Below, in pieces: positions 1-64,000 of a stretch of 64,000 nt of DNA; position 1 is the first letter of the stretch, and each line of letters opens with the position of its first letter. Location: positions 320,001 to 384,000 of the forward strand of contig CAVUKB010000005.1 in NCBI GenBank assembly GCA_963741955.1, in the 5' to 3' direction. The notes under the pieces were generated by a model. It ran no database searches. It had not been told where the DNA came from and was given only the letters and a program-made list of their open reading frames with translations. Origin of the DNA: an uncultured Acidobacteriota bacterium (GTDB lineage Bacteria > Acidobacteriota > Thermoanaerobaculia > Gp7-AA8). The position numbers were made by a program, and so were the translations under genes.

Positions 1-381
1 ACGATCAGGAGCGAAGTCGCACGCGACAGCATGATCGAGGCGGACGAACCACTCGTCCGTCGCATGCTGATGAACATCCTGCAGAACGCGGTGAAGTACA
101 GCCGTGCGGGAGGAGCGGTCCACGTCGCGCTCGAGCCGACCGACTCGGTCTATGTGGTCGACGTCACCGACTCGGGGGCGGGGATCGCGAAAGAAGAGCG
201 CGAACGGATTTTCGAGCGGTTCTATCGAGGGACCCGCTCCGGCGGCGAGAGCGGATCAGGCCTCGGACTCTCCATCGCTCGTTATGTGGCAGAACTGCAT
301 GCCGGATCCCTCTCGGTCGAGCGCTCCGGACCCGACGGATCGACTTTTCGCCTCACTTTGCCTCGGTCATTCTCGCGGTGA
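1..381 (+). CDS. Sensor histidine kinase, C-terminal HATPase fragment (5' truncated by window edge)
   Basis: N box (NILQNAVKY), G1 (VTDSGAGI), F box (IFERFYR), G2 (GSGLGLSI). Confidence 0.9.
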   Translation, partial: TIRSEVARDSMIEADEPLVRRMLMNILQNAVKYSRAGGAVHVALEPTDSVYVVDVTDSGAGIAKEERERIFERFYRGTRSGGESGSGLGLSIARYVAELHAGSLSVERSGPDGSTFRLTLPRSFSR

Positions 382-417
382 CCGCTCGAGCTCTCACCCA
401 CTCTCTAACGCCTCTCC

Positions 418-479
418 AGGAAGTTCGGGGTCAGAGCCCCATTCTGAAAGGAAATTCGGGGTCAGAGCCCCTCTCTGAA
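418..479 (+). repeat. Two 31-bp tandem units carrying GGGGTCAGAGC (left arm of orphan array 1)
   Basis: aggaagttcggggtcagagccccattctgaa / aggaaattcggggtcagagcccctctctgaa. Confidence 0.85.
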
Positions 480-709
480 ACTGAGCCGAAAAGCATATTG
501 TGCTGCGCAATCAACCTCTTGTAGAACGATATTCTGCGCCATGGCCAGTTTGCCGACGTTTATTCTGGAAGCGAGCCATCGCGGTGGGCGCCGCACTCCG
601 ACTCGCTACGGCTCCAAGCCGACCGCCGGAGAGCCGGCCGGTCCCTGGGAGTCTGCGCGGTAGGAGCCGTCCTGCTGCGGAGCGCGATCCGCCCTTTCTC
701 CAGACAGTG

Positions 710-909
710 GCTCTGACCCCCATTCCCCTCTGCTGACCCCCATTCCCTCTGTACTGTTCCCCGAAGAGTCGCTCTGACCCCCGACCCCTGCCCCGACCCC
801 TGCCCCGACCCCTGACCCTCTGACCCCGCTTCCGCCGCGAAGAACCAAAGGTGTCGCGCTCTGACCCCCATTCGTGCTGTGACCCCATTCGTGCTGACCC
901 CATTCGTGC
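710..909 (-). repeat. Irregular array of (GCTC)TGACCCC copies (right arm of orphan array 1)
   Basis: gctctgacccc at 710, 771, 858; ctgacccccattccc x2; tgacccc(c)attcgtgc x3; cgacccctgccc stutter at 781-827. Confidence 0.85.
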
Positions 910-1022
910 GATCTCGAGGCCGGCGAGTTTGCGCCAGAGGCGCGACCACCTCGAGAGCCACCCCTGGAGGCAACCACTGGAGCCATGACTCCGAGGGTGA
1001 ATCGCAAGAGGATGCCTCCCTG

Positions 1023-1886
1023 TCAGAACGAGCGGTGGAACCCGATCGTCGCCCTCCATCCCCGGAGTCCGTTCTTGACCGCGAAATCGCGGGTGAGCGA
1101 CAACGTCAGCGAATCGCGCAGAGATCCCCGCGGCGCGGCGCTCAACATCACTCCTCCGATGGCGCCGTGCGCGTTCCGGTTCGCGAAGAAGTTTCCTTCC
1201 TGACGCGCCGCCGTCCCGCCGTGGACCCCCGCGACGGCGGAGAGAAACAGCGAGCTCCCGCGCCACGTCGCAATCCGAGGACCGCTCGCCGCGAGCAGAT
1301 CGACCGCGACGTAACGGGGAGCCGTCTCGTGCCGAAAACCGTACTGGAGCCTTCCCATCGCCGCAACACGGAGGTCCGCGGCCGTCATCGGCCGCGTGGA
1401 CCGCAGATCAAGCGATCCGGTCACTGTCCTGATGTCGTCGTTGATGGTGATCGGCTGATCTCCCCCGGTACCCGGTCGGAAGTAATCCAGCCGGAACGAC
1501 GGCGAAAAGCGCCGGAATGTTCGACGCGGATTCCAGTCGAAAAAGACTCCGACACCGGGCACACCCGAGGCCACGTACGAGGCTGTCAGCTCACTCGATT
1601 CGAGGTACGACCGGCGGTATGGCACCGTCACGCCGACCGAAAGATTCTCGAAGAGCCGCCGGGAGAGGCGCATCTCGGCCCGGTCGAAACTGAGGTCGCC
1701 CGGGAACCGGATCGCGTCGTGATTGCGGTCGACGAAGGTGTCCGGACGATAGTTCGAGATCACCGCATCGAAACGCCACGGACCGGCCGGCGACTCGACT
1801 CCGTAACCCCGGAACAGTCCCACCTCCTGCGCGGACATCGAGCCCGCGATCAGAAACACGAACGAGGCGATGAGAATCCGCTTCAT
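1023..1886 (-). CDS. Exported protein, probable outer-membrane beta-barrel
   Basis: Signal peptide MKRILIASFVFLIAGSMSA; amphipathic beta pattern; C-terminal Phe; ATGA overlap with upstream gene. Confidence 0.6.
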   Translation of the reverse strand: MKRILIASFVFLIAGSMSAQEVGLFRGYGVESPAGPWRFDAVISNYRPDTFVDRNHDAIRFPGDLSFDRAEMRLSRRLFENLSVGVTVPYRRSYLESSELTASYVASGVPGVGVFFDWNPRRTFRRFSPSFRLDYFRPGTGGDQPITINDDIRTVTGSLDLRSTRPMTAADLRVAAMGRLQYGFRHETAPRYVAVDLLAASGPRIATWRGSSLFLSAVAGVHGGTAARQEGNFFANRNAHGAIGGVMLSAAPRGSLRDSLTLSLTRDFAVKNGLRGWRATIGFHRSF

Positions 1887-3040
1887 CCGTGCCTCCTCAC
1901 TCGCCGGCTCCTCGTGCCCGCCTTCGGGGGCGGCCCACTTCCGAGAACCACAGAATCGAAAACGCGGCCATCGGGATCGTGCGCTTCCAGTGTCAGCATC
2001 GTTCGGTCGATCCTCGCCGTCACGTAACAGAACCGCGCATCGACGAACGCGGAGTCATCCTCTGGCTGGAATCGACTCAGCTTCGCGCCTCCCCCTCCGA
2101 CGGTCACGTAGATCACGCCCTTCCCCTTCTTCACGAAGTCGTGGATCGCCGAGGTCCGTTCATAGAGATGCTCGTGACCGGAAAAGACCACGTCCACTCC
2201 GTAGTATTCGAAGATCGGACAGAGAACCAGCCGCACCAGATTGTTCGCCTGGGCCGAGCTGTAAGGCGGCTCGTGCAGCCAGACGAACTTCCAGGTCGCA
2301 TCAGAGGTTCTCAGAACCGAATCGAGCCAGCGGTACTGCGCCGAGCCGTAACCGTAGGACGAGGTCTCGACGTCGAGGCAGATAAAGAGCGCATTCCCCT
2401 GCCGGAGTGCGTAATAGCGAGAATTGCCGGAGTCGTTCTTCGGCAGGACGAAGTCGTCGAGCAGAGCCGCTCCCTTCGCCGTCTTAGCGTCGTGGTTCCC
2501 GATCGCGGGCAGAACCGGCACTCCTTCGATCAACGACTCGAACGGACGAAAGAACTTCGCGTCGTAGTCCGCCTCCGCTCCCGCCGGGTAGACCACGTCG
2601 CCGGTGTGGAGAACGAAGTCGACGTTCTCAGTGGCCATCGCCTTCGCCAGCGTTCCCGCCGCGTCGCCGTCGGTATCTCCGATCACCCCGAACGAGAACG
2701 TGGTTTCGTCGCCGGACCTCGGCGCGACGAACGTCCCCTGCGCCAGCACCGCGCCTCCGTCGCCGACCGTGTATCCGTAGCGCGCGCCGCTCTCGAGATG
2801 ATCGAGGGCGATGCGGTGCTCGGTCGCGGACGACACATCGTCCACCGTCGTCCACGTTTCACCGGCGATTCCGTAGCTCAGAACGCCGTTCGTCGCCACA
2901 TCCGTGCGCCAGACGACGGCGACGCTCCGGTCATCAGGCCGCCCAAGGTATGGTCCTCGGGTGAGGCTGGTCGCGGACGCCACCGGGGCGATCATCAGGA
3001 TCGCGCTCCAGGCGAGAATCGAGGTCAGTGCTCTTCTCAT
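1883..3040 (-). CDS. Exported metallophosphoesterase (purple-acid-phosphatase-like, FN3 plus calcineurin-like domain)
   Basis: Signal peptide; motifs IGD, HTGDVVY, GNHD, HEPPY, SGHEHLYER. Confidence 0.9.
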   Translation of the reverse strand: MRRALTSILAWSAILMIAPVASATSLTRGPYLGRPDDRSVAVVWRTDVATNGVLSYGIAGETWTTVDDVSSATEHRIALDHLESGARYGYTVGDGGAVLAQGTFVAPRSGDETTFSFGVIGDTDGDAAGTLAKAMATENVDFVLHTGDVVYPAGAEADYDAKFFRPFESLIEGVPVLPAIGNHDAKTAKGAALLDDFVLPKNDSGNSRYYALRQGNALFICLDVETSSYGYGSAQYRWLDSVLRTSDATWKFVWLHEPPYSSAQANNLVRLVLCPIFEYYGVDVVFSGHEHLYERTSAIHDFVKKGKGVIYVTVGGGGAKLSRFQPEDDSAFVDARFCYVTARIDRTMLTLEAHDPDGRVFDSVVLGSGPPPKAGTRSRRVRRHG

Positions 3041-6000
3041 TACGTCTCCTCACTCTCCTCCAGTCTCTCCGACCGACCGCGCCGCGGCGCTCGGCCGAGT
3101 TGCCCTCGGGGATCCATCCAGGCATACAGCGCGGGGAGCAGAAAAAGAACGATCGGTCCCGAAAGAATGAACCCGCCGATCACCGCGATCGCCAGCGGCT
3201 GCTGGAGCTGTGATCCCGACCCGAGCCCGAGAGCGAGCGGCGCCAGAGCGAACGACGTCGCGAGAATCGTCATCGCCACCGGCCTCTCGCGCACCCGGGA
3301 GGCGTGGCGCCATGCCCCGCGCACACCTTCACCTCTCTCCAGCATCAGCCTCGCCTCGTGGATCACGAAGACGGAGTTCTCGCCGACGATCCCGACCATC
3401 ATGATCATCCCCACGAAGCTCGAGACGTTCAGGGTCACCCCGGTCACCCAGAGCGCGGCGAAGACGCCGAACAGCGAACTGAGGGCGAGGATCGCTGTCA
3501 GCACGGGGGCCCGCCAGTCTCCGAACTCGAAGAGAAGAACCACGCCGACGAGGAGCAGCCCCGCGAAGAGGATCAGGATGAACTGACGGAACGAGCTCTG
3601 TTGCTGCTCGTACAGGCCGCCGTACTGAATCGACATCGCAGACGGGAGATGGAGGTCCGTATCGAGCTTCGAACGGATCGAATCCATCGCCGCGCCGAGA
3701 CTGATCCCGCTCAGTCGCGCCGTGACACCGAGATAGGTCCGAAGATTCTGCCGGTCGATCTCCGCTTCCGGCTCTCCGCTCGAGATCGTCGCCACCGATC
3801 CGAGCGGCACGATCGGACCCGCAGGCGTGCGGATCTGGACCTCGGAGAGCGGTCTGGTCGTCGGATTCAGGACGCGCAGATCGTACACTCGTTCTCCCAC
3901 CCTCACCTGCGAGGCGACCGTCCCGTGGATCACCGAATCGACCGCGTTCTGCAGGGCTTCCGTCGTCAGCCCGAGGCGCGCCGGATTGACCCGCATCGGC
4001 GCGGGAGGTACTCCACCCGCACTGATCCCTCCCACTGAACCACCACCTCCTCCCGGTGAGCGCAAGCGCATGGTGAGAAGCGGCCCGGAGATCACGATAC
4101 CGTCGAAGACGTCCTCCACCCCGTCGACCTTCGAGATCAGCTCCGCCGTCTGCTTCGCTTTCTGCTGAAGAAGATCCTGATCCTCCCCGAAGATCCGGAT
4201 GTCGATCGGTTGCGGTTCACCTCCGGTGAGATCGCCGATGTTGTCTTCCAACAGCTGACCGAAATCGGTGTGAAGAGCAGGCTCGGCGACGCCGATCCGG
4301 CTGCGGAGGTCGTCGATCACGTCATCGACTCCGCGTCGGGTTCCCATCGGTTTCAGCTTGATCACGTAGTCGCCGCTGTTGGGTTCGGTAATGAAGAACC
4401 CGAGCTGGGTTCCGGTCCGGCGGGAGTAGTTCTGCACGTCAGGGAGCGACATGATGATCTGCTCGACATGCATCAGCATTCCGTTCGTCTCTTCGAGTGA
4501 AGTGCCCGGCGGAGTCCAGTAATCGAGGATGATCGAGCCTTCGTCCATGGAAGGGAGAAAGTCCGAATCGAGCGAACCGTAGAAATAGTACGCGGTGCCA
4601 ATGAACGCCATGACGACGAGCAATGCGATCCAGGCGAATCGGAGGAAGAAGTGAGTGGCTGCTCCCACCCCTCGGGAGATGACCTCTCCCACCCTTCCGG
4701 TCAGCCGCCTCAGCGGGCCGAACCACCTTTCGAACCTCCGCTCTCTCCGCTCTCTGAAACAAACGATCCCCGGGATCGCGAACGCCGCGATGAGGAACGA
4801 GATCACCAGAGCGACGGCCATGGTGAGCGCGAGCGGCTTGAAGAAGGCACCGGCGACGCCGGTCATCAGCGAGAACGGGAGGAAGATCAGAATGGTCGAC
4901 AGACTCGAACCGATCAGGGCCGGCCGCATCTCCCGCACTCCTTCTTCCTGTGGATGATCCGAACCTTCGTCGTGTTTACGAGCGATGTTCTCCACCACCA
5001 CGATCGCATCGTCGGCAATGAGCCCGATCGCCGCAGCGATCCCTCCCAGCGTCATCAGATTGATCGTCTGGCCGAACACGACCCATCCGAGAGCCACGAT
5101 GGCAACGGTGAGCGGAATGGCGAGGACTCCAATCAGAGTGAGCCGCCAGTTGCGGAGGAAGACGAAGAGGACCAGTGCGGCGAGACCGACACCGATCAGA
5201 ATCGCGTCTCTGACCCCGCTCACCGAGTCGGAGACGAAGCGGGCCTGGTCGTAGAAGGTGGTCCACTTCACGCCGGGAGGGAGAAGATGCGGCTTGTCTT
5301 TGAAAAGCTGCGAGACTCGGTCCGCGATGGCCAGAGTGCTGGCCGACGGCTGGCGGATCAGATTCACGAGAACCGCCGGCTTCCCGTCCGCGGTGGTGCG
5401 GATGTACGAGACCGCATCGGCCGACCGCACATTGGCAATGTCCCCGACCCGAGTTGGAGGCGCATTGTCTCCGACCGGCACGGGGATCTCCTCGATCTCC
5501 CGTAGCGTATGGACGCTCCCATCCGCCAGGGTCAGATATAGCTCGTGATTTGCCTCGAGGAGCCCTGCCGATTCGACCATGTTGTTGTTTCGGACTGCGT
5601 CGACGACGTCGGAGGCGGTCAGCCCGCGTCCAGTGAGCTCCTCGTCATTCAGAACGATCTGGAACTCGCGCTCACGACCTCCCTGAATCTGCACCTGCGA
5701 GACTCCGTTGATCCGGATCAACTCGGGCTTGAGCGTGTATTCGGCGAGTTGGCGGAGGTCGGCCTGACTGTGGCTATCGGATGTGAGGGCGTACCCGAGA
5801 ATCGGGAAGATCGCGGTGTTCATCCGTTCGATGTCGACGTGAGCATCAGACGGAAGATCGGGGCGGATACGCTGCACTTCGGCTTCGACCCGCTGCATCG
5901 CGAGCTGGATGTCGGTTCCCCACGAGAACTGGCCGGACAACTCGGTCGAACCGCGGGAGGTGGTCGAGACGACTTTCTGAATTCCGGGCACTCGGAGAAT

Positions 6001-6195
6001 CGCCTCTTCGAGAGGCCGGGTCACAGTGGGGATCATCGTCGCCGCCGGCTGTTCGCCGACATCCGCGATCACCTTCACCAGGGGAAAGGTCACATCGGGA
6101 AAGATCGAAGAAGGGAGTCGCGTCCCGAGCAGCGCACCCGCCGCTGCGGCCAGGACCAGCAGAACGATGATCGCCGTCGTGCGATTCGTCGTCAT
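3040..6195 (-). CDS. RND efflux permease (AcrB/CusA/CzcA family)
   Basis: 1051 aa, two TM blocks, GLIADDAIVVVEN, RERPVAMT, QQPLAIAVIGG. Confidence 0.95.
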   Translation of the reverse strand: MTTNRTTAIIVLLVLAAAAGALLGTRLPSSIFPDVTFPLVKVIADVGEQPAATMIPTVTRPLEEAILRVPGIQKVVSTTSRGSTELSGQFSWGTDIQLAMQRVEAEVQRIRPDLPSDAHVDIERMNTAIFPILGYALTSDSHSQADLRQLAEYTLKPELIRINGVSQVQIQGGREREFQIVLNDEELTGRGLTASDVVDAVRNNNMVESAGLLEANHELYLTLADGSVHTLREIEEIPVPVGDNAPPTRVGDIANVRSADAVSYIRTTADGKPAVLVNLIRQPSASTLAIADRVSQLFKDKPHLLPPGVKWTTFYDQARFVSDSVSGVRDAILIGVGLAALVLFVFLRNWRLTLIGVLAIPLTVAIVALGWVVFGQTINLMTLGGIAAAIGLIADDAIVVVENIARKHDEGSDHPQEEGVREMRPALIGSSLSTILIFLPFSLMTGVAGAFFKPLALTMAVALVISFLIAAFAIPGIVCFRERRERRFERWFGPLRRLTGRVGEVISRGVGAATHFFLRFAWIALLVVMAFIGTAYYFYGSLDSDFLPSMDEGSIILDYWTPPGTSLEETNGMLMHVEQIIMSLPDVQNYSRRTGTQLGFFITEPNSGDYVIKLKPMGTRRGVDDVIDDLRSRIGVAEPALHTDFGQLLEDNIGDLTGGEPQPIDIRIFGEDQDLLQQKAKQTAELISKVDGVEDVFDGIVISGPLLTMRLRSPGGGGGSVGGISAGGVPPAPMRVNPARLGLTTEALQNAVDSVIHGTVASQVRVGERVYDLRVLNPTTRPLSEVQIRTPAGPIVPLGSVATISSGEPEAEIDRQNLRTYLGVTARLSGISLGAAMDSIRSKLDTDLHLPSAMSIQYGGLYEQQQSSFRQFILILFAGLLLVGVVLLFEFGDWRAPVLTAILALSSLFGVFAALWVTGVTLNVSSFVGMIMMVGIVGENSVFVIHEARLMLERGEGVRGAWRHASRVRERPVAMTILATSFALAPLALGLGSGSQLQQPLAIAVIGGFILSGPIVLFLLPALYAWMDPRGQLGRAPRRGRSERLEESEET

Positions 6196-6376
6196 GCGCT
6201 ATCCACCGCCTCACCCACTCTCTCCGGTTGTCGATCCTTCCGGACGCCACTCGTGTCGTGCGGCGGCACCGATTCCAACCGCGGGATCGACGACCCCTGA
6301 GTCGGATCGGAACCGAGCGCACCAACGGATGAACGCCATCGTCGAGGGATCATCCCGGTCCTGATGCCGCTCCTTC

Positions 6377-7354
6377 TCAATGCACCACCTCGACCGGCGT
6401 CCCCTCCGTGAGGCCGACCTGTCCGGAGGTGATCACCTCCGTCCCTGCGGCGAGAGGGGGGCTGACGATCTCCACCAAGCCCTGGTACGAGAGTCCGGTC
6501 CGGACGTCCTTCCACTGCAGCTTCGCGTCCGCGGTCACCACTGCCACCCGCGTAGTCCCGTTCACGTCGTTTCGGAGAATCGCCTCCTCCGGAACGACCG
6601 GAACGTTCCGATGCTCCGCGACGACGACGTCTGCAGTTCCGACGAGACCGATGGTCACTCCGCGGGTTCCCTCGAGGAAACGGATCCGCACCGGGGTGGT
6701 GAGATTCGACGAGTTTCCAGGGAGAAAGCTTTCCACTTTTCCGGCGATTCCTCCGCCGGTTCCGCTCAGCTCGACCGAAGCCATGTCCCCCGGGTGGATC
6801 TTCGCGGCCTGCGACTGACTCACGTCGGCAACGAACGCGAGGCTGTCGATCGCAGCGATGGTGAGCAATTGCTCGTCTTCACTCACCCGGTCGCCGCTCA
6901 CCGCCGAGTGGGACGTGACAATTCCGGAGACGGACGCGCGAAGGTCGTTCTCGATCACGTTGTTTCTCGCCAGCGCGACGGCTCGATCGGCTTCCCGGCG
7001 TTGCGCCGGAGTATTCGCGCGCCGGAGCATCTCTTCAGCGCCGTTCAGTTCGGCCATGCTGTCACGGGCGACGACCCGTGCGACGACCTGACCCCGTCGA
7101 ACCCGGTCGCCGTCTGTGACGAGGATGGCAGTCGCGGTTCCGGAAAACGGTGAGCGGATTCTCTCCTCGCGCGTGGCCGACGTCGAGCCCGGAGCAGTGA
7201 CGATGTCCGGGAGGTTGCGGATCTCCACACGTGCGACCCGGACCGGCGTCGCAGTCGGCGCCGGAGGTTCCGACGCGGCGGGGGACGATCCCCCTCCACC
7301 ACTACACGCGGCGATCAGCAGCGCTGCGATCGGGAGCGTTGTCTTCATATTCAT
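6377..7354 (-). CDS. RND periplasmic adaptor (MFP), lipoprotein
   Basis: Lipobox LIAAC; lipoyl-like halves (VTDGDRVRRGQVV); ATGA overlap with TolC stop. Confidence 0.9.
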   Translation of the reverse strand: MNMKTTLPIAALLIAACSGGGGSSPAASEPPAPTATPVRVARVEIRNLPDIVTAPGSTSATREERIRSPFSGTATAILVTDGDRVRRGQVVARVVARDSMAELNGAEEMLRRANTPAQRREADRAVALARNNVIENDLRASVSGIVTSHSAVSGDRVSEDEQLLTIAAIDSLAFVADVSQSQAAKIHPGDMASVELSGTGGGIAGKVESFLPGNSSNLTTPVRIRFLEGTRGVTIGLVGTADVVVAEHRNVPVVPEEAILRNDVNGTTRVAVVTADAKLQWKDVRTGLSYQGLVEIVSPPLAAGTEVITSGQVGLTEGTPVEVVH

Positions 7355-8886
7355 TTCGAGCTCGTCCACCTCATCAGAAGCGCTTCGGCTTCCCGGTACC
7401 GCCGCTCGGCGTTCGCCAGCCCGAGCTCCGAATCGATCCAGGATGCGTAGGCGTCGCTGACGTCCACGAAGGGCACCGCGCCGCCGAGGTACCGGCTCTT
7501 CGACTCGATCCACGCATCTCGCGCGGAAGCCGTCGTCGAGCGCAGCAGCTCGACCTCTCGATAGGCGTCCCGAAGCGCCGTCAGTGCCTGACTCTGCTGG
7601 AGGATGGCGTTCCTCTGTGCGACCGTCAGACTCTCTCTCGCCTGCTCCACTCCGAGCCGTGCCTGCGCGAGCCGAGCTGCATACGTCTTATCGCGAAGCG
7701 GAAGAGAGAAATCGACCGTCAAGGAGTAGCCGAGGTCACGCTGCAGACGGTCGACAGGTGTCGCGCGTGAACCGAGGTCCGGCGGAACGAGGTGCGCGGT
7801 GTCGGATCCCCACAGCCCGGCGTCCGCAGTCAGGTCGAGCCGGAAGCCGTGCTCGGCTCGCGTCTGGAGGAGCGCCGCTTCGGCCGATTGGATCTGGGCG
7901 AGCGCACTCGCCGTCTCCGGAAGCGTCATCGCGGGCGAGCTCGGAGATCCCGACTCTCCACTCCCCTGTCGCGCCTCTTCGTGCGCCATCGCCGAAGGCG
8001 AAGGAGGAGCGAGCGGCGCGCTCCCTCCAGACTCTGCCGGAGGTGCAAGGGCAAACGCGACACCTCCTCGGTGCGGAAGAGTGGAAGGATTCCCGGGAGC
8101 ATTCGTTGAATCGGATTGAGGAGAAGCTCCGGCGGGCATAGTGCCCGGCGAGACGAGTGGTGGGAGCGGCGCGAGATCGAGCGGCGCGTCGGGTGTACGT
8201 CCCATAAGGTCGTTCAGAATCTGAATCGCCTGACGCTTTCTCGCTTCGGCCTGGAGAATCGACGCTTCTTCCCCCGCAATTCGCAGATCGAGGCGGAGGA
8301 TCTCGGGACCGACCGGCATTCCCCCGCGGTGGAGGCTCTGGAGCAGAAGCCGGTAGTCGTGAAGCTGTTCCACCCCGGTTCGGCGCGTCTCGATCTCACG
8401 TTGCGCGTCGCGGGCGTCGATGTAGCTGTTGCGCACTTCGAGATCGAGATCGCACTCGGCGATCCGGTAGGCTGCTCGTGCGCCCTCGAGAGCGGCATTC
8501 GCGGCCGCGATCTCTGCCCGGCGTGCTCCGGCGTCGAGGATCGGCCTCGTCGCGATGACCTGAGCGCGCTCTTCGCCGAGGTTGGTGATTGCAGGATCGT
8601 ACCCGGAAGGAGGCGCTACGATGAGGTCCCCGCTGAACAACACCCTCAGCTCATTCACCGCGAGAGCTTCCCGCCGCTTCTGTCGCGCAATCGCGACGTC
8701 GTACCCGGGGAGACGGAGCGCGGCGTTGGCCTCGCGGGCGCTGCGGAGAACCTCGTCGAGTGTCATCGGTGCGGGGCTCACTTGCGCGGCGAGGGCGCCG
8801 GCGAAGATACTGAAGGCGACGAACGCGAATACGGTCGCCGCGAGACGGAAGGGAACACGGCGAGCCGTGTATGAACGAGATGGCAT
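7351..8886 (-). CDS. TolC-family outer-membrane efflux protein
   Basis: Signal peptide, MTLDEVLRSAREAN, two OEP helical repeats; start codon approximate. Confidence 0.88.
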   Translation of the reverse strand: MPSRSYTARRVPFRLAATVFAFVAFSIFAGALAAQVSPAPMTLDEVLRSAREANAALRLPGYDVAIARQKRREALAVNELRVLFSGDLIVAPPSGYDPAITNLGEERAQVIATRPILDAGARRAEIAAANAALEGARAAYRIAECDLDLEVRNSYIDARDAQREIETRRTGVEQLHDYRLLLQSLHRGGMPVGPEILRLDLRIAGEEASILQAEARKRQAIQILNDLMGRTPDAPLDLAPLPPLVSPGTMPAGASPQSDSTNAPGNPSTLPHRGGVAFALAPPAESGGSAPLAPPSPSAMAHEEARQGSGESGSPSSPAMTLPETASALAQIQSAEAALLQTRAEHGFRLDLTADAGLWGSDTAHLVPPDLGSRATPVDRLQRDLGYSLTVDFSLPLRDKTYAARLAQARLGVEQARESLTVAQRNAILQQSQALTALRDAYREVELLRSTTASARDAWIESKSRYLGGAVPFVDVSDAYASWIDSELGLANAERRYREAEALLMRWTSSK

Positions 8887-9001
8887 GCAGTGCGCAGACC
8901 CGCTCTGAACGGCGCCGTCACGATCGACCACGCTGCGGGTACGGGGTCGAGTGTCCGATACCCAAGCTGAACACACGATAAATGACCGTGGAGCGGGATC
9001 G

Positions 9002-9709
9002 ATGCGATTGCTGTTGGTCGAGGATGACGAACGAATTCGTCATTTCCTGAGAAAAGGTCTCGTGGAAGAGTCGTGGGCGGTGGACTTCGCCACTTCGGGA
9101 GAAGAAGCGCTCTACTACGCCAGCGTGAACGCGTACGATGTGATCATCCTCGACATCATGATCCCCGAGCCCGACGGACTCGAAGTCTGCAGGCGCCTTC
9201 GTGCCGACGGCTGCCCGGCTCCGGTGCTGATGCTGACTGCGCGGGACGGCGTGGGCGACAAGGTGGAGGGCTTCAACGCGGGGGCGGACGACTACCTGAC
9301 CAAACCGTTCGCCTTCGCCGAGCTGACGGCACGTCTCCGTGCACTGGTGCGGAGAAAATTCGAACAGCGGCCGGCGGTGCTCAGCGTCGCGGATCTGAGG
9401 ATCGATACCCGTTCGCGATCGGTATGGCGTGGCGAACGAGCGGTTCTACTGACGGCGAAAGAGTACGGGCTGCTCGAGTATCTCGCGGTGAACGCAGGGA
9501 AAGTCGTGACCCGCGGCGAGATCTACGAGCATGTGTGGGACGAGACGCTCGACCCGATGTCGAACGTGATCGAAGTGATGATCAACAGGATCCGACGGAA
9601 GATCGACTCCTCTGAACCGGTCAAGCTCCTTCACACCCGTCGCGGGGCCGGATACGTCCTCGCGCGGGAATCGAAAATCCCAGGGGGGCCGGAGCCGGCG
9701 GCACGATGA
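9002..9709 (+). CDS. OmpR-family response regulator (CusR/CzcR-like)
   Basis: LLVEDD, ILDIMIP, GADDYLTKPF, winged-helix end LLHTRRGAGY. Confidence 0.95.
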   Translation: MRLLLVEDDERIRHFLRKGLVEESWAVDFATSGEEALYYASVNAYDVIILDIMIPEPDGLEVCRRLRADGCPAPVLMLTARDGVGDKVEGFNAGADDYLTKPFAFAELTARLRALVRRKFEQRPAVLSVADLRIDTRSRSVWRGERAVLLTAKEYGLLEYLAVNAGKVVTRGEIYEHVWDETLDPMSNVIEVMINRIRRKIDSSEPVKLLHTRRGAGYVLARESKIPGGPEPAAR

Positions 9710-11178
9710 GATTGCCGATTCGCGTCTACCTCACCGCCTGGTACAGCATCGTCCTTCTCGCGACACTGGTTCTGTTCAGCGGGCTGGCATACCTCTTCAT
9801 CGGACGCCACTTGAGGACTCTCGCAGAGGCGTCGATCCGCGGCACGATGATCTCGTTCCAGTCGGCCGTGATTGCGGAAGAAGCCGAAGAGCCGGGCGAT
9901 TCTCGGGTGAAGGTTCTCCGAGAGGTGGCGGCCGATTTTCGATTCAGTGGATTTCAGATCGTGGTGTTCGATGCGCACGGCCGTCCCATCGCATCTTCCG
10001 GGAACCGGGACGGGCTTCCGGTCGGCATCGATCCGGAGATCCTGAATCTCGGACGAGGCCCCGCAGTGCTGCGACACCTGCACGGGGACGGCGCACGGGA
10101 ACGACGAGTGCTGGTGGGACGGACGACGTTCGGTCCGTCCAGCTATGCAACGGTGATCGTCGGCTCGCTCGCGGCGGAGCGGAGACTGCTCGAACTGCTC
10201 CGGACGGCCTACCTCGTCGGCATCCCTCTCGCCCTTCTGCTGTCTGCCGTCGGAGGATATCTTCTCGCCCGGCGCGGGATGACACCCGTGGCTTCGATCA
10301 CCAAGACGGCCGAGAGGATCAGCGCGCGAAATCTCGACGAGCGGCTCGAAGGAGAAGAAGGATCGGACGAGCTGGCGGCGCTGGTCAGAGTGCTCAATGC
10401 CCTTCTCTCGCGACTTCAGATCGCGTTCGAACAACAGAAGAGTTTTCTCGCCGACGCGTCGCACGAGCTGCGCACACCGATGACCATCATTCAGGGTGAA
10501 GCCGGCGTCGCACTTTCCAGGGAGCGGAGCGCTTCCGAATACCGCGAAGCGCTCGAGATCGTGCACGCCGAAGCAACGAATCTCATGCACGTGGTGGAGA
10601 ACCTCTTCCTGCTGGCCCGCGGCGACGCGAAGAGATATCCGCTCGAGAGACGGGCGGTCGATGCTGCGGAGCTGCTGCGCGAATCGCTCCACAGTCTCCG
10701 TTCCCGAGCAGGTTCACGGGATGTGAGCCTCCATCTTCAGTGCGATCCTGCGCTCGCGCTCTCCGGCGACGAAGATCTACTCCGCCGCATGCTGGTCAAC
10801 CTGCTGGACAACGCAATCCGTCACACCCGCGGTGGCGGTGTCGTTTCAGTGGAAGCATCGAGGAAGGGGGCCGACGTTCGGATCTCGATTCGAGACCAGG
10901 GCCCGGGCATTCCATCCTCGGCACAACCTCATCTGTTCGAGCGCTTCTATCGAGTGCGGCAGAATCCTCCGGGCGTGGAACAGGGAGGCGGCGGCCTCGG
11001 GCTCTCGATCGTCCGCTGGATCGCGGAGCTGCACGGGGGACGTGCATTGCTCGAATCGACCGGGGCTGAAGGCTCCACTTTCGTGGTGCTTCTTCCTGCC
11101 GGCGACGATTCACCCGAGAACCGGACCGGGGAGCCACCGTCGGCCACCACTCCGAGTATTGCGACGTCCAGGTGCTGA
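9706..11178 (+). CDS. Sensor histidine kinase (CusS/CzcS-like; 2 TM, HAMP, HisKA, HATPase)
   Basis: FLADASHELRTP, NLLDNAIRH, DQGPGI, GLGLSI; ATGA overlap with regulator. Confidence 0.95.
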   Translation: MRLPIRVYLTAWYSIVLLATLVLFSGLAYLFIGRHLRTLAEASIRGTMISFQSAVIAEEAEEPGDSRVKVLREVAADFRFSGFQIVVFDAHGRPIASSGNRDGLPVGIDPEILNLGRGPAVLRHLHGDGARERRVLVGRTTFGPSSYATVIVGSLAAERRLLELLRTAYLVGIPLALLLSAVGGYLLARRGMTPVASITKTAERISARNLDERLEGEEGSDELAALVRVLNALLSRLQIAFEQQKSFLADASHELRTPMTIIQGEAGVALSRERSASEYREALEIVHAEATNLMHVVENLFLLARGDAKRYPLERRAVDAAELLRESLHSLRSRAGSRDVSLHLQCDPALALSGDEDLLRRMLVNLLDNAIRHTRGGGVVSVEASRKGADVRISIRDQGPGIPSSAQPHLFERFYRVRQNPPGVEQGGGGLGLSIVRWIAELHGGRALLESTGAEGSTFVVLLPAGDDSPENRTGEPPSATTPSIATSRC

Positions 11179-11413
11179 TCGTCACTGACCGAAGCGGTGC
11201 AGGATGCTTTCGGACCGTGCGGCACGTAAACGCCCGAGGAAGAGAGCGAACGCTCTCGACGTGTTGGGACGAGAATCGCGGAGACGAGCAACGCGGCCGA
11301 GTACGACGAGAGCACGTCGCACCAGTCGCCTCCTGACAGAGGATCTGATGCTGTTCCAAGCGCTGGATCGAGGGGACTGCCAGCCGAAGAGCTGATGATT
11401 CCAAAGACTCAGC

Positions 11414-12208
11414 CTATCGAGGATTTCGCGTGAAGACGTTTTCGAGCCGGTCGACCTGGTCGAGGATCGACTTCGCCACCTTCTCGGATTCCGTGACCGA
11501 GCTCGCAATCTCCAGTTTCTTCACCTCGGACTCGAACGCTTTCGCCTCACTCCCTCCGCCGTGACGTTCGACTTCGGGTCTGACCGAATCCCACCTCCGA
11601 CGGATCTCGTGGGCAGTCCGCTTGAGCGCCGCCTCATCATTCGCTGCTGCGTCCGTCTGGATTTTACGGCCTTCGTAATCGAGCAGAGACACCTCCACCG
11701 GCGTTGGAACGCTGTACCGACGCATCAGCTCTGCGGCCTGGCGGGTCATCTCGTTCGAGACGCTCATCGTTCCCAGACGATCCTGCTGTCGGATCTTCGT
11801 CTCCAGATCCGGAAGCGATGCGACGAGCGAGGGGTAGGCACCGCTGCTCGTCTTCAGATCGGCCGCTTTCGCTTCGGCTTGCTTCCACTGGCTGGTATAG
11901 GCCGCGTCATAGATATTCTCCGCGTACTCGGCAGAGTCGGTAAGGGACGAGGGCGGCGGCTCAGTGGAGTTCGCCATGGTCGAGGTCTGCGGAGAGGTCG
12001 GCTCGTTTCGGGTCGTGGAGGAAGTCGCCGTCATCGGCGGTGCCGCCGCCCTGTACGTGCCGGACGTTCCGACAGTCGAGGTGGATTCGTTCCCCTGCTT
12101 TGCGCAACCGGTCAAACCTGCCAGGGTCATCAACAGGAGCAACCCCGCCGTGCCGATCCCCACCAAGAAGTGTTCGAAGAGCCTTCTGCTCGGAAATTCT
12201 GGGGACAT
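11414..12208 (-). CDS. Hypothetical lipoprotein (S/T/P linker plus helical domain)
   Basis: Lipobox LTGC; SD aaaggag upstream of ATG at 12208. Confidence 0.7.
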   Translation of the reverse strand: MSPEFPSRRLFEHFLVGIGTAGLLLLMTLAGLTGCAKQGNESTSTVGTSGTYRAAAPPMTATSSTTRNEPTSPQTSTMANSTEPPPSSLTDSAEYAENIYDAAYTSQWKQAEAKAADLKTSSGAYPSLVASLPDLETKIRQQDRLGTMSVSNEMTRQAAELMRRYSVPTPVEVSLLDYEGRKIQTDAAANDEAALKRTAHEIRRRWDSVRPEVERHGGGSEAKAFESEVKKLEIASSVTESEKVAKSILDQVDRLENVFTRNPR

Positions 12209-12247
12209 CTCGTCCGCTCCTTTCCGTACCATTCTGGGAGATCCACC

Positions 12248-12296
12248 ATGAACCGTGAATGACTTCGCAGATCGCAATCGTTCAGTGTGCGTTCAT
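12248..12296. promoter_or_regulatory. Putative inverted pair of OmpR-type direct-repeat boxes in a divergent promoter
   Basis: ATGAA-N6-ATGAC on + (12248-12263) and ATGAA-N6-CTGAA on - (12281-12296), both with 11-bp period. Confidence 0.35.
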
Positions 12297-12404
12297 CTCG
12301 CGAAGCATGTAATCGATGCAGCAGGCATCCGGTCGTGGTCCAGGTGGGGCCACCTGCACCCGACGCCATTCCCGGTCGGACACGAAAGAGAGGGAGATCG
12401 CGCA

Positions 12405-13256
12405 GTGATCGTGAGACGCAGCTTGAACCTTCTTCTTGCAATTACGTTGACGGTGTCGGCCGCGTCGGCGGCTGAGCTCTCTCCGGGCGACTCGCAAGAT
12501 CCTTCAGTTCCGAGCGCGAGGTCCAGCCGGTCGAATCCCGTGGTTCGGGAGCTCAGACGCTACGAGCGCGACGCGATCTCCATGGCAAAGGCTCCGGCGC
12601 ACTGGGATCGCCACACGTGGCTCCGATTCGCCGAAGGGACGGGGGCAGTGGCGACGGTGTTCGCGGCGGACAAGCCTCTTTACGACGCGGTGCAGCGCAA
12701 CCGGAATCACACCACGGACGACTTCGCGAGAACGGTCACGCCGTGGGGAGCGAAGCGGGCGGAAGGAATCTCTGCGCTGCTCATCGTGGCGGGGAGCTGG
12801 AGCGGAAACGCGGAGATTCGTGATGCCGGGCGTGACTCTCTGGAGTCAGAGATCTTCGCGGCGGGGATCGTCACCCCGGTCATCAAGCGAATGGTGGGAC
12901 GCTCCAGGCCGATCCAGCAGGAGGGAACGCATTCGTTCCATCCGCTTTCGGGAGCTCACCAGAGCTTCCCGTCCGGACATGCAACCAACGCGTTCGCGTT
13001 CGCGACGGCCGTCGCCGCCCACTCTCACGGATGGCTGGTGCCGACGATCGTCTATTCGATGGCCACGAGCGTCGCGCTTTCCAGGGTGAACGACGAGAAG
13101 CACTTCCCCTCCGACGTCCTGGCAGCGGCACTGATCGGGCGTGCGGTAGCGAAGGGAGTGGTCTACCGTCACCAGCACGGGGCGGCGGCGTGGGAGATCT
13201 CTCCTGCGATGTTCGGTGACGCACCCGGCATTTCCGTGCACATCGTGGTGAGGTGA
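12405..13256 (+). CDS. PAP2-family phosphatase, exported
   Basis: KRMVGRSRP, SFPSGH, SRVNDEKHFPSDV; signal peptide. Confidence 0.92.
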   Translation: MIVRRSLNLLLAITLTVSAASAAELSPGDSQDPSVPSARSSRSNPVVRELRRYERDAISMAKAPAHWDRHTWLRFAEGTGAVATVFAADKPLYDAVQRNRNHTTDDFARTVTPWGAKRAEGISALLIVAGSWSGNAEIRDAGRDSLESEIFAAGIVTPVIKRMVGRSRPIQQEGTHSFHPLSGAHQSFPSGHATNAFAFATAVAAHSHGWLVPTIVYSMATSVALSRVNDEKHFPSDVLAAALIGRAVAKGVVYRHQHGAAAWEISPAMFGDAPGISVHIVVR

Positions 13257-13390
13257 CCGGGGGTCCGAGAAGAGCCGGCTTGTTCATCGTCGAGACCATC
13301 AGGGAGAGGGCGTGCGGGCGTACTCCGAGCGGGCGCGTGGGGCGCCAGTGTCCCGCGGAGTCCGAATTCGTCGCGTCCGCTCGGTAGTCG

Positions 13391-13693
13391 GCAGATCGAG
13401 GGTCAGAGCTCGAGTCAGGGTTAGATCGAGGGTCAGAGCCAGCCTCACCCAAGGCGCGCGGATCGAGCGCGGGTTAGATCGAGGGTCAGCGCGGGTTAGA
13501 TCGAGGGTCAGAGCCAGCCTCACCCAAGGCGCGCGGATCGAGCGCGGGTCGAGGGTCAGGTCGAGGGTCAGAGCTTCCGGTTTCGGTCGACCATTCGGTC
13601 CGCAGATCGAGGGTCAGAGGTCCGATCAACAATCACCTCGTTCCTCCTCTCGGCCGTCCGAATATCGAGAAGAACTCGAGAGGCTCTGACCCC
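13391..13693 (+). repeat. Irregular (GA)TCGAGGGTCAG(AGC) array upstream of the RAYT, plus one inverted copy at 13683
   Basis: About 7 motif copies (13394, 13424, 13477, 13499, 13549, 13561, 13605), a ~53-bp unit present twice, gctctgacccc at 13683-13693. Confidence 0.9.
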
Positions 13694-13906
13694 AACTTTC
13701 GGTTCTCTGTGGCAGATCGTCCCTGGTCCGAGTGAAACGTGCCCCTTCTGGATGATCCGTCGAACGGATATGGACTCTACACATCGTAGACTTGGTGGTA
13801 CGCACGTTTCCATTCCGAGGAGGTTTTCGCCCAATTTCGAACGATCTTGCGTGTCGAGAACGAAAAGCCTCGGAGATCCGGAAACTCCGAGGTACGCTTT
13901 TGTCTC

Positions 13907-14944
13907 ATGAGCCGACCTTTACGGTGTGAATTCGAAGGCGCCTTCTGGCATGTGACGTCCAGGGGCAACAACTCCCAGGACATCTTTCTCGACGACTCGG
14001 ATCGACATAAGTTCCTCGAGCTCCTCGGCATGACGATCGGGCGATACAAGTGGATCGTTCACGAATACATCGAAATGACGACTCACTACCACCTGGTGAT
14101 CGAGACGCCAGAAGTCACGCTGAGCCGAGGAATGCAATGGCTCAACTCGCGCTACGTCGCGTGGTTCAACAAACGGCATGGCCGTCACGGACATCTTTTC
14201 GGAGGACGGTTCAAGGGAATTCTGGTCGACAAGGACGAGTATTTCCTCACTCTCTGTCGATACGTCTCCAGAAATCCGGTCGCGGCCGGAATGCGCAGAC
14301 ATCCGCAACAGTGGCGATGGAGCAGCTATGGTGCAAAGGCGGGCATGAGTACGGTACCCGTCTGGCTGGAGGTCGACAGAACGCTCGACATGTTCGACCC
14401 CAACGATCGTCGCGAAGCGCAACGACTATACCGGAAGTTCATTGATGCGCCATCCGCCGCGGACGACAGGATCTGGGACAAGGTGCGACATCAGGTCTAT
14501 CTTGGAGGCGAAGAGTGGATGGCCAGAATTCAGGCCGAGATCGACAGGAAGCCTAGAAGCGACGATCATCCAAAAGTCCAGCGTCACATCTACCGACCTA
14601 GAATGGACCAGATCATCGAGGCTGTCTCGGAAACCATCGGAATATCCGCGGACGAGATCCGCAACCACCGCGGAGAACCGGCCCGGGCAATCGTCTCGTA
14701 TCTGGCGGTCTACGAGGGAATTCACTTCCATCGTTCTGTCGCGAAGGAGCTCGGCGTGGGAACCAGCCGAGTGTCAGCCCTCGTGAAGGAGTGTCGCACG
14801 AGGATCGAGAATGATCCTGGATTCGCAGAGAGCGTGTCGGAGACGAGAAAACGTCTAGAGAATCGCCCCCCGACGGTTCCGTACGTGCTGCAGCATCAGG
14901 CAAGAGACCTGCTTCGCGAAGCGCCGCCATCTGCGTCGACTTGA
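13907..14944 (+). mobile_element. RAYT/TnpA(Y1)-type HUH tyrosine transposase/nuclease with C-terminal DnaA/TrpR-like HTH
   Basis: MSRPLR, WHVTSRGN, HUH motif MTTHYHL, GHLFGGRFKGILVD, catalytic Tyr in RYVSRNPV, WRWSSY; C-terminal IIEAVSETIGIS...ARAIVSYLA...VAKELG. Confidence 0.9.
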
Positions 14945-15205
14945 TTCCTATCGGAGACCGTTGTCGAGCACGGCAACATCTGCGGTCATTCACGTCGCGC
15001 AGGAGCAACATCCGAATAGAAATGAATTCGATTGTTCTTCGCGACGCTCGCCGCGACGCCGGAGATTTCCTTCGAGCAGGCTGGCGCGATGCCGCTCGCA
15101 GCGAGTTCCAGCGCGCAACATGACCTGAAACGCCCCGTCGAGCCTCCGGCGATCTCCTCTTGACACGATTCGAAACCCACCCCGCCGGATTCCGCACCGA
15201 ACCCA

Positions 15206-15339
15206 GCTCTGACCTCGACCTCTTGCTCTGATCCGGCCCTTGCTTCCTTGCTAACTCAAGCTCTGACCCTCAGACGGCTGCTGACCCTCAGACGGCTGGC
15301 CTTAGCCGGCCTCGGGCTCTGACCCTCAGACGGCTGGCC
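15206..15339 (-). repeat. GCTCTGACCC array downstream of the RAYT, inverted relative to the upstream array
   Basis: ctgaccctcagacggctg x3 (15263, 15281, 15319) plus degenerate gctctgacc and gctctgatcc copies. Confidence 0.88.
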
Positions 15340-15385
15340 CAGTCACTTCCGCCCAGGGGCGGGCCTTCTGATCATCAAAACTGCT

Positions 15386-16186
15386 TCAGAAGCCGAAACT
15401 CACTTTTGCGGCGTACGAGCGCGTCTCCGATTGCGTCGCTTCGATCACAATCTTCGGGATCAGAAGCGAGAGCCGCACACCAAGCGTGTAGCGGCCTTGC
15501 TGGAAGTCGTCCGACAGCGTCACCGGGGCGCCTCCGATGGCGGACGACTCGATGGTCCCCTTCGCGTTCGTCCGGGTGATTCCTGCTCCCGCATACGGCG
15601 TGATCGGACCGATCCCTTTGCTCAGAAAAATTTCCGCACCGTACGTCTTCAAATCGAACACGTCGACTCCCGAGATCTGTCCGTAGCTCGCGCGCACCGC
15701 GAGCGTCGGCTTTACCAGCCCGCCGTCAATGATCGGAACATCCAGCGCACCGCCGATCATCTTCACGTCGCTGTTTGGGATCTTCGCAAAAGATGCCGAG
15801 AGGGTTCCGAAGACGATGCCCTTCGATGCCACGATCCGCGGCACGACGAGATAGCCGCTGGTTGTCAGATCCGATCTCGAAGCGACCGAATTCACCCACC
15901 ACGCCTGGTTGTCGTCGATCGGAATCGCCGTCGCCGCAACTCCGACGTCGAACCCGAGGAGTCCCCCACCCCGCGCGGGATTGACCGGGGTCGGGAAGAT
16001 CGCCTGCGCAACCGTGGCCGAGAACTGGTGGAACTGATCCTGGGTGATGGCGGGATCGAACGTCACGTCACCTGCCCGTGCCACCCCCGCAAACAGCAGA
16101 ATTAGAAGAGCTGCGAGATGTACTCGTTGCTCAAAAGAAATCCTGATGGGGTGAAACCAACTCGATCGCCGCGCTGCTGCAGCCAT
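15386..16186 (-). CDS. Conserved exported protein, probable outer-membrane beta-barrel
   Basis: Hydrophobic signal LAALLILLFAGVARA, beta-rich, ends KVSFGF; start uncertain and overlaps the hemW 3' end. Confidence 0.65.
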   Translation of the reverse strand: MAAAARRSSWFHPIRISFEQRVHLAALLILLFAGVARAGDVTFDPAITQDQFHQFSATVAQAIFPTPVNPARGGGLLGFDVGVAATAIPIDDNQAWWVNSVASRSDLTTSGYLVVPRIVASKGIVFGTLSASFAKIPNSDVKMIGGALDVPIIDGGLVKPTLAVRASYGQISGVDVFDLKTYGAEIFLSKGIGPITPYAGAGITRTNAKGTIESSAIGGAPVTLSDDFQQGRYTLGVRLSLLIPKIVIEATQSETRSYAAKVSFGF

Positions 16187-17235
16187 CCTTCGCTCGTTCC
16201 TCTTCGTGTCCATTCCGTACCCTCCCTCCCGGTCAGTTCGATCAGCTCAGCATACCCGATGCCCGCTGTCTGCCGAAGCGAGAGAAAGATGCGCTCCCGT
16301 CGCTGCTCTTCCTCCCCGAGGCTCTCGGAAAAGACCGTCGGGACCTTTCCCTCGCCCAGTCGTGCGATGTATTCACGGACCTCGCGAGTGTTCGCGAAGC
16401 GTTCCTCGCCCACGAATGAATGACTGCCGAGTCCGACACCGAGGTAGTGCTCACGCTGCCAGTATTTCAGGTTGTGACGCGATTCTTCGCCCGCCCGGGC
16501 GAAATTACTGATCTCGTAGTGCCGCAGCCCCCGACGCTCACTCTCCTCGATCGCATGGAGATACAGCTCCGCCGTCAACTCGTCCTCCGGCAGCGCTGTC
16601 CGTCCGTGTCGTACCTGCTTTTCGAGCGCCGTCCCTACTTCGAGGTCCAGTATGTAGAGCGACAGATGACCGGCCCCTTCGTCAATGGCAATCCTGAGCG
16701 ACTCCTCGAACGACCGCCGCGTCTGGTGCGGCAGCCCGATCATCAGATCGACATTGACTCGGAGACCACTGCGTACCGCGACCCGCAGCGCTTCGATCGC
16801 TTTCGTCCGCCCGTGCCCTCTTCCCAGCGGAAAGAGCTCGGGATCATGGAAGGACTGGACGCCGATACTGACCCGGTCGATTCCCAGCGTCTTCCATCGC
16901 TCGACCGCCTCCTCATCGACGTCTTCCGGATTCGCCTCCAGGCTGAATTCGAGCCCGTCCTGGAGCTGGTACGCGCCTCGGATGGCCGCCACAACCTTCT
17001 CCAGGCCTCCGGCGGACAGTCGAGAAGGCGTCCCTCCGCCGAAGTAGAGGGTCTCGACCCGGGCTCGTTCAGCACGCCGAAGCGCGATCTCGCTCACCAG
17101 GGCACGCACGTAGGCCTCTTCGAGCGACAGATCCGTCGAGATGGCAAAGGGGCAGTAGGAGCAGCGGATCCGGCAGAACGGAAGGTGAACGTAGAGTCCC
17201 AGATGGCCGGACTCGGCCGCCAGATCGAAGTTCAT
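16102..17235 (-). CDS. hemW: Radical SAM heme chaperone HemW
   Basis: LYVHLPFCRIRCSYCPF, YFGGGTPS, YEISNFA, HNLKYW. Confidence 0.92.
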   Translation of the reverse strand: MNFDLAAESGHLGLYVHLPFCRIRCSYCPFAISTDLSLEEAYVRALVSEIALRRAERARVETLYFGGGTPSRLSAGGLEKVVAAIRGAYQLQDGLEFSLEANPEDVDEEAVERWKTLGIDRVSIGVQSFHDPELFPLGRGHGRTKAIEALRVAVRSGLRVNVDLMIGLPHQTRRSFEESLRIAIDEGAGHLSLYILDLEVGTALEKQVRHGRTALPEDELTAELYLHAIEESERRGLRHYEISNFARAGEESRHNLKYWQREHYLGVGLGSHSFVGEERFANTREVREYIARLGEGKVPTVFSESLGEEEQRRERIFLSLRQTAGIGYAELIELTGREGTEWTRRGTSEGWLQQRGDRVGFTPSGFLLSNEYISQLF

Positions 17236-17311
17236 ATCGCTGTGGTGAACAACCTTCGACAGCCTCTGATTCGCGCGGGAGGCACTTTACGAAATTGAAA
17301 AGCGGTTCGCT

Positions 17312-17320
17312 TGTTATAAT
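17312..17320 (+). promoter_or_regulatory. Extended -10 promoter, probably giving a leaderless mRNA
   Basis: TGtTATAAT 6 nt upstream of ATG 17327, no SD. Confidence 0.7.
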
Positions 17321-17326
17321 TGCGGT

Positions 17327-19060
17327 ATGTCTGACCGAGCCGCCACCCGCAGGCCCCGCCTGCTCTGGACGCTACTCGCGGCCCTGATCCTCGTCAGCGT
17401 TCCTCCCCTCCTGATCTCGCATTACTTCCTGATCGGGATCAACCGTGATTCGCTCGAAACGCTGGAGAAGAAGTACCTGACCCGTTCAGCGGTCGGGATC
17501 GCCAGCGACGTCCAGAACCTGGTCTGGAGTTATAAACAGCAGCTCACCAGCATCGCGGCCGGCTTCGTCACCACCGAGGATCTGCTCCCCGCGGGGAAGG
17601 ACCTCGTGACGTACGCAGCCGAGGCGAATCTGATTTCCGGGTACACGAACTCCGATCCCGATCTTCTGGCGCTGCGAGTGGTGAATCGCAAGGGGCGGGG
17701 TGCCGGAGCGCAGCCCGACGGGTTGAATGCGGCCGTGGTCGACGAAATGAACCAGGCCGCGGCGGTGGCCTTACAAGGTCAGCCGTATGTCGGCCATTTT
17801 CAGTACGTTGCGGTCCTGAATCAGCCGGCGGTGGTGATCGCAGTACCGATGATCGACGCGAGCGGAACCGTCTCGGGTACGCTCGAGGCGCTGGTCAGCC
17901 TGCGCAAGATCGCCGACCGGGTGCGCGAAGAGGGGAAGGGAGACGTGACGGCTTTCGTCGTCGACCGCTCCGGCCGCGTGCTGATCCACAGCGAGCCGGC
18001 AATCAGCGTTCAGCGACCCGATTTCTCGAATCTCAAGATCGTCCAGGAATACATGAAGGCGCCGGTCCGCCTCACTGAGTCCTACCGTGCACCCTCGGGA
18101 ACCGAGATGGTGAACATGCTCGGAACCGTTGCCCCGGTATCGACTCCGGATTGGGGAGTGATCGTCCAGAAGGAAGAGTCCAAGGCGTTCGCCTCGGTGC
18201 GGAAGATGATGCGAGGGACGATCGAATGGATCAGCGTCGCCATCCTTCTCGCGATCGTGGTGGGCGTCGGGTTCGCGACCGGCATCTCGAGACCGATCCG
18301 CATTCTCGCCGACCGGACCCGGGAGATCGCCTCAGGGAATTACCAGCAGCGGGTCGAAGTCCGCTCGAGAAACGAGATCGGTGAGCTCGCCGACAACTTC
18401 AACAGCATGTCGCAGGAGATCGAGAAGTCGATCGAGCAGCTGAAAAAGGCGGCGAACGAGAATCATCTCCTCTTCATCAACTCCATCCGGATGCTCGCTG
18501 CCGCGATCGACGCGAAGGATCCTTACACCCGCGGCCACTCCGAGCGCGTCGCGCGCTACTCGATCGCGATCGGAAAGCATCTCGACCTCTCTCCCGACGA
18601 GTTGCGGAATCTCCGGATCAGCGCACTTCTCCACGACGTTGGAAAGATCGGCATCGACGATCGGATTCTGCGGAAGCCGGGGGCGCTGACCGACGAAGAA
18701 TTCGAAGTCATGAAAACCCATCCGGAAAAGGGTGCTGCGATCATGGGCGGAGTTCCGCAGCTGGCCAACTGCATTCCCGGAATGCGGTACCATCATGAGA
18801 AATGGGCGGGCGGCGGTTATCCCGACGGGGTCAAGGGCGAACAGATCCCACTTCAGGCGCGCATCGTCGCGGTTGCAGACACGTTCGACGCCATGACCAC
18901 GAACCGCCCCTACCAGAAGGCGATGGAGCTCGGATACGTGGTGGAGAAGATCGTCAGTTTCGCCACCACCCGATTCGATCCGCGCGTGGTGCAGGCGTTC
19001 GTCAAGGCCGTCAAGCACAACGAGATCCAGGTGGAAGAACAGATCCGGGGAGCGGCCTGA
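17327..19060 (+). CDS. Membrane HD-GYP phosphodiesterase (Cache, HAMP, HD-GYP)
   Basis: TRGHSERV, LLHDVGKIG, HHEKWAGGGYPDG, VADTFDAM. Confidence 0.93.
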   Translation: MSDRAATRRPRLLWTLLAALILVSVPPLLISHYFLIGINRDSLETLEKKYLTRSAVGIASDVQNLVWSYKQQLTSIAAGFVTTEDLLPAGKDLVTYAAEANLISGYTNSDPDLLALRVVNRKGRGAGAQPDGLNAAVVDEMNQAAAVALQGQPYVGHFQYVAVLNQPAVVIAVPMIDASGTVSGTLEALVSLRKIADRVREEGKGDVTAFVVDRSGRVLIHSEPAISVQRPDFSNLKIVQEYMKAPVRLTESYRAPSGTEMVNMLGTVAPVSTPDWGVIVQKEESKAFASVRKMMRGTIEWISVAILLAIVVGVGFATGISRPIRILADRTREIASGNYQQRVEVRSRNEIGELADNFNSMSQEIEKSIEQLKKAANENHLLFINSIRMLAAAIDAKDPYTRGHSERVARYSIAIGKHLDLSPDELRNLRISALLHDVGKIGIDDRILRKPGALTDEEFEVMKTHPEKGAAIMGGVPQLANCIPGMRYHHEKWAGGGYPDGVKGEQIPLQARIVAVADTFDAMTTNRPYQKAMELGYVVEKIVSFATTRFDPRVVQAFVKAVKHNEIQVEEQIRGAA

Positions 19061-19068
19061 TCACGTTG

Positions 19069-19797
19069 ATGCGTGTCGCTATCGCGATCACTCTCCTCGT
19101 ATGGGCAGCACCGGTCCTCCGGGCGCAATCATCGGACGGAGAGTGCCGCCTCGGGGCCTACTATCTCGCCCGCGGTGACTTCGCACGAGCGTTGACCACT
19201 CTCGATTCCTATGTTTCCGACCGCTCCTCTCCCGCCTCCGATCTGAACCTTCGCGGCATCGCGGAGATGATGAGTGGCCAGCCCGACCGGGCGGCGGAAA
19301 CGTTCGCTCTGGCGATGAAGAAGGATCCCGACTCTCAGCAGGCCCGTTTCAATCATGGCCTCGCTCTCCTGAAATCAAAGAGCTTCGCCGCGGCGATTCC
19401 CGATTTCGCCTCCGTGTACGAGAAGGCGTCGAGCGCCGGACTGAAGGCCCGTGCGGCGTATCACCTCGCGCTCGCGGAATGCGGTCTGCTCCGCTACGAT
19501 GAGGCGACGAAATGGCTCGAGTTTGCCGTCCGACTCGATCCGTCGATCGATGACGCATGGTTGTTTCTGGGCGTTGCATACGAGCACCAGAACCGTTTCC
19601 AGCAGGCGGGCCGGGCATATCGTGTGTATCTCGACCGGCATCCCGATTCCATTGTGGCCATGCTCCGGTTCGGCGTTGCGGCACTGCGTGACGGGGCGAT
19701 CGATACCGCAAAGAGCTATCTGCGCAAGGTGGTGGATCGGGCTCCGTCGAGCGTCGAATCCGCGGAGGCGCGGAAATACCTCGTGATGTGGGAGTGA
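19069..19797 (+). CDS. Exported TPR protein
   Basis: Signal peptide and repeated TPR helices. Confidence 0.8.
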   Translation: MRVAIAITLLVWAAPVLRAQSSDGECRLGAYYLARGDFARALTTLDSYVSDRSSPASDLNLRGIAEMMSGQPDRAAETFALAMKKDPDSQQARFNHGLALLKSKSFAAAIPDFASVYEKASSAGLKARAAYHLALAECGLLRYDEATKWLEFAVRLDPSIDDAWLFLGVAYEHQNRFQQAGRAYRVYLDRHPDSIVAMLRFGVAALRDGAIDTAKSYLRKVVDRAPSSVESAEARKYLVMWE

Positions 19798-19800
19798 TGC

Positions 19801-20163
19801 GTGGTCTTTAGCAAGATTCTGAATGACATGGTCCATTCCACTCGGGGCGCCGTCGGTGCGGCCTTCCTCGACCATCAGGGTGAGGCCGTCGAGCTCGTCG
19901 CTTCCGGCCTCGAACCGTACGACGTCCAGGTGATCGGTGCCTACCAGGGAATCTTCCTCGGTCAGCTGGAAGAGCTCTGCCGACGCCTCGATGGCGGCAC
20001 TCCCCTCCGGACGAAATTCTCCTGGGAGAGTTTCAGTCTCCTCAATACCGTGGTGGACGACGGATATTATGTAGTGCTGGTTCTCGCTGACTCAGCTCAC
20101 GAAGGACTGGCATGGCAGCGGCTAGAAGAATGCCGCAAGCGAATTCTGGAGGAGATCGGTTGA
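19801..20163 (+). CDS. Roadblock/LC7 (MglB-like) protein
   Basis: GAVGAAFLDHQGEAV...YYVVLVL...GLAWQRL pattern, 120 aa. Confidence 0.75.
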   Translation: MVFSKILNDMVHSTRGAVGAAFLDHQGEAVELVASGLEPYDVQVIGAYQGIFLGQLEELCRRLDGGTPLRTKFSWESFSLLNTVVDDGYYVVLVLADSAHEGLAWQRLEECRKRILEEIG

Positions 20164-20966
20164 AACAATCGCAAGCGCCGGGTGGTCGGATCGACTACAT
20201 CGATACGGGCCAGGGCGTACCGTTTCTCTGGATCCACGGCTTTCCGCTCTCTTCCGCTGTTTTCGAGTCGCAGCTCGAGATCGGAGGGGTCCGACACATC
20301 GTTCCGGATCTTCCCGGATTCGGAAACTCTCCCCATCAGCCGAGCCTCGCGATCGACGACTACGCGAAACGTCTTCTCGCACTTCTCGACGACCTTGGGG
20401 TCGATACTGCGGTCGTCGGGGGTCTCTCGATGGGAGGATACATCGCACTCGCGCTCGCGCGGTTGGAACCACGACGCCTCCGGGCGCTCGTTCTGATCGA
20501 CTCGCGTGAGGTCCCGGATACTCCCGAAGGACGGGAAAACCGTTGGAAGCAGATCGAGACTGTTAAGAACGAAGGGACCACTCAACTGATCGAGCAGATG
20601 CTTCCGAAGATGCTCTCGCCGCGAACGCTTGCCGCCGCCGGCGAAGAGAGTCGAAAGGTTCGCGCGATCATGGAGTCGGCGTCGAAAGAGGGTGTGATGA
20701 CGGCCCTCGCCGCCATGGCGGTGCGCGGCGATTCGAGCGCGGCCTTGCGGGATCTCGACGTGCCGTTGCTGGTGACCGTCGGAGACGAAGACACGATCAC
20801 TTCGGTCGAGGATGCGCAGAGGATGCAGTCACTCGCCCGGATCGCTTCGATCGAGATCATTCCGGGAGCGGCTCATCTCTCGAATCTCGAGCGCCCCCGG
20901 GAGTTCAACCAGGCCGTGAGCGGCTTCCTTCGCCGCCATGGGATTCTTTCCGGAGAGGGACGATGA
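20160..20966 (+). CDS. Alpha/beta hydrolase
   Basis: HGFP, DLPGFG, GLSMGG, GAAHLSNLE. Confidence 0.92.
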   Translation: MKQSQAPGGRIDYIDTGQGVPFLWIHGFPLSSAVFESQLEIGGVRHIVPDLPGFGNSPHQPSLAIDDYAKRLLALLDDLGVDTAVVGGLSMGGYIALALARLEPRRLRALVLIDSREVPDTPEGRENRWKQIETVKNEGTTQLIEQMLPKMLSPRTLAAAGEESRKVRAIMESASKEGVMTALAAMAVRGDSSAALRDLDVPLLVTVGDEDTITSVEDAQRMQSLARIASIEIIPGAAHLSNLERPREFNQAVSGFLRRHGILSGEGR

Positions 20967-21415
20967 TGCGCATGTCCCGCATCCTCTCCTCGGTTCTCCT
21001 CGTCGCTCCGCTCGTCGGGTGCAACCCGGCGGTGCGAACACCGCAGCCTGCGGCGCAACAGGTCCGGACGATCGAGAACACTCCGATCGACGGCATTCCC
21101 ATCGAACAGCCTCCGACCACCGAACCGGTGCAGACCACCACCGCTTCCGCCACGACCGCTGCGGCGGGCAACGAAAAGGGACGTGACGAGGGGCCCGGAA
21201 TGAAGACCGGCCTCCCTCCGATCAATCCCAAGACTCTCCCCTTTTCTCCTCCCATCGCCATGGATCCGGTCGACGGCGCCAAGATTGCGATCACTCCCTC
21301 CACCCCCTACGTGGAGTACAAGGGGAAGTACTACTACTTCGGTACGCGGGAAAACGAGCGTGCGTTCGTCGCCGATCCGGAGAAGTATCTCCACGGCCAG
21401 CTGGTGCACTTCTAG
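20963..21415 (+). CDS. Lipoprotein with C-terminal YHS/TRASH-like domain
   Basis: Lipobox LVGC; DPVDG...YKGKYYYFG...AFVADPEKY. Confidence 0.75.
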   Translation: MMRMSRILSSVLLVAPLVGCNPAVRTPQPAAQQVRTIENTPIDGIPIEQPPTTEPVQTTTASATTAAAGNEKGRDEGPGMKTGLPPINPKTLPFSPPIAMDPVDGAKIAITPSTPYVEYKGKYYYFGTRENERAFVADPEKYLHGQLVHF

Positions 21416-21445
21416 CCCGTCACGGAGAGCCGTCTCCGTCGGGCG

Positions 21446-21832
21446 TGGACCCTCTGATCCGCGTGCGGTGATCGGGGTCAGAGCCGATTGAGTCGATTAC
21501 TGCGGCAGAAGCGGAGCGGGTCGCCAGATTGACTGAGGCTCGCGGGATCCGCGACTTATCTCTTCATCTGGTACAACACCATCCTCGCTGCAGATCCCGT
21601 GATCGGGGAAAGCAGGGTCAGAGCCGATTGTATGCCTGGACCCTCTGATCCGCATGCGGTGATCGGGGTCAGGGTGATCGGGGTCAGAGCGCATTACGCG
21701 GTGATCGGGGTCAGAGCCGATTGAGTCGATTACTGCGGCAGAAGCGGAGCGGGTCGCCAGATTGACTGAGGCTCGCGGGATCCGCGACTTATCTCTTCAT
21801 CTGGTACAACACGATCCTCGCTGCAGATCCCG
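21446..21832 (+). repeat. Orphan GGGGTCAGAGC array 2 with a 135-bp direct duplication
   Basis: ggtgatcggggtcag x4 plus cagggtcagagccgattg; 21465-21599 matches 21698-21832 with one mismatch; tggaccctctgatccgc at 21446 and 21637. Confidence 0.9.
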
Positions 21833-21962
21833 CCGAGCGGCATTCGCTTCCAATTCCGGTTCGTCCTTCCCGCGCGATCCTCCCCTTCGGCCGCTCCGGG
21901 CGAAACAGGACGTGAACTACGAGACCATGCCCGGGAGGCGGACGGCGGTGAACGATCGGCAC

Positions 21963-22409
21963 TCAGCGGACGGTCGGCGGGAGAAAAGGGCCGAATCCTT
22001 GCCAGATCTCCTTCGGCACGGTGGTCGGACGGCGGGTCCGTGCATCCACCCACAGGTGGCTGCTGAATCCGCGTGCACATGAGGCGGAGCCGGTTGCGTC
22101 GCACAACTCGTACGCGAAACGGAGAGCACGACTACCCGCGCTCTCGATCGAGGTCCGGATCACGACTTCGTCGTCGTAGCGGAACGGACTGAGATAGCGG
22201 CACCCGACTTCCACCACGACCAGCATCCACCCTGCAGCCTCGATCTCGCGATAGCTCAGGCCAGCTTCCCGGCAGAGATCCGTCCTTCCGATCTCGAACC
22301 AGACGATGTGGTTCGAGTGGTGGGCGATACCCATCTGGTCGGTCTCTTTGTAGCGGACTCTGATCCGGCTTTCAGTGTGGCGTCTCGATTCGCTGGTCGT
22401 CTTCACCAT
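21963..22409 (-). CDS. Acyl-CoA thioesterase (YbgC/4HBT family)
   Basis: RVRYKETDQMGIAHH, FEIGR. Confidence 0.9.
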   Translation of the reverse strand: MVKTTSESRRHTESRIRVRYKETDQMGIAHHSNHIVWFEIGRTDLCREAGLSYREIEAAGWMLVVVEVGCRYLSPFRYDDEVVIRTSIESAGSRALRFAYELCDATGSASCARGFSSHLWVDARTRRPTTVPKEIWQGFGPFLPPTVR

Positions 22410-22586
22410 CGCTCCTTCGTGCGTATTATGCAGGGGAATCATCGGAGGCGGATGTGCGGCGCGGGCTGGAAGATCTCAGCGACGCGATCAGGAGGTTCGA
22501 CCGCCACGAACCGAGAAGATCGCCTCTTCGCCGAGCGGCGAGGAGCGCGCCTTCCGGCGTTCCCGGAGCGGGGGCAATCCCGAAGC

Positions 22587-23795
22587 TCACACCCGCAGCG
22601 AGCGATCGCCCTTGCAGAAGCTCACGGGACGTCCGCTGTCGTCGATCCAGAGAGTGTCTTCGATGCGCACGCCGATCTTCTCGTCCGGGAAATAGAGTCC
22701 CGGCTCGATGGTGAGGACGTCGCCGACCTCGATCAGATCGAGGTTCGACGGGGCAATCGAGAACGAGGGCCGCTCGTGGACCTGAAGGCCGACCCCGTGC
22801 CCCAGGAGGTGCACATATCCGTGATCCGTCTTCGGATCGCTGCGAAGAGTCGGATAGCCTCGCTCTTCGAAGTAGTCGCAGACGAGGTTCTGGTAGTCCG
22901 ATGCTCGCGTGCCGGCTTTCATGGAGTCGCGGGCTCTTTCGAACGCCGCGAGCACATCGGCGTGAATCTCTCCGAGTCGTGCCGGAATCTCGCCCGGACA
23001 GAGCGTGCGAGTCAGGTCGAAGAAGTAGCCGCTCTGCCGGTCCGCAGGGAAAATGTCGATTACCAGCGGGACGGACGCACGCACGGGATCCTCGGGCGTT
23101 CCGCGGGAGTGGGGCACCGCCGCGTCGAATCCCTGAGAGACGATGGTCTCGTGGTCTTCGACCATCCCGAGACGAACGATCTCCGTCGAGACCAGGGTCT
23201 TGAGGTCTCCGATGAGGAGCCGCTTCCCGTTCGTGTACAGCTCTCCGGAGCGAATCTCGGATGAGCGGAGCAGATCCCGAACGCTCTGGACAACCTGCTC
23301 GGTCCGTTCAGCAACGCTCGCGATCGCCTCGATCTCGTGCGGCTCTTTCCTCTTCCGGGCGAGCGCGAGGTAGTCCTCGCCCACTCCATGGTGGATCGGG
23401 ATTCCTTCCTGCTCGAGCCGGGGAACCACTTCGGCGTAAAGATCCACCGGCCCGAGTCCGTAAAACGCGAACGGCCCGGGAAGTGAGAGATCCGCGAAGA
23501 TGCGGCGAAAGAACCGGCTCCACGCATCGACCGGAGTCGACGCGTCACGGAAGATCGCCGGCTGATCGAAGTCGAGAACGGAGCGGGTCGGCAGACCGAC
23601 GCTGCCCGCCTCTTCACGCTCCATGGGATAGTGGAGCAGCAGAGGCTCGGAGCCGCGCGATTTCAAGACATGACCCCTGGTCAGTGCGGCTCCGCGAGTG
23701 AGCCAGCGGAACGAAGGGTCGAGCGCTTCGTGCATCGACACCACGATGGTGCCGATGCCGGCGGAGGACATGAGCGTGTCGAGGTCGGAAAGCAT
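22587..23795 (-). CDS. Xaa-Pro peptidase (M24)
   Basis: IDIFP, DLTRT, HLLGHGVGLQVHE, EPGLY, RIED. Confidence 0.92.
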   Translation of the reverse strand: MLSDLDTLMSSAGIGTIVVSMHEALDPSFRWLTRGAALTRGHVLKSRGSEPLLLHYPMEREEAGSVGLPTRSVLDFDQPAIFRDASTPVDAWSRFFRRIFADLSLPGPFAFYGLGPVDLYAEVVPRLEQEGIPIHHGVGEDYLALARKRKEPHEIEAIASVAERTEQVVQSVRDLLRSSEIRSGELYTNGKRLLIGDLKTLVSTEIVRLGMVEDHETIVSQGFDAAVPHSRGTPEDPVRASVPLVIDIFPADRQSGYFFDLTRTLCPGEIPARLGEIHADVLAAFERARDSMKAGTRASDYQNLVCDYFEERGYPTLRSDPKTDHGYVHLLGHGVGLQVHERPSFSIAPSNLDLIEVGDVLTIEPGLYFPDEKIGVRIEDTLWIDDSGRPVSFCKGDRSLRV

Positions 23796-23805
23796 CGTCC
23801 GCAGC

Positions 23806-24132
23806 TCAGAGGTTCCGCTCGATGAACTTCTTCAGCTCGTTCTTCGGGAGGAGTCCGACCGCGCGGTCCGCGACCTGACCGTTCTTGAAGATGATCAGAG
23901 TCGGGATCGCGGTGACCTGAAACCGCTGGGCAACTCCCGGGTTGTCGTCGACATTCATCTTCACCATCTTCGCTTTGCCTTCGTACGACGGCGCCAGCTC
24001 CTCGATGATCGGTCCGATCACCCGGCAGGGGCCGCACCACGGCGCCCAGAAATCGATCAGCGTCGGCTTGTCCGACTGCAGAACGTCCTGCTCGAAACTC
24101 TGATCCGAAACTTCGTGCACGTGATCGGCCAT
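23806..24132 (-). CDS. trxA: Thioredoxin
   Basis: WCGPC, 108 aa. Confidence 0.96.
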   Translation of the reverse strand: MADHVHEVSDQSFEQDVLQSDKPTLIDFWAPWCGPCRVIGPIIEELAPSYEGKAKMVKMNVDDNPGVAQRFQVTAIPTLIIFKNGQVADRAVGLLPKNELKKFIERNL

Positions 24133-24456
24133 CCGGTGACTCTCCTTTTGCGACTGATCGGCCTGCGGAAAAATCTCCCGCCGCGGCTCATTCGCCCTAT
24201 GTTATAGAAATCCGCTCCTCCCATCGAGCGACGATCGTCCGTACGTTCGGCATCGTACTGATCGTTGCTGTCCGCCCACTGATGCGAGAGAATCGCCCTG
24301 ATCGGGCGGAGGCGCCGAGCGAATCCTGAAACCCATTCCCCGAAGGTCCAGCAAGAGAGTCTTCCCTTCCCTGGTTTCGCGGGCTCATCCTGGCACGCCA
24401 TACGCAGTAAAGATGTAAATAACCCGCCGGCTCAGGCCGCCGGGATCACCTTTGAT

Positions 24457-25185
24457 ATGCCCGAACGAAGAAAAGAGAAGCGCCCTGCGTCTTCGGATCG
24501 CCGGTCGTTCCCGCGTCCTCCCCTCTGGTTGAATCTCACCGTTCTGATTCTGGCGCTCACGCTGGTCTCGGTCGCCAAGATCCACCGAATCAGACTCAAT
24601 CAACAGTTTCAACATTTCGTCGCGGCGGACCAGAGTTCCCCCGAGGAGCTTCGGCAGCTGCGGAATCAGCTGGCGTCGATGGATCTGAGCCGAGAGGAGA
24701 TGAAACAGGAGCTCGACAGCCGGCTCGGAATGATCGAAGGGCTGCGATCGGACGAGTTCTACCTGTCGATCGACCACGCGCGGGGAAAGCTCTATCTGTA
24801 TTACGGAGACAAGATCATACGCGAAGCAGATGTCCGCGTCGGCTCTTCTGCGACGATCCGCACCCGCGACGGAGCGAAGCAATGGACGTTCGTTCCTCTT
24901 CGCGGCGCGTTCCGAGTGACTGGAAAACGGGTTGGACTCGACTGGAAGATACCCGAATGGGTTTACGTCCGTGAGGGGCGTCCCGTTCCCGCCGAACGTC
25001 CGTCCATCGAAGGCGGCCTCGGAAACTACGTGATCTTCCTTCCGAATCATTACGTCATCCATTCGCCGCCGGCCGACTCGAGCCCTCTCCGCGGACCGAA
25101 ACCGGGGTCATTCATGGTTCCGGAAGAAGATCTCCGAGCGATATGGCCGCGAATTGAAAAGGGAATGCAGGTCTACATCTTTTAG
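24457..25185 (+). CDS. L,D-transpeptidase (YkuD)-fold protein lacking the catalytic Cys
   Basis: TM, coiled coil, YkuD-like core; YVIHS...KPGSFMV in place of H...SHGC. Confidence 0.7.
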   Translation: MPERRKEKRPASSDRRSFPRPPLWLNLTVLILALTLVSVAKIHRIRLNQQFQHFVAADQSSPEELRQLRNQLASMDLSREEMKQELDSRLGMIEGLRSDEFYLSIDHARGKLYLYYGDKIIREADVRVGSSATIRTRDGAKQWTFVPLRGAFRVTGKRVGLDWKIPEWVYVREGRPVPAERPSIEGGLGNYVIFLPNHYVIHSPPADSSPLRGPKPGSFMVPEEDLRAIWPRIEKGMQVYIF

Positions 25186-25190
25186 GAGAG

Positions 25191-26129
25191 ATGATGTCAC
25201 GGTGGATCGGACTACTCGGATCATGGGCGCTTCTCGTGCTCGCAGTCGGCTTGCTGGTGATCGGCGCGACGGCCGAGACCATGAACGTCCGTGAATCGCG
25301 CCAGTTCAGAAGGATCGAATTCATCGACGACCTCGCCTCGGCGAGGATCGCAAAAGAGGTGACGGATCTCCGGCAGAACCGTGCAGCCGCGGCGGCTCGG
25401 GTGCAGAGCCTCCGGACGAAAGTGGCGGCCAGCGACCAACAGATCGATGACCTTCAGGATCCTGGACAGGTAATCACGGTCTCGACCGCCGAGAATCGCG
25501 TCTACCTCCGTCGTGGAAACAAGGTCGTTTTCAAGGCGGTCTGCTCGACCGGAAAGGGCACGGTCCTGGTCGATCAGGGACATACCATCGTCTTCAACAC
25601 CCCGGTCGGCAAGTTCCGGATCAAATCCAAGGAAGAGCACCCGACGTGGGTTCCACCCGACTGGTACTACGTCGAAGAAGCCCGGAAGAACGGGATGCGC
25701 GTCGTGCATCTCAATCGTGGCGATCGGATCGACGCCGACACCGGCGGTCCGGTACGCTCGAGCCGTGGTGGAGGATTCTGGTCGGTCTTCGGTGAAGATC
25801 CGTCTCCCGGGACTCGTGAGGTCATGCGCGTGTCAGGAAAGAACGTGGTGATCGACTCCGGAGGAACGACCCGTACGCTTCCAGCCGGGCACCTGATCAC
25901 GGCGGGCGACGCTGTGATCGTCCCTCCCATCGGCACCGCGCCGCGCGAGTATCCGGATGTTCTCGGCGTGCGCCGTCTGAATCTGGGCGACGGCTACGCG
26001 CTTCACGGCACGAACGCGGAAGAGCAGTTGGGAAGCAGCGTCTCTCACGGATGCGTGCGGCTGTCGAACGAGAACATCGAGCGTTTGTACGACATGGTGA
26101 ATGTCGGTGACGAAGTGGTCATCTACTAG
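25191..26129 (+). CDS. L,D-transpeptidase (YkuD)
   Basis: PTWVPP, YALHGT...VSHGCVRL. Confidence 0.9.
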   Translation: MMSRWIGLLGSWALLVLAVGLLVIGATAETMNVRESRQFRRIEFIDDLASARIAKEVTDLRQNRAAAAARVQSLRTKVAASDQQIDDLQDPGQVITVSTAENRVYLRRGNKVVFKAVCSTGKGTVLVDQGHTIVFNTPVGKFRIKSKEEHPTWVPPDWYYVEEARKNGMRVVHLNRGDRIDADTGGPVRSSRGGGFWSVFGEDPSPGTREVMRVSGKNVVIDSGGTTRTLPAGHLITAGDAVIVPPIGTAPREYPDVLGVRRLNLGDGYALHGTNAEEQLGSSVSHGCVRLSNENIERLYDMVNVGDEVVIY

Positions 26130-26306
26130 CCCGCATTTCTCACACCATCTCGCCGCGAGGAGGCGGAGAGTGGCCTGGATGCAAGGCGCGCGCAGCTTCG
26201 GCGACGAAGGCATAGTGGTGACTATGTTGAGGAGCCGAAGCGGGGCTCAACGCGGCAGACAGGCCGCTATCCGGCTCCGCAGCAGAGATGGTGTGAGAAA
26301 TGCGGG
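26130..26306. mobile_element. MITE family A (177 bp)
   Basis: 22-bp TIR cccgcatttctcacaccatctc / gagatggtgtgagaaatgcggg, flanked by CTAG on both sides; internally palindromic. Confidence 0.9.
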
Positions 26307-26310
26307 CTAG

Positions 26311-26469
26311 GAGTCTGCGCGGTAGAAACTGTCTTACTGCGAAAGCGGATCAGCGGTCCAAATTCGTCCGGATTCTCGGCGAGTAGCCACCGCTACGCAC
26401 CTCAAATCCGATCGAATTTGGCCTCGCTGCTCCGCTTTCTCGCTACGGACGTTCCTATCGCGCAGACTC
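26311..26469. mobile_element. MITE family B (159 bp) with ends matching the IS1182 element
   Basis: gagtctgcgcggtag...ctatcgcgcagactc, flanked by CTAG. Confidence 0.9.
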
Positions 26470-26549
26470 CTAGCCACTCCCGCGGGCCGGATGCGCGACA
26501 CGACGCGATCGGCATCGCGACTCGTTCCTCTCCGGCATAGAATCTCCCT

Positions 26550-27158
26550 ATGCAGATCTGGCGTGACCGACTGGGGAGATGGCTGCGACCTCTGGCTCGA
26601 CGCTCTCCCCTCTCCCCCAATGCGATCACAGTGGTCGCGCTTCTGCTGAACCTGGCCGCGGCGGTGACTCTCGCGATGGGTCTCATCCATCCGGTTCTCT
26701 TTCTCGTGTCCATCCCCCTCACGGGCGTGGGAGGATTATGCGACGCCCTCGACGGAGCGGTGGCACGTGAGCGTAATCTGCGAACCGACTTCGGCGACTT
26801 TCTCGATCATCTGTTCGATCGAATCAGCGACGCGTCCCTCACCGTCGGATGGATCGTCGGAACGGCGGTTCGGCCCTCGATCGGAGCTGCGGCCGTGGTC
26901 GGGGTGATGCTCAACGGCTACATCGGCACCCAGATTGAAGCGACGTGGGGAAGGCGATCGTACGAAGGTACCGGGCGAGGCGAGTTCATCGTCGCCCTCC
27001 TCGTCTACCCGGTCACGGCGTATCTTCTGGCTCGAAACGGAGCTTCGCAGATGAGATGGCTGACTCTCACCGTCCCCGAATGGCTGACCGCCGCGATGGC
27101 GCTCTTGGCGTTCCTCGGAATCGGCCAACGGTTCAGGGAGGCGTCGCTGCTGGGATGA
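26550..27158 (+). CDS. CDP-alcohol phosphatidyltransferase family protein
   Basis: PNAIT, DALDGAVAR...FGDFLDHLFDRISD; TAGAAT 6 nt before ATG. Confidence 0.9.
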   Translation: MQIWRDRLGRWLRPLARRSPLSPNAITVVALLLNLAAAVTLAMGLIHPVLFLVSIPLTGVGGLCDALDGAVARERNLRTDFGDFLDHLFDRISDASLTVGWIVGTAVRPSIGAAAVVGVMLNGYIGTQIEATWGRRSYEGTGRGEFIVALLVYPVTAYLLARNGASQMRWLTLTVPEWLTAAMALLAFLGIGQRFREASLLG

Positions 27159-27165
27159 GCGCGGC

Positions 27166-28020
27166 ATGAGAGCCTACCTATGGTTTCCGGCGGCAGTCGC
27201 GATCGTCCTCGTCGTGGCGGAGATCCTCGCCCAGTGGATGAAGAGCCGGTCGCTCTTTTTTCCCGACCAGTACCCTGCGGGCGAGTGGAACAACACCGTG
27301 CTTCAGCCGAGACCCGAGGAGGTCCGGTTCAGGACGGCCGACGGTGTCGAGCTCCACGGCTGGTTTTTTCACGGAGAGACCGGGCGTCCCGTTCTGATCT
27401 GGTTCCACGGCAACGCCGGCAACATCACCGGCCGGGCATCGACCGCCTGCAGGCTCGCCGCGCGCGGACTGTCGGTATTCCTCTTCGACTACCGCGGATA
27501 CGGGAAAAGCGAAGGGAAGCCGTCGGAGAAGGGCCTGCTGCTCGACTCTCTGGCTGCATACGACCGATTGGCGGAGAGATACGCGCCGAACGCCGATCGA
27601 TTCGTTCTGTACGGTGAATCGCTCGGCGGGCCCTACGCTGCGAAAGTGGCTACGCTGCGACCCGCTCGATGCGTGGTCATCGAAAACTCGTTCCCGTCGC
27701 TGGCCGCGATGGCGAATCACATCTATCGTCCCTTCCCGATCGGTTTTCTCCTCCCCTTCTCTCTCACCACGTCGCGATGGCTTCGTCGTGCGGGCCTTCC
27801 AGTTCTGGTCATGCATGGAAGGAGGGACATGACGATCCCGTTCGAGCTCGGTCTCGAGCTCTACCGATCGATCCCCTCCCCGAAAGAGCTGTTCATCTCT
27901 CCGGATGCCGATCACACTGAGATTCCCGAGGTGTCAGGCGAAACGTACGAGCGTACGGTGATCGAGTTCATCGAACGGGTGGGGCGAGCCTCGATGCCGC
28001 AGCGCGGGGTCAGGGGATGA
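27166..28020 (+). CDS. Alpha/beta hydrolase (ABHD12/13-like)
   Basis: FHGNAGN, DYRGYG, GESLGG. Confidence 0.9.
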   Translation: MRAYLWFPAAVAIVLVVAEILAQWMKSRSLFFPDQYPAGEWNNTVLQPRPEEVRFRTADGVELHGWFFHGETGRPVLIWFHGNAGNITGRASTACRLAARGLSVFLFDYRGYGKSEGKPSEKGLLLDSLAAYDRLAERYAPNADRFVLYGESLGGPYAAKVATLRPARCVVIENSFPSLAAMANHIYRPFPIGFLLPFSLTTSRWLRRAGLPVLVMHGRRDMTIPFELGLELYRSIPSPKELFISPDADHTEIPEVSGETYERTVIEFIERVGRASMPQRGVRG

Positions 28021-29006
28021 GCGGCCCGCGACTTCTGCGAACCGACCTCTCCGATGAGCGGGTTCTGATTGCACCCGATCGCGGAGCTCGGCCTCACGCG
28101 TTCCTTGCCGGCGCTTCCCGCCGCCGGGAAACGAATCCGGTGGACTGCCCTTTCTGCCCCGGGAACGAGGAACAGACACCACCGGAGACGCTGCGAGTTG
28201 GCGCCCCTGACTGGCGAGTTCGGGTCTTCCCGAACAAGTACCCGATGTTCGTGACCGGGACCGCGGGCAACGGCGGAAGGGATGGAACACCGGCCGAAGG
28301 CGCACACGAGGTGATCGTCGAGACCCGGGATCACCTCGCGGCGCTCGCGTTCCTCGACGCCGGACATTGGCGTGACATCGTGACCACATATCGCGATCGC
28401 TACCGGGTTCTCGCCTCGCTCGAAGGCGTCTCGTGCGTACAGCTGTTCAAGAACGCGGGCACTGCAGCAGGCGAATCGATCGACCATCCTCACAGCCAGA
28501 TCATCGCGATGGGAATCGTCCCCCCGAACCTCGGGCGCATGGCGGCCCGGTTCGAGAGCGCCGCTGCGGCCGGAGACGGATGTCCACTGTGCGGGATACT
28601 CAGTCGTTCCGAATACTCGATCGTGGAGGACGACGGATTCGTGTGGATGGTGCCGCCGGTTCCGCGGCTGCCGTTCGAGCAGTGGATCGTTCCCAGGAGA
28701 CATCACGGCAATCCAGCCGGCATAGAGGACTTCGAGATCCCTCTGCTGGCGCGCCTCCTCGGGACGATGCTCGACGCTACAGACCTGGCGCTCGGCGAAC
28801 CTCCCTTCAACTGGTACTGGTACGCGGCTCCGAAGGGATCCGCGTCCGGGACGTTTCACTGGTACCTCTCCATGCAGCCCCGTCTCACCGGGCTCGGAGG
28901 GTTCGAGTTGAGCACGGGGATCTACGTGAACGTGGTGGCCCCGGAAACGGCCGCGACGCGTCTGCGAAACTCGATGGATCGATCGAAGACTCTCCGCTCG
29001 CTATGA
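28017..29006 (+). CDS. galT: Galactose-1-phosphate uridylyltransferase-like (HIT family)
   Basis: CPFCPGNE, PNKYP, HEVIVE, HPHSQI. Confidence 0.85.
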   Translation: MSGPRLLRTDLSDERVLIAPDRGARPHAFLAGASRRRETNPVDCPFCPGNEEQTPPETLRVGAPDWRVRVFPNKYPMFVTGTAGNGGRDGTPAEGAHEVIVETRDHLAALAFLDAGHWRDIVTTYRDRYRVLASLEGVSCVQLFKNAGTAAGESIDHPHSQIIAMGIVPPNLGRMAARFESAAAAGDGCPLCGILSRSEYSIVEDDGFVWMVPPVPRLPFEQWIVPRRHHGNPAGIEDFEIPLLARLLGTMLDATDLALGEPPFNWYWYAAPKGSASGTFHWYLSMQPRLTGLGGFELSTGIYVNVVAPETAATRLRNSMDRSKTLRSL

Positions 29007-29034
29007 TGGATCGTCGATTCCGGAGTGGTGTTCG

Positions 29035-29724
29035 ATGATCCCGCTGCGAGACTCCAATCCGAGACGATCCGCGCCCGTGATCAACACGACGCTGATCGTG
29101 ATCAACATCCTCTTCTTTTTCTGGGAGCTCTCGCTGGGGCCCCTCCTCCCTCGCGCCATGCAGCAGTGGGCGTTCGTGCCGGCCCGGTTCTGGTCGGGAG
29201 CACCATTCACCGAGGACCTCGCCCGCATTTTCACCTCCATGTTCCTGCATGGGGGATGGCTTCATCTCGGCGGGAATATGCTCTACCTCTGGATCTTCGG
29301 CGACAACATCGAAGACCACCTCGGCCATCTTCGCTACCTTCTGTTTTACTTCGCCTGCGGCCTCGCCGCCACCATGGCGCATGCGATCTCGAACACCACT
29401 TCACTCCTCCCCTCGGTAGGAGCATCCGGGGCAATCGCAGGAGTTCTGGGAGCCTACCTGGTCCTGTTCCCCCACTCCCGCGTACTCACGGTGATTCCGA
29501 TCTTCTTCTACATCATCGTCAGAGAGTTGCCGGCCCTGATCGTCCTCGGGTTCTGGTTCGTGATCCAGATCTTCAGCGGAATCGCCTCCCTCCCGGCACG
29601 CACGAGCGCCGAGACCGGAGGCGTCGCGTACTTCGCACACATCGGCGGTTTCGCCGCCGGGATCTTCCTGATCTTCCTCCTGCGAGGGAGGTCACGACCC
29701 GCGCGCCGGCGATGGCCGGAGTGA
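29035..29724 (+). CDS. Rhomboid intramembrane serine protease
   Basis: HLGGNM, GASG, AHIGGF. Confidence 0.95.
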   Translation: MIPLRDSNPRRSAPVINTTLIVINILFFFWELSLGPLLPRAMQQWAFVPARFWSGAPFTEDLARIFTSMFLHGGWLHLGGNMLYLWIFGDNIEDHLGHLRYLLFYFACGLAATMAHAISNTTSLLPSVGASGAIAGVLGAYLVLFPHSRVLTVIPIFFYIIVRELPALIVLGFWFVIQIFSGIASLPARTSAETGGVAYFAHIGGFAAGIFLIFLLRGRSRPARRRWPE

Positions 29725-29781
29725 TCCAAAGACAAATGCCCGGCCGGAGCCGGGCATTGGATTTCCAGCAGAGAGAGATAC

Positions 29782-30546
29782 TCAGGCGCGGCCGTGAAAG
29801 AACGTGTCCAGAAGCTCGTATGCGTGGCGAAGTTTTTCGGAAGGCACGGTGAGCTCCGAAAAGGCATCGCGGTAGGTGAGCGATGTTCTCTGCAGGTTCT
29901 TTTCGCGCAATGAGAATGCGAGCTCCCGCAAAACCTGAGCCGAAACGGGATCGAGCTCCGGACGTTTGATCTCGGCCTCCAGAATCGAGAGCGCCTGACC
30001 GAGAGGCGCAGGAAGACCGAAGTCGCTGTGAGACGCAGAGGGATGGTCCGGCATGATCGATCCGATCGAACCCGCCGAGCGTCCCGCCGGAAGAGGCGAT
30101 GTGCTGTCGAGGTCGACCGACCCGGGCAGCTGCTTGAGCTGAGAGGTGAACTTCCCGAGCATGAGATAGATCTCCTTCTCGTTCGCGAAGTTTCCGACCA
30201 GGCGACTTCCCTTCGAGAGCTCCAGTTGCTCGGATTCCTGCAGCATGATGTACGCCTTGGCGCGATCCTCGAGGGCGATCTTCTTGGCCTGGACCTTCCA
30301 TGCGGTGAGAGTTCCCTGGATGAAGCACGCTTGCGCCGCACGAACCGTCACCGCTTCGACGCTGACGTTGTCTTCGATGCGGATCGAGCCGTTCGTGGAC
30401 TCCAGTTCGGAGTAATTGCCGGAGTTCTGAATCACCAGATTCCCCGGTGTTTTGATCGATAGCTGTCCCTGATTGTTGATGCGGATCTCCGTCCCCTTGG
30501 GAATGATCATCGTGGGAAAGTTCGTCTGTTCGGCCGCGCTCGACAT
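29782..30546 (-). CDS. Divergent bactofilin-like protein with C-terminal helical extension
   Basis: TMIIPKGTEI...LELSKGSRLVGNF beta-helix pattern; TGATG coupling to the M23 gene. Confidence 0.6.
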   Translation of the reverse strand: MSSAAEQTNFPTMIIPKGTEIRINNQGQLSIKTPGNLVIQNSGNYSELESTNGSIRIEDNVSVEAVTVRAAQACFIQGTLTAWKVQAKKIALEDRAKAYIMLQESEQLELSKGSRLVGNFANEKEIYLMLGKFTSQLKQLPGSVDLDSTSPLPAGRSAGSIGSIMPDHPSASHSDFGLPAPLGQALSILEAEIKRPELDPVSAQVLRELAFSLREKNLQRTSLTYRDAFSELTVPSEKLRHAYELLDTFFHGRA

Positions 30547-31589
30547 CACCCTCTCCTTCTCCCGCCCGTAAATGCCGTTGGCAGGGGATCGAAATCGTTG
30601 TAGTCCTTCGAGGAGGTCCGTGCCTGGATCAGGAGTCGTTCCTCGTCGTTCCACCGGTAGTTCAGGATGTAGATCCGGGGATCGACCGGAATGAACTGTC
30701 CGGCCTTCTGAAGATCCGTGCGGACTTCGTAGTGCAGATGGGAGTTGGTGCTCCATCCCGTCGATCCGACCCTGGCGATGATGTCACCCTGCCGGACCGT
30801 CTGTCCCGGACGTACGTTCACCGTGTCGCAGTGAGCGTAGATCGTGATGAACCGATCGGAGTGCCGGAGGACGACCACGTTGCCGAATCTCCACCAGGCC
30901 ACGCTCTTCCGCAGCGGGTAGCGGCCGGAAAAAGTCACCACCCCGTCGGCGGTCGCGTAGACCGGTGTTCCCGAAGGAGCCGCCAGATCGAGACCGCGAT
31001 GCGCGTCGGGACGCCTGGTGAATGGCGAGATCCGTTTCCCGAAGGGAGACGTCAGGACGAAGCGATCGGCCGGCAGAGGGAGGATGGACGGGATGTGCCG
31101 CACCATCTCCGAGTTCGCCGCCTCGTATTGCGCGAGCATCTCCACCTGATGGACCAGACGTTGCGTCGACGCCCTCAGCTGAAGCTCTTTCTCCAAAGCG
31201 TCATGAAGGGCGAGGTCGACCCCTTTCAGAGTCTTCGATCCTCCGGCACTCGTGCCGCCCTGCCCCCACCCGTCTTCGTCGAGACCGTAGACGGTGATCA
31301 GCTTCTCCACTCTCACCCTCTGGTCATCGAGCGCGCGCTCGAGAGCGCTCATCTGAGTGACGTGTTCCTGCAATCTCCGGCTCTGAACCACGCGCTGCTG
31401 ACGCATCACGCTCAGATGGCTGCTCCGGTAATTTCTGCGGATCACTGTCGGAGCGGCGAACATCGAGCCGACGACTATTCCGAGCAGAACGAAGCCCGCA
31501 GTGATCACGAGCGTGACCGTCCTCCGATCCAGGAAGAGATAGCGGACCTTGCGACGGATGTCGCTCGGATGAATCTGTATTTCGATCAT
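30546..31589 (-). CDS. M23 family metallopeptidase (TM, coiled coil, LytM)
   Basis: HRGLD, YAH, STG, HLHYEV. Confidence 0.93.
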   Translation of the reverse strand: MIEIQIHPSDIRRKVRYLFLDRRTVTLVITAGFVLLGIVVGSMFAAPTVIRRNYRSSHLSVMRQQRVVQSRRLQEHVTQMSALERALDDQRVRVEKLITVYGLDEDGWGQGGTSAGGSKTLKGVDLALHDALEKELQLRASTQRLVHQVEMLAQYEAANSEMVRHIPSILPLPADRFVLTSPFGKRISPFTRRPDAHRGLDLAAPSGTPVYATADGVVTFSGRYPLRKSVAWWRFGNVVVLRHSDRFITIYAHCDTVNVRPGQTVRQGDIIARVGSTGWSTNSHLHYEVRTDLQKAGQFIPVDPRIYILNYRWNDEERLLIQARTSSKDYNDFDPLPTAFTGGRRRG

Positions 31590-31659
31590 GACCGTCCCCG
31601 CGGGGGAAAGGACAATATAACACCAACAATTCGAGGGACAAAGCTCGGTCCGCCGGTAG

Positions 31660-31818
31660 GAGTCTGCGCGATAGAAACGTCCGTAGCGAGAAAGCGGAGC
31701 AACGAGGCCAAATTCGATCGGATTTGAGGTGCGTAGCGGTGGCTACTCGCCGAAAATCCGGGCGGATTTGGACCGTTGATCCGCTTTCGCAGTCGGACAG
31801 TTTCTACCGCGCAGACTC
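31660..31818. mobile_element. MITE family B copy, inverted relative to 26311
   Basis: Near-identical reverse complement of 26311-26469; GTAG on the left, CTAG on the right. Confidence 0.9.
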
Positions 31819-31822
31819 CTAG

Positions 31823-33413
31823 GAGTCTGCGCGGTAGAAACCCGGTTCGCGGCAAATCGGCATGATAAAAGGTGAATGGTTAGTAGTAACGATAATATGT
31901 TAAGATTAGGTCATGCCGACCACGTATAGGCCATACCGACCGGAGCAGTCGCTGCTGCTTCCGCCCTCGCCATACGAGTGGCTCCCTGAGGGTCACTTGG
32001 CGCACTTCGTTTCCGACATGATCGATCAGCTTGATCTGAGTGCATTCTACGAGCGGTACAAGGGCGACGGCAGGCGGAAGCAGCCCTACGAGCCGAGGAT
32101 GATGCTCAAGTTGATCACCTATTCGTACCTGACGGGAACGTTCTCCTCGCGCAAGATTGCCCGGCGGATCGATGAAGATATCGCCGTCCGGTATCTTGCA
32201 GCCGGGAACTTTCCATCGCATCGGACCATCTGCGACTTTCGGCTTGAAAACGTGGACGCATTCAGCTCATTGCTGGTCCAGATCATTCGGACCGCTCAGG
32301 AGGCAGGGTTAGTTACGCTCGGGAGGATCGCAATCGACGGGTCGAAGGTGCGAGCGAATGCCAGCAAGCACAAGGCGATGAGCTACGATCGGATGAAGAA
32401 GGAAGAAGCGAAGCTCGAGAAGGAGATCGCGGAGATTTTGGCCACAGCGGCGGAAGAGGATGCCCGGGAGGATGCCGAGTACGGGGTTGATCGACGCGGG
32501 GATGAGTTGCCCGAAGAGCTCCAGCGCCGGGAAACACGCATCCGAAAGATCAGAGATGCACGAGAGCGACTCGAACAGCGACAGCGGGAACTGGACACGA
32601 AGGCTGGTCGCTCCGAAGGCGACGATGATCCGGCCAGGAAGAAGGGTAAGCCATTCAAACGGAAGTTCGGCGTACCTGAGGACAAAGCGCAAGAGAACTT
32701 CACCGATTCCGAGAGCCGAATCATGAAGTCCCAGGAAGGATTTCAGCAGTGCTACAACGCGCAGATCGCAGTCGATGCCGATAACCAACTCATCGTCGGA
32801 TTCGAGATCACACAATCTGCGGCGGACAGCGGATCACTCGTGCCTTTGGTCGAGGTGGTCGAACAGAATTGCGAAACAAGCCCCGACCAGGTTGTTGCCG
32901 ACACCGGTTACAAGTCGGAAAGCTCGTTCATCGAGTTGGAGGAGAAGAAGATCGATGCGTATGTTTCTCTCGGACGAGAAGGCAAAGAAACCGCAGCTGA
33001 GACGACGCTCCCCGCTACTCTGCGGATGAAGCAGAAGTTGGACTCACCTGCAGGCAAGGCGGTCTATCGCCGGCGAAAGGCGATCGTTGAGCCGGTGTTT
33101 GGCTGGGTCAAAAACGTTCTCGGCTTTCGACGATTCAGTCTCCGCGGGACGCGCAAAGTTGCCGGCGAATGGGCTCTGGTGTGCCTGGTGATCAATCTGA
33201 AGCGAATGAGCGCTCTGGTTGCGGTCGAATAGCCCCGGCAGAGCAGTATCCAACCCCGAAAAGTCCCGCCGAGCAAGTGTTTCGCGCTGCCACCTCCCCG
33301 AGAACGGCTCCATCAACCCCAAGGCGCTTCGATGGCCCGGTTCTGCCGCTCGCGAGCGGACGTCACCCGAGATCATCAGGAAGCGCCGAACTTACGTCCT
33401 ATCGCGCAGACTC
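31823..33413 (+). mobile_element. IS1182-family insertion sequence (1591 bp)
   Basis: TIRs gagtctgcgcggtag / ctatcgcgcagactc; CTAG at 31819-31822 and 33414-33417. Confidence 0.92.
31913..33232 (+). CDS. IS1182-family DDE transposase
   Basis: SSRKIAR, AIDGSKVRANAS, YNAQIAVD, ADTGY, RRKAIVEPVFG. Confidence 0.95.
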   Translation: MPTTYRPYRPEQSLLLPPSPYEWLPEGHLAHFVSDMIDQLDLSAFYERYKGDGRRKQPYEPRMMLKLITYSYLTGTFSSRKIARRIDEDIAVRYLAAGNFPSHRTICDFRLENVDAFSSLLVQIIRTAQEAGLVTLGRIAIDGSKVRANASKHKAMSYDRMKKEEAKLEKEIAEILATAAEEDAREDAEYGVDRRGDELPEELQRRETRIRKIRDARERLEQRQRELDTKAGRSEGDDDPARKKGKPFKRKFGVPEDKAQENFTDSESRIMKSQEGFQQCYNAQIAVDADNQLIVGFEITQSAADSGSLVPLVEVVEQNCETSPDQVVADTGYKSESSFIELEEKKIDAYVSLGREGKETAAETTLPATLRMKQKLDSPAGKAVYRRRKAIVEPVFGWVKNVLGFRRFSLRGTRKVAGEWALVCLVINLKRMSALVAVE

Positions 33414-33417
33414 CTAG

Positions 33418-33594
33418 CCCGCATTTCTCACACCGTCTCGTCGCGAGGAGAAGGAGAGTGGCCTGGATGCAAGGCGCGCCCCGCTTCGGCGAGGAAGGCA
33501 TAGTGGTGACTATGTCGAGGAGCCGAAGGGGGGCGCAACGCAGCAGACAGGCCGCTCTCCGTCTCCGCAGCAGAGATGGTGTGAAAAATGCGGG
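33418..33594. mobile_element. MITE family A copy (177 bp)
   Basis: Collinear with 26130-26306; CTAG on the left, TCAG on the right. Confidence 0.9.
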
Positions 33595-33598
33595 TCAG

Positions 33599-33758
33599 CC
33601 CGCATTTCTCACACCGTCTCGTCGCGAGGAGAAGGAGAGTGGAGTGGTCGCGAGGCACGAGCATCGTCGACGTGGGAAGAGTAGCGACTATGTCGTGGGA
33701 GAAATCCGGAGCAGGTCGGACCCGAACCCGCAGGCGGTCCCGTGCTGTTCGGAATGCG
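33599..33758. mobile_element. Degenerate MITE family A copy
   Basis: First ~45 bp identical to the 33418 copy, then diverged; eroded right end gtgctgttcggaatgcg. Confidence 0.65.
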
Positions 33759-34472
33759 CTACTGCCCCGAAGAGTCGGGAACGACCGGGTCGTCGGCCGC
33801 CAGCCTCTGGGTCGCGCGGCGCTTCAGGAGCATCGGAACTCCGACCGCCAGAAGCATCAGCACGAAAACGGTGACGACACGGTGCAGGAACGCATCACGG
33901 GTGAGAGTTCCGTTGAGCAGTGCGTCGGAAGAGTAGGTCATCACGAACGTGATCGGCGCAATTCCCAGTACGGTACCGAGCACGAAATGGGTGAGCCTGA
34001 GGCCTGCGAAACCCGCACCGTAGTTCAGCACTGCGAACGGGAAGATCGGGATTACCCTCAGCAGGAGAAACGACTTGAATCCTGCATGGTCCAGCTGCCG
34101 GCTGACCCGGCGCCCGTTCTCGCCCATGTGCAGAAGAATGCCGCCTCCGATGAACCGCGCCACGAGGAACGACGCCGTCGCGCCGATGGTCGCTCCCGTG
34201 AGTGCGTAGATCCCGCCGAGCTGCCAACCCCAGATCACCCCCGCGGAGAGAACGAAGACCGTGGCGGGAACCCAAAGGACACACCCGACGGCGTATGCGA
34301 CGATGAAAAGAAGAGGCGCGTACCAGAATCCGGCGATGCGCCCGGCGGTCAGGCGGATGTTTTCGACCGTGAGCATTCCCCGCCACGGCGAAAGATAGAG
34401 AGCGACAACCGCGGCCACGATCGCACCGAGGACCAGGAGACGAAGCGCGAGACGACCGTGTGCTCGGGTCAT
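33759..34472 (-). CDS. TVP38/TMEM64 (VTT/DedA) membrane protein
   Basis: LLRVIPIFPFAVLNYGAG. Confidence 0.9.
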   Translation of the reverse strand: MTRAHGRLALRLLVLGAIVAAVVALYLSPWRGMLTVENIRLTAGRIAGFWYAPLLFIVAYAVGCVLWVPATVFVLSAGVIWGWQLGGIYALTGATIGATASFLVARFIGGGILLHMGENGRRVSRQLDHAGFKSFLLLRVIPIFPFAVLNYGAGFAGLRLTHFVLGTVLGIAPITFVMTYSSDALLNGTLTRDAFLHRVVTVFVLMLLAVGVPMLLKRRATQRLAADDPVVPDSSGQ

Positions 34473-35035
34473 CAGCGCCGGCTCCGGTTCACCACGACTG
34501 TGGAGTTCTCGTCGATCTCCAGCGCCAGTTCCAGCGAACGAACGATCGTCCGCAGCCCGACGCTGCAAGGGACATCTTTGAAGAGAAACGTCCCTTTCCC
34601 CGAGACGTCGGGATCGATGATCAGGTTTCGAATCCCGCACTGCTGCTTCACGATCTTCATGATCTCGTGAACCTCGGCGTCCTTCACGTCGAGAGCCAGC
34701 CGCGGCTCAGACGGATCACTCACCAGAAAGGCGTTCGGAGTTTCATCCACCTTCAGGTTCGCCTCCGCCGCGATCCGCCGGAGTGCGTCGAGTGGACGGA
34801 CCGATCGGGCATGAAGAGAAATCTGCCGGTCCGCGGGAAGGAGCGATCGGATCGCCTTCCCCGTGTACAGCTCGAGGGTCGCGAGAACAGCCTCCAGCGA
34901 TCCGTTCTCGACTGCGACGTCGATCGTCTGCCGGTCGGTGGCCGACGGTGCGATGCGAACCGCATCCATCGCGCCGGCGAATGCGGCCACGCATGCCAGC
35001 GAAAGCAGAATCGACACTCCCCAGGTTCGAGTCAT
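34472..35035 (-). CDS. Exported protein with two secretin/TonB N-terminal (STN/N0)-like domains
   Basis: LDVKDAEVHEIMKIV...LIIDPDVSGKGTFLFKDVP and a similar first half; no secretin barrel. Confidence 0.6.
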   Translation of the reverse strand: MTRTWGVSILLSLACVAAFAGAMDAVRIAPSATDRQTIDVAVENGSLEAVLATLELYTGKAIRSLLPADRQISLHARSVRPLDALRRIAAEANLKVDETPNAFLVSDPSEPRLALDVKDAEVHEIMKIVKQQCGIRNLIIDPDVSGKGTFLFKDVPCSVGLRTIVRSLELALEIDENSTVVVNRSRR

Positions 35036-35135
35036 CAGCTCAGGGAACAACGCCCGCAGCACATTTATTTGCCTCGGTACGACGTTCCGTGCTATCCAAT
35101 TCCGAGCCATCATTCCGGAGGTGACTGGAGGAAGA

Positions 35136-36083
35136 TTGGAAAAGATTCTCGTTCCCGGGCACCTCCTCGACGCGCTGTCCGAAGCCGTGATGGGTCTCGA
35201 TCTCGACCTGGTTCCGTACGACCAGAACGGGATCCCGCTTCGGAACTCCACCGGCACGACCGCGATGTTCCGCTGGTGGCTCTCTCAGGATGATGGCGAC
35301 CGGCTGCTGATCCAGAATCCGGGAATCCGGTGGCTGCACACCGGGTCGGCGGGCGTGGACCACATTCTGACGCCGACATTCGAGCTCGTCTCCCCACTCC
35401 TTACGAATTCTCGTGGGGTCCACGCGCCTTCGATCGCCGAATGGGTCGTCGCCTGCATGCTCTACCAGTTGAAGGCTCTGAACGAGATGTCTCTCCGTCA
35501 GGCCTCGCACACGTGGGAGAAGATCGAACGACCCGAGCTCACTGACAGCCACGTGACCGTCCTCGGGGGCGGGAGTATCGCCTGTGAGATCGCAAGACGG
35601 CTCCGACCGTTCGGGTCCGTCATCACCGCGGTCCGGCGCTCGGCGCGACAGGCCAGCGAGTTCGATCGGGTCGTCGGCCCGGAAGGGCTCGAGAAGGAGG
35701 CCCACGAGGCGGATTGGTTCATCATCGCCGTCCCACTGACTCCCGAGACCCGCGGGGTGGTCGATCGAAACGTGATCGGGGCGATGTCGCCGGAGTGCAC
35801 TCTGATCAATGTCGCTCGCGGCGAGATCATCGACCAGTCTGCTCTCCGCAATGCGATCCGGGAACGGCGCATTCGTGGAGCAATTCTCGACGTTTTCGAG
35901 CACGAACCACTCCCATCCCACGACCCGCTCTGGGATTCTCCCGGCGTCCTCGTGCTTCCCCACACCACCTGGCGAAGTCCAGAGGTGAAAATGCGTCAGG
36001 TGGCGTTGTTCGCCGAGAACACCCGCCGTTTCGTCCGCGGCGACACACTCCTCAACCTTGTCGATGTAACCCGCGGGTATTGA
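35136..36083 (+). CDS. D-2-hydroxyacid dehydrogenase family
   Basis: SAGVD, PLTPETRG, INVARG, LDVFEHEPLP, LPH. Confidence 0.92.
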   Translation: MEKILVPGHLLDALSEAVMGLDLDLVPYDQNGIPLRNSTGTTAMFRWWLSQDDGDRLLIQNPGIRWLHTGSAGVDHILTPTFELVSPLLTNSRGVHAPSIAEWVVACMLYQLKALNEMSLRQASHTWEKIERPELTDSHVTVLGGGSIACEIARRLRPFGSVITAVRRSARQASEFDRVVGPEGLEKEAHEADWFIIAVPLTPETRGVVDRNVIGAMSPECTLINVARGEIIDQSALRNAIRERRIRGAILDVFEHEPLPSHDPLWDSPGVLVLPHTTWRSPEVKMRQVALFAENTRRFVRGDTLLNLVDVTRGY

Positions 36084-36570
36084 CCTCCCGCTCTAATCCC
36101 CACCTTTTCCGTTTTCTTCGAAACCATCAGCAGAGTCACGAAACCAGGAGCGAAATAATCTACAGTGACCTTTCTCTCGGCGCCCGACTGGCGTGAAAAC
36201 GGCCCCTCAGGATCCACAAAACTCAGGTGAGAGGTGCGGAAAGCGGAAATGCGAGCGCGAACGTGGGCTCGCCGGTGGTCCGATCCGCGTCTTCGCTCCC
36301 GTTTGCGGAATCCTGCAGCCGATTCAACAGTCGAATTGCGAGGATGAAGTCGGCGACGAGTCACGGAGCTGCTGAGCCATCCACGTCGGATCGGATCTCG
36401 CTTCTGTCCCCTCGCGGCTGGGCGGTTTCAGCAAAAATCTCTCCCGGCAGGCCGAGCACGGGGCGCGACGCATGCGGGATGATGCCTGGCGATGCCCGTG
36501 AGAAGAGCGCATTCGACGCGCGTGCAGAGCAAGAAGGGCGCGATTGCACGAGACTGACCGAACTGCGCCT

Positions 36571-36600
36571 GAAAAAGAAACGGCCCGGCGATGCCGGGCC
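36571..36600 (-). terminator. Intrinsic terminator after thiolase
   Basis: On - strand: ggcccggc-atc-gccgggcc followed by gtttcttttt. Confidence 0.8.
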
Positions 36601-36623
36601 TCGAATTTCGGAGTTGATGATAA

Positions 36624-37805
36624 TTACGCTGCGGCGGGGTTCTCGACGATCATCGCGATTCCCTGGCCTCCCCCGATGCAGGCCGAGGCAAGACCGTAGC
36701 GCGCCCCGCGCCGTCGCAACTCGTACATGAGAGTGAGGAGAAGCCTGCTCCCGGTCGCTCCGAGTGGGTGCCCGAGGGCGATCGCTCCACCGTTGACGTT
36801 GAGCTTCGACGGATCGATACCGAGATCCTTCACCACCGCGAGGATCTGTCCCGCAAACGCCTCATTGATCTCGATCAGATCGATCTGGTCGAGAGTGAGT
36901 CCCGCTTTCTGGAGGGCGATCTTCGTCGAAGGAACCGGCCCGATCCCCATGATGTCGGGATCGCATCCGCTGATGCCCCACGAAACGATGCGGCCGAGTA
37001 GTTTCCGGCCTTTCGTTTTCGCATACTCGGCGCTGGTGACGACGAGCATCGCTGCGCCGTCGACGATCCCGCTCGCGTTTCCCGCGGTCACGAAGCCATC
37101 CTTCGCAAAAGCCGGCTTGAGTTTCGCCAGCCCCTCCATCGTCGTCTCCGGCCGCAGGTGGTCATCGCGGTCGATCTGCTCCCCTTTTCGACCGACGGTG
37201 ACAGGAACGATCTCCTCGGAGAGGCGGCCCGCCTCCCACGCCGCGCCTGCCCGACGCTGGCTTTCGAGCGCAAACGCATCCTGATCTTCGCGGCTGATGT
37301 CGTACTTCCGCGCGAGATTGTCGGAGGTCTGCGCCATATAGAGTCCGGTGTAGCTGTCGAGGAGCGCAACCATCAGCGAGTCTTCCAGAGCACCCTGCCC
37401 GAGCTTCAGCCCCTTGCGTGCACCGCGGATCACGTGCGGCGCCTGAGACATGTTCTCCATCCCGCCGGCGAGCACGGTTTCCGCCTCGCCGAGAAGAATC
37501 TGTTCGGCTCCACTGACGACGGACTGGATCCCGGAACCGCAAAGCCGATTCACGGTAAGAGCCGGAACCTGCTTCGGTACACCAGCCTTCAATCCCACGT
37601 GCCGCGCGCCGTAGATGGCATCGCCGGAAGTCTGAAGCGCGTTCCCGACGATGACGTGGTCGACCTCGTCAGGTGAAAAGCCGCTGCGCTCGAGTGCGCC
37701 TTTCGCCGCGACGACCGCGAGGTCGATCGCGCTGGTGTCACTGAAGTGGCCGTTGTACTCGGCCATCGGGGTTCTCGCACCGTCGATGATGACCAGTTCC
37801 TTCAT
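36624..37805 (-). CDS. Acetyl-CoA acyltransferase (thiolase)
   Basis: [27 protein letters not shown]. Confidence 0.96.
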
Positions 37806-37924
37806 TGCTTCTCCGATCTCGAATTTGTAGTGGTCCACCGGTGAATCCCGGGAGACCCGGTGACTTCGTTCAGGAGTCTCTCAGCGTCGCTCGCCGAGAA
37901 AGGGAACGACGACTGAACCCTGTC

Positions 37925-37980
37925 TACTACGTTGCTCACATCCTCGCCTCCTCGCGTCGAGACGGTGTGAGAAATGCGAG
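37925..37980 (-). mobile_element. MITE family A end fragment
   Basis: cctcctcgcgtcgagacggtgtgagaaatgcgag abutting CTAG at 37981; inner boundary unclear. Confidence 0.65.
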
Positions 37981-37984
37981 CTAG

Positions 37985-38099
37985 GAGTCTGCGCGATAGG
38001 AACTGTCCTACTGCGAAAGAAGGTCAGCGGTCCAAATCCGAACGAATTTGTCCTCGCTGCTCCGCTTTCCCGCTACGGACGTTTCTACCGCGCCGACTC
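37985..38099. mobile_element. MITE family B, internally deleted (115 bp)
   Basis: Same TIRs and CTAG flanks; lacks the central 44 bp. Confidence 0.85.
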
Positions 38100-38981
38100 C
38101 TAGATCCTATCAGCATCGGTGGCGGTGGCGCGCTCCCTTTTGACCAGGACCAGAAGGAAAACGACAACGGCCACGAGCTCCGCCACGGTGACGAGAACAC
38201 TCCCTTCGATGCCGAACCTCCCGCCGCTGATCCATTCCGCACCACGCGGAAGGGTAGAGAAGACGGTTGCCGCCGGTCGGTAGCCACTGACGGGATAGCC
38301 GAGAATCGGACCTGACAGAACGTTCCAGCAGAAATGGATTCCCAGCGGAAACCAGAGATCGCGGCGGAGAAGCCAGGCCAGTCCGAGGAGAACGCCAGCG
38401 AGAAAGATATTCACGAGCGAAACCGGGCCGACGGCGACGTTTCCGAGGTGCAGTGCCGCGAAGCCAGCCGCAGAGAGGAGGACCGCGGTGGGGCGATTGA
38501 AAGCCGCGAGTTTCTGGAAGGGGTATCCACGGAAGACCAACTCTTCGTGAAACACAGCGGGGAGGAACAGCAGAACGAGCTCTCTCGCGCTCGGAGATCC
38601 CTCCGCGATGTTCCGGGCGAATCCTCCCATCGCGGCGATCCCGAGATCGGCCGCGCCGACGATGGCCAGCGCCGCAACCGCGCCGAGCACGATCGAAATC
38701 CAGGCCCGACGAGGAGCAACGAAGAATCCGAGGGGCCAGCGAAAGCGGTCGGTGACTCCGGCGCCAGCGACGCTGCCGATGATGGCGGCGGCAAGAGCTG
38801 CCCATTGGAAGGCCGCCATCCGGTGCAGCGGAAGGACGGCGGCGATCGCGACGAAGGAACCGAGGTACGCAGCGAAAAAGAGGACTTCCGCCGCGAAGAC
38901 GCGCTCGAGGCGGTGAAATAGAGAGTCGCGCGAGCGGCGCGGCGTCCTCTCGTCCGCAATCTGCTCATGATCGGTGGTCAT
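38100..38981 (-). CDS. CPBP (Abi/CAAX) intramembrane metalloprotease
   Basis: HEELVFRG, FAALH, HFCWN. Confidence 0.92.
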   Translation of the reverse strand: MTTDHEQIADERTPRRSRDSLFHRLERVFAAEVLFFAAYLGSFVAIAAVLPLHRMAAFQWAALAAAIIGSVAGAGVTDRFRWPLGFFVAPRRAWISIVLGAVAALAIVGAADLGIAAMGGFARNIAEGSPSARELVLLFLPAVFHEELVFRGYPFQKLAAFNRPTAVLLSAAGFAALHLGNVAVGPVSLVNIFLAGVLLGLAWLLRRDLWFPLGIHFCWNVLSGPILGYPVSGYRPAATVFSTLPRGAEWISGGRFGIEGSVLVTVAELVAVVVFLLVLVKRERATATDADRI

Positions 38982-39014
38982 GTGCCAGCCCTCGGGAGTG
39001 ATCCGAACAAAACG

Positions 39015-39046
39015 AAAAAAGCACGAGCAATGCTCGTGCTTTCTTC
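39015..39046. terminator. Intrinsic terminator after the exbD genes, possibly bidirectional
   Basis: aaaaaagcacgagc-aat-gctcgtgctttcttc. Confidence 0.8.
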
Positions 39047-39068
39047 AGTGTTCAGGAATCGCGCTCGA

Positions 39069-39521
39069 CTACTGTCCGGGAGTCGCGAGGCTCTGGCTCA
39101 GGGTCTGAGCCTGTGTCTCGACGTTCTCGACGATGATTCCGATGTTCTTGGCTCCGGCCGCGCGGGCGGTGTCCAGGAACTTCATCACGTCTTCGTACTT
39201 CGCATCGGAGTCGCCCGAGAAGAAGACCATCTTGCTCGAGTTCCCCTTGAGAATCTCCTGGACGCGCTGCGGGAACATGTCGGAACTGACCTGTTCCTTG
39301 TTGATGAACATGTTGCCTTCCTTCGTGAGCCGGAAGACGATCTGATCCGGGCTCGGCGGAACCACCTGACCTGGAGGTGGTTTCGGCGGCACTTTGACCA
39401 GATATCCCATCTGAACGACGGGCGTGATGACCATGAAAATGATCAGCAACACCAGGATGACGTCGATCAGGGGGGTGATGTTGATGTCAGAGCGGAGAGT
39501 TCCGCTTCCACCTACTTGCAT
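39069..39521 (-). CDS. exbD: ExbD/TolR family protein
   Basis: INITPLIDVILVLLIIFMV. Confidence 0.92.
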   Translation of the reverse strand: MQVGGSGTLRSDINITPLIDVILVLLIIFMVITPVVQMGYLVKVPPKPPPGQVVPPSPDQIVFRLTKEGNMFINKEQVSSDMFPQRVQEILKGNSSKMVFFSGDSDAKYEDVMKFLDTARAAGAKNIGIIVENVETQAQTLSQSLATPGQ

Positions 39522-39530
39522 CTGAGTCCC

Positions 39531-39989
39531 CTATGTCTCGGCGCCGGTCTGTTTGATCGGTTCAGCGATCAGTCCGACATCCTCGAATCCGACATCGCGG
39601 CACGCCTTCAACACGCGGAGGACGCGCCCGTAGTTCACGTTCTTGTCGCCTTTGACGGCGATCTCACGATCCGGAGTTCGTTCGTGAATATCCTTCAGCT
39701 GCGCTTCGAGATCTTCGTCCCGGATGATGTTCGGTCCGAGGTAGATGATCCCATCGTCCTTGACGGAGACCTGCAGCTGGGTCTGAGTGTCCGGCGTCTT
39801 CTCGGGTGCAACGGTTTTCGGGAGGACGACGGGCACGCCTTTCTGCAGCATGGGCGTGACCACCATGAAGATGATCAGAAGAACCAGACAGACGTCGACG
39901 AACGGCGTGACGTTGATATCGCTCTGCAGTCCCGCCTTCTGCAGCTTCGTAACAGAGCTATGCCACTTCCTATGGCTACTTCGCTTCAT
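39531..39989 (-). CDS. exbD: ExbD/TolR family protein
   Basis: INVTPFVDVCLVLLIIFMV. Confidence 0.92.
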   Translation of the reverse strand: MKRSSHRKWHSSVTKLQKAGLQSDINVTPFVDVCLVLLIIFMVVTPMLQKGVPVVLPKTVAPEKTPDTQTQLQVSVKDDGIIYLGPNIIRDEDLEAQLKDIHERTPDREIAVKGDKNVNYGRVLRVLKACRDVGFEDVGLIAEPIKQTGAET

Positions 39990-40659
39990 TGCCTTCCGCT
40001 TCTTTGAGGAGATAAATGCTCATCTCGGAGCCGGAGTTGGACATCTCGACGGTAAAGCGGTCGACCCGGTTCTGGAAGTAGTTGTAAGCCCAGACCGCCG
40101 GGATCGCAACGAACAGACCGAATGCCGTCGACACGAGCGCTTCTGCGATACCAGCGGAGACCGACGCGATTCCGCCGCCATGGTTCGCCATGCCGACGAA
40201 CGCGTTGATGATTCCGACGACGGTTCCGAACAGTCCGACGAACGGCGCGGTGGCTCCGATGGTCGCGAGCGCCCCGAGGTTCTCCTTCAGTTCGGCGACG
40301 GTGATCATCGCGGTGCGGTCCATCCCCTGGCGGGCCGCCTCGAGGCTGACCTCGGGGTCGATGTTCCGCTTGTCACGACGGCTGGCTTCGAACTCGAGCA
40401 GACCGGCGGCGATGACTTTCGCCAGGTGGCTGCTCTTGTACTTCTTCGTGACGTCGATCGCTTCCTGATACGCGCTGCGGGTGAGCACGTTCGAGAGAGC
40501 TCCGATGAGCTTGAGCGACTGACTCTTGGCCTGGGTGAAAACGATGTAGCGCTCGACCATGACCCAGATCGAGTAGACCGACATGATGGCCATGACGAGG
40601 GCCACGCCCTTCACCACCGGGTGCATCGTGTTCCAAAGTGTTACCGGACTCAGATCCAT
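39976..40659 (-). CDS. MotA/TolQ/ExbB proton channel
   Basis: APFVGLFGTV, GIAEALVSTAFGL. Confidence 0.94.
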   Translation of the reverse strand: MDLSPVTLWNTMHPVVKGVALVMAIMSVYSIWVMVERYIVFTQAKSQSLKLIGALSNVLTRSAYQEAIDVTKKYKSSHLAKVIAAGLLEFEASRRDKRNIDPEVSLEAARQGMDRTAMITVAELKENLGALATIGATAPFVGLFGTVVGIINAFVGMANHGGGIASVSAGIAEALVSTAFGLFVAIPAVWAYNYFQNRVDRFTVEMSNSGSEMSIYLLKEAEGNEAK

Positions 40660-40713
40660 TGGTTCTCCTCCATCTCTCGACGACCGTCCCCTCGGCCGGC
40701 CGCCGACAATCCG

Positions 40714-41445
40714 TTAGTTCAGTTTGAAATTCACCGTGAGGTTGAATATGACGTCCACGGGCTGGCCGTTCAAGGTACCAGGCTTGAATTTCCAACGTTT
40801 GACCGCATCCGCTGCGGCCTCACTGAGGCCGAACGGTAACCCTTTCAGTACCTTCACGTCGCGGACGTACCCCGACTTGTCGATCACCGCCTCGATGATG
40901 ACGATACCCTGAATGCGCGCCTTCCGCGCCACTTCGGGATACGTCGGCTCGATCCGGTTGATCACGGTCGGGGCTTTCACGTCGCCTCCGACACGGAGCG
41001 GGGCTTCGGGGGCCTCGGTGATCACGCCGCCGACGACTCCGCCGACGACTCCACCGACCACACCACCGGGAACGCCACCTTCGACGCCGCCTTCGACTCC
41101 CTCGTCACCGGTGTTCTGAGGAAGATCCGGAATCTTTTCCGGGACCTGAGTCGGAGCAAACTGCTCCGCATTCTGCGGTACCGGGGTCGGCTTGACCACC
41201 TCGACCGGTTTGACCGCTGCTTTCGGAGGCGGCGGAGGCGGAGGCGGAGGCGGAGGGGGTGGGGCGACAGCAGAGTACTGCGCCACCTGGGCGGGAGCAT
41301 TGATCGGAAAATCGACGTTCCAGACCCCAGCGAACACCGCGCCACCGATGGCGATGACGTGCACTGCGATCGAGACCGGAAGCGTCAGATATTTCTGAAT
41401 CCCGACCTTTCTCTTCTTGGACTCGACAACCGTCGTTTCAAACAT
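40714..41445 (-). CDS. TonB-family energy transducer
   Basis: TM with SxxxH, poly-Pro, TonB_C (PTYPEVAR...WKFKPG). Confidence 0.92.
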   Translation of the reverse strand: MFETTVVESKKRKVGIQKYLTLPVSIAVHVIAIGGAVFAGVWNVDFPINAPAQVAQYSAVAPPPPPPPPPPPPPKAAVKPVEVVKPTPVPQNAEQFAPTQVPEKIPDLPQNTGDEGVEGGVEGGVPGGVVGGVVGGVVGGVITEAPEAPLRVGGDVKAPTVINRIEPTYPEVARKARIQGIVIIEAVIDKSGYVRDVKVLKGLPFGLSEAAADAVKRWKFKPGTLNGQPVDVIFNLTVNFKLN

Positions 41446-41479
41446 GTGTTCGGCAATCCTCAGTCGGTTTTCTTCTCAA

Positions 41480-42283
41480 TTACTTCTTGGCACTCCGCGC
41501 TTTCGCCATCGCGATGGCTTTCGCACGGACCTCGTCCGCCTGCTTGATCAGATCCTGCTGCTTCATCGGATCCGTCTCGACCTGGGCCTGTTGACGCAGC
41601 ATGAGGTTCAAATAGACGAGCGCCTCGAAATATTGCGGTTTGAGCTTGAGAGCCTGGTTCAGCGCACCAAGCCCCTCATCGATGATCTGCGCTTTTTCGG
41701 TCTGGTCGGCCGGGGGGTCCTTGGCGACCTTCTCGTACAAGACGACGCCGTACGTGTAGAACGCCTCCGGATTGTTGGAATCCAGAAGGGTGATCTTCTT
41801 GTACCAGTTCATCGACTCCTTGAAGTCGCCCGTCTTCGCGTAGAGGTTCGCGATGGAGCGAACGGTGTCGATATCCGCCGGGTGCGATGCGAGATATTCC
41901 TTGAAGTAGTCGATCGCCTGCTGGGTGCGATCGGCATTCAGGTAGAGGTTGATCAGCGCTTCGCGCGCCGTGGTGTCGTCGGGCCGCTTCTTCACGTAGC
42001 GCTTGAGCGCCTCGATTCCGCGATCCGCGTATCCCGCATTCTGCGCCGATTCCTCACCCGGCTTGAAAAGCCCGATGTACGAATAGCCGATCAGCCGGTC
42101 GAGATCGGCGAAGCTGGGATCGATCTGCCGGGCTGCCTCGTAATGCTTCAGAGCGTCCGCGTACTGCTCTTTTCCGTAGAACTCGTTCGCCTGACGGATC
42201 TCCACGCGGGCTCGGACGCCGTTGCAGCCCATCAATGAGATGGAAAGAATCAGTGCCGCGAGAAGGCACAATTTCTGCTTCAT
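41480..42283 (-). CDS. TPR lipoprotein
   Basis: Lipobox LMGC, TPR helices. Confidence 0.82.
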   Translation of the reverse strand: MKQKLCLLAALILSISLMGCNGVRARVEIRQANEFYGKEQYADALKHYEAARQIDPSFADLDRLIGYSYIGLFKPGEESAQNAGYADRGIEALKRYVKKRPDDTTAREALINLYLNADRTQQAIDYFKEYLASHPADIDTVRSIANLYAKTGDFKESMNWYKKITLLDSNNPEAFYTYGVVLYEKVAKDPPADQTEKAQIIDEGLGALNQALKLKPQYFEALVYLNLMLRQQAQVETDPMKQQDLIKQADEVRAKAIAMAKARSAKK

Positions 42284-42361
42284 CAAGTCTCTGACTCCAT
42301 GATTTTCGAATCGTTCTGAATCCGGCAGCAAGCGCGGAATCGGCCCGACAACCGGCCAGCG

Positions 42362-42390
42362 AGTATAGATTTCGACTCCGGGACCGTCAA
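42362..42390 (-). promoter_or_regulatory. Sigma70-type promoter of the TPR-tonB-exbB-exbD-exbD operon
   Basis: TTGACG-17 nt-TATACT on - strand. Confidence 0.75.
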
Positions 42391-42631
42391 GAAGATCGAG
42401 TGTCTTTTCGGGAACAGTTGCGTCTGCCGGCGAGACGTTCGAACGCTCGGTGGTCTGGATGTCTGATCCGGTTTGCTTTTCCTGGAGCGTGCACCGGTCA
42501 AAACGTGCACCCCAGCTGCCTTATTCTGAACCCTCTCTGGTTGCCTGTTCGCGATCTGCACGAGCTCAGGACTGTTCGATCGAAGGACCGGGTGTTCGTC
42601 GAATCATCGCACGAAACCGGTCCGAACCACA

Positions 42632-43834
42632 TCACACCAGCTCGAGAATGTGCCCGAGCTTGTTCTTCTTCGTTTCCAGATACCGTCGCGTGTGTGCAGA
42701 CGGCGCGATCTCGAGAGGGATCCGTTCCACGATCTCCAGACCGAATCCTTCGATTGCGACGTACTTCGAGGGGTTGTTGGTCATCAGGCGGATCCGCCGG
42801 ACTCCGAGATCTCTCAGGATCTGGCAGCCGGTTCCGTAATCTCGGATGTCGGGCGCGAAGCCGAGCTTTCGATTTGCTTCGATCGTATCGTCTCCCTCGT
42901 CCTGGAGCTCGTACGCGCGAAGCTTGTTGACCATCCCGATGCCCCTTCCTTCCTGAAGAAGGTAGAGCACGATTCCTTTCTTCTCCTGGGAGATCAGCTC
43001 GAATGCCCGATGCAGCTGATCACCACAGTCGCACCGGCTCGACTGGAGCACGTCGCCGGTGAGGCAGGAGGAGTGGACCCGGACCAGGATGTCATCATCT
43101 TCCCGGATCTCACCCATCACGATGGCCAGATGCTCTTCTCCCGTCACGTCGCTCCGGTACGCGTGAACCCGGAACTCTCCGTACGGAGTGGGAAGCTTCG
43201 GCGCGGCGATGCACTGAACATGGTGCTCGTGACGCATTCGGTAGCGGATCAACTCCGCGACCGAGAGGATCTTCAGATCGTGGTCCTTCGCGAACTTCTC
43301 CAGATCGGGAAGGCGGCCCATCGAACCGTCTTCGTTCATGATCTCGCAGATCGCGGCTCCGGGAGCGAGACCTGCGATGGTCGCGAGATCCACCGAAGCT
43401 TCGGTGTGTCCCGCGCGCTTGAGAACTCCACCTCTTTTCGCTCGCAGCGGAAAGATGTGGCCGGGCTTCACCAGATCGCCGGGACGGGTCCGCGGGTCGA
43501 TTGCCACGCGGACCGTCTCGGCACGATCTTTAGCCGAGATTCCAGTCGTCACCTTCACCCGCGCCCCGATCGAGACGCAGAAGGCCGTACCGTATTTCGA
43601 AGTGTTGTTCTCGACCATCAGCGGAAGCTGCAGCTCATCACAACGTTCCTCCGTCATGGCGAGACAGATCAGTCCCCGTCCGTTCTTCGCCATGAAGTTG
43701 ATCGCTTCGGGCGTCACCTTCTCGGCGGCGATGCAGAGGTCTCCCTCGTTCTCGCGGTCTTCGTCGTCGACGATGACGACGAACTCACCTCTTCGAAAAC
43801 TCTCGGCAGCTTCTTCTACGGTGCAGAAAGGCAT
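42632..43834 (-). CDS. ribBA: Bifunctional DHBP synthase / GTP cyclohydrolase II
   Basis: [27 protein letters not shown]...CDC, QEGRGIG. Confidence 0.97.
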
Positions 43835-43838
43835 CAGA

Positions 43839-45359
43839 CTACTTCTCTCCCACGACCTTGAAGTCGCGTGACAGGGTGTAGGACTGCTTGGTGACCGAAT
43901 CGATCAGCTTCACGTTCATGGTGTATGTTCCGGGCTGGAATGTCCCCGGAGGAATCGAGCTTCCGACCCCGTAATGTGCGGCCACGCCCTTGAGCGGCTG
44001 CGCAGGAGCATCCATCAGCGGAGCTCCCCGCTTCACCTTCTTCTTGTCGGCAGTGGTCCCCTCGACGTCGAGCTTGACCTGCATGTGGGGCGCGCCCGCG
44101 TCGTCGAGTCCGGGATTCCGCACCTCGAAGAAATACCAGATCTCGTCCGTCGGCTTGAAAACTCCACTGCCGTTCGGAACCACCTTGATACCGCCGTACG
44201 CGAACGGATCCTTCGGTTGCTGTGCTTCGGTCAGCGGATAGATCGTGTTCGAGAGCAGAAGCGACGAGACTGACTCCGCCCCCTTGTCGAGCGGCTCGAC
44301 CTTCATCTCGTTCGAGGCGAGCGCCACGACTTTTCCATCCTGCGCGACGCCGAATTTCCCGACGTATTCTCCCGGCTGGAGCTCGATCGACTTCTCCACG
44401 AAGTGATCGCTCCCCGCCGTCGATACTTTCGCCTGGTCCTCGAACGCGAGAGCCGGAGTCCCCTCCTTCGACTGAATCACGCCGAAGAACGTGGCCGGCT
44501 TCGTCGGGTCGAGAGCGACGATTCCGTTCAGATACAGCTGAACGGGCTCGAACATCTCGCCGGCTTCCGTGATCCCCTGGTCGGCGCTCACGTAGGCGCC
44601 CGGGGTCGGGGCCGAGTACTGATCGATCGCGGCCTTCAGCTCGGGCGTCTTCAACTCCGTCACCACGACCGGAGCCGCCGGCGCAGCGGGCTGCTGCGGT
44701 GCCGCAGCCTGGTACGTCGGAACCTTGGTCATGTCCGGCGAAACGATGTAGTGTTCCGCGGCCTTTGCAAGAACCATATTCACATTCGTCTTCGGCGAAT
44801 GGCCGAGCCGGTACTCACCGCTTCCGTACTGATCGACGAAGGCGATCTCCATCTCCGGGACACCGGCCCAGGAAGGCGTGTCCTTGCTTTCGTAGATCCA
44901 CGTCTCGGTCGGAACGTTCGAATCCTTCAGCGCTCCGGTCGCGGCATCCGTGGTGAATCCTTCCTGAATGTTTGGGGTGGTCGGTCCGCCGATTCGGCGC
45001 AGCCTGGTGGGAGGTCCGAGCAGGATGTAGACCTTGCCTCGGTCGGTGAGCGCCCCGGGGATCTGGCCGTACGTGAAGTTCTTGTTCGCGACTTCGACCT
45101 TCTGGTCGAACTCGTTCTTGAACTCGTTGACTGGGGTCTGCGGCGTCGGATCGCGACGCGCCCAGAAAAGATCGATGAATTTCTGAGCATCCTCATCCGA
45201 TCTGATCGACTTCCACTGCTTCTGCTCGGCCTTCGTCATCAGCTGCTTCGCCGGCCCCTTGCCCCAATCCGTGTACTTCTCCGAAAGGGAGGCGGCGTAA
45301 GCACCACCGATGCCGACCGACACCAGCAGCACTGCGGCGAGCATCTTTTTGACATCCAT
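43839..45359 (-). CDS. GWxTD-domain exported protein
   Basis: FWARRDPTP...NEF...[21 protein letters not shown]. Confidence 0.85.
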
Positions 45360-45415
45360 GTTAAGTGTTTCCTCCGTTGGTAGATTCGTGATTTCGAAAC
45401 ACCGCAGGCGCGGCG

Positions 45416-45619
45416 CTATTCCCCGTCCTCATCCTCGTCCGCCTCGCGCTCGAGCTCCTGATAAAGCTTCTCCATCTCCTGGTCGAGCTCTCCCTGCGCG
45501 ATGATTCCCTTGCGAAGCAGAATATTCACAACTGCATGCAGAAGCAGACCGTTATCGACGATCATCTGCTCGATCTGTTCTTCGTAATCCTCCGAATCGA
45601 AGTCGTCAGTGTCGCCCAT
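45416..45619 (-). CDS. Small acidic hypothetical protein
   Basis: SD aaggag; helical core LLHAVVNILLRKGII...EL. Confidence 0.7.
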   Translation of the reverse strand: MGDTDDFDSEDYEEQIEQMIVDNGLLLHAVVNILLRKGIIAQGELDQEMEKLYQELEREADEDEDGE

Positions 45620-45715
45620 GCGATTTCTCCTTTCGGCGTCCGCCGGTCTCTCCGACGGCGCTGTATATCACGGCAGGTCCGGGACGCTTGAGTTCATCCG
45701 TCACACATGTTCGCG

Positions 45716-47206
45716 TCACCCTCGTCCCCAGCTGCCGACGAGGTCCCACACCGAGGGTGATCCTTGCACTTCAGCATCCGCCGTTGCCCTCCGCCGACCT
45801 CCTCCCCCGAGCTCGGCCAGCAGCGTCGCGACGGCGGCCGCACGCTCCCCTCCTTCTCTTTGCAAACCTTCCTGATGCTCCGGGATGAAGGCCGTAGAAA
45901 CCTCTCCCGCCCGGAACGCGGGATGGGAAAGCACCCGGTGGAGAAAGGGGATATTAGTGGCCGTCCCGAGGATGATGTACTCCTCGAGGGCACGCACCAT
46001 CCGATCGATACACCGCTCTCGATCCTCCGCCCGGACGATCAGCTTCGCCAGAAGCGGATCGTACCGAACCGTGATCAGGCTTCCCGTCTCGACGCCGCTG
46101 TCGACCCGAATCCCCGGGCCGGCGGGCTCCTCGTAGCGTTCGATCGTACCGGCTTGAGGGAGAAATCCCCGATCGGGGTCCTCGGCGTAGATACGGCATT
46201 CGATCGCATGACCGCGCTGCTGCAGCTCGTCCTGAGTCCACGGGAGCGCGGCTCCCGCAGCCACTTCGAGCTGTGCCCGGACCAGATCGACTCCGACCAC
46301 CAGCTCGGTCACCGGGTGTTCCACCTGGAGGCGGGTGTTCATCTCGAGGAAGTAGAACTCGCGCTCCGGAGTGACGATGAATTCGACCGTTCCCGCATTT
46401 CGGTACCCCACCCCTCCCGCGGCGGCGATTGCCGCCTCGGCCATCTTCTGCCGGAGAGGTTCGGGGTAATGCGGCGCCGGAGACTCTTCGATGATCTTCT
46501 GATGGCGCCGCTGCACGGAGCAATCGCGCTCGAAGAGGTGGACGATGTTCCCCTCGGAATCCCCGAAGACCTGCATCTCCACGTGCCGGGGATGCTCGAC
46601 GTATCGCTCGAGCAGCAACCGCTCGTTTCCGAACGCCTTACCGGCCTCGCGCCGCGCCGACTCCAGGGCCGCCCGCAGTTCCGACTCCTCTCGGACGATC
46701 TTCATCCCTTTCCCGCCGCCGCCAGCCGAGGCCTTGACCAGGAGGGGGAACCCGATGCCGAGCGCTTCACGCGAAAGAGTCTCGTCCGACTGATCCGTGC
46801 CGTGGTAGCCCGGGACGACGGGAACTCCGATCTTCTCCATCAGAGCACGTGAGTCGGATTTCGAACCCATCAACTCGATCGCCTCTGCGGGGGGTCCGAC
46901 GAAGACGATCCCTTGGTCCGCGCATGCGGCGGCGAGCTCGGCCCGCTCGGAAAGGAACCCGTATCCGGGATGGAGAGCATCCGCTCCGGAGCGGCGGCAC
47001 GCGTCGATCACTTTGCCGACGTCGAGGTAGGTCTCGCGAGCTTCGCCCTCTCCCAGATCGACAGCCTGGTCGAAGTTGCGGACCGCCAGGGTCGCTGCGT
47101 CCGCCGACGAATGCGCGATGACGGTGACGATGCCCATCTCACGGCACGTCCTCGCGATGCGGATCGCGATCTCGCCACGGTTCGGGACCAGGAGTTTTCG
47201 AATCAC
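45716..47206 (-). CDS. Acyl-CoA carboxylase biotin-carboxylase subunit (LiuD/AccC-like, no biotinyl domain)
   Basis: NRGEIA, HPGYGFLSE, GGGGKGM, EMNTRLQVEH; GTGA overlap. Confidence 0.93.
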   Translation of the reverse strand: MIRKLLVPNRGEIAIRIARTCREMGIVTVIAHSSADAATLAVRNFDQAVDLGEGEARETYLDVGKVIDACRRSGADALHPGYGFLSERAELAAACADQGIVFVGPPAEAIELMGSKSDSRALMEKIGVPVVPGYHGTDQSDETLSREALGIGFPLLVKASAGGGGKGMKIVREESELRAALESARREAGKAFGNERLLLERYVEHPRHVEMQVFGDSEGNIVHLFERDCSVQRRHQKIIEESPAPHYPEPLRQKMAEAAIAAAGGVGYRNAGTVEFIVTPEREFYFLEMNTRLQVEHPVTELVVGVDLVRAQLEVAAGAALPWTQDELQQRGHAIECRIYAEDPDRGFLPQAGTIERYEEPAGPGIRVDSGVETGSLITVRYDPLLAKLIVRAEDRERCIDRMVRALEEYIILGTATNIPFLHRVLSHPAFRAGEVSTAFIPEHQEGLQREGGERAAAVATLLAELGGGGRRRATADAEVQGSPSVWDLVGSWGRG

Positions 47207-47991
47207 CGCGGCACCCACGGCGCCTTCTTCTTTTCGAGAAACGCGGTCATCCCTTCCTGGCCTTCGGGCGAGGTGCGCCGCTCCGAGATCGCTTCGATCG
47301 TGTAGGGGAGCAGATGGGCCGTGTCGAGAGTCTCGACTCTCGAGATCAGTTTCTTGCAGGCCCGAACCGCTTCCGGCCCCGACGAGAGAAGCTGATCGAC
47401 GGTTTCCTCGACTGCGGAGTCGATCTCCTCGGGCGTGACGACGCGGTGAACCAGACCGATGCGAAGGGCCCGATCCGCATCGAAACGCTCTCCGGTGAGA
47501 AAGAGTGCACGTGCGTGGCCGGGACCGATTTTCCGAATGACATAGGGAGAGATCACCGCCGGAAGTATTCCGAGCTTCACCTCGGAAAGACCAAACCTCG
47601 CAACCTCGCTCGCGATTGCGATATCGCAGACCGAGACCAGGCCCACTCCCCCGCCGATCGCCGCGCCCTGAATCCGGCCGACCAGCGGAATCGGGCATTC
47701 ATCGATCACCGCGAACATCTTCGCGAGAGCGGCGGAGTCCCGGATGTTCTCCTCCCGTGAGTATCGGACCATACGGGACATCCAGTTGAGGTCCGCACCG
47801 GCGCAGAAGCTTTTCCCTTCGCCGGTCAGCACGACCGCGCGAAGGTCGTCGCGACGTTCGATCTCTTCGAAAAGCCGCGTCGCCTCGGCGATCAGATCAT
47901 CATTGAAGGCGTTGTGGACTTCGGGTCGGGCGAGCGTCACGAACAGTACGGCATCGCGCTCTTCGATCCGGATCGTGGTGTAGTCGGACAT
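47203..47991 (-). CDS. Enoyl-CoA hydratase, methylglutaconyl-CoA hydratase-like
   Basis: RPEVHNAF, FCAGADLNWM, SEVKLGILPAVISPY. Confidence 0.9.
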   Translation of the reverse strand: MSDYTTIRIEERDAVLFVTLARPEVHNAFNDDLIAEATRLFEEIERRDDLRAVVLTGEGKSFCAGADLNWMSRMVRYSREENIRDSAALAKMFAVIDECPIPLVGRIQGAAIGGGVGLVSVCDIAIASEVARFGLSEVKLGILPAVISPYVIRKIGPGHARALFLTGERFDADRALRIGLVHRVVTPEEIDSAVEETVDQLLSSGPEAVRACKKLISRVETLDTAHLLPYTIEAISERRTSPEGQEGMTAFLEKKKAPWVPR

Positions 47992-48094
47992 CGATTCAGA
48001 CTGTTCTTTCCGGTTGGAATTCGCCCCCGGCAGGCGCGTGGAGCACGTTCTGCGAAAAGGCCCGCAGAGTATAGCCGATCCCTCGCGGAGCGGC

Positions 48095-50089
48095 TCACCG
48101 CACGGCCGAAGATTCGTCTTCCGTTTCCCGAACGACACTCTCGCCTCTTGGAAGCTCCACGATGAATCGGCTCCCCTCCCCGTCTCGGGAATCGACATCG
48201 ATCCGTCCGCCGTGCATCCTCACGATCTCCCTGGTGATGTAGAGCCCGAGCCCGGTCCCCTTCACCTCATGACCACTGTCTTCGATCCGGTAGAAACGCT
48301 CGAAAATCAACGGGAGCTTTTCGGGAGGGATCCCATTGCCCTGATCCTTCACCGTCAGCCGGACGCTCGCTTCGTCGTAGTCGAGTGAGATGGTGACCGG
48401 CGTCTGCTCGGGCGAGTACTTCACCGCGTTCGACACGAGGTTCTCGACGATCTGAGCCAGCCGGGTCGAATCTCCGCGAATCATAGGGAAACGTTCGGAC
48501 GTCTCCAGCCGAATCACGCGTGACGACGTGGTCCGGTAGCGCTCCGCGATCTGAGACACGATCTCCGGCAGCTGAACCTCTTCGGCTTTAAAACTGAACT
48601 TCCCCGCCGCCATTTTCGAAGCGTCGAGGAGATCCTCCGCCAGGCGGAGAATCCTCCTCGCCTCGCTCCGGATCACGGCGAGCGAATCGGCGGCTTCCTC
48701 GGTGCGACCGTTCCGCACCGCGTCTTCTGCGATCTCAGAAAACCCCCGGATCGACGTCAGGGGGTTCTTGATCTCGTGAGTCACCAGGCCGAGGAATTCG
48801 TCGCGTTCCGCTCTCGCCTGCGCTTCACTCTCGAACAGCTGCGCGTTGCGGATCGCGATCGCAGCCTGCGCGGCGATGGTCTGGAGCACCTGCATCTGGT
48901 GACCACCGTAGGCATCCGGCTGGAAACTCTGAACCGAGATGGCCCCGATCACCTCGTCGCCCACCCGCATCGGCGCGACGACCATCGAGCGCGAGCGCCG
49001 GATCCCGCGCAGTTCGTCGTCGCCGAGAGTCGTGTCGCGCTCATCCCGCTCGTAATGCACCATCTCTCCGGTCTGAATGGCCCTCCCGGTCAGACCGGCG
49101 CCGAATGGTATGGAGCGCTGAGCGAGTTGGACACCCGCACCCGAGACGAACACCAGATTCAGTTTCTCTCGATCCTGATCGCGCGTCGCGATGAAAAACG
49201 AGTCCCACTTCAACACCTGGCGGCTCTCTTTCGCCAGGAGACTGAAGAGCGACGAGAGGTCGAGAGTGGAGGTGATCATGGTGCCGATCCGGTTGATGGC
49301 CCGCAGGTCGGCGTTTCCTTCGCGAAGCCGCACGTTCAGTTTGAGGATCATCGCCAGACCGGCGAGAAAAACGAAGACGAAAAGGGTCGAGAGGACCGTT
49401 CCCGCAGTCGGTGCCAGAAGGAGGATCACCACCGCGAAAGGCCAGGCCGTTCCCACGCTGATCGCCTGCCAGAGAGTGGCGGTCGGCCAGAGCCGCGTGC
49501 GAACTTCCTGAAATCCTCCCAGTGCGTATGCGGCTGCGGAGTCGAGGAAGGCGATCATTAGGAGGTAGACGAGGGCGAAGATCGCCATCGTCGAGACCGG
49601 CTCGAAGAGGATCGGAGATCGGAGAACCGGGATCGGCGAATCGGGCTGCACCAGGATCGCCGCGACAATGACCGCCACGATCGACTGGCCGGCCCTGAAG
49701 AATCCGTAAGTCGGCGTCTGGCGGCTCCTGCCGAGAAGACGAAGTCCGGCCCAGGCGATCAGCGAACCGGCGGCTTCCACCACTGCGGCCGCGATCCCGC
49801 CGGAGAGAACGAAGTAGAGGATCACGAAAACGGGAGCCGGCGAATAGTAAGATCCCGGCCTCAGACGGACCGAGAGGAAAATCTCCGAAACGGCGATCGC
49901 CGCGACGTAGAGCCACCATAGGGTGACGCTCTCCGGGGGCACCACGAGGAGGAGAGCGATGAGGAGGGCGAATCCGAACCCGGCCACACCCCACCTGATG
50001 TACACCGCGGTCAGAGGCATCTGGGACGTCTGAAGCTTGCGTCCCAACGCCGTCGAATCACCGAGTTGGAGCTCCTCACGTGCCGACAT
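48095..50089 (-). CDS. Multi-TM GAF sensor histidine kinase
   Basis: About 7 TM, GAF, THEIKNPL, NAVKY, GTGLGL. Confidence 0.92.
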   Translation of the reverse strand: MSAREELQLGDSTALGRKLQTSQMPLTAVYIRWGVAGFGFALLIALLLVVPPESVTLWWLYVAAIAVSEIFLSVRLRPGSYYSPAPVFVILYFVLSGGIAAAVVEAAGSLIAWAGLRLLGRSRQTPTYGFFRAGQSIVAVIVAAILVQPDSPIPVLRSPILFEPVSTMAIFALVYLLMIAFLDSAAAYALGGFQEVRTRLWPTATLWQAISVGTAWPFAVVILLLAPTAGTVLSTLFVFVFLAGLAMILKLNVRLREGNADLRAINRIGTMITSTLDLSSLFSLLAKESRQVLKWDSFFIATRDQDREKLNLVFVSGAGVQLAQRSIPFGAGLTGRAIQTGEMVHYERDERDTTLGDDELRGIRRSRSMVVAPMRVGDEVIGAISVQSFQPDAYGGHQMQVLQTIAAQAAIAIRNAQLFESEAQARAERDEFLGLVTHEIKNPLTSIRGFSEIAEDAVRNGRTEEAADSLAVIRSEARRILRLAEDLLDASKMAAGKFSFKAEEVQLPEIVSQIAERYRTTSSRVIRLETSERFPMIRGDSTRLAQIVENLVSNAVKYSPEQTPVTISLDYDEASVRLTVKDQGNGIPPEKLPLIFERFYRIEDSGHEVKGTGLGLYITREIVRMHGGRIDVDSRDGEGSRFIVELPRGESVVRETEDESSAVR

Positions 50090-50213
50090 GAACGATCGTC
50101 CCCACCGACCTCCGGTCGTTCGAGTAGCAAGCAAACCCGAGGCCGCCTTTTCGCCGATCGGATCTGCTGCCGTCGCGTACGATGTTTATTAGGACGAACC
50201 AGGAAGCGAAAGG

Positions 50214-50299
50214 TGGTGCCCGAGGTGGGATTCGAACCCACACGACCTTGCGGCCGGCGGATTTTGAGTCCGCTGCGTCTGCCGTTCCGCCACTCGGGC
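50214..50299 (-). tRNA. tRNA-Leu(CAA)
   Basis: GCCCGAG acceptor, anticodon arm GCGGA-CTCAAAA-TCCGC, long variable arm, TTCGAAT, encoded CCA; TGcTAGACT -10 upstream. Confidence 0.97.
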
Positions 50300-50322
50300 A
50301 CGGAGGCGAGAGTCTAGCAGGA

Positions 50323-51606
50323 TCATCCGGCAGAAGGGAGTCTCGATTCCGAATCGGACCCTTCCCCCTCCCTTTCGCGCCATTCCCTCGCAACTGCGTG
50401 AATCTCTTCGTCCGTCAAAACTCTCTTCGAAGCCTTCGCCTTCGCGAATACTTCCTGTGCGAGCGACCGCTCCTGCGGATATCCGTGCGCTTCGAGCCAG
50501 TAGACCACGTTCGAGAGGCCGCACATCGGACCGACCTCGATCACCTGCTCCAGTCCGAACATTCCGGCCGGCACCCCCGAGTAGACCCGATCGGCAAGCC
50601 ACTCACTCCCCTTTTCCCTCGCCTTGATGATCGCTGCCGCGTGCACGCCCGTCCCGGTCCTGAATGCGTCCCGTCCGAAAACCGGATACTGGTCCGGGAG
50701 CGGAACCCCGGTCACCTCGGAGACGAACTTCACGTAGGCCGGCAACTGCGTCAGATCGTTCTCGATCCAGCCGAAAAGCTTCAGATTCACCATCAGCAGA
50801 TCCATCGGCGTGTTCCCAACCCGCTCGCCGATGCCGAGAGCGCAACCGTGCACCCGGTCCGCCCCCGCCTCGAGCGCGGCGATCGAGTTGATCACCCCCA
50901 GTCCCCGATCCGAGTGTCCGTGCCAGTCGACCTTGACTCCGGGATTGATTCGATCGACGACGGCGCGGACGAATCGAACCACGTTCCTCGCGCCCCATGG
51001 TGTCGCGTGCCCCACCGTGTCCGCCACACAGACACGCTCCGCTCCCGCGTCGATCGCTGCCGAGTAGAGTCTCTCGATGTCCTCCGGCCGCGCACGAGTG
51101 GTGTCCTCAGTGACGTACATGACCGGGAGCCCTTCGGCAACCGCGAACTGCACCGCACGCGTCGATTGCCGGATCAGCCACTCCAGGTCCCATTCCTCCG
51201 CGAACTGGCGGATCGGCGACGAGCCGATGAACGCGTCGACCTCGATCGGAATCCCGACGCGCTGCGAGATCTCCGCGATCGGCCGAATGTCATTCTCATG
51301 AGTCCGGGCTGCACACGAAGGGCGGATCTCGAGATTCTGCTCGACGATCTCCCGCGCGATGCGCTCGACCGATCTCTGCACGTGCGGTCCCGCCCCCGGA
51401 AGCCCGATGTCGGCGTTGTCCACGCCGATCGCATCCATGAAGTGAAGGATACGCAACTTCGCCTCGAGTGGGGGGTCCTGCACTGAAGGCGACTGGAGGC
51501 CATCCCTGAGCGTCTCGTCGTCGAATTCGATCCGCCGCCCGGGCCGGCGCGGCTGATCGTCTCCGACGTTCCAGTCGTGGATCAGCTCCTCGAGCTTCTC
51601 GTTCAT
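50323..51606 (-). CDS. LeuA-family (DRE-TIM) isopropylmalate/homocitrate synthase-like enzyme without regulatory domain
   Basis: DETLRDGLQ, ADTVG, HGHSDRG, GIGERVGN. Confidence 0.88.
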   Translation of the reverse strand: MNEKLEELIHDWNVGDDQPRRPGRRIEFDDETLRDGLQSPSVQDPPLEAKLRILHFMDAIGVDNADIGLPGAGPHVQRSVERIAREIVEQNLEIRPSCAARTHENDIRPIAEISQRVGIPIEVDAFIGSSPIRQFAEEWDLEWLIRQSTRAVQFAVAEGLPVMYVTEDTTRARPEDIERLYSAAIDAGAERVCVADTVGHATPWGARNVVRFVRAVVDRINPGVKVDWHGHSDRGLGVINSIAALEAGADRVHGCALGIGERVGNTPMDLLMVNLKLFGWIENDLTQLPAYVKFVSEVTGVPLPDQYPVFGRDAFRTGTGVHAAAIIKAREKGSEWLADRVYSGVPAGMFGLEQVIEVGPMCGLSNVVYWLEAHGYPQERSLAQEVFAKAKASKRVLTDEEIHAVAREWREREGEGSDSESRLPSAG

Positions 51607-51709
51607 CGCTGCCTCCGTTGCCCCGAAAATCCCGCCGGCGGCGGATGAATCCCGCGGCCCTGCACCTGCGCAGATTTTCCCGGAACATTTGATTCTAACA
51701 GGCCATCAC

Positions 51710-51780
51710 GACTCTGCGAGACAGAAACAGGCTCGCTGCGAAAGAAGATCAGCGAGGCCGGATTCGTTGCGCCGGAGTCC
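51710..51780 (+). mobile_element. Decayed MITE family B fragment
   Basis: gactctgcgagacagaaac...ctgcgaaagaagatcagcg aligns with the MITE-B left arm. Confidence 0.5.
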
Positions 51781-52002
51781 CAGCTGGAACGGCGGAAGCC
51801 GCGGCGCGCTGCCGGCAGAAACAGGAGAGTCGCCGGAAAGCAGATGATGGCTTCCTGTCATGGTGGCTCATCCGCGGTCCCAATCGGTCGGGAGTCTCGG
51901 CGAGCCGTCAACGCCACGGCCGAGCACGAAGAGCGGAAGGTGGAGACAGCCAGGGGCGATCCGGGTGCGCCGGGACGTGCCGGCGCACCCGATCTCCCGT
52001 GA

Positions 52003-52794
52003 CTATTTTCCTTTGAAGTTCGCCGGTCGCTTTTCGATGAAAGCGGTCAGCCCCTCTTTCGTATCCTCGGTTGCGCAGAGGACGCCGAACAGCGTCGCTT
52101 CGAGCGACTGCCCGTCTCCGAGAGTCATGTCGCTCCCGTGGTTGATCGCCTCCATCGCGGCGCGAACGGCCACCGGTCCCCGGCTCATGATCTTCTTCGC
52201 CATCTCTTCGGCAGTCGTAAGAAGATCTCCGGCCGGGACGACGCGGTTGACCAGGCCGATCCGTTCGGCCTCGTCGGCCTTGACGCGATCGCCTGTGCAG
52301 ATCAGCTCGAACGCTTTCCCTTTCCCGAGAAGGCGGACCATCCGCTGCGTTCCGCCGTAGCCGGGAATGATGCCGAGCGTGACTTCGGGAAGGCCCATCT
52401 GTGCGTTCTCCGAGGCCAGACGAATGTGGCAGGCGAGCGCGAGCTCGCACCCCCCGCCGAGAGCGAACCCGTTGATGGCGGCGATGACGATCTTGGGAAA
52501 GCGCTCGATCTTCGACAGGATGTGCTGTCCGCGCTCCGAGGTCCGCTTCCCGGAAAGGGCATCGTTCCGTGCGAGTTCGTTGATGTCGGCGCCCGCGACG
52601 AATGCCTTCTCGCCGCTGCCTGTCACGATGACCGAACCGACTCCGTCGTCGAGGAGCGCCTCGTCGAAGACGCGGCCGATCTCTTCGACCGTCTGCGTGT
52701 TGAGCGCATTGAGTACCTGCGGGCGGTTGATGGTGAGATGGAGGATGCGATCCCGGATCTCGACCTTGACGTTCTCGAGCTTCTCGTATGCCAT
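52003..52794 (-). CDS. crt: Crotonase (short-chain enoyl-CoA hydratase)
   Basis: AFVAGADI, ALGGGCELAL, PEVTLGIIPGYGGTQR. Confidence 0.9.
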   Translation of the reverse strand: MAYEKLENVKVEIRDRILHLTINRPQVLNALNTQTVEEIGRVFDEALLDDGVGSVIVTGSGEKAFVAGADINELARNDALSGKRTSERGQHILSKIERFPKIVIAAINGFALGGGCELALACHIRLASENAQMGLPEVTLGIIPGYGGTQRMVRLLGKGKAFELICTGDRVKADEAERIGLVNRVVPAGDLLTTAEEMAKKIMSRGPVAVRAAMEAINHGSDMTLGDGQSLEATLFGVLCATEDTKEGLTAFIEKRPANFKGK

Positions 52795-52803
52795 CGTCTC
52801 ACC

Positions 52804-53694
52804 TCATTTTTTCGCGCGATCGAACGGAACCGGTGTGCCGCTCGCGTAGTCGTAAAAACCGGCGCCGCTCTTGCGGCCGAAGCGCCCTGCGAGGACCATC
52901 TTCCGGAGCAGCGGCGGCGCAGCGAACCGCTTCTCGTGGTACTCCTCGAACATGACTTTGGTGATGAAGTACGTGGTATCGAGTCCGACGAAATCGAGAA
53001 GAGTGAACGGCCCCATCGGATATCCGCAGCCGAGCTGCATCCCCTTGTCGATGTCTTCGACCGAACCGACTCCCTCCTCGTACGCACGGATCGCGTCGAG
53101 CAGATACGGAACCAGAAGGCGGTTGACGATGAATCCCGAGTTGTCTTTGCAGGACACCGGCTCTTTGCCGAGCGTCTTCGCGAACGTGAAGGCGGAATCG
53201 AACGTCTCGTCGCTGGTGAGGATGGTGCGGACCACCTCGACGAGCTTCATCAGCGGTACGGGATTGAAAAAGTGAAGGCCGACGAACTGACTCGGCCGGG
53301 CTGTCGCCATCGAGAGCTCGGTGATGGTCAACGACGACGTGTTGGAGGCGAAAATCGTCTCCTTCTTGCAGATCCGATCGAGATCCGCGTACACGCTCTT
53401 CTTCAGCTCGGGATTTTCGACCACCGCTTCGATCACGATGTCGCAATCGGCGAGGTCTTCGAGCTTCGTGGTGCCCTTCAGCCGGCCGACGCAGGCATCC
53501 TTCTCCTCGGCGGTCATCTTCCCCTTCTCGACGAATTTCGAGAGGCTCTTTTCGATTCCGGCGAATCCTTTGTCGAGATACGACTGCTCGACTTCTCTGA
53601 CTACGGTCTCCAGCCCGGCCCGGGACGAGATCTGGGCGATTCCCGATCCCATCAGGCCACAACCGAGAACTCCGACTTTGCGAATCTGAGGCAT
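52804..53694 (-). CDS. hbd: 3-hydroxybutyryl-CoA dehydrogenase
   Basis: GCGLMGSG, SNTSS, HFFNP, PMGPF. Confidence 0.93.
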   Translation of the reverse strand: MPQIRKVGVLGCGLMGSGIAQISSRAGLETVVREVEQSYLDKGFAGIEKSLSKFVEKGKMTAEEKDACVGRLKGTTKLEDLADCDIVIEAVVENPELKKSVYADLDRICKKETIFASNTSSLTITELSMATARPSQFVGLHFFNPVPLMKLVEVVRTILTSDETFDSAFTFAKTLGKEPVSCKDNSGFIVNRLLVPYLLDAIRAYEEGVGSVEDIDKGMQLGCGYPMGPFTLLDFVGLDTTYFITKVMFEEYHEKRFAAPPLLRKMVLAGRFGRKSGAGFYDYASGTPVPFDRAKK

Positions 53695-53950
53695 TGAACG
53701 GCTCCTTTCGCGAGATGCGGGGCCATTCTATGTGCAGAGCGGATCTTTTCAACTCCGTTCGTTGGAGACTGGGGATCTCGGAGGTCGAGAGTTCGGGGAT
53801 CGGCGATCAGGGGCGGGGGTCGGGGAAGATTGGCTCGGGAGCGTCGAGTCCTTCGGAGATTCGCGGGAAAGCGCAAGCTGCGCAGGGCACTCGAGGGCAC
53901 GCCGATGGGAGCGGATGGTTCCCATCATGGCAGAATAGCGAATCTTGCGT

Positions 53951-55144
53951 ATGAAACGTCCGGCGGTCCTCCGCAACATCGCACCTCAGGTCGTGCTTCT
54001 CGGCCTCGCCGCGCTTCTCAATGACGTTTCGAGCGACATCATCTATCCGCTCCTTCCGATCTTTCTCACCACCACGGTCGGCGCCACTCCGGTGATCCTG
54101 GGGATGATCGAAGGTTCGGCAGAGGCCCTCTCCGCGTTCCTGAAGCTCGGTTCCGGTCTCCTCTCGGATCGTCTTCCCAGACGGAAACCGTTCATCGCCG
54201 GCGGTTACCTCGTGGCCGGACTCTCGCGGGCCCTGATCGCGGTTGCCGCTTTCTGGCCGGCCGTCTTCACCGCACGTCTGCTCGACCGGACGGGGAAAGG
54301 AATCCGCTCGGCTCCACGCGATGCGATGATCTGCGACGTCACACCGGAGTCGGACCGCGGCCGCGCCTTCGGACTGCATCGTGCTTTCGACCACGCCGGA
54401 GCGGTGGTGGGACCACTCCTCGCTGCGCTGATGCTCGGAGTGATTCACCTGAAGATCCGGACCATCTTCTTCCTCGCCGTGATCCCGGCACTTCTCGCGG
54501 TCATACTTCTCGTCTTCTTCCTGAAGGAGACCAGGAGAGTCATCGCATCCCCGACGAGCGGAGCGGTGCCCGGCCGAAGACTTCCGAGCACGTTCTGGAT
54601 CCCGATCGGCTCGATCGCTCTCTTCTATTTCGCAAATTCGAGCGACGTCTTCCTGATCCTGAAGGCTTACGACGCTGGAGTGAGGGAGGCCTGGATCCCG
54701 GTCCTATGGGCGGCACACCATCTGGTCAAGGCGCTCTTCTCCACGCATGCCGGAGCGTGGTCCGACCGGATCGACCGGAGAAACCTCCTCATCGCGGGAT
54801 GGCTGATCTACGCGCTGATCTATTTTCTCTTTCCGATGAGCCGCTCTCTGATCGTCTTCCTGATTCTCTTCGTCGTCTACGCGATTCCGTTCACGCTGAC
54901 GGAAGGAGTCGAACGGGCGTGGATCGGTTCGAAAGTCGAGAAGAGACTTCTCGGGAAGGCATTCGGCGTCTACTACCTGGTGATGGGGATCTTCACGCTG
55001 GGAGGGACCGCCCTTTTCGGCTGGCTCTACGAGCACGTGAATCCTGCCACGGCATTCACGGTCGGAGCGATCACCGCCACGGTCGCGGCGGCATCGGTCG
55101 CCGTGCAGAAAGTGTTTCATCTGGGAGAGAAAGTCTCGGGGTAG
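53951..55144 (+). CDS. MFS transporter
   Basis: About 12 TM; DRTGKGIRSAPRDA. Confidence 0.92.
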   Translation: MKRPAVLRNIAPQVVLLGLAALLNDVSSDIIYPLLPIFLTTTVGATPVILGMIEGSAEALSAFLKLGSGLLSDRLPRRKPFIAGGYLVAGLSRALIAVAAFWPAVFTARLLDRTGKGIRSAPRDAMICDVTPESDRGRAFGLHRAFDHAGAVVGPLLAALMLGVIHLKIRTIFFLAVIPALLAVILLVFFLKETRRVIASPTSGAVPGRRLPSTFWIPIGSIALFYFANSSDVFLILKAYDAGVREAWIPVLWAAHHLVKALFSTHAGAWSDRIDRRNLLIAGWLIYALIYFLFPMSRSLIVFLILFVVYAIPFTLTEGVERAWIGSKVEKRLLGKAFGVYYLVMGIFTLGGTALFGWLYEHVNPATAFTVGAITATVAAASVAVQKVFHLGEKVSG

Positions 55145-55533
55145 AAAAAAAGCCCGAAGCGGCCTCACCACGCCGGCTCAGGTGCGAACCGGGGTCGATC
55201 CGACGAACTCTTCCGACTCCGGATGCTCTCGCCTCGTCCGGATTTCCGAAAGCCAGGCTTTCGGATCAGCAGCTCGGACGGAACTGTACGGCACGCCCCG
55301 TCACGTGTGAGGAGCCTCGCGTCTCCTCCGTCGAATCTCGAGGGCCACTTCGGGCAGTTGACCAAGAAGCAAATCGCGCGCCACCGCCGGTCGGGAAACG
55401 CGCGAATCGGGATTCCAGGCTCCGGCTCTCCCCAGGTATCTCCCGACCCGTTCCCTGGCGAGCTCGAAATTCGCGCTCGCCCGAGCGAGTTTCGGCATCA
55501 GAACGACTCGCCGCAGGAAAGGAAAAGCTCCCA

Positions 55534-56610
55534 GTGAAGAAGCTACTCGCATCGATGTCTCTCGCTCTGACCTTCGTGGCTGCGGTAGCGGCCGCCCAGG
55601 CCAAGCCCGCCGCCAATGCCTCGCTCGATCAGCGATTCAAAGAACTTCTTCCGGTCTGCCAGACGGCTCCGAAAATCAGCGTGCATCCTTTCGAAGGAAA
55701 GCTCCCGGACGGGATGAAGGGAGATCTGGTCGACGTTCAGGGCGATTCCGTCTACTGCCAGGGCGAATACATGGCCATCACGACGCGGAGTGGCAGCTAC
55801 TTCCTGGGAGCTCCCTGGCCGATCGAAGGCGTGAGCGGATCGGTCGAACAGAAGATCGCACAGTTCGCCTACGACAGAATGGGAGGCGAGATCTTCTCCG
55901 CCACCGTCGGAAAGACGCCCACTCCCGAGGGTCTCCTTCCGGTCAACCTGGTCCATACCACCGACTATGGCAATGTCCCGATGGAGGCGTGGATCGACCC
56001 GGCCGGCAACATGCTCTTTCTCGCGCCGTTCTACCGTCCGGGAACCGACGCACTCGCGGACAGGATCTCCCGGATCGAAAAGGTCGCTGCACATTCGCCG
56101 ACACTCGGACCGGCCGATGCACCGGTCAGGATCTATGAATTTTCTGATTTCGAATGTCCCTCGTGTAAGCACGCCGATCCGTTCATCCGTCCCCTGATCG
56201 ACAAGTACAAGGGACAGGTGCGCTTCACCCGGATCGACTTCCCGCTCATCTCGAGCCATCCCTGGGCCTTCCCCGCGGCGATGATGGCGCGCGCGATCTT
56301 CCACCAGAGCCCCGATGCCTTCTGGGCCTTCGAGAAAGAGGTCTACGAGAAGCAGGCCGACCTGAACATTTTCGTACTGGAAGACTTCGCGAAGGGATTC
56401 GTCTCCGATCACGGCCTGGACGTCGCGAAGTTCAACCAGGACCGCAACTCCGAGGCCACCAGGAACGAGATCCTCGAAGGGGTGGGACTCGGCTATGCGA
56501 TCCAGCTGGCAGGAACGCCGACGTTCGTCGTCAACGGCAAATTCGTGGTCGCGGGAAAAGAGGGGGACAATCTCGATCGCTACGTGGGAGACCTTCTCGC
56601 GAAGAAGTAA
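55534..56610 (+). CDS. DsbA/thioredoxin-fold protein with N-terminal extension
   Basis: Signal peptide, FSDFECPSC, GTPT. Confidence 0.88.
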   Translation: MKKLLASMSLALTFVAAVAAAQAKPAANASLDQRFKELLPVCQTAPKISVHPFEGKLPDGMKGDLVDVQGDSVYCQGEYMAITTRSGSYFLGAPWPIEGVSGSVEQKIAQFAYDRMGGEIFSATVGKTPTPEGLLPVNLVHTTDYGNVPMEAWIDPAGNMLFLAPFYRPGTDALADRISRIEKVAAHSPTLGPADAPVRIYEFSDFECPSCKHADPFIRPLIDKYKGQVRFTRIDFPLISSHPWAFPAAMMARAIFHQSPDAFWAFEKEVYEKQADLNIFVLEDFAKGFVSDHGLDVAKFNQDRNSEATRNEILEGVGLGYAIQLAGTPTFVVNGKFVVAGKEGDNLDRYVGDLLAKK

Positions 56611-56670
56611 CGATGCCGCGCGCTGTGGTGGGCTCGCTCCGCGTGCGAGTTCACGCTTCGCCGTTCGAGC

Positions 56671-57237
56671 TCACGATCGCTCGAGCCTGCAGAACCGCAC
56701 GAATCTCGCCAGCGCCTCATCGAAGCTCCTCCCCGGAGAATGCTCCAGAATGATGTCGACGTCGGTGTAGGTGGCGCCGTACCGATGCACGTATGCGGCA
56801 ACTGCCTGAGGTGATGCGGCGACCCCCACGTCCGCCAGATGTCGTTCGATTTTGGCCCGGGAGCGATCCGTCCGGAATCCTGCAGTCCTGACCCCCATGG
56901 CGGCGCTCCGGAACCAGCCGAGGGAAAGATGGGTGGCGACGAGGACGGTTGCCCCCCGCCAGAGGCAACGGGTGACCAGCGGCAGATCGCGCACATCGAC
57001 GATCTCGTCGATGGCGATCAGCGATGCTCGCGGGCCGGATCCGAAGGGCGGTCCTTCGACCCAGACGTGCTCCCGTCCCGCGAACCTCGGGTGCTCCCGG
57101 AGGAGGTGGGCGATGGCGGTCGATTTCCCGCTGCCGCTCTCGCCGGAAAAGACGATCAGCCGCTCCCGCTCGAACGGGAGGTCGTCGAGGCGGAGGAAAT
57201 CGTCGAACTTCGCAGGAAGTGCCGGAGCCTCGCTCAT
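56671..57237 (-). CDS. Small P-loop NTPase (AAA-like)
   Basis: Walker A GESGSGKS, Walker B LIAIDE, VATH; ATGA overlap with upstream gene. Confidence 0.75.
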   Translation of the reverse strand: MSEAPALPAKFDDFLRLDDLPFERERLIVFSGESGSGKSTAIAHLLREHPRFAGREHVWVEGPPFGSGPRASLIAIDEIVDVRDLPLVTRCLWRGATVLVATHLSLGWFRSAAMGVRTAGFRTDRSRAKIERHLADVGVAASPQAVAAYVHRYGATYTDVDIILEHSPGRSFDEALARFVRFCRLERS

Positions 57238-58346
57238 GCCTCGAGAAAATCCTCCCACTTGAAGCAGTCGCTCGAGCCAACCACTTCCTGATCGACGAAG
57301 ACGTCCGAGAGGAGCTGAACTTCCCAGTGCACCGTCAGCCCGTGCGTCGACGAAGTCTGCTGCGGCGGGTAGAGCACCCGAAACATCGGCTCGAACGAAA
57401 CCGGACCGTCGAGGTACTGCTCGACCGGAATGTTGGCGGGGATCATGGTGAACGTTCGCTCGTAGAGAATCACCGCCCTCACCGGCTCGGTGAACGAGAC
57501 CGTTCTCTCCTTCGTTCCCGAGCCTCGCTTGTACTGCCCTTTCTCCATGTTGCACGCCGCCACGCGGATGGTGACGTTCTCGAGCGGCACCCGCGATCGT
57601 CCGATCACCAGCTTCGAAGCGGGAATCGAATCAGTCCGTCCGATCTGACCCGGAACGGCGCAGAGATCGAAACTCATGTACTTTCTCAGTTGACGCCGGA
57701 TGGCGAACCAGACCGCCGCGCCTGCCGCGCCGCTACCCATCAGCGATTTCTGCAGCGGCGGAGACGATTCCCCTTTCGAATTGTGCTGGCTGTAGAACCA
57801 GGTCATCGGTTCCGGAACCCACTGGTCGTGCCATCCCACCCAGCTGTTGAAGGCGATCACGACCGCCCCCACGACCATCAGCCAGGAAACGATCATCCGG
57901 TTCTTCGGCGGGATGGCCTTGAAGTTCTCGATGAAATTGAAAACGTCCTTCGGTTCGACGATCTCTTTCGCGTCCGTCGAGACTTCCGGCTTCAACCCGA
58001 TCGAGACCATTTCCTCCCGGGAAATCTTCGTGTCGAACAGCAGCGCGTCGTCGACCTCGATCTCCGTCCGGATCGCGATGTCGATCTTTGTCCCGTGGTA
58101 CGTGAAAAACTGCGAGCCCGACGGAATCACGATCTCGTTCCGGCTTTCGAGCGAAGGAATCTTCGTCTCGAATACAGTGTCGGATTCATTGACCGCGCGC
58201 GAGTCGTGTACCTCCACCTTCCGGCAGATCCTGAGGGTTGCAGCGCGCCCCAGCGCCGCCGGGTCGTCGACGCCGATCGTGCAGCGGATCGATTCACCGA
58301 CTCGCGAATATCGGACCGTCATCGCTTCGGCGCGGATCTTCGCCAT
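57234..58346 (-). CDS. Hypothetical 2-TM protein with flanking beta-rich domains
   Basis: SD aggagg; two hydrophobic segments mid-protein; beta-rich N and C domains. Confidence 0.75.
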   Translation of the reverse strand: MAKIRAEAMTVRYSRVGESIRCTIGVDDPAALGRAATLRICRKVEVHDSRAVNESDTVFETKIPSLESRNEIVIPSGSQFFTYHGTKIDIAIRTEIEVDDALLFDTKISREEMVSIGLKPEVSTDAKEIVEPKDVFNFIENFKAIPPKNRMIVSWLMVVGAVVIAFNSWVGWHDQWVPEPMTWFYSQHNSKGESSPPLQKSLMGSGAAGAAVWFAIRRQLRKYMSFDLCAVPGQIGRTDSIPASKLVIGRSRVPLENVTIRVAACNMEKGQYKRGSGTKERTVSFTEPVRAVILYERTFTMIPANIPVEQYLDGPVSFEPMFRVLYPPQQTSSTHGLTVHWEVQLLSDVFVDQEVVGSSDCFKWEDFLEA

Positions 58347-58439
58347 TCGATTCCTCCTGGACTGGAAGACGGTATTTTAGCGCCGACACAGCGGAGCCGA
58401 AAGATCAGGACTTCTCTGATTCCAGAAGCTCGCCTTTCG

Positions 58440-59717
58440 TCACTTCGCGCAGGTCCGGAAACCTGCGAGCACGTCGTTCCGGTGGGGCTCGTAGAAGTTC
58501 CGCCAGGTGTTTCGCAACAGCCGCCCACGAGTGGTCCAGGCGCCCCCTCGAAGGGCTCGATGCGGTGACGCGAACCACGGTTCCGAATAGTCGCGGTACG
58601 GATCGGCGGCGAATCCGGGATACGGAAGAAACCGCGAGGACGTCCACTCCCAGACATTTCCGATCATCTGCCGCACTCCGTCGACCGTGTCACCCGCCGC
58701 AAATGCGCCGACATCCACCGGGCCGCCGGCGCTGCAGTCGACGTTGGCCCGGCTGGCGTCGGGCATCTCGTCGCCCCACGGCATCCGCCTCTTCTCTCCC
58801 CCGTTACCGCGCGACGCAGCGAGCTCCCACTCCGCCTCGGTCGGGAGCCGTCTTCCCTTCCATGCGCAGTACGCCTCCGCCTCGAATGCGTTCACGTGAA
58901 TGATCGGCCGGTGCTCCCGCACCGTTTCCCAGCGATCCCATCGTCTCTCCTCCCAGGAGCCATCGTGACCGTGACGCCAGTAAACCGGATGTCGCGCCGC
59001 CGCCGCGTCACGCCACACCCGTCCGTCCTCCGACCAATACGCATCGTTCGCATAGCCTCGCGCTTCGACGAATTCCGCGAACTCTCCGTTCGTGACCGCC
59101 GCACGCGCGATCCGGAATGCCGGAACGCTCACCCGATGCGCCCACTTCTCGTTGTCGAAGACGAATGACTCGCCGAGTGAGGCGCCGAGCATGAACTCCC
59201 CTCCCGGAATTTCGGCGTTTCCCGTCAACGGACCTGCATCCGCAACGGACGTCACCTCGAAGGGAGACGGAAGCCCGAGCGTCTGGCGCGTGTAGACGAA
59301 GGCTTCGTCGTGCATGTCTTCGTGGAAGAGAGCGAGCAGATGGAAGTAGCGGAGCTCGTCCGTCGGCTCTCGTATCTGCAGTTCGCTGATCACTCCGTCC
59401 AGAATGACCTGCAGATCCTCTAGCGTTTCCCCCAGGCCCGGCAGCGGAAGGCACCAGCGAGTGTCGTGAGGAATCGCCGACGAATCATACAGCTGGTCGG
59501 CGTTCGTTCGATGCGGTGGCCGGCCCCGGAGATTTCGGAGTGTCCACTTCTCCTGGAACCATCCCACATGACCGAGCTCCCACAACGGCGGGTTGACGAT
59601 GGGGATGCAGGGGACGTCGAGACTCTCCCGGCTCAGCGAGTGCGCCAGCCGGAGTGTCAGGCTCCGCGCATCACGCAGCGCGTCGATCAGATTCGAAGAA
59701 TCGACTTTCGAGATCAC
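58440..59717 (-). CDS. senA: Selenoneine synthase SenA (EgtB-like, DinB plus FGE-sulfatase)
   Basis: NPPLWELGHVGWFQE, FHEDMHDEA, RLPTEAEWE, GNVWEW; adjacent to senB. Confidence 0.82.
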   Translation of the reverse strand: MISKVDSSNLIDALRDARSLTLRLAHSLSRESLDVPCIPIVNPPLWELGHVGWFQEKWTLRNLRGRPPHRTNADQLYDSSAIPHDTRWCLPLPGLGETLEDLQVILDGVISELQIREPTDELRYFHLLALFHEDMHDEAFVYTRQTLGLPSPFEVTSVADAGPLTGNAEIPGGEFMLGASLGESFVFDNEKWAHRVSVPAFRIARAAVTNGEFAEFVEARGYANDAYWSEDGRVWRDAAAARHPVYWRHGHDGSWEERRWDRWETVREHRPIIHVNAFEAEAYCAWKGRRLPTEAEWELAASRGNGGEKRRMPWGDEMPDASRANVDCSAGGPVDVGAFAAGDTVDGVRQMIGNVWEWTSSRFLPYPGFAADPYRDYSEPWFASPHRALRGGAWTTRGRLLRNTWRNFYEPHRNDVLAGFRTCAK

Positions 59718-59739
59718 GATGCGGCTATTCTATGTCCAG

Positions 59740-60693
59740 ATGCGGATCGTGATGACCTGTCCGGCGCCGCCGGGCTCCCGTCTCGGAAACCGGATCACCG
59801 CTTCCCGGTGGAGAGGGATTCTCCGCAGCCTCGGTCACGACGTCCGCATCGTCGACCAGTTCCGGCGCGGTCCGGCGGACCTCCTCATCGCGCTCCACGC
59901 GCGGCGGAGCGCTCCCTCGGTCGAGCGATTCGCGGAACGAATGCCGGGCAAGCCGATCGTCGTCGCGCTCACCGGCACCGATCTTTACCGCGACATCCAC
60001 ACGGATGCGTCGGCGCAACGTTCCCTCCAGCTTGCCGATGCTCTCGTCGTCCTCCAGCCTGCCGGCATCGAAGCGCTTCCGCCCTCGGTGCGCCCGAAGA
60101 GCCGGGTGATTCGCCAGTCGGCAAAGCTCGCGCACGAACGCCGTCGCTCGACCAGGAATCATCTCGACTTCGCGTTCGCCGCGCACGTACGCCCGGAGAA
60201 GGATCCTCTCACACTGATCCGCGCCCTCTCGCTCCTTCCGACAGAATCGAAGATCCGGGTCCTCCACGCGGGCCGCTCGCTCGACGACCAGCTGATGCAG
60301 CAGCTCATCGCCGCGGAGTCGTCCCGCTATGTCTGGCTCGGCGAGCTGTCGCAGTGGAAGAGCCGGCGACTGATCGCGAGCTGCCACGGCCTGGTGCTCA
60401 CTTCGTTGATGGAAGGTGGTGCCAACGTGCTCTCCGAAGCAATCGTGGCGAAGACTCCGATTCTCTCTTCACGCATCGACAGCTCGGTCGCGATCCTGGG
60501 ACGCGACTATCCGGGGTTCTTCGAAGTACGCGATGCGGAGGGCTTGAAAAACGCTTTACTGCGGTTCGAGATGGAGCCGGAGTACCGCGCGAGACTGGAA
60601 ACGCACGTCGAGAAGCTCGCCCCCGAAGTCCGGCCGCAGCGTGAAGCCGAGAGCTGGAGAGAGCTGCTCGCGACGTTGACGGACTCGCTCTGA
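59740..60693 (+). CDS. senB: Selenosugar synthase SenB (TIGR04348-type glycosyltransferase)
   Basis: GNRITASRW, IALHARRS, LTGTDLY, SLMEGGANVLSEA. Confidence 0.85.
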   Translation: MRIVMTCPAPPGSRLGNRITASRWRGILRSLGHDVRIVDQFRRGPADLLIALHARRSAPSVERFAERMPGKPIVVALTGTDLYRDIHTDASAQRSLQLADALVVLQPAGIEALPPSVRPKSRVIRQSAKLAHERRRSTRNHLDFAFAAHVRPEKDPLTLIRALSLLPTESKIRVLHAGRSLDDQLMQQLIAAESSRYVWLGELSQWKSRRLIASCHGLVLTSLMEGGANVLSEAIVAKTPILSSRIDSSVAILGRDYPGFFEVRDAEGLKNALLRFEMEPEYRARLETHVEKLAPEVRPQREAESWRELLATLTDSL

Positions 60694-60732
60694 TCGTGCC
60701 CGTGAATACGGGCTCGGGTCCGGTGCGATGGA

Positions 60733-62079
60733 TCAATACCGCGCCACCAGCGAGATCGAGGCCGTATCGACCGAGCGCGACGTGTCGTATGCCGCATCGA
60801 TCTGGAAGTGATCCATCGCGACTCCCAGGCCCACCGAGTAATGGTTCTCGGAGTCTGCACCCGGAAACAGAATCTTCGCTGCGACATTGTGCGGCGTCGT
60901 GAGCGGCCCGTTGAACGCGATGGAGTGGGCCGGATCGTGCCACCATCCCGCGCGAACCGCCACCGGAGTCGAAGTCGGGAGGAAGTACTCCGCGCCGAAG
61001 CGGATCTCGGTGCCGTCTTTCACACCGTATCCTCGAACCGCTTCGATCGCTCCCGGTTCGTCGGTCGCATATTCGATGACCGATACGAACTGGTCGGTGA
61101 GGTTCGAATACTTCACTCTGACCACGTCGGCATTCAACGTCAGCACGTCTACCGGACGCCAGGAAACTCCCACGCCCGCGGTGTCCGGGACATGAAACCG
61201 GGTGACCTTCACCAGGTCGAGCTGCACGTTCGACGGATCCGTCACCAGCGTCGCGAATACCGGCGCGGAGAAACTCGCGCCACGACGGTATATCGCACCC
61301 GCGCTGAGCTCACGGGAGAGGTCGACCTTCGCCCCCAGCATGAAAGTGACATCGGCGTTCTTGCGGTCGCCGGACATTCTCCCGCCGTTCATCTGAGCCA
61401 CGATGAATGTCGGTTGTCCCTCGACGTCCAGATCGGTGCGGTACGTGTACGCAATCTCACTCAACTGGTTGTAAGCGACACTTCCACCTAACGAGAGCCT
61501 TTCGGAGCGCCAGGCCGCACTCACCCCGAATGTTCGAAGATCGAGGTCGACTGCGGTGGAGTACGGATAAATACGGTAGGCCTGACATCCGGGGTCGTTC
61601 GCACACGCGTCCGCGGACACTGGACCGGATTCGCCGAGGTAGAACGAAGGCGTTCCGAAACGGTTGCTGAGATCGACGGAGTGAGAGAAATGGAGGGGAC
61701 GGTGGAAGTAGACGCCGTAAGCGGCGTTGCCGGCGGGAATCACCAGGCTGGCGAACGACAGGTCACGGCCGCGAGCCGGGAAATCCGCACTCGTGACGTA
61801 GGGAAATGTCCCACCGGTACGGAAACTCTGCGAGATGGACGTATCGCGCGCCTCGATCGAGATCTCCGGCTTGCGCAGCGCCGTGAGACCGGCCGGATTT
61901 CCCACCGCGGCAGAGGCGTCGTCGGCGCGGCCGATGAACGCTCCTCCCATGGCGAGCGCACGTGCTCCGGGATTGGCGAAGCTGAACTGGAGTCCGGCCA
62001 GAGCTTCGATGTCGTTGTTCTGCGCGAAGACGACCGGAGAGAGAGCCAGACAGGCGACGAATACCAGCGTTCTCTTCAT
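60733..62079 (-). CDS. OmpP1/FadL-like outer-membrane protein
   Basis: Signal peptide, PGARALAMGGAF...DDASA...NPAGL. Confidence 0.85.
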   Translation of the reverse strand: MKRTLVFVACLALSPVVFAQNNDIEALAGLQFSFANPGARALAMGGAFIGRADDASAAVGNPAGLTALRKPEISIEARDTSISQSFRTGGTFPYVTSADFPARGRDLSFASLVIPAGNAAYGVYFHRPLHFSHSVDLSNRFGTPSFYLGESGPVSADACANDPGCQAYRIYPYSTAVDLDLRTFGVSAAWRSERLSLGGSVAYNQLSEIAYTYRTDLDVEGQPTFIVAQMNGGRMSGDRKNADVTFMLGAKVDLSRELSAGAIYRRGASFSAPVFATLVTDPSNVQLDLVKVTRFHVPDTAGVGVSWRPVDVLTLNADVVRVKYSNLTDQFVSVIEYATDEPGAIEAVRGYGVKDGTEIRFGAEYFLPTSTPVAVRAGWWHDPAHSIAFNGPLTTPHNVAAKILFPGADSENHYSVGLGVAMDHFQIDAAYDTSRSVDTASISLVARY

Positions 62080-62406
62080 CTCACGACTCCTCCGTTCTGA
62101 GAAAGAGTAGCGAGACCGTGCCGGTGGGATCTGTGACGAAAGGCCGGTGCCGGTGTGACCCCCTCCGCGCTCCAGTATCGGAAGGATACGACGCTCGCGC
62201 GCCGGCCGATCCGAATCGCCTGATCGGATGGGGATGGGTGGTCGCGTCGATGCGCAACTTCGAAAGCCAGTTCGATGACCAATGGCTCGCCGCGGTCGGC
62301 GCAACACCCCTGGAAGAAAGGTTCGTCTGGTATGCGCGCGATGTGGATGCGCTGGCGATCAGCTTCGATCCGTGCCGCTGAGCACCCACATCTCGCGCCT
62401 GCCTGC

Positions 62407-63636
62407 TCAGCGCCCGCGCCGGCGATTCTCGCGCTGCGGCCGGCGTGGCCGCGGGGGGGCGGCAGGACGCCGGAACGGAACGACCACCGAGGTCGATGAC
62501 GGGGCCGAAGGACGAACCATGATCCCTGCGACTACCTTCTTCGGAATTCCGCGCCTGAGGAACTTCTCGAGCGTGCGGAGATTCTCTTCGTCATCAGCGG
62601 TGACGAAGCTCAGCGCATCACCGATGGCGTGCGCCCGGCCGGTACGACCGATGCGATGGACGTAGTCCTCCGGCTGCGGCGGAAAGTCGTAGTTGACTAC
62701 ATGCGAGATGCCGTCGACGTCGATTCCACGCGCCGCGATGTCCGTCGCCACGAGGACGCGGACCGCACCGGAACGAAACTTCTTCAGGGCCTGCAGGCGC
62801 TGACCCTGGGTGCGGTTCGAATGGAGCGTCGCCGTGGTGATTCGGGCCTGCTCGAGCTTCCGCGCGATCTTGTCGGCGCCATGCTTGGTCCGCGAGAAAA
62901 CCAGGACCATCTCCAGCGCTTCATCGCGGAGAAGGTGGATCAGCATCTCGATCTTCTGCTCCTTCGAAACGTGGATCACGTGCTGGCTCACCGCCTCGGC
63001 GGGCGTGGAGCGGCGGCCGATCTCGACCGTCACCGGATTGTGGACGAACTCCGCGGCGATGCTCTCGATCTCTTTCGACATCGTGGCGGAGAAGAGAAGG
63101 CCCTGTCGCTTCTTCGGGAGCGCCTGAACGATCCTGCGGATCGGCGGAAGAAAGCCCATGTCGAGCATCCGGTCCGCTTCGTCGAGCACGACGAACTGCA
63201 GGTCGGCAAACGAGACGTGACCCTGCTGCATCAGGTCGATCAGCCGGCCCGGCGTTGCGACCACCAGGTCGACTCCGCGCCGGAGGGCAGCGATCTGCGG
63301 ACGCTCGCCGACGCCGCCGTAGACGGTGGCGAAGCGGAGCGATAGATGGCGCGCATAGTTCCGGACGTTCTCGTCGATCTGGGTGACCAGCTCGCGCGTC
63401 GGCGCGATGACCAGCGCGCGCATTCCGCGGCGCGATGGCGTACGGGAGAGGTGTTCGAGCATCGGGAGGACGAACGCGGCCGTCTTTCCGGTGCCGGTCT
63501 GGGCGACTCCGACGACGTCACGTCCTTCGAGAATGGGGGGAATGGCTTTCGCCTGGATCGGCGTCGGTTCGACGTATCCGGCGTCCTGGACTGCGCGGAT
63601 GAGTTTCGGCCCGAGGCCGAGCGATTGAAATGGCAT
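62407..63636 (-). CDS. DEAD-box RNA helicase (RhlE-like)
   Basis: AQTGTGKT, PTREL, DEAD, SAT, ARGID, HRIGRTGR. Confidence 0.96.
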   Translation of the reverse strand: MPFQSLGLGPKLIRAVQDAGYVEPTPIQAKAIPPILEGRDVVGVAQTGTGKTAAFVLPMLEHLSRTPSRRGMRALVIAPTRELVTQIDENVRNYARHLSLRFATVYGGVGERPQIAALRRGVDLVVATPGRLIDLMQQGHVSFADLQFVVLDEADRMLDMGFLPPIRRIVQALPKKRQGLLFSATMSKEIESIAAEFVHNPVTVEIGRRSTPAEAVSQHVIHVSKEQKIEMLIHLLRDEALEMVLVFSRTKHGADKIARKLEQARITTATLHSNRTQGQRLQALKKFRSGAVRVLVATDIAARGIDVDGISHVVNYDFPPQPEDYVHRIGRTGRAHAIGDALSFVTADDEENLRTLEKFLRRGIPKKVVAGIMVRPSAPSSTSVVVPFRRPAAPPRPRRPQRENRRRGR

Positions 63637-63829
63637 TGCAGAGCTCCTGTCTTTTGATATGGATCAACTCTGCAGCGGATTTCAGTGGCCGCGAGCTGTG
63701 CGGCCCGGCGGGCTAACAGCAGAACAGAGGTGAGACGAAGGTGGGAACGCGGGCCGCCCCTGATTTATTCGCGCCCCTCCCCTCGGCGGCCCCTGTTGCT
63801 GCTCTGCAGCCGATTCGAGGCCCGGCCGG

Positions 63830-64000
63830 TCAGATGTCGCGGATCCGATCGAGCGTGACCGGGCGGACATAGGAGCCGAGAAGCGTGCGGATCCACCACG
63901 CGCCGCTCTCCTTCTTTTCCTCCCGGGTCGTGAAACGGTATTCGTAATAGAGCGCGCGCACGTGTCGCGGCGGCGTCCCCTCGAATGGATCGTGACGGAT
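63830..64000 (-). CDS. Lipase maturation factor family protein, C-terminal fragment (not in ORF track)
   Basis: Manual translation IRHDPFEGTPPRHVRALYYEYRFTT...GAWWIRTLLGSY, TGA at 63830-63832. Confidence 0.75.
   Translation of the reverse strand: MRHDPFEGTPPRHVRALYYEYRFTTREEKKESGAWWIRTLLGSYVRPVTLDRIRDI

Follow-up and report, generated by a model that had tools for sequence, protein, structure and literature searches.

The names TIRYT and TIRtron were introduced by Di Nocera, De Gregorio and Rocco (2013; BMC Genomics 14:522, PMC3733652), who describe RAYT-like genes with GGGGWSAS-tipped inverted repeats, report single repeats as well as dimers and clusters, making up families of only moderate abundance, and recognize a sharply defined TIRYT group in the Acidobacteria. 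According to Quentin, Siguier, Chandler and Fichant (2018; PMC6006769), proteins of TnpA-Y1 subclass 2.1, to which the TIRYT class corresponds, have Bac_DnaA_C/HTH tails (Bac_DnaA_C, HTH_23 or HTH_28), the subclass takes in 20 of 26 TIRYTs, no REP-like sequences were found by the authors adjacent to its genes, and the target of the DnaA-like domain and the mobility of the genes were left as questions. For RAYT Group 1, Bertels, Gallie and Rainey (2017; PMC5581495) reported flanking 16-mers with about 12 occurrences. Our literature search for TIRYT experiments or biochemistry found none.

Here we describe a locus in a window of 64,000 nt (the whole stretch of DNA analysed) from a metagenome-derived genome. 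A first-pass annotation had taken the locus for a distinct, undescribed system, a view that we abandon because its protein, its HTH tail and its inverted repeats match TIRYTs and TIRtrons as described in PMC3733652 and PMC6006769. The locus is very likely a TIRtron whose TIRYT gene belongs to TnpA-Y1 subclass 2.1 and RAYT Group 1, membership being judged by features (Y-x3-NP, a long protein and an HTH tail). The element class is thus already described, and the locus adds nothing categorically new to it. Our explanation as a whole, namely a TIRtron that is nicked at the tip of its repeats, accumulates arrays of scars and acts locally, we consider likely.

An intact Y1/HUH protein with a DnaA-like tail

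The gene at the centre of the locus, P0001, lies in an open reading frame at 13847-14944, of which the ATG at 13907 is the likely start (Table 1). Its product matches the Pfam family Y1_Tnp (E 4e-8), the HUH motif H60-Y-H62 being encoded at nt 14084-14092 and the catalytic Tyr119 at nt 14261-14263, inside YVSRNP (residues 119-124). None of the 40 aligned homologues departs from H60, H62, Y119 or N123, and at least 90% of them keep P124 of the Y-x3-NP motif. When the AF2 model (pLDDT 85) was compared with known structures by Foldseek, the best match to the catalytic fold was TnpA-REP (4er8_A; E 2e-6, TM 0.75 on the target), and the IS200/IS605 TnpA proteins of IS608 and ISDra2 gave TM 0.56-0.67 on the targets. 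The C-terminal HTH tail gives a weak match in a single-sequence search (E 0.027), and a 40-sequence profile run against the PDB identified DnaA (2hcb/1l8q) at E 4e-4 over residues 223-310; in Foldseek the modelled tail superposes on DnaA domain IV with rmsd 1.3-1.5 (3pvp_B, TM 0.89, rmsd 1.3 over 95 columns; 1j1v_A, TM 0.86). The annotation's description of an intact Y1/HUH protein with an additional DnaA-like HTH therefore stands.

Table 1 Coordinates of the features of the locus, in nt from the first base of the window
Feature	Position	Strand	Remarks
Gene-less intergenic cluster, gene-specific variant	390..909		2 copies on + (428, 459), at least 5 on - (710-885), mutually facing
Upstream array	13391..13620	+	7 direct copies, outer flank (GATCGA/GGTCGA) plus GGGTCAG(AGC)
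Single inverted copy GGGGTCAGAGCC	13680..13692	-	One-mismatch 10-mer at 13683-13692
P0001, very likely a TIRYT gene	13907..14944	+	345 aa, intact
Y1/HUH catalytic domain	13922..14323	+	Residues 6-139; HYH 60-62; Tyr119 in Y-x3-NP
DnaA-domain-IV-like helix-turn-helix domain	14573..14836	+	Residues 223-310; profile and structure-model matches
Downstream array	15206..15336	-	3 inverted copies of CAGCCGTCTGA plus GGGTCAG(AGC), 2 degenerate copies
Gene-less intergenic cluster, gene-specific variant	21475..21717	+	4 exact copies, 15-nt stutter

Like TIRYTs and TIRtrons as described in PMC3733652, the locus combines an HUH/Tyr protein that is RAYT-like but exceeds RAYTs in length with inverted repeats other than REP hairpins and with the GGGGWSAS tip; it differs in that its arms are multiplied (7 and 5 copies) with the outer flank co-duplicated, and in that most gene-flanking copies carry A for the first G. 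The class-2 Y-x3-NP motif, the long protein and the C-terminal Bac_DnaA_C-like HTH are those of TnpA-Y1 subclass 2.1 (2.1.2) and RAYT Group 1, as are the few diverged copies per genome and the modestly repeated flanking words. RAYT/REP (REPIN) systems, exemplified by E. coli TnpA-REP (PDB 4ER8), are alike in catalytic fold, in having the gene bracketed by its own inverted repeats, in giving each paralogue its own repeat variant and in the inverted hairpin doublets that are seen here in relatives. Unlike them, the locus lacks GTAG/CGTC-tagged palindromic hairpins and hundreds of dispersed copies, its protein has the extra HTH domain, and this protein scores 48.7 bits against the NCBIfam RAYT equivalog NF047646, under the 80-bit cut-off. 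P0001 shares the Y1 HUH fold with IS200/IS605 TnpA, but IS608, which is present in multiple identical copies, has hairpins in subterminal position and lacks both inverted terminal repeats and an HTH tail, whereas here there are inverted repeats and the nearest paralogue in the genome (L002) is 49% identical. The best protein match from another genus is 46% identical, and since P0001 alone has 3806 relatives at E <= 0.001, TIRYTs are evidently widespread.

Repeats face inward on both sides of the gene

The repeat GAGGGTCAG occurs seven times on the plus strand upstream of the gene (GGGTCAG starting at 13400, 13430, 13483, 13505, 13553, 13565 and 13611) and three times on the minus strand downstream (15263-15271, 15281-15289 and 15319-15327), where the 10-mer recurs with one mismatch at 15206 and 15225; on neither side is there a copy of GAGGGTCAG in the opposite orientation. 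The outer flank is nearly constant, being GATCGA before 5 of 7 upstream copies and GGTCGA before the other 2, and, read on the motif strand, CAGCCGTCTGA before all 3 exact downstream copies. The inner segments between repeats vary from 0 to 46 nt, and the spacings within the upstream array are 30, 53, 22, 48, 12 and 46 nt. In these respects the annotation was accurate. The upstream array, in which the copy at 13565 has the fullest repeat body, contains a perfect 57-nt duplicate (13418-13474 and 13493-13549, 100% identity) as well as tandem stutters of 22 and 12 nt, and one downstream copy is truncated within an 18-nt tandem stutter. The arrays are thus local partial duplications of the outer flank together with the repeat tip.

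Single repeat units fold no better than their shuffles (z -0.08 to -2.5; none below -2.6), in agreement with the earlier view of the motif as non-palindromic, although in single-stranded DNA the inverted copy between the upstream array and the gene could form a long hairpin with the copy at 13565 (z -3.1). No GTAG/CGTC tag is present on the repeat copies flanking the gene and inverted repeats are present, so the flanks resemble neither GTAG-hairpin REPs nor the ends of IS200/IS605 elements, again as had been proposed. The ten gene-flanking array copies read AGGGTCAG, which agrees with GGGGWSAS at 7 of 8 positions and has A for the first G; GGGGTCAG, which fits GGGGWSAS, occurs at 13683 and in the gene-less clusters at 428-858 and 21475-21708. 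Present-day activity of P0001 is something that we infer; the repeats that flank it are degenerate relative to the family consensus, and this copy may therefore be inactive.

Because short repeats are prone to mis-assembly and the genome was recovered from soil metagenomic data, the arrays might be assembly artefacts. The whole of 13200-15500 is reproduced without a single difference in Logan contigs of run X1, which were made by another assembler but are not independent data, since this run is the probable source sample. The only break in these contigs falls at the perfect 57-nt duplicate. Their depths, a single figure for each short contig, are 4.8 at the junction of the 75-nt duplication, 12.5 in the 57-nt repeat and 10.6 next to them; the figures would agree with a mixture of forms that have one copy and two, but are too weak for a claim. 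Although the break and the lower depth of the junction piece favour an artefact, the identical assembly and the presence of equivalent arrays at one paralogue and at least 10 loci in other genomes make this reading negligibly probable, and we treat the arrays as genuine.

The alternation of repeats with unlike segments, the co-copying of the flank and the recurrence of arrays at the paralogue and in relatives could instead suggest that a domesticated HUH enzyme builds repeat-spacer arrays by making repeated copies of the motif with its flank, perhaps taking up DNA in the process, as the first-pass annotation supposed. The segments are, however, irregular (0-46 nt); two of the supposed spacers derive from one duplicated 57-nt stretch and others, 0-7 nt long, consist of repeat fragments. 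They match nothing elsewhere: BLAST against the genome returned self-matches only, and the array at 13380-13700 had no match at E <= 0.01 among 50,697 phage and 72,556 plasmid records. Many relatives, moreover, have one clean repeat pair and no array. We consider array building of this kind highly improbable, and in contrast to a CRISPR-like or capture array there is here neither regular spacing nor a set of unique foreign segments of similar size. A parallel to local partial duplication is offered by BIME/REP clusters, in which, according to PMC3733652, repeat units and flanking DNA of variable length are reiterated in tandem; the unit here differs in being the tip of a non-palindromic repeat, and the duplication boundary in falling at one position of the motif.

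Copies of the repeat are concentrated around the gene

Allowing up to one mismatch, the window contains 29 matches to the motif, compared with 7.3 +/- 2.4 in 100 shuffles (largest 13). The genome holds 49 exact copies of the 10-mer GGGTCAGAGC, compared with 14-17 in five order-2 Markov simulations, and 23 of the 49 fall within 29 kb around the gene (contig C5, 312900-341708); the other 26 are near expectation, so that the genome-wide excess is wholly local. Some of the local copies form intergenic clusters that lack a gene (Table 1). Of the general form GGGTCANNNCTTCG the genome has 59 copies and the simulations have 3-6. Around the paralogue L002, 16 of the 35 copies of GGGGTCAGGCC lie within 9 kb.

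The cluster at 390-909 contains 15-20-nt stutters and a CTGACCC microsatellite, and that at 21475-21717 sits within a 233-bp tandem duplication. We considered whether the former is a deletion derivative of the P0001 TIRtron and found no support for this, since its interior has no similarity to the non-coding flanks of the gene and no protein remnant was found nearby at E <= 0.001. Contigs of 100 kb or more carry 58 copies of GGGTCANNNCTTCG, with equal numbers, 25 each, on the G-rich and the opposite strand and the remaining 8 in regions of weak skew; given this lack of strand bias, nothing points to IS608-like lagging-strand targeting. Rfam searches identified only one tRNA at gathering score in the whole window (50217-50299) and had no match at E <= 1 over 13250-15400 and 21380-21900.

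Most short tandem duplications end at one position of the repeat

Tandem duplications that contain the core and have a period of 12-22 nt end no more than 1 nt after GGGTCA in 11 of 12 events, a count first made in the same data in which the pattern was noticed, and 1 event ends elsewhere. In a replication set, whose loci come from related genomes and are therefore not independent, 8 of 11 short tandem duplications end no more than 1 nt after GGGWCA and 3 end elsewhere. In two longer duplications (25 and 37 nt) the boundary follows the whole repeat. This placement of the boundary suggests that the enzyme acts at or near the motif, as the first reading had it.

We propose that the C-terminal DnaA-domain-IV-like HTH would bind the repeat and that the N-terminal HUH/Tyr119 centre would nick one strand at the repeat tip, directly 3' of GGG(G)TCA(G). 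Each array unit consists of outer flank (5-17 nt) and the opening 6-7 nt of the repeat, and the units are stacked outside a fuller copy. The repeat variant of the gene has also given rise to several intergenic clusters without a gene, none more than about 21 kb from it in either direction. The proximity of these clusters points to preferentially local action. In IS608 the cleavage and target tetranucleotide lies just outside the element end, which offers an analogy for a cut directly after GGGTCA(G). Whether the arrays are enzyme-made scars, left where the working site was cut again and again and then wrongly rejoined or repaired, we regard as an evenly balanced question.

The same arrays could have arisen in a TIRtron in which they are passive and minisatellite-like, by replication slippage or by unequal exchange among neighbouring repeat copies, with no part played by the nuclease, the outer flank being ordinary content of the tandem unit. 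Perfect tandem duplicates of 12, 15, 18, 22 and 75 nt are what slippage would leave, G-rich (GGGGTCA)n and CTGACCC microsatellites exist elsewhere, and the depth of the 75-nt junction contig relative to its surroundings is a weak hint of length polymorphism. Slippage, though, would be expected to place the core anywhere in the unit, whereas in most events of both sets the unit ends, on its 3' side, no further than 1 nt from GGGWCA, and this fixed boundary recurs at independent loci in several genomes. We consider passive expansion possible but rather unlikely. A protein roadblock on the motif, without cleavage, could also give the boundary.

Another alternative is that the repeats are iteron-like operators, the DnaA-like domain binding double-stranded arrays and thereby controlling the gene or DNA transactions nearby, while the nuclease is secondary or lost. 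DnaA domain IV, on which the modelled tail superposes, is a binder of double-stranded boxes; direct arrays are found 290-510 nt ahead of the P0001 start; and the genes are catalytically conserved, at low copy number and with diverged paralogues. Against this, the motif is also found in inverted form downstream of the gene and, 13-21 kb away, in intergenic clusters that lack a gene, the catalytic residues are invariant among the aligned homologues, and, according to Quentin et al. (PMC6006769), the repeat consensus is unlike DnaA boxes. An operator role of this kind thus seems improbable to us.

On the nicking model, the stuttered arrays of this locus and of its relatives predict that the enzyme would cut directly after GGGTCA(G), with an HTH on the repeat body as its guide, and they suggest local over genome-wide action. 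More speculatively, the stutters might be footprints that map the bond of TIRYT cleavage or strand transfer to the position just 3' of GGGWCA(S), which, with the close grouping of each paralogue's variant around its own gene, would mean that TIRYTs are still active, mainly in cis (about 20 kb), and repeatedly re-target the tip of their own repeat; we offer this tentatively and think it more doubtful than probable. If true, TIRYTs would behave unlike RAYTs, with their genome-wide dispersal of REPINs, and unlike IS200/IS605 elements, with their peel-and-paste transposition.

Repeat variants at homologous loci

The paralogue L002 is bracketed by its own variant, GGGGTCAGG, with five direct copies upstream and two inverted copies downstream. 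Among 23 full homologue loci in other genomes (3 distant loci from a single-protein search of genome contigs having been left out), an inward GGGWSAS pair was found at 12 and an outward pair at 3, with totals of 29 inward and 11 outward copies upstream and 25 and 11 downstream. The replication set had an inward pair at 11 of 13 loci and an outward pair at 1 of 13 (26 inward and 2 outward copies upstream, 34 and 6 downstream). By regular expression, no inward pair was detected at 11 of the 23 and 2 of the 13 loci, although at two of the former 11, L029 and L030, a pair is present by eye. The inward orientation that the annotation expected of homologues is therefore recovered, but its arrays are not general, many relatives (for example L026, L029, L030, L032 and L035) having a single clean pair and no array. 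Inverted doublets able to form long hairpins occur in the relatives L017, L019 and L014.

A quick tree of 29 proteins, of which 23 were labelled, requires 11 changes of the 4-nt variant that follows GGGWCA, and as few changes were obtained in 8 of 1000 label shuffles. The signal for co-variation of repeat variant and protein is modest and might come from kinship alone. The variant is not shared by the sister paralogues L001 and L002 (GAGC and GGCC), nor by L021 and L022.

The P0001 locus is a member of the TIRYT/TIRtron class

The intact gene for the Y1/HUH protein P0001 lies between two convergent host genes. Seven copies of GAGGGTCAG on the plus strand precede it and three on the minus strand follow it, and neither flank of the gene holds GAGGGTCAG in the opposite orientation; the 10-mer GGGTCAGAGC has two one-mismatch copies and a single inverted copy here. 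The outer flank of the motif is uniform upstream (GATCGA in 5 of the 7 copies, GGTCGA in 2) and is CAGCCGTCTGA in all three exact copies downstream, and the segments 3′ of the motif vary in both length and sequence. The first-pass annotation had therefore described the protein, the inward-facing copies, the fixed outer flanks and the variable inner segments accurately. The region is identical, with no differences, in Logan contigs of the probable source run; there the contig breaks at a 57-nt duplicate, where the depth (4.8 for the junction piece against 10.6 for the adjacent sequence) is too weak to claim polymorphism. We note that a leader, ACTCCGAGGTA, found ~15-25 nt 5′ of the start codon here, in the paralogous locus L002 and in the distant relative L032, is probably a ribosome-binding region.

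Coordinates of features in the window (C5:320001-384000; bare positions) and on contigs of the source genome (prefix C)
Feature	Position	Strand	Remark
PAP2 phosphatase gene	12255-13256	+	host gene, left of P0001 ORF
P0001 ORF, 345 aa	13907-14944	+	likely ATG 13907, stop ends 14944
DUF6588 protein gene	15386-16213	-	host gene, right of P0001 ORF
Upstream arm, starts of GGGTCAG cores	13400, 13430, 13483, 13505, 13553, 13565, 13611	+
GGGTCAGAGC, one-mismatch copies	15206, 15225
GGGTCAGAGC, inverted copy	13683-13692
57-nt stretch	13418-13474, 13493-13549		100% identity
Region of leader ACTCCGAGGTA	13870-13906
Gene-less cluster	390-909		copies face each other; same repeat variant
Gene-less cluster	21475-21717		same repeat variant
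Region with five intergenic GGGTCAGAGC clusters	C5:312900-341708
G-rich microsatellites of repeat tip	774-827, C1:114176-114206, C4:124706-124726		(GGGGTCA)n or CTGACCC x8
Paralogue L002	C4:620711-621754
GGGC subfamily	C12:4377-5285, C4:15414-16334, C4:16553-17005, C7:445344-446252
GGGC subfamily, N-terminal fragments	C4:39767, C4:179917, C10:358931, C1:136059
~135-nt element, in window	21478-21600, 21711-21832
~135-nt element, elsewhere	C4:567220-568513, C5:890110-891733, C6:11072-14989, C15:10589-12787, C7:1207190-1207700
Second GGGTCA family, outside window	C5:1030619-1032258, C5:1094067-1096372, C1:188324-188750
Small dispersed repeat	642-691		in gene-less cluster

The earlier assignment of P0001 as a Y1/HUH protein with a DnaA-like HTH was confirmed. 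Pfam identifies a Y1_Tnp domain (E 4e-8, 33.8 bits, cut-off 23), the score against the NCBIfam RAYT equivalog (48.7 bits) falls under its 80-bit cut-off, and H60 and H62 (HYH) together with Y119 and N123 (YVSRNP, of the Y-x3-NP form) are invariant across an alignment of 40 homologues. The isolated C-terminal part matches Bac_DnaA_C weakly (E 0.027), and a 40-sequence profile finds the DnaA structures 2hcb and 1l8q with E 4e-4 over residues 223-310. An AlphaFold model (pLDDT 85.2) matches TnpA-REP (4er8_A, E 2e-6, TM 0.75 on target) as well as DNA-bound DnaA domain IV (3pvp_B, TM 0.89, rmsd 1.3 over 95 columns; 1j1v_A, TM 0.86).

The names TIRtron and TIRYT were given by Di Nocera, De Gregorio and Rocco (2013, PMC3733652) to RAYT-like genes with terminal inverted repeats, many of them with GGGGWSAS, and to the encoded proteins; the arrangement as described there is exactly that at the P0001 locus. 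According to the same account, TIR families are "moderately abundant" and "organized as REPs in dimers or clusters", and the TIRYTs of Acidobacteria form a sharply defined group. As classified by Quentin, Siguier, Chandler and Fichant (2018, PMC6006769), TnpA-Y1 subclass 2.1 takes in 20 of 26 TIRYTs and 291 of the 292 Group 1 RAYTs of Bertels et al. (2017, PMC5581495), which in the latter description have flanking 16-mers with ~12 occurrences. The 2018 account gives subclass 2.1 a Bac_DnaA_C-, HTH_23- or HTH_28-like C-terminal extension and class 2 as a whole the Y-x3-NP form, and it describes the repeat consensus as unlike the DnaA box and calls for further analysis. The P0001 locus is thus a new member of an already described class. 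The observation made in the first-pass annotation stands and its interpretation is borne out in part; its proposal of a new array-building or DNA-capturing system is not. The repeats here are unusually multiplied and somewhat degenerate. The literature searched, including searches for Y1_Tnp with Bac_DnaA_C and for HUH with DnaA from 2018 on, yielded no experimental work on the TIRYT class.

The repeat excess is local

The window contains 29 copies of GGGTCAGAGC with at most one mismatch, compared with 7.3 ± 2.4 in 100 shuffles (none above 13), and the whole genome contains 49 exact copies, compared with 14-17 in five order-2 Markov simulations. A single region of contig C5 holds 23 of these 49, as five intergenic clusters, and the other 26 are near the simulated expectation; the excess is above chance but local. 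The looser repeat form GGGTCANNNCTTCG has 59 genome copies (3-6 simulated), and because just 11 of them are found 1.5 kb or less from a related gene or a fragment of one, the broader family is moderately dispersed. Repeat copies have no orientation bias related to GC skew (25 vs 25). G-rich microsatellites of the repeat tip occur at three sites.

Stutters suggest a possible cleavage site just 3′ of the repeat core

The repeat-spacer, DNA-capture architecture proposed earlier is largely ruled out: successive upstream cores are irregularly spaced (30, 53, 22, 48, 12 and 46 nt), two of the "spacers" are the duplicated 57-nt stretch, and others are 0-7 nt long or fragments of repeat and flank. The three longest inner segments matched only themselves in the whole genome, and the array had no match in phage and plasmid collections or to an Rfam family.

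We surveyed neighboring same-strand GGGTCA cores at most 60 nt apart in the source genome and at homologue loci L014-L041. Among the 142 core pairs were 23 pure tandem duplications, comprising six (GGGGTCA)n microsatellites, two overlapping cores, one G-run, two with long periods (25 and 37 nt) that end after the whole repeat, and 12 with periods of 12-22 nt (5 of the 12 are in the window, and two of the 12 are one structure seen twice). In 11 of these 12 the end of the duplicated unit falls 0 or 1 nt past GGGTCA, and in the exception 3 nt past (10 of 11 without the event from the unpublished genome G030), where random placement of the core within the unit predicts ~1 in 5 events at this boundary. 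The boundary recurs in 8 of 11 short-period events in a second set of loci; of the exceptions there, one lies inside an array of three copies and two extend 7-8 nt further inward. The recurrent product is 5-17 nt of outer flank plus GGGWCA(S), immediately outside a fuller copy. Since this boundary rule was derived from the first set, and the loci of the second set are from related genomes, it is suggestive and no proof.

We infer from this pattern that the TIRYT enzyme acts at the bond just 3′ of GGGTCA(G). The stutters would then be the scars left where a cut was followed by faulty rejoining, by fill-in of a staggered break, or by re-insertion at the enzyme's own target, the last of which would resemble IS608, an element that inserts beside copies of the tetranucleotide bordering its left end. 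Polymerase slippage against a motif-bound protein, without cleavage, would give the same pattern. As single-stranded DNA, single repeat units form no notable hairpins (z -0.08 to -2.5), and the inverted pair 13565/13683 could form a long one (z -3.1). What remains of value in the locus is a testable prediction of a cleavage site together with local clustering of gene-specific repeat variants.

The architecture recurs in relatives of P0001

At E ≤ 0.001, 3806 proteins match P0001, chiefly from metagenome bins of Acidobacteriota and Thermoanaerobaculia, with several annotated RayT or transposase and a top identity of 58%. Matches with E ≤ 1e-20 occur in 29 of the 41 genomes searched (source genome counted), and strain-level comparison is impossible because none exceeds 46% identity.

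An inward-facing GGGWSAS pair flanks 12 of 23 full loci of the first set, from other genomes, and an outward-facing pair 3 (10 and 2 of 21 without L017 and L037, from the unpublished genomes G022 and G030, which also enter the core-pair survey and the variant tree). Two of the 11 loci scored as pairless, L029 and L030, yet have a clean pair by eye, the estimated gene end having overrun. In this set, GGGWSAS copies upstream number 29 facing inward and 11 facing outward; downstream there are 25 and 11. The second set (20 loci from five genomes, yielding 13 full loci) has inward-facing pairs at 11 of 13 and an outward-facing pair at 1, with totals of 26 inward and 2 outward upstream, and 34 and 6 downstream. 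In more distant relatives (e.g. L026, L029, L030, L032, L035) there is a single clean pair of 25-27-nt inverted repeats starting GGGGTCA, ~60-90 nt 5′ of the start and directly after the stop; doublets or arrays are frequent in closer relatives (e.g. L014, L015, L019, L022, L046, L052, L055).

The source genome itself contains 15 matches to P0001, several of them fragments, the closest being L002 (49% identity). This paralogue has its own variant, GGGGTCAGG, with five direct copies upstream, two inverted copies downstream, and extra clusters 5 kb upstream (all plus) and 3 kb downstream (all minus); the genome has 35 copies of GGGGTCAGGCC, compared with 1-4 in simulations, and 16 of the 35 are no more than 9 kb from the L002 gene. 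The sister paralogues L001 (the P0001 locus) and L002 have differing variants, each clustered around its own gene. On the protein tree the variant following GGGWCA requires 11 changes, and 8 of 1000 shuffles give as few, a modest phylogenetic signal. This pattern is compatible with gene-specific repeat recognition, and kinship alone could yield the same signal.

In a TIRYT subfamily with variant GGGC, a conserved upstream region of ~200 nt begins with its own repeat. Given its several copies, some full, some tandem and some fragmentary, this subfamily looks more insertion-sequence-like than the P0001 gene.

Other repeat families in the source genome

A ~135-nt element has 81 blastn matches in the source genome, mostly arrayed in tandem at periods of 190-290 bp, and no match in Rfam at E ≤ 1. 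Its array on contig C4 has a ~75-nt near-perfect palindrome between units, and one array lies directly 3′ of the TIRYT paralogue L005. A second GGGTCA family, with GGGTCA inside a short inverted repeat, forms arrays of up to 9 copies with periods of 159-184 bp. Within a gene-less cluster, a 32-38-nt stretch is shared with ~25 other genome sites at 90-100% identity and is a small dispersed repeat.
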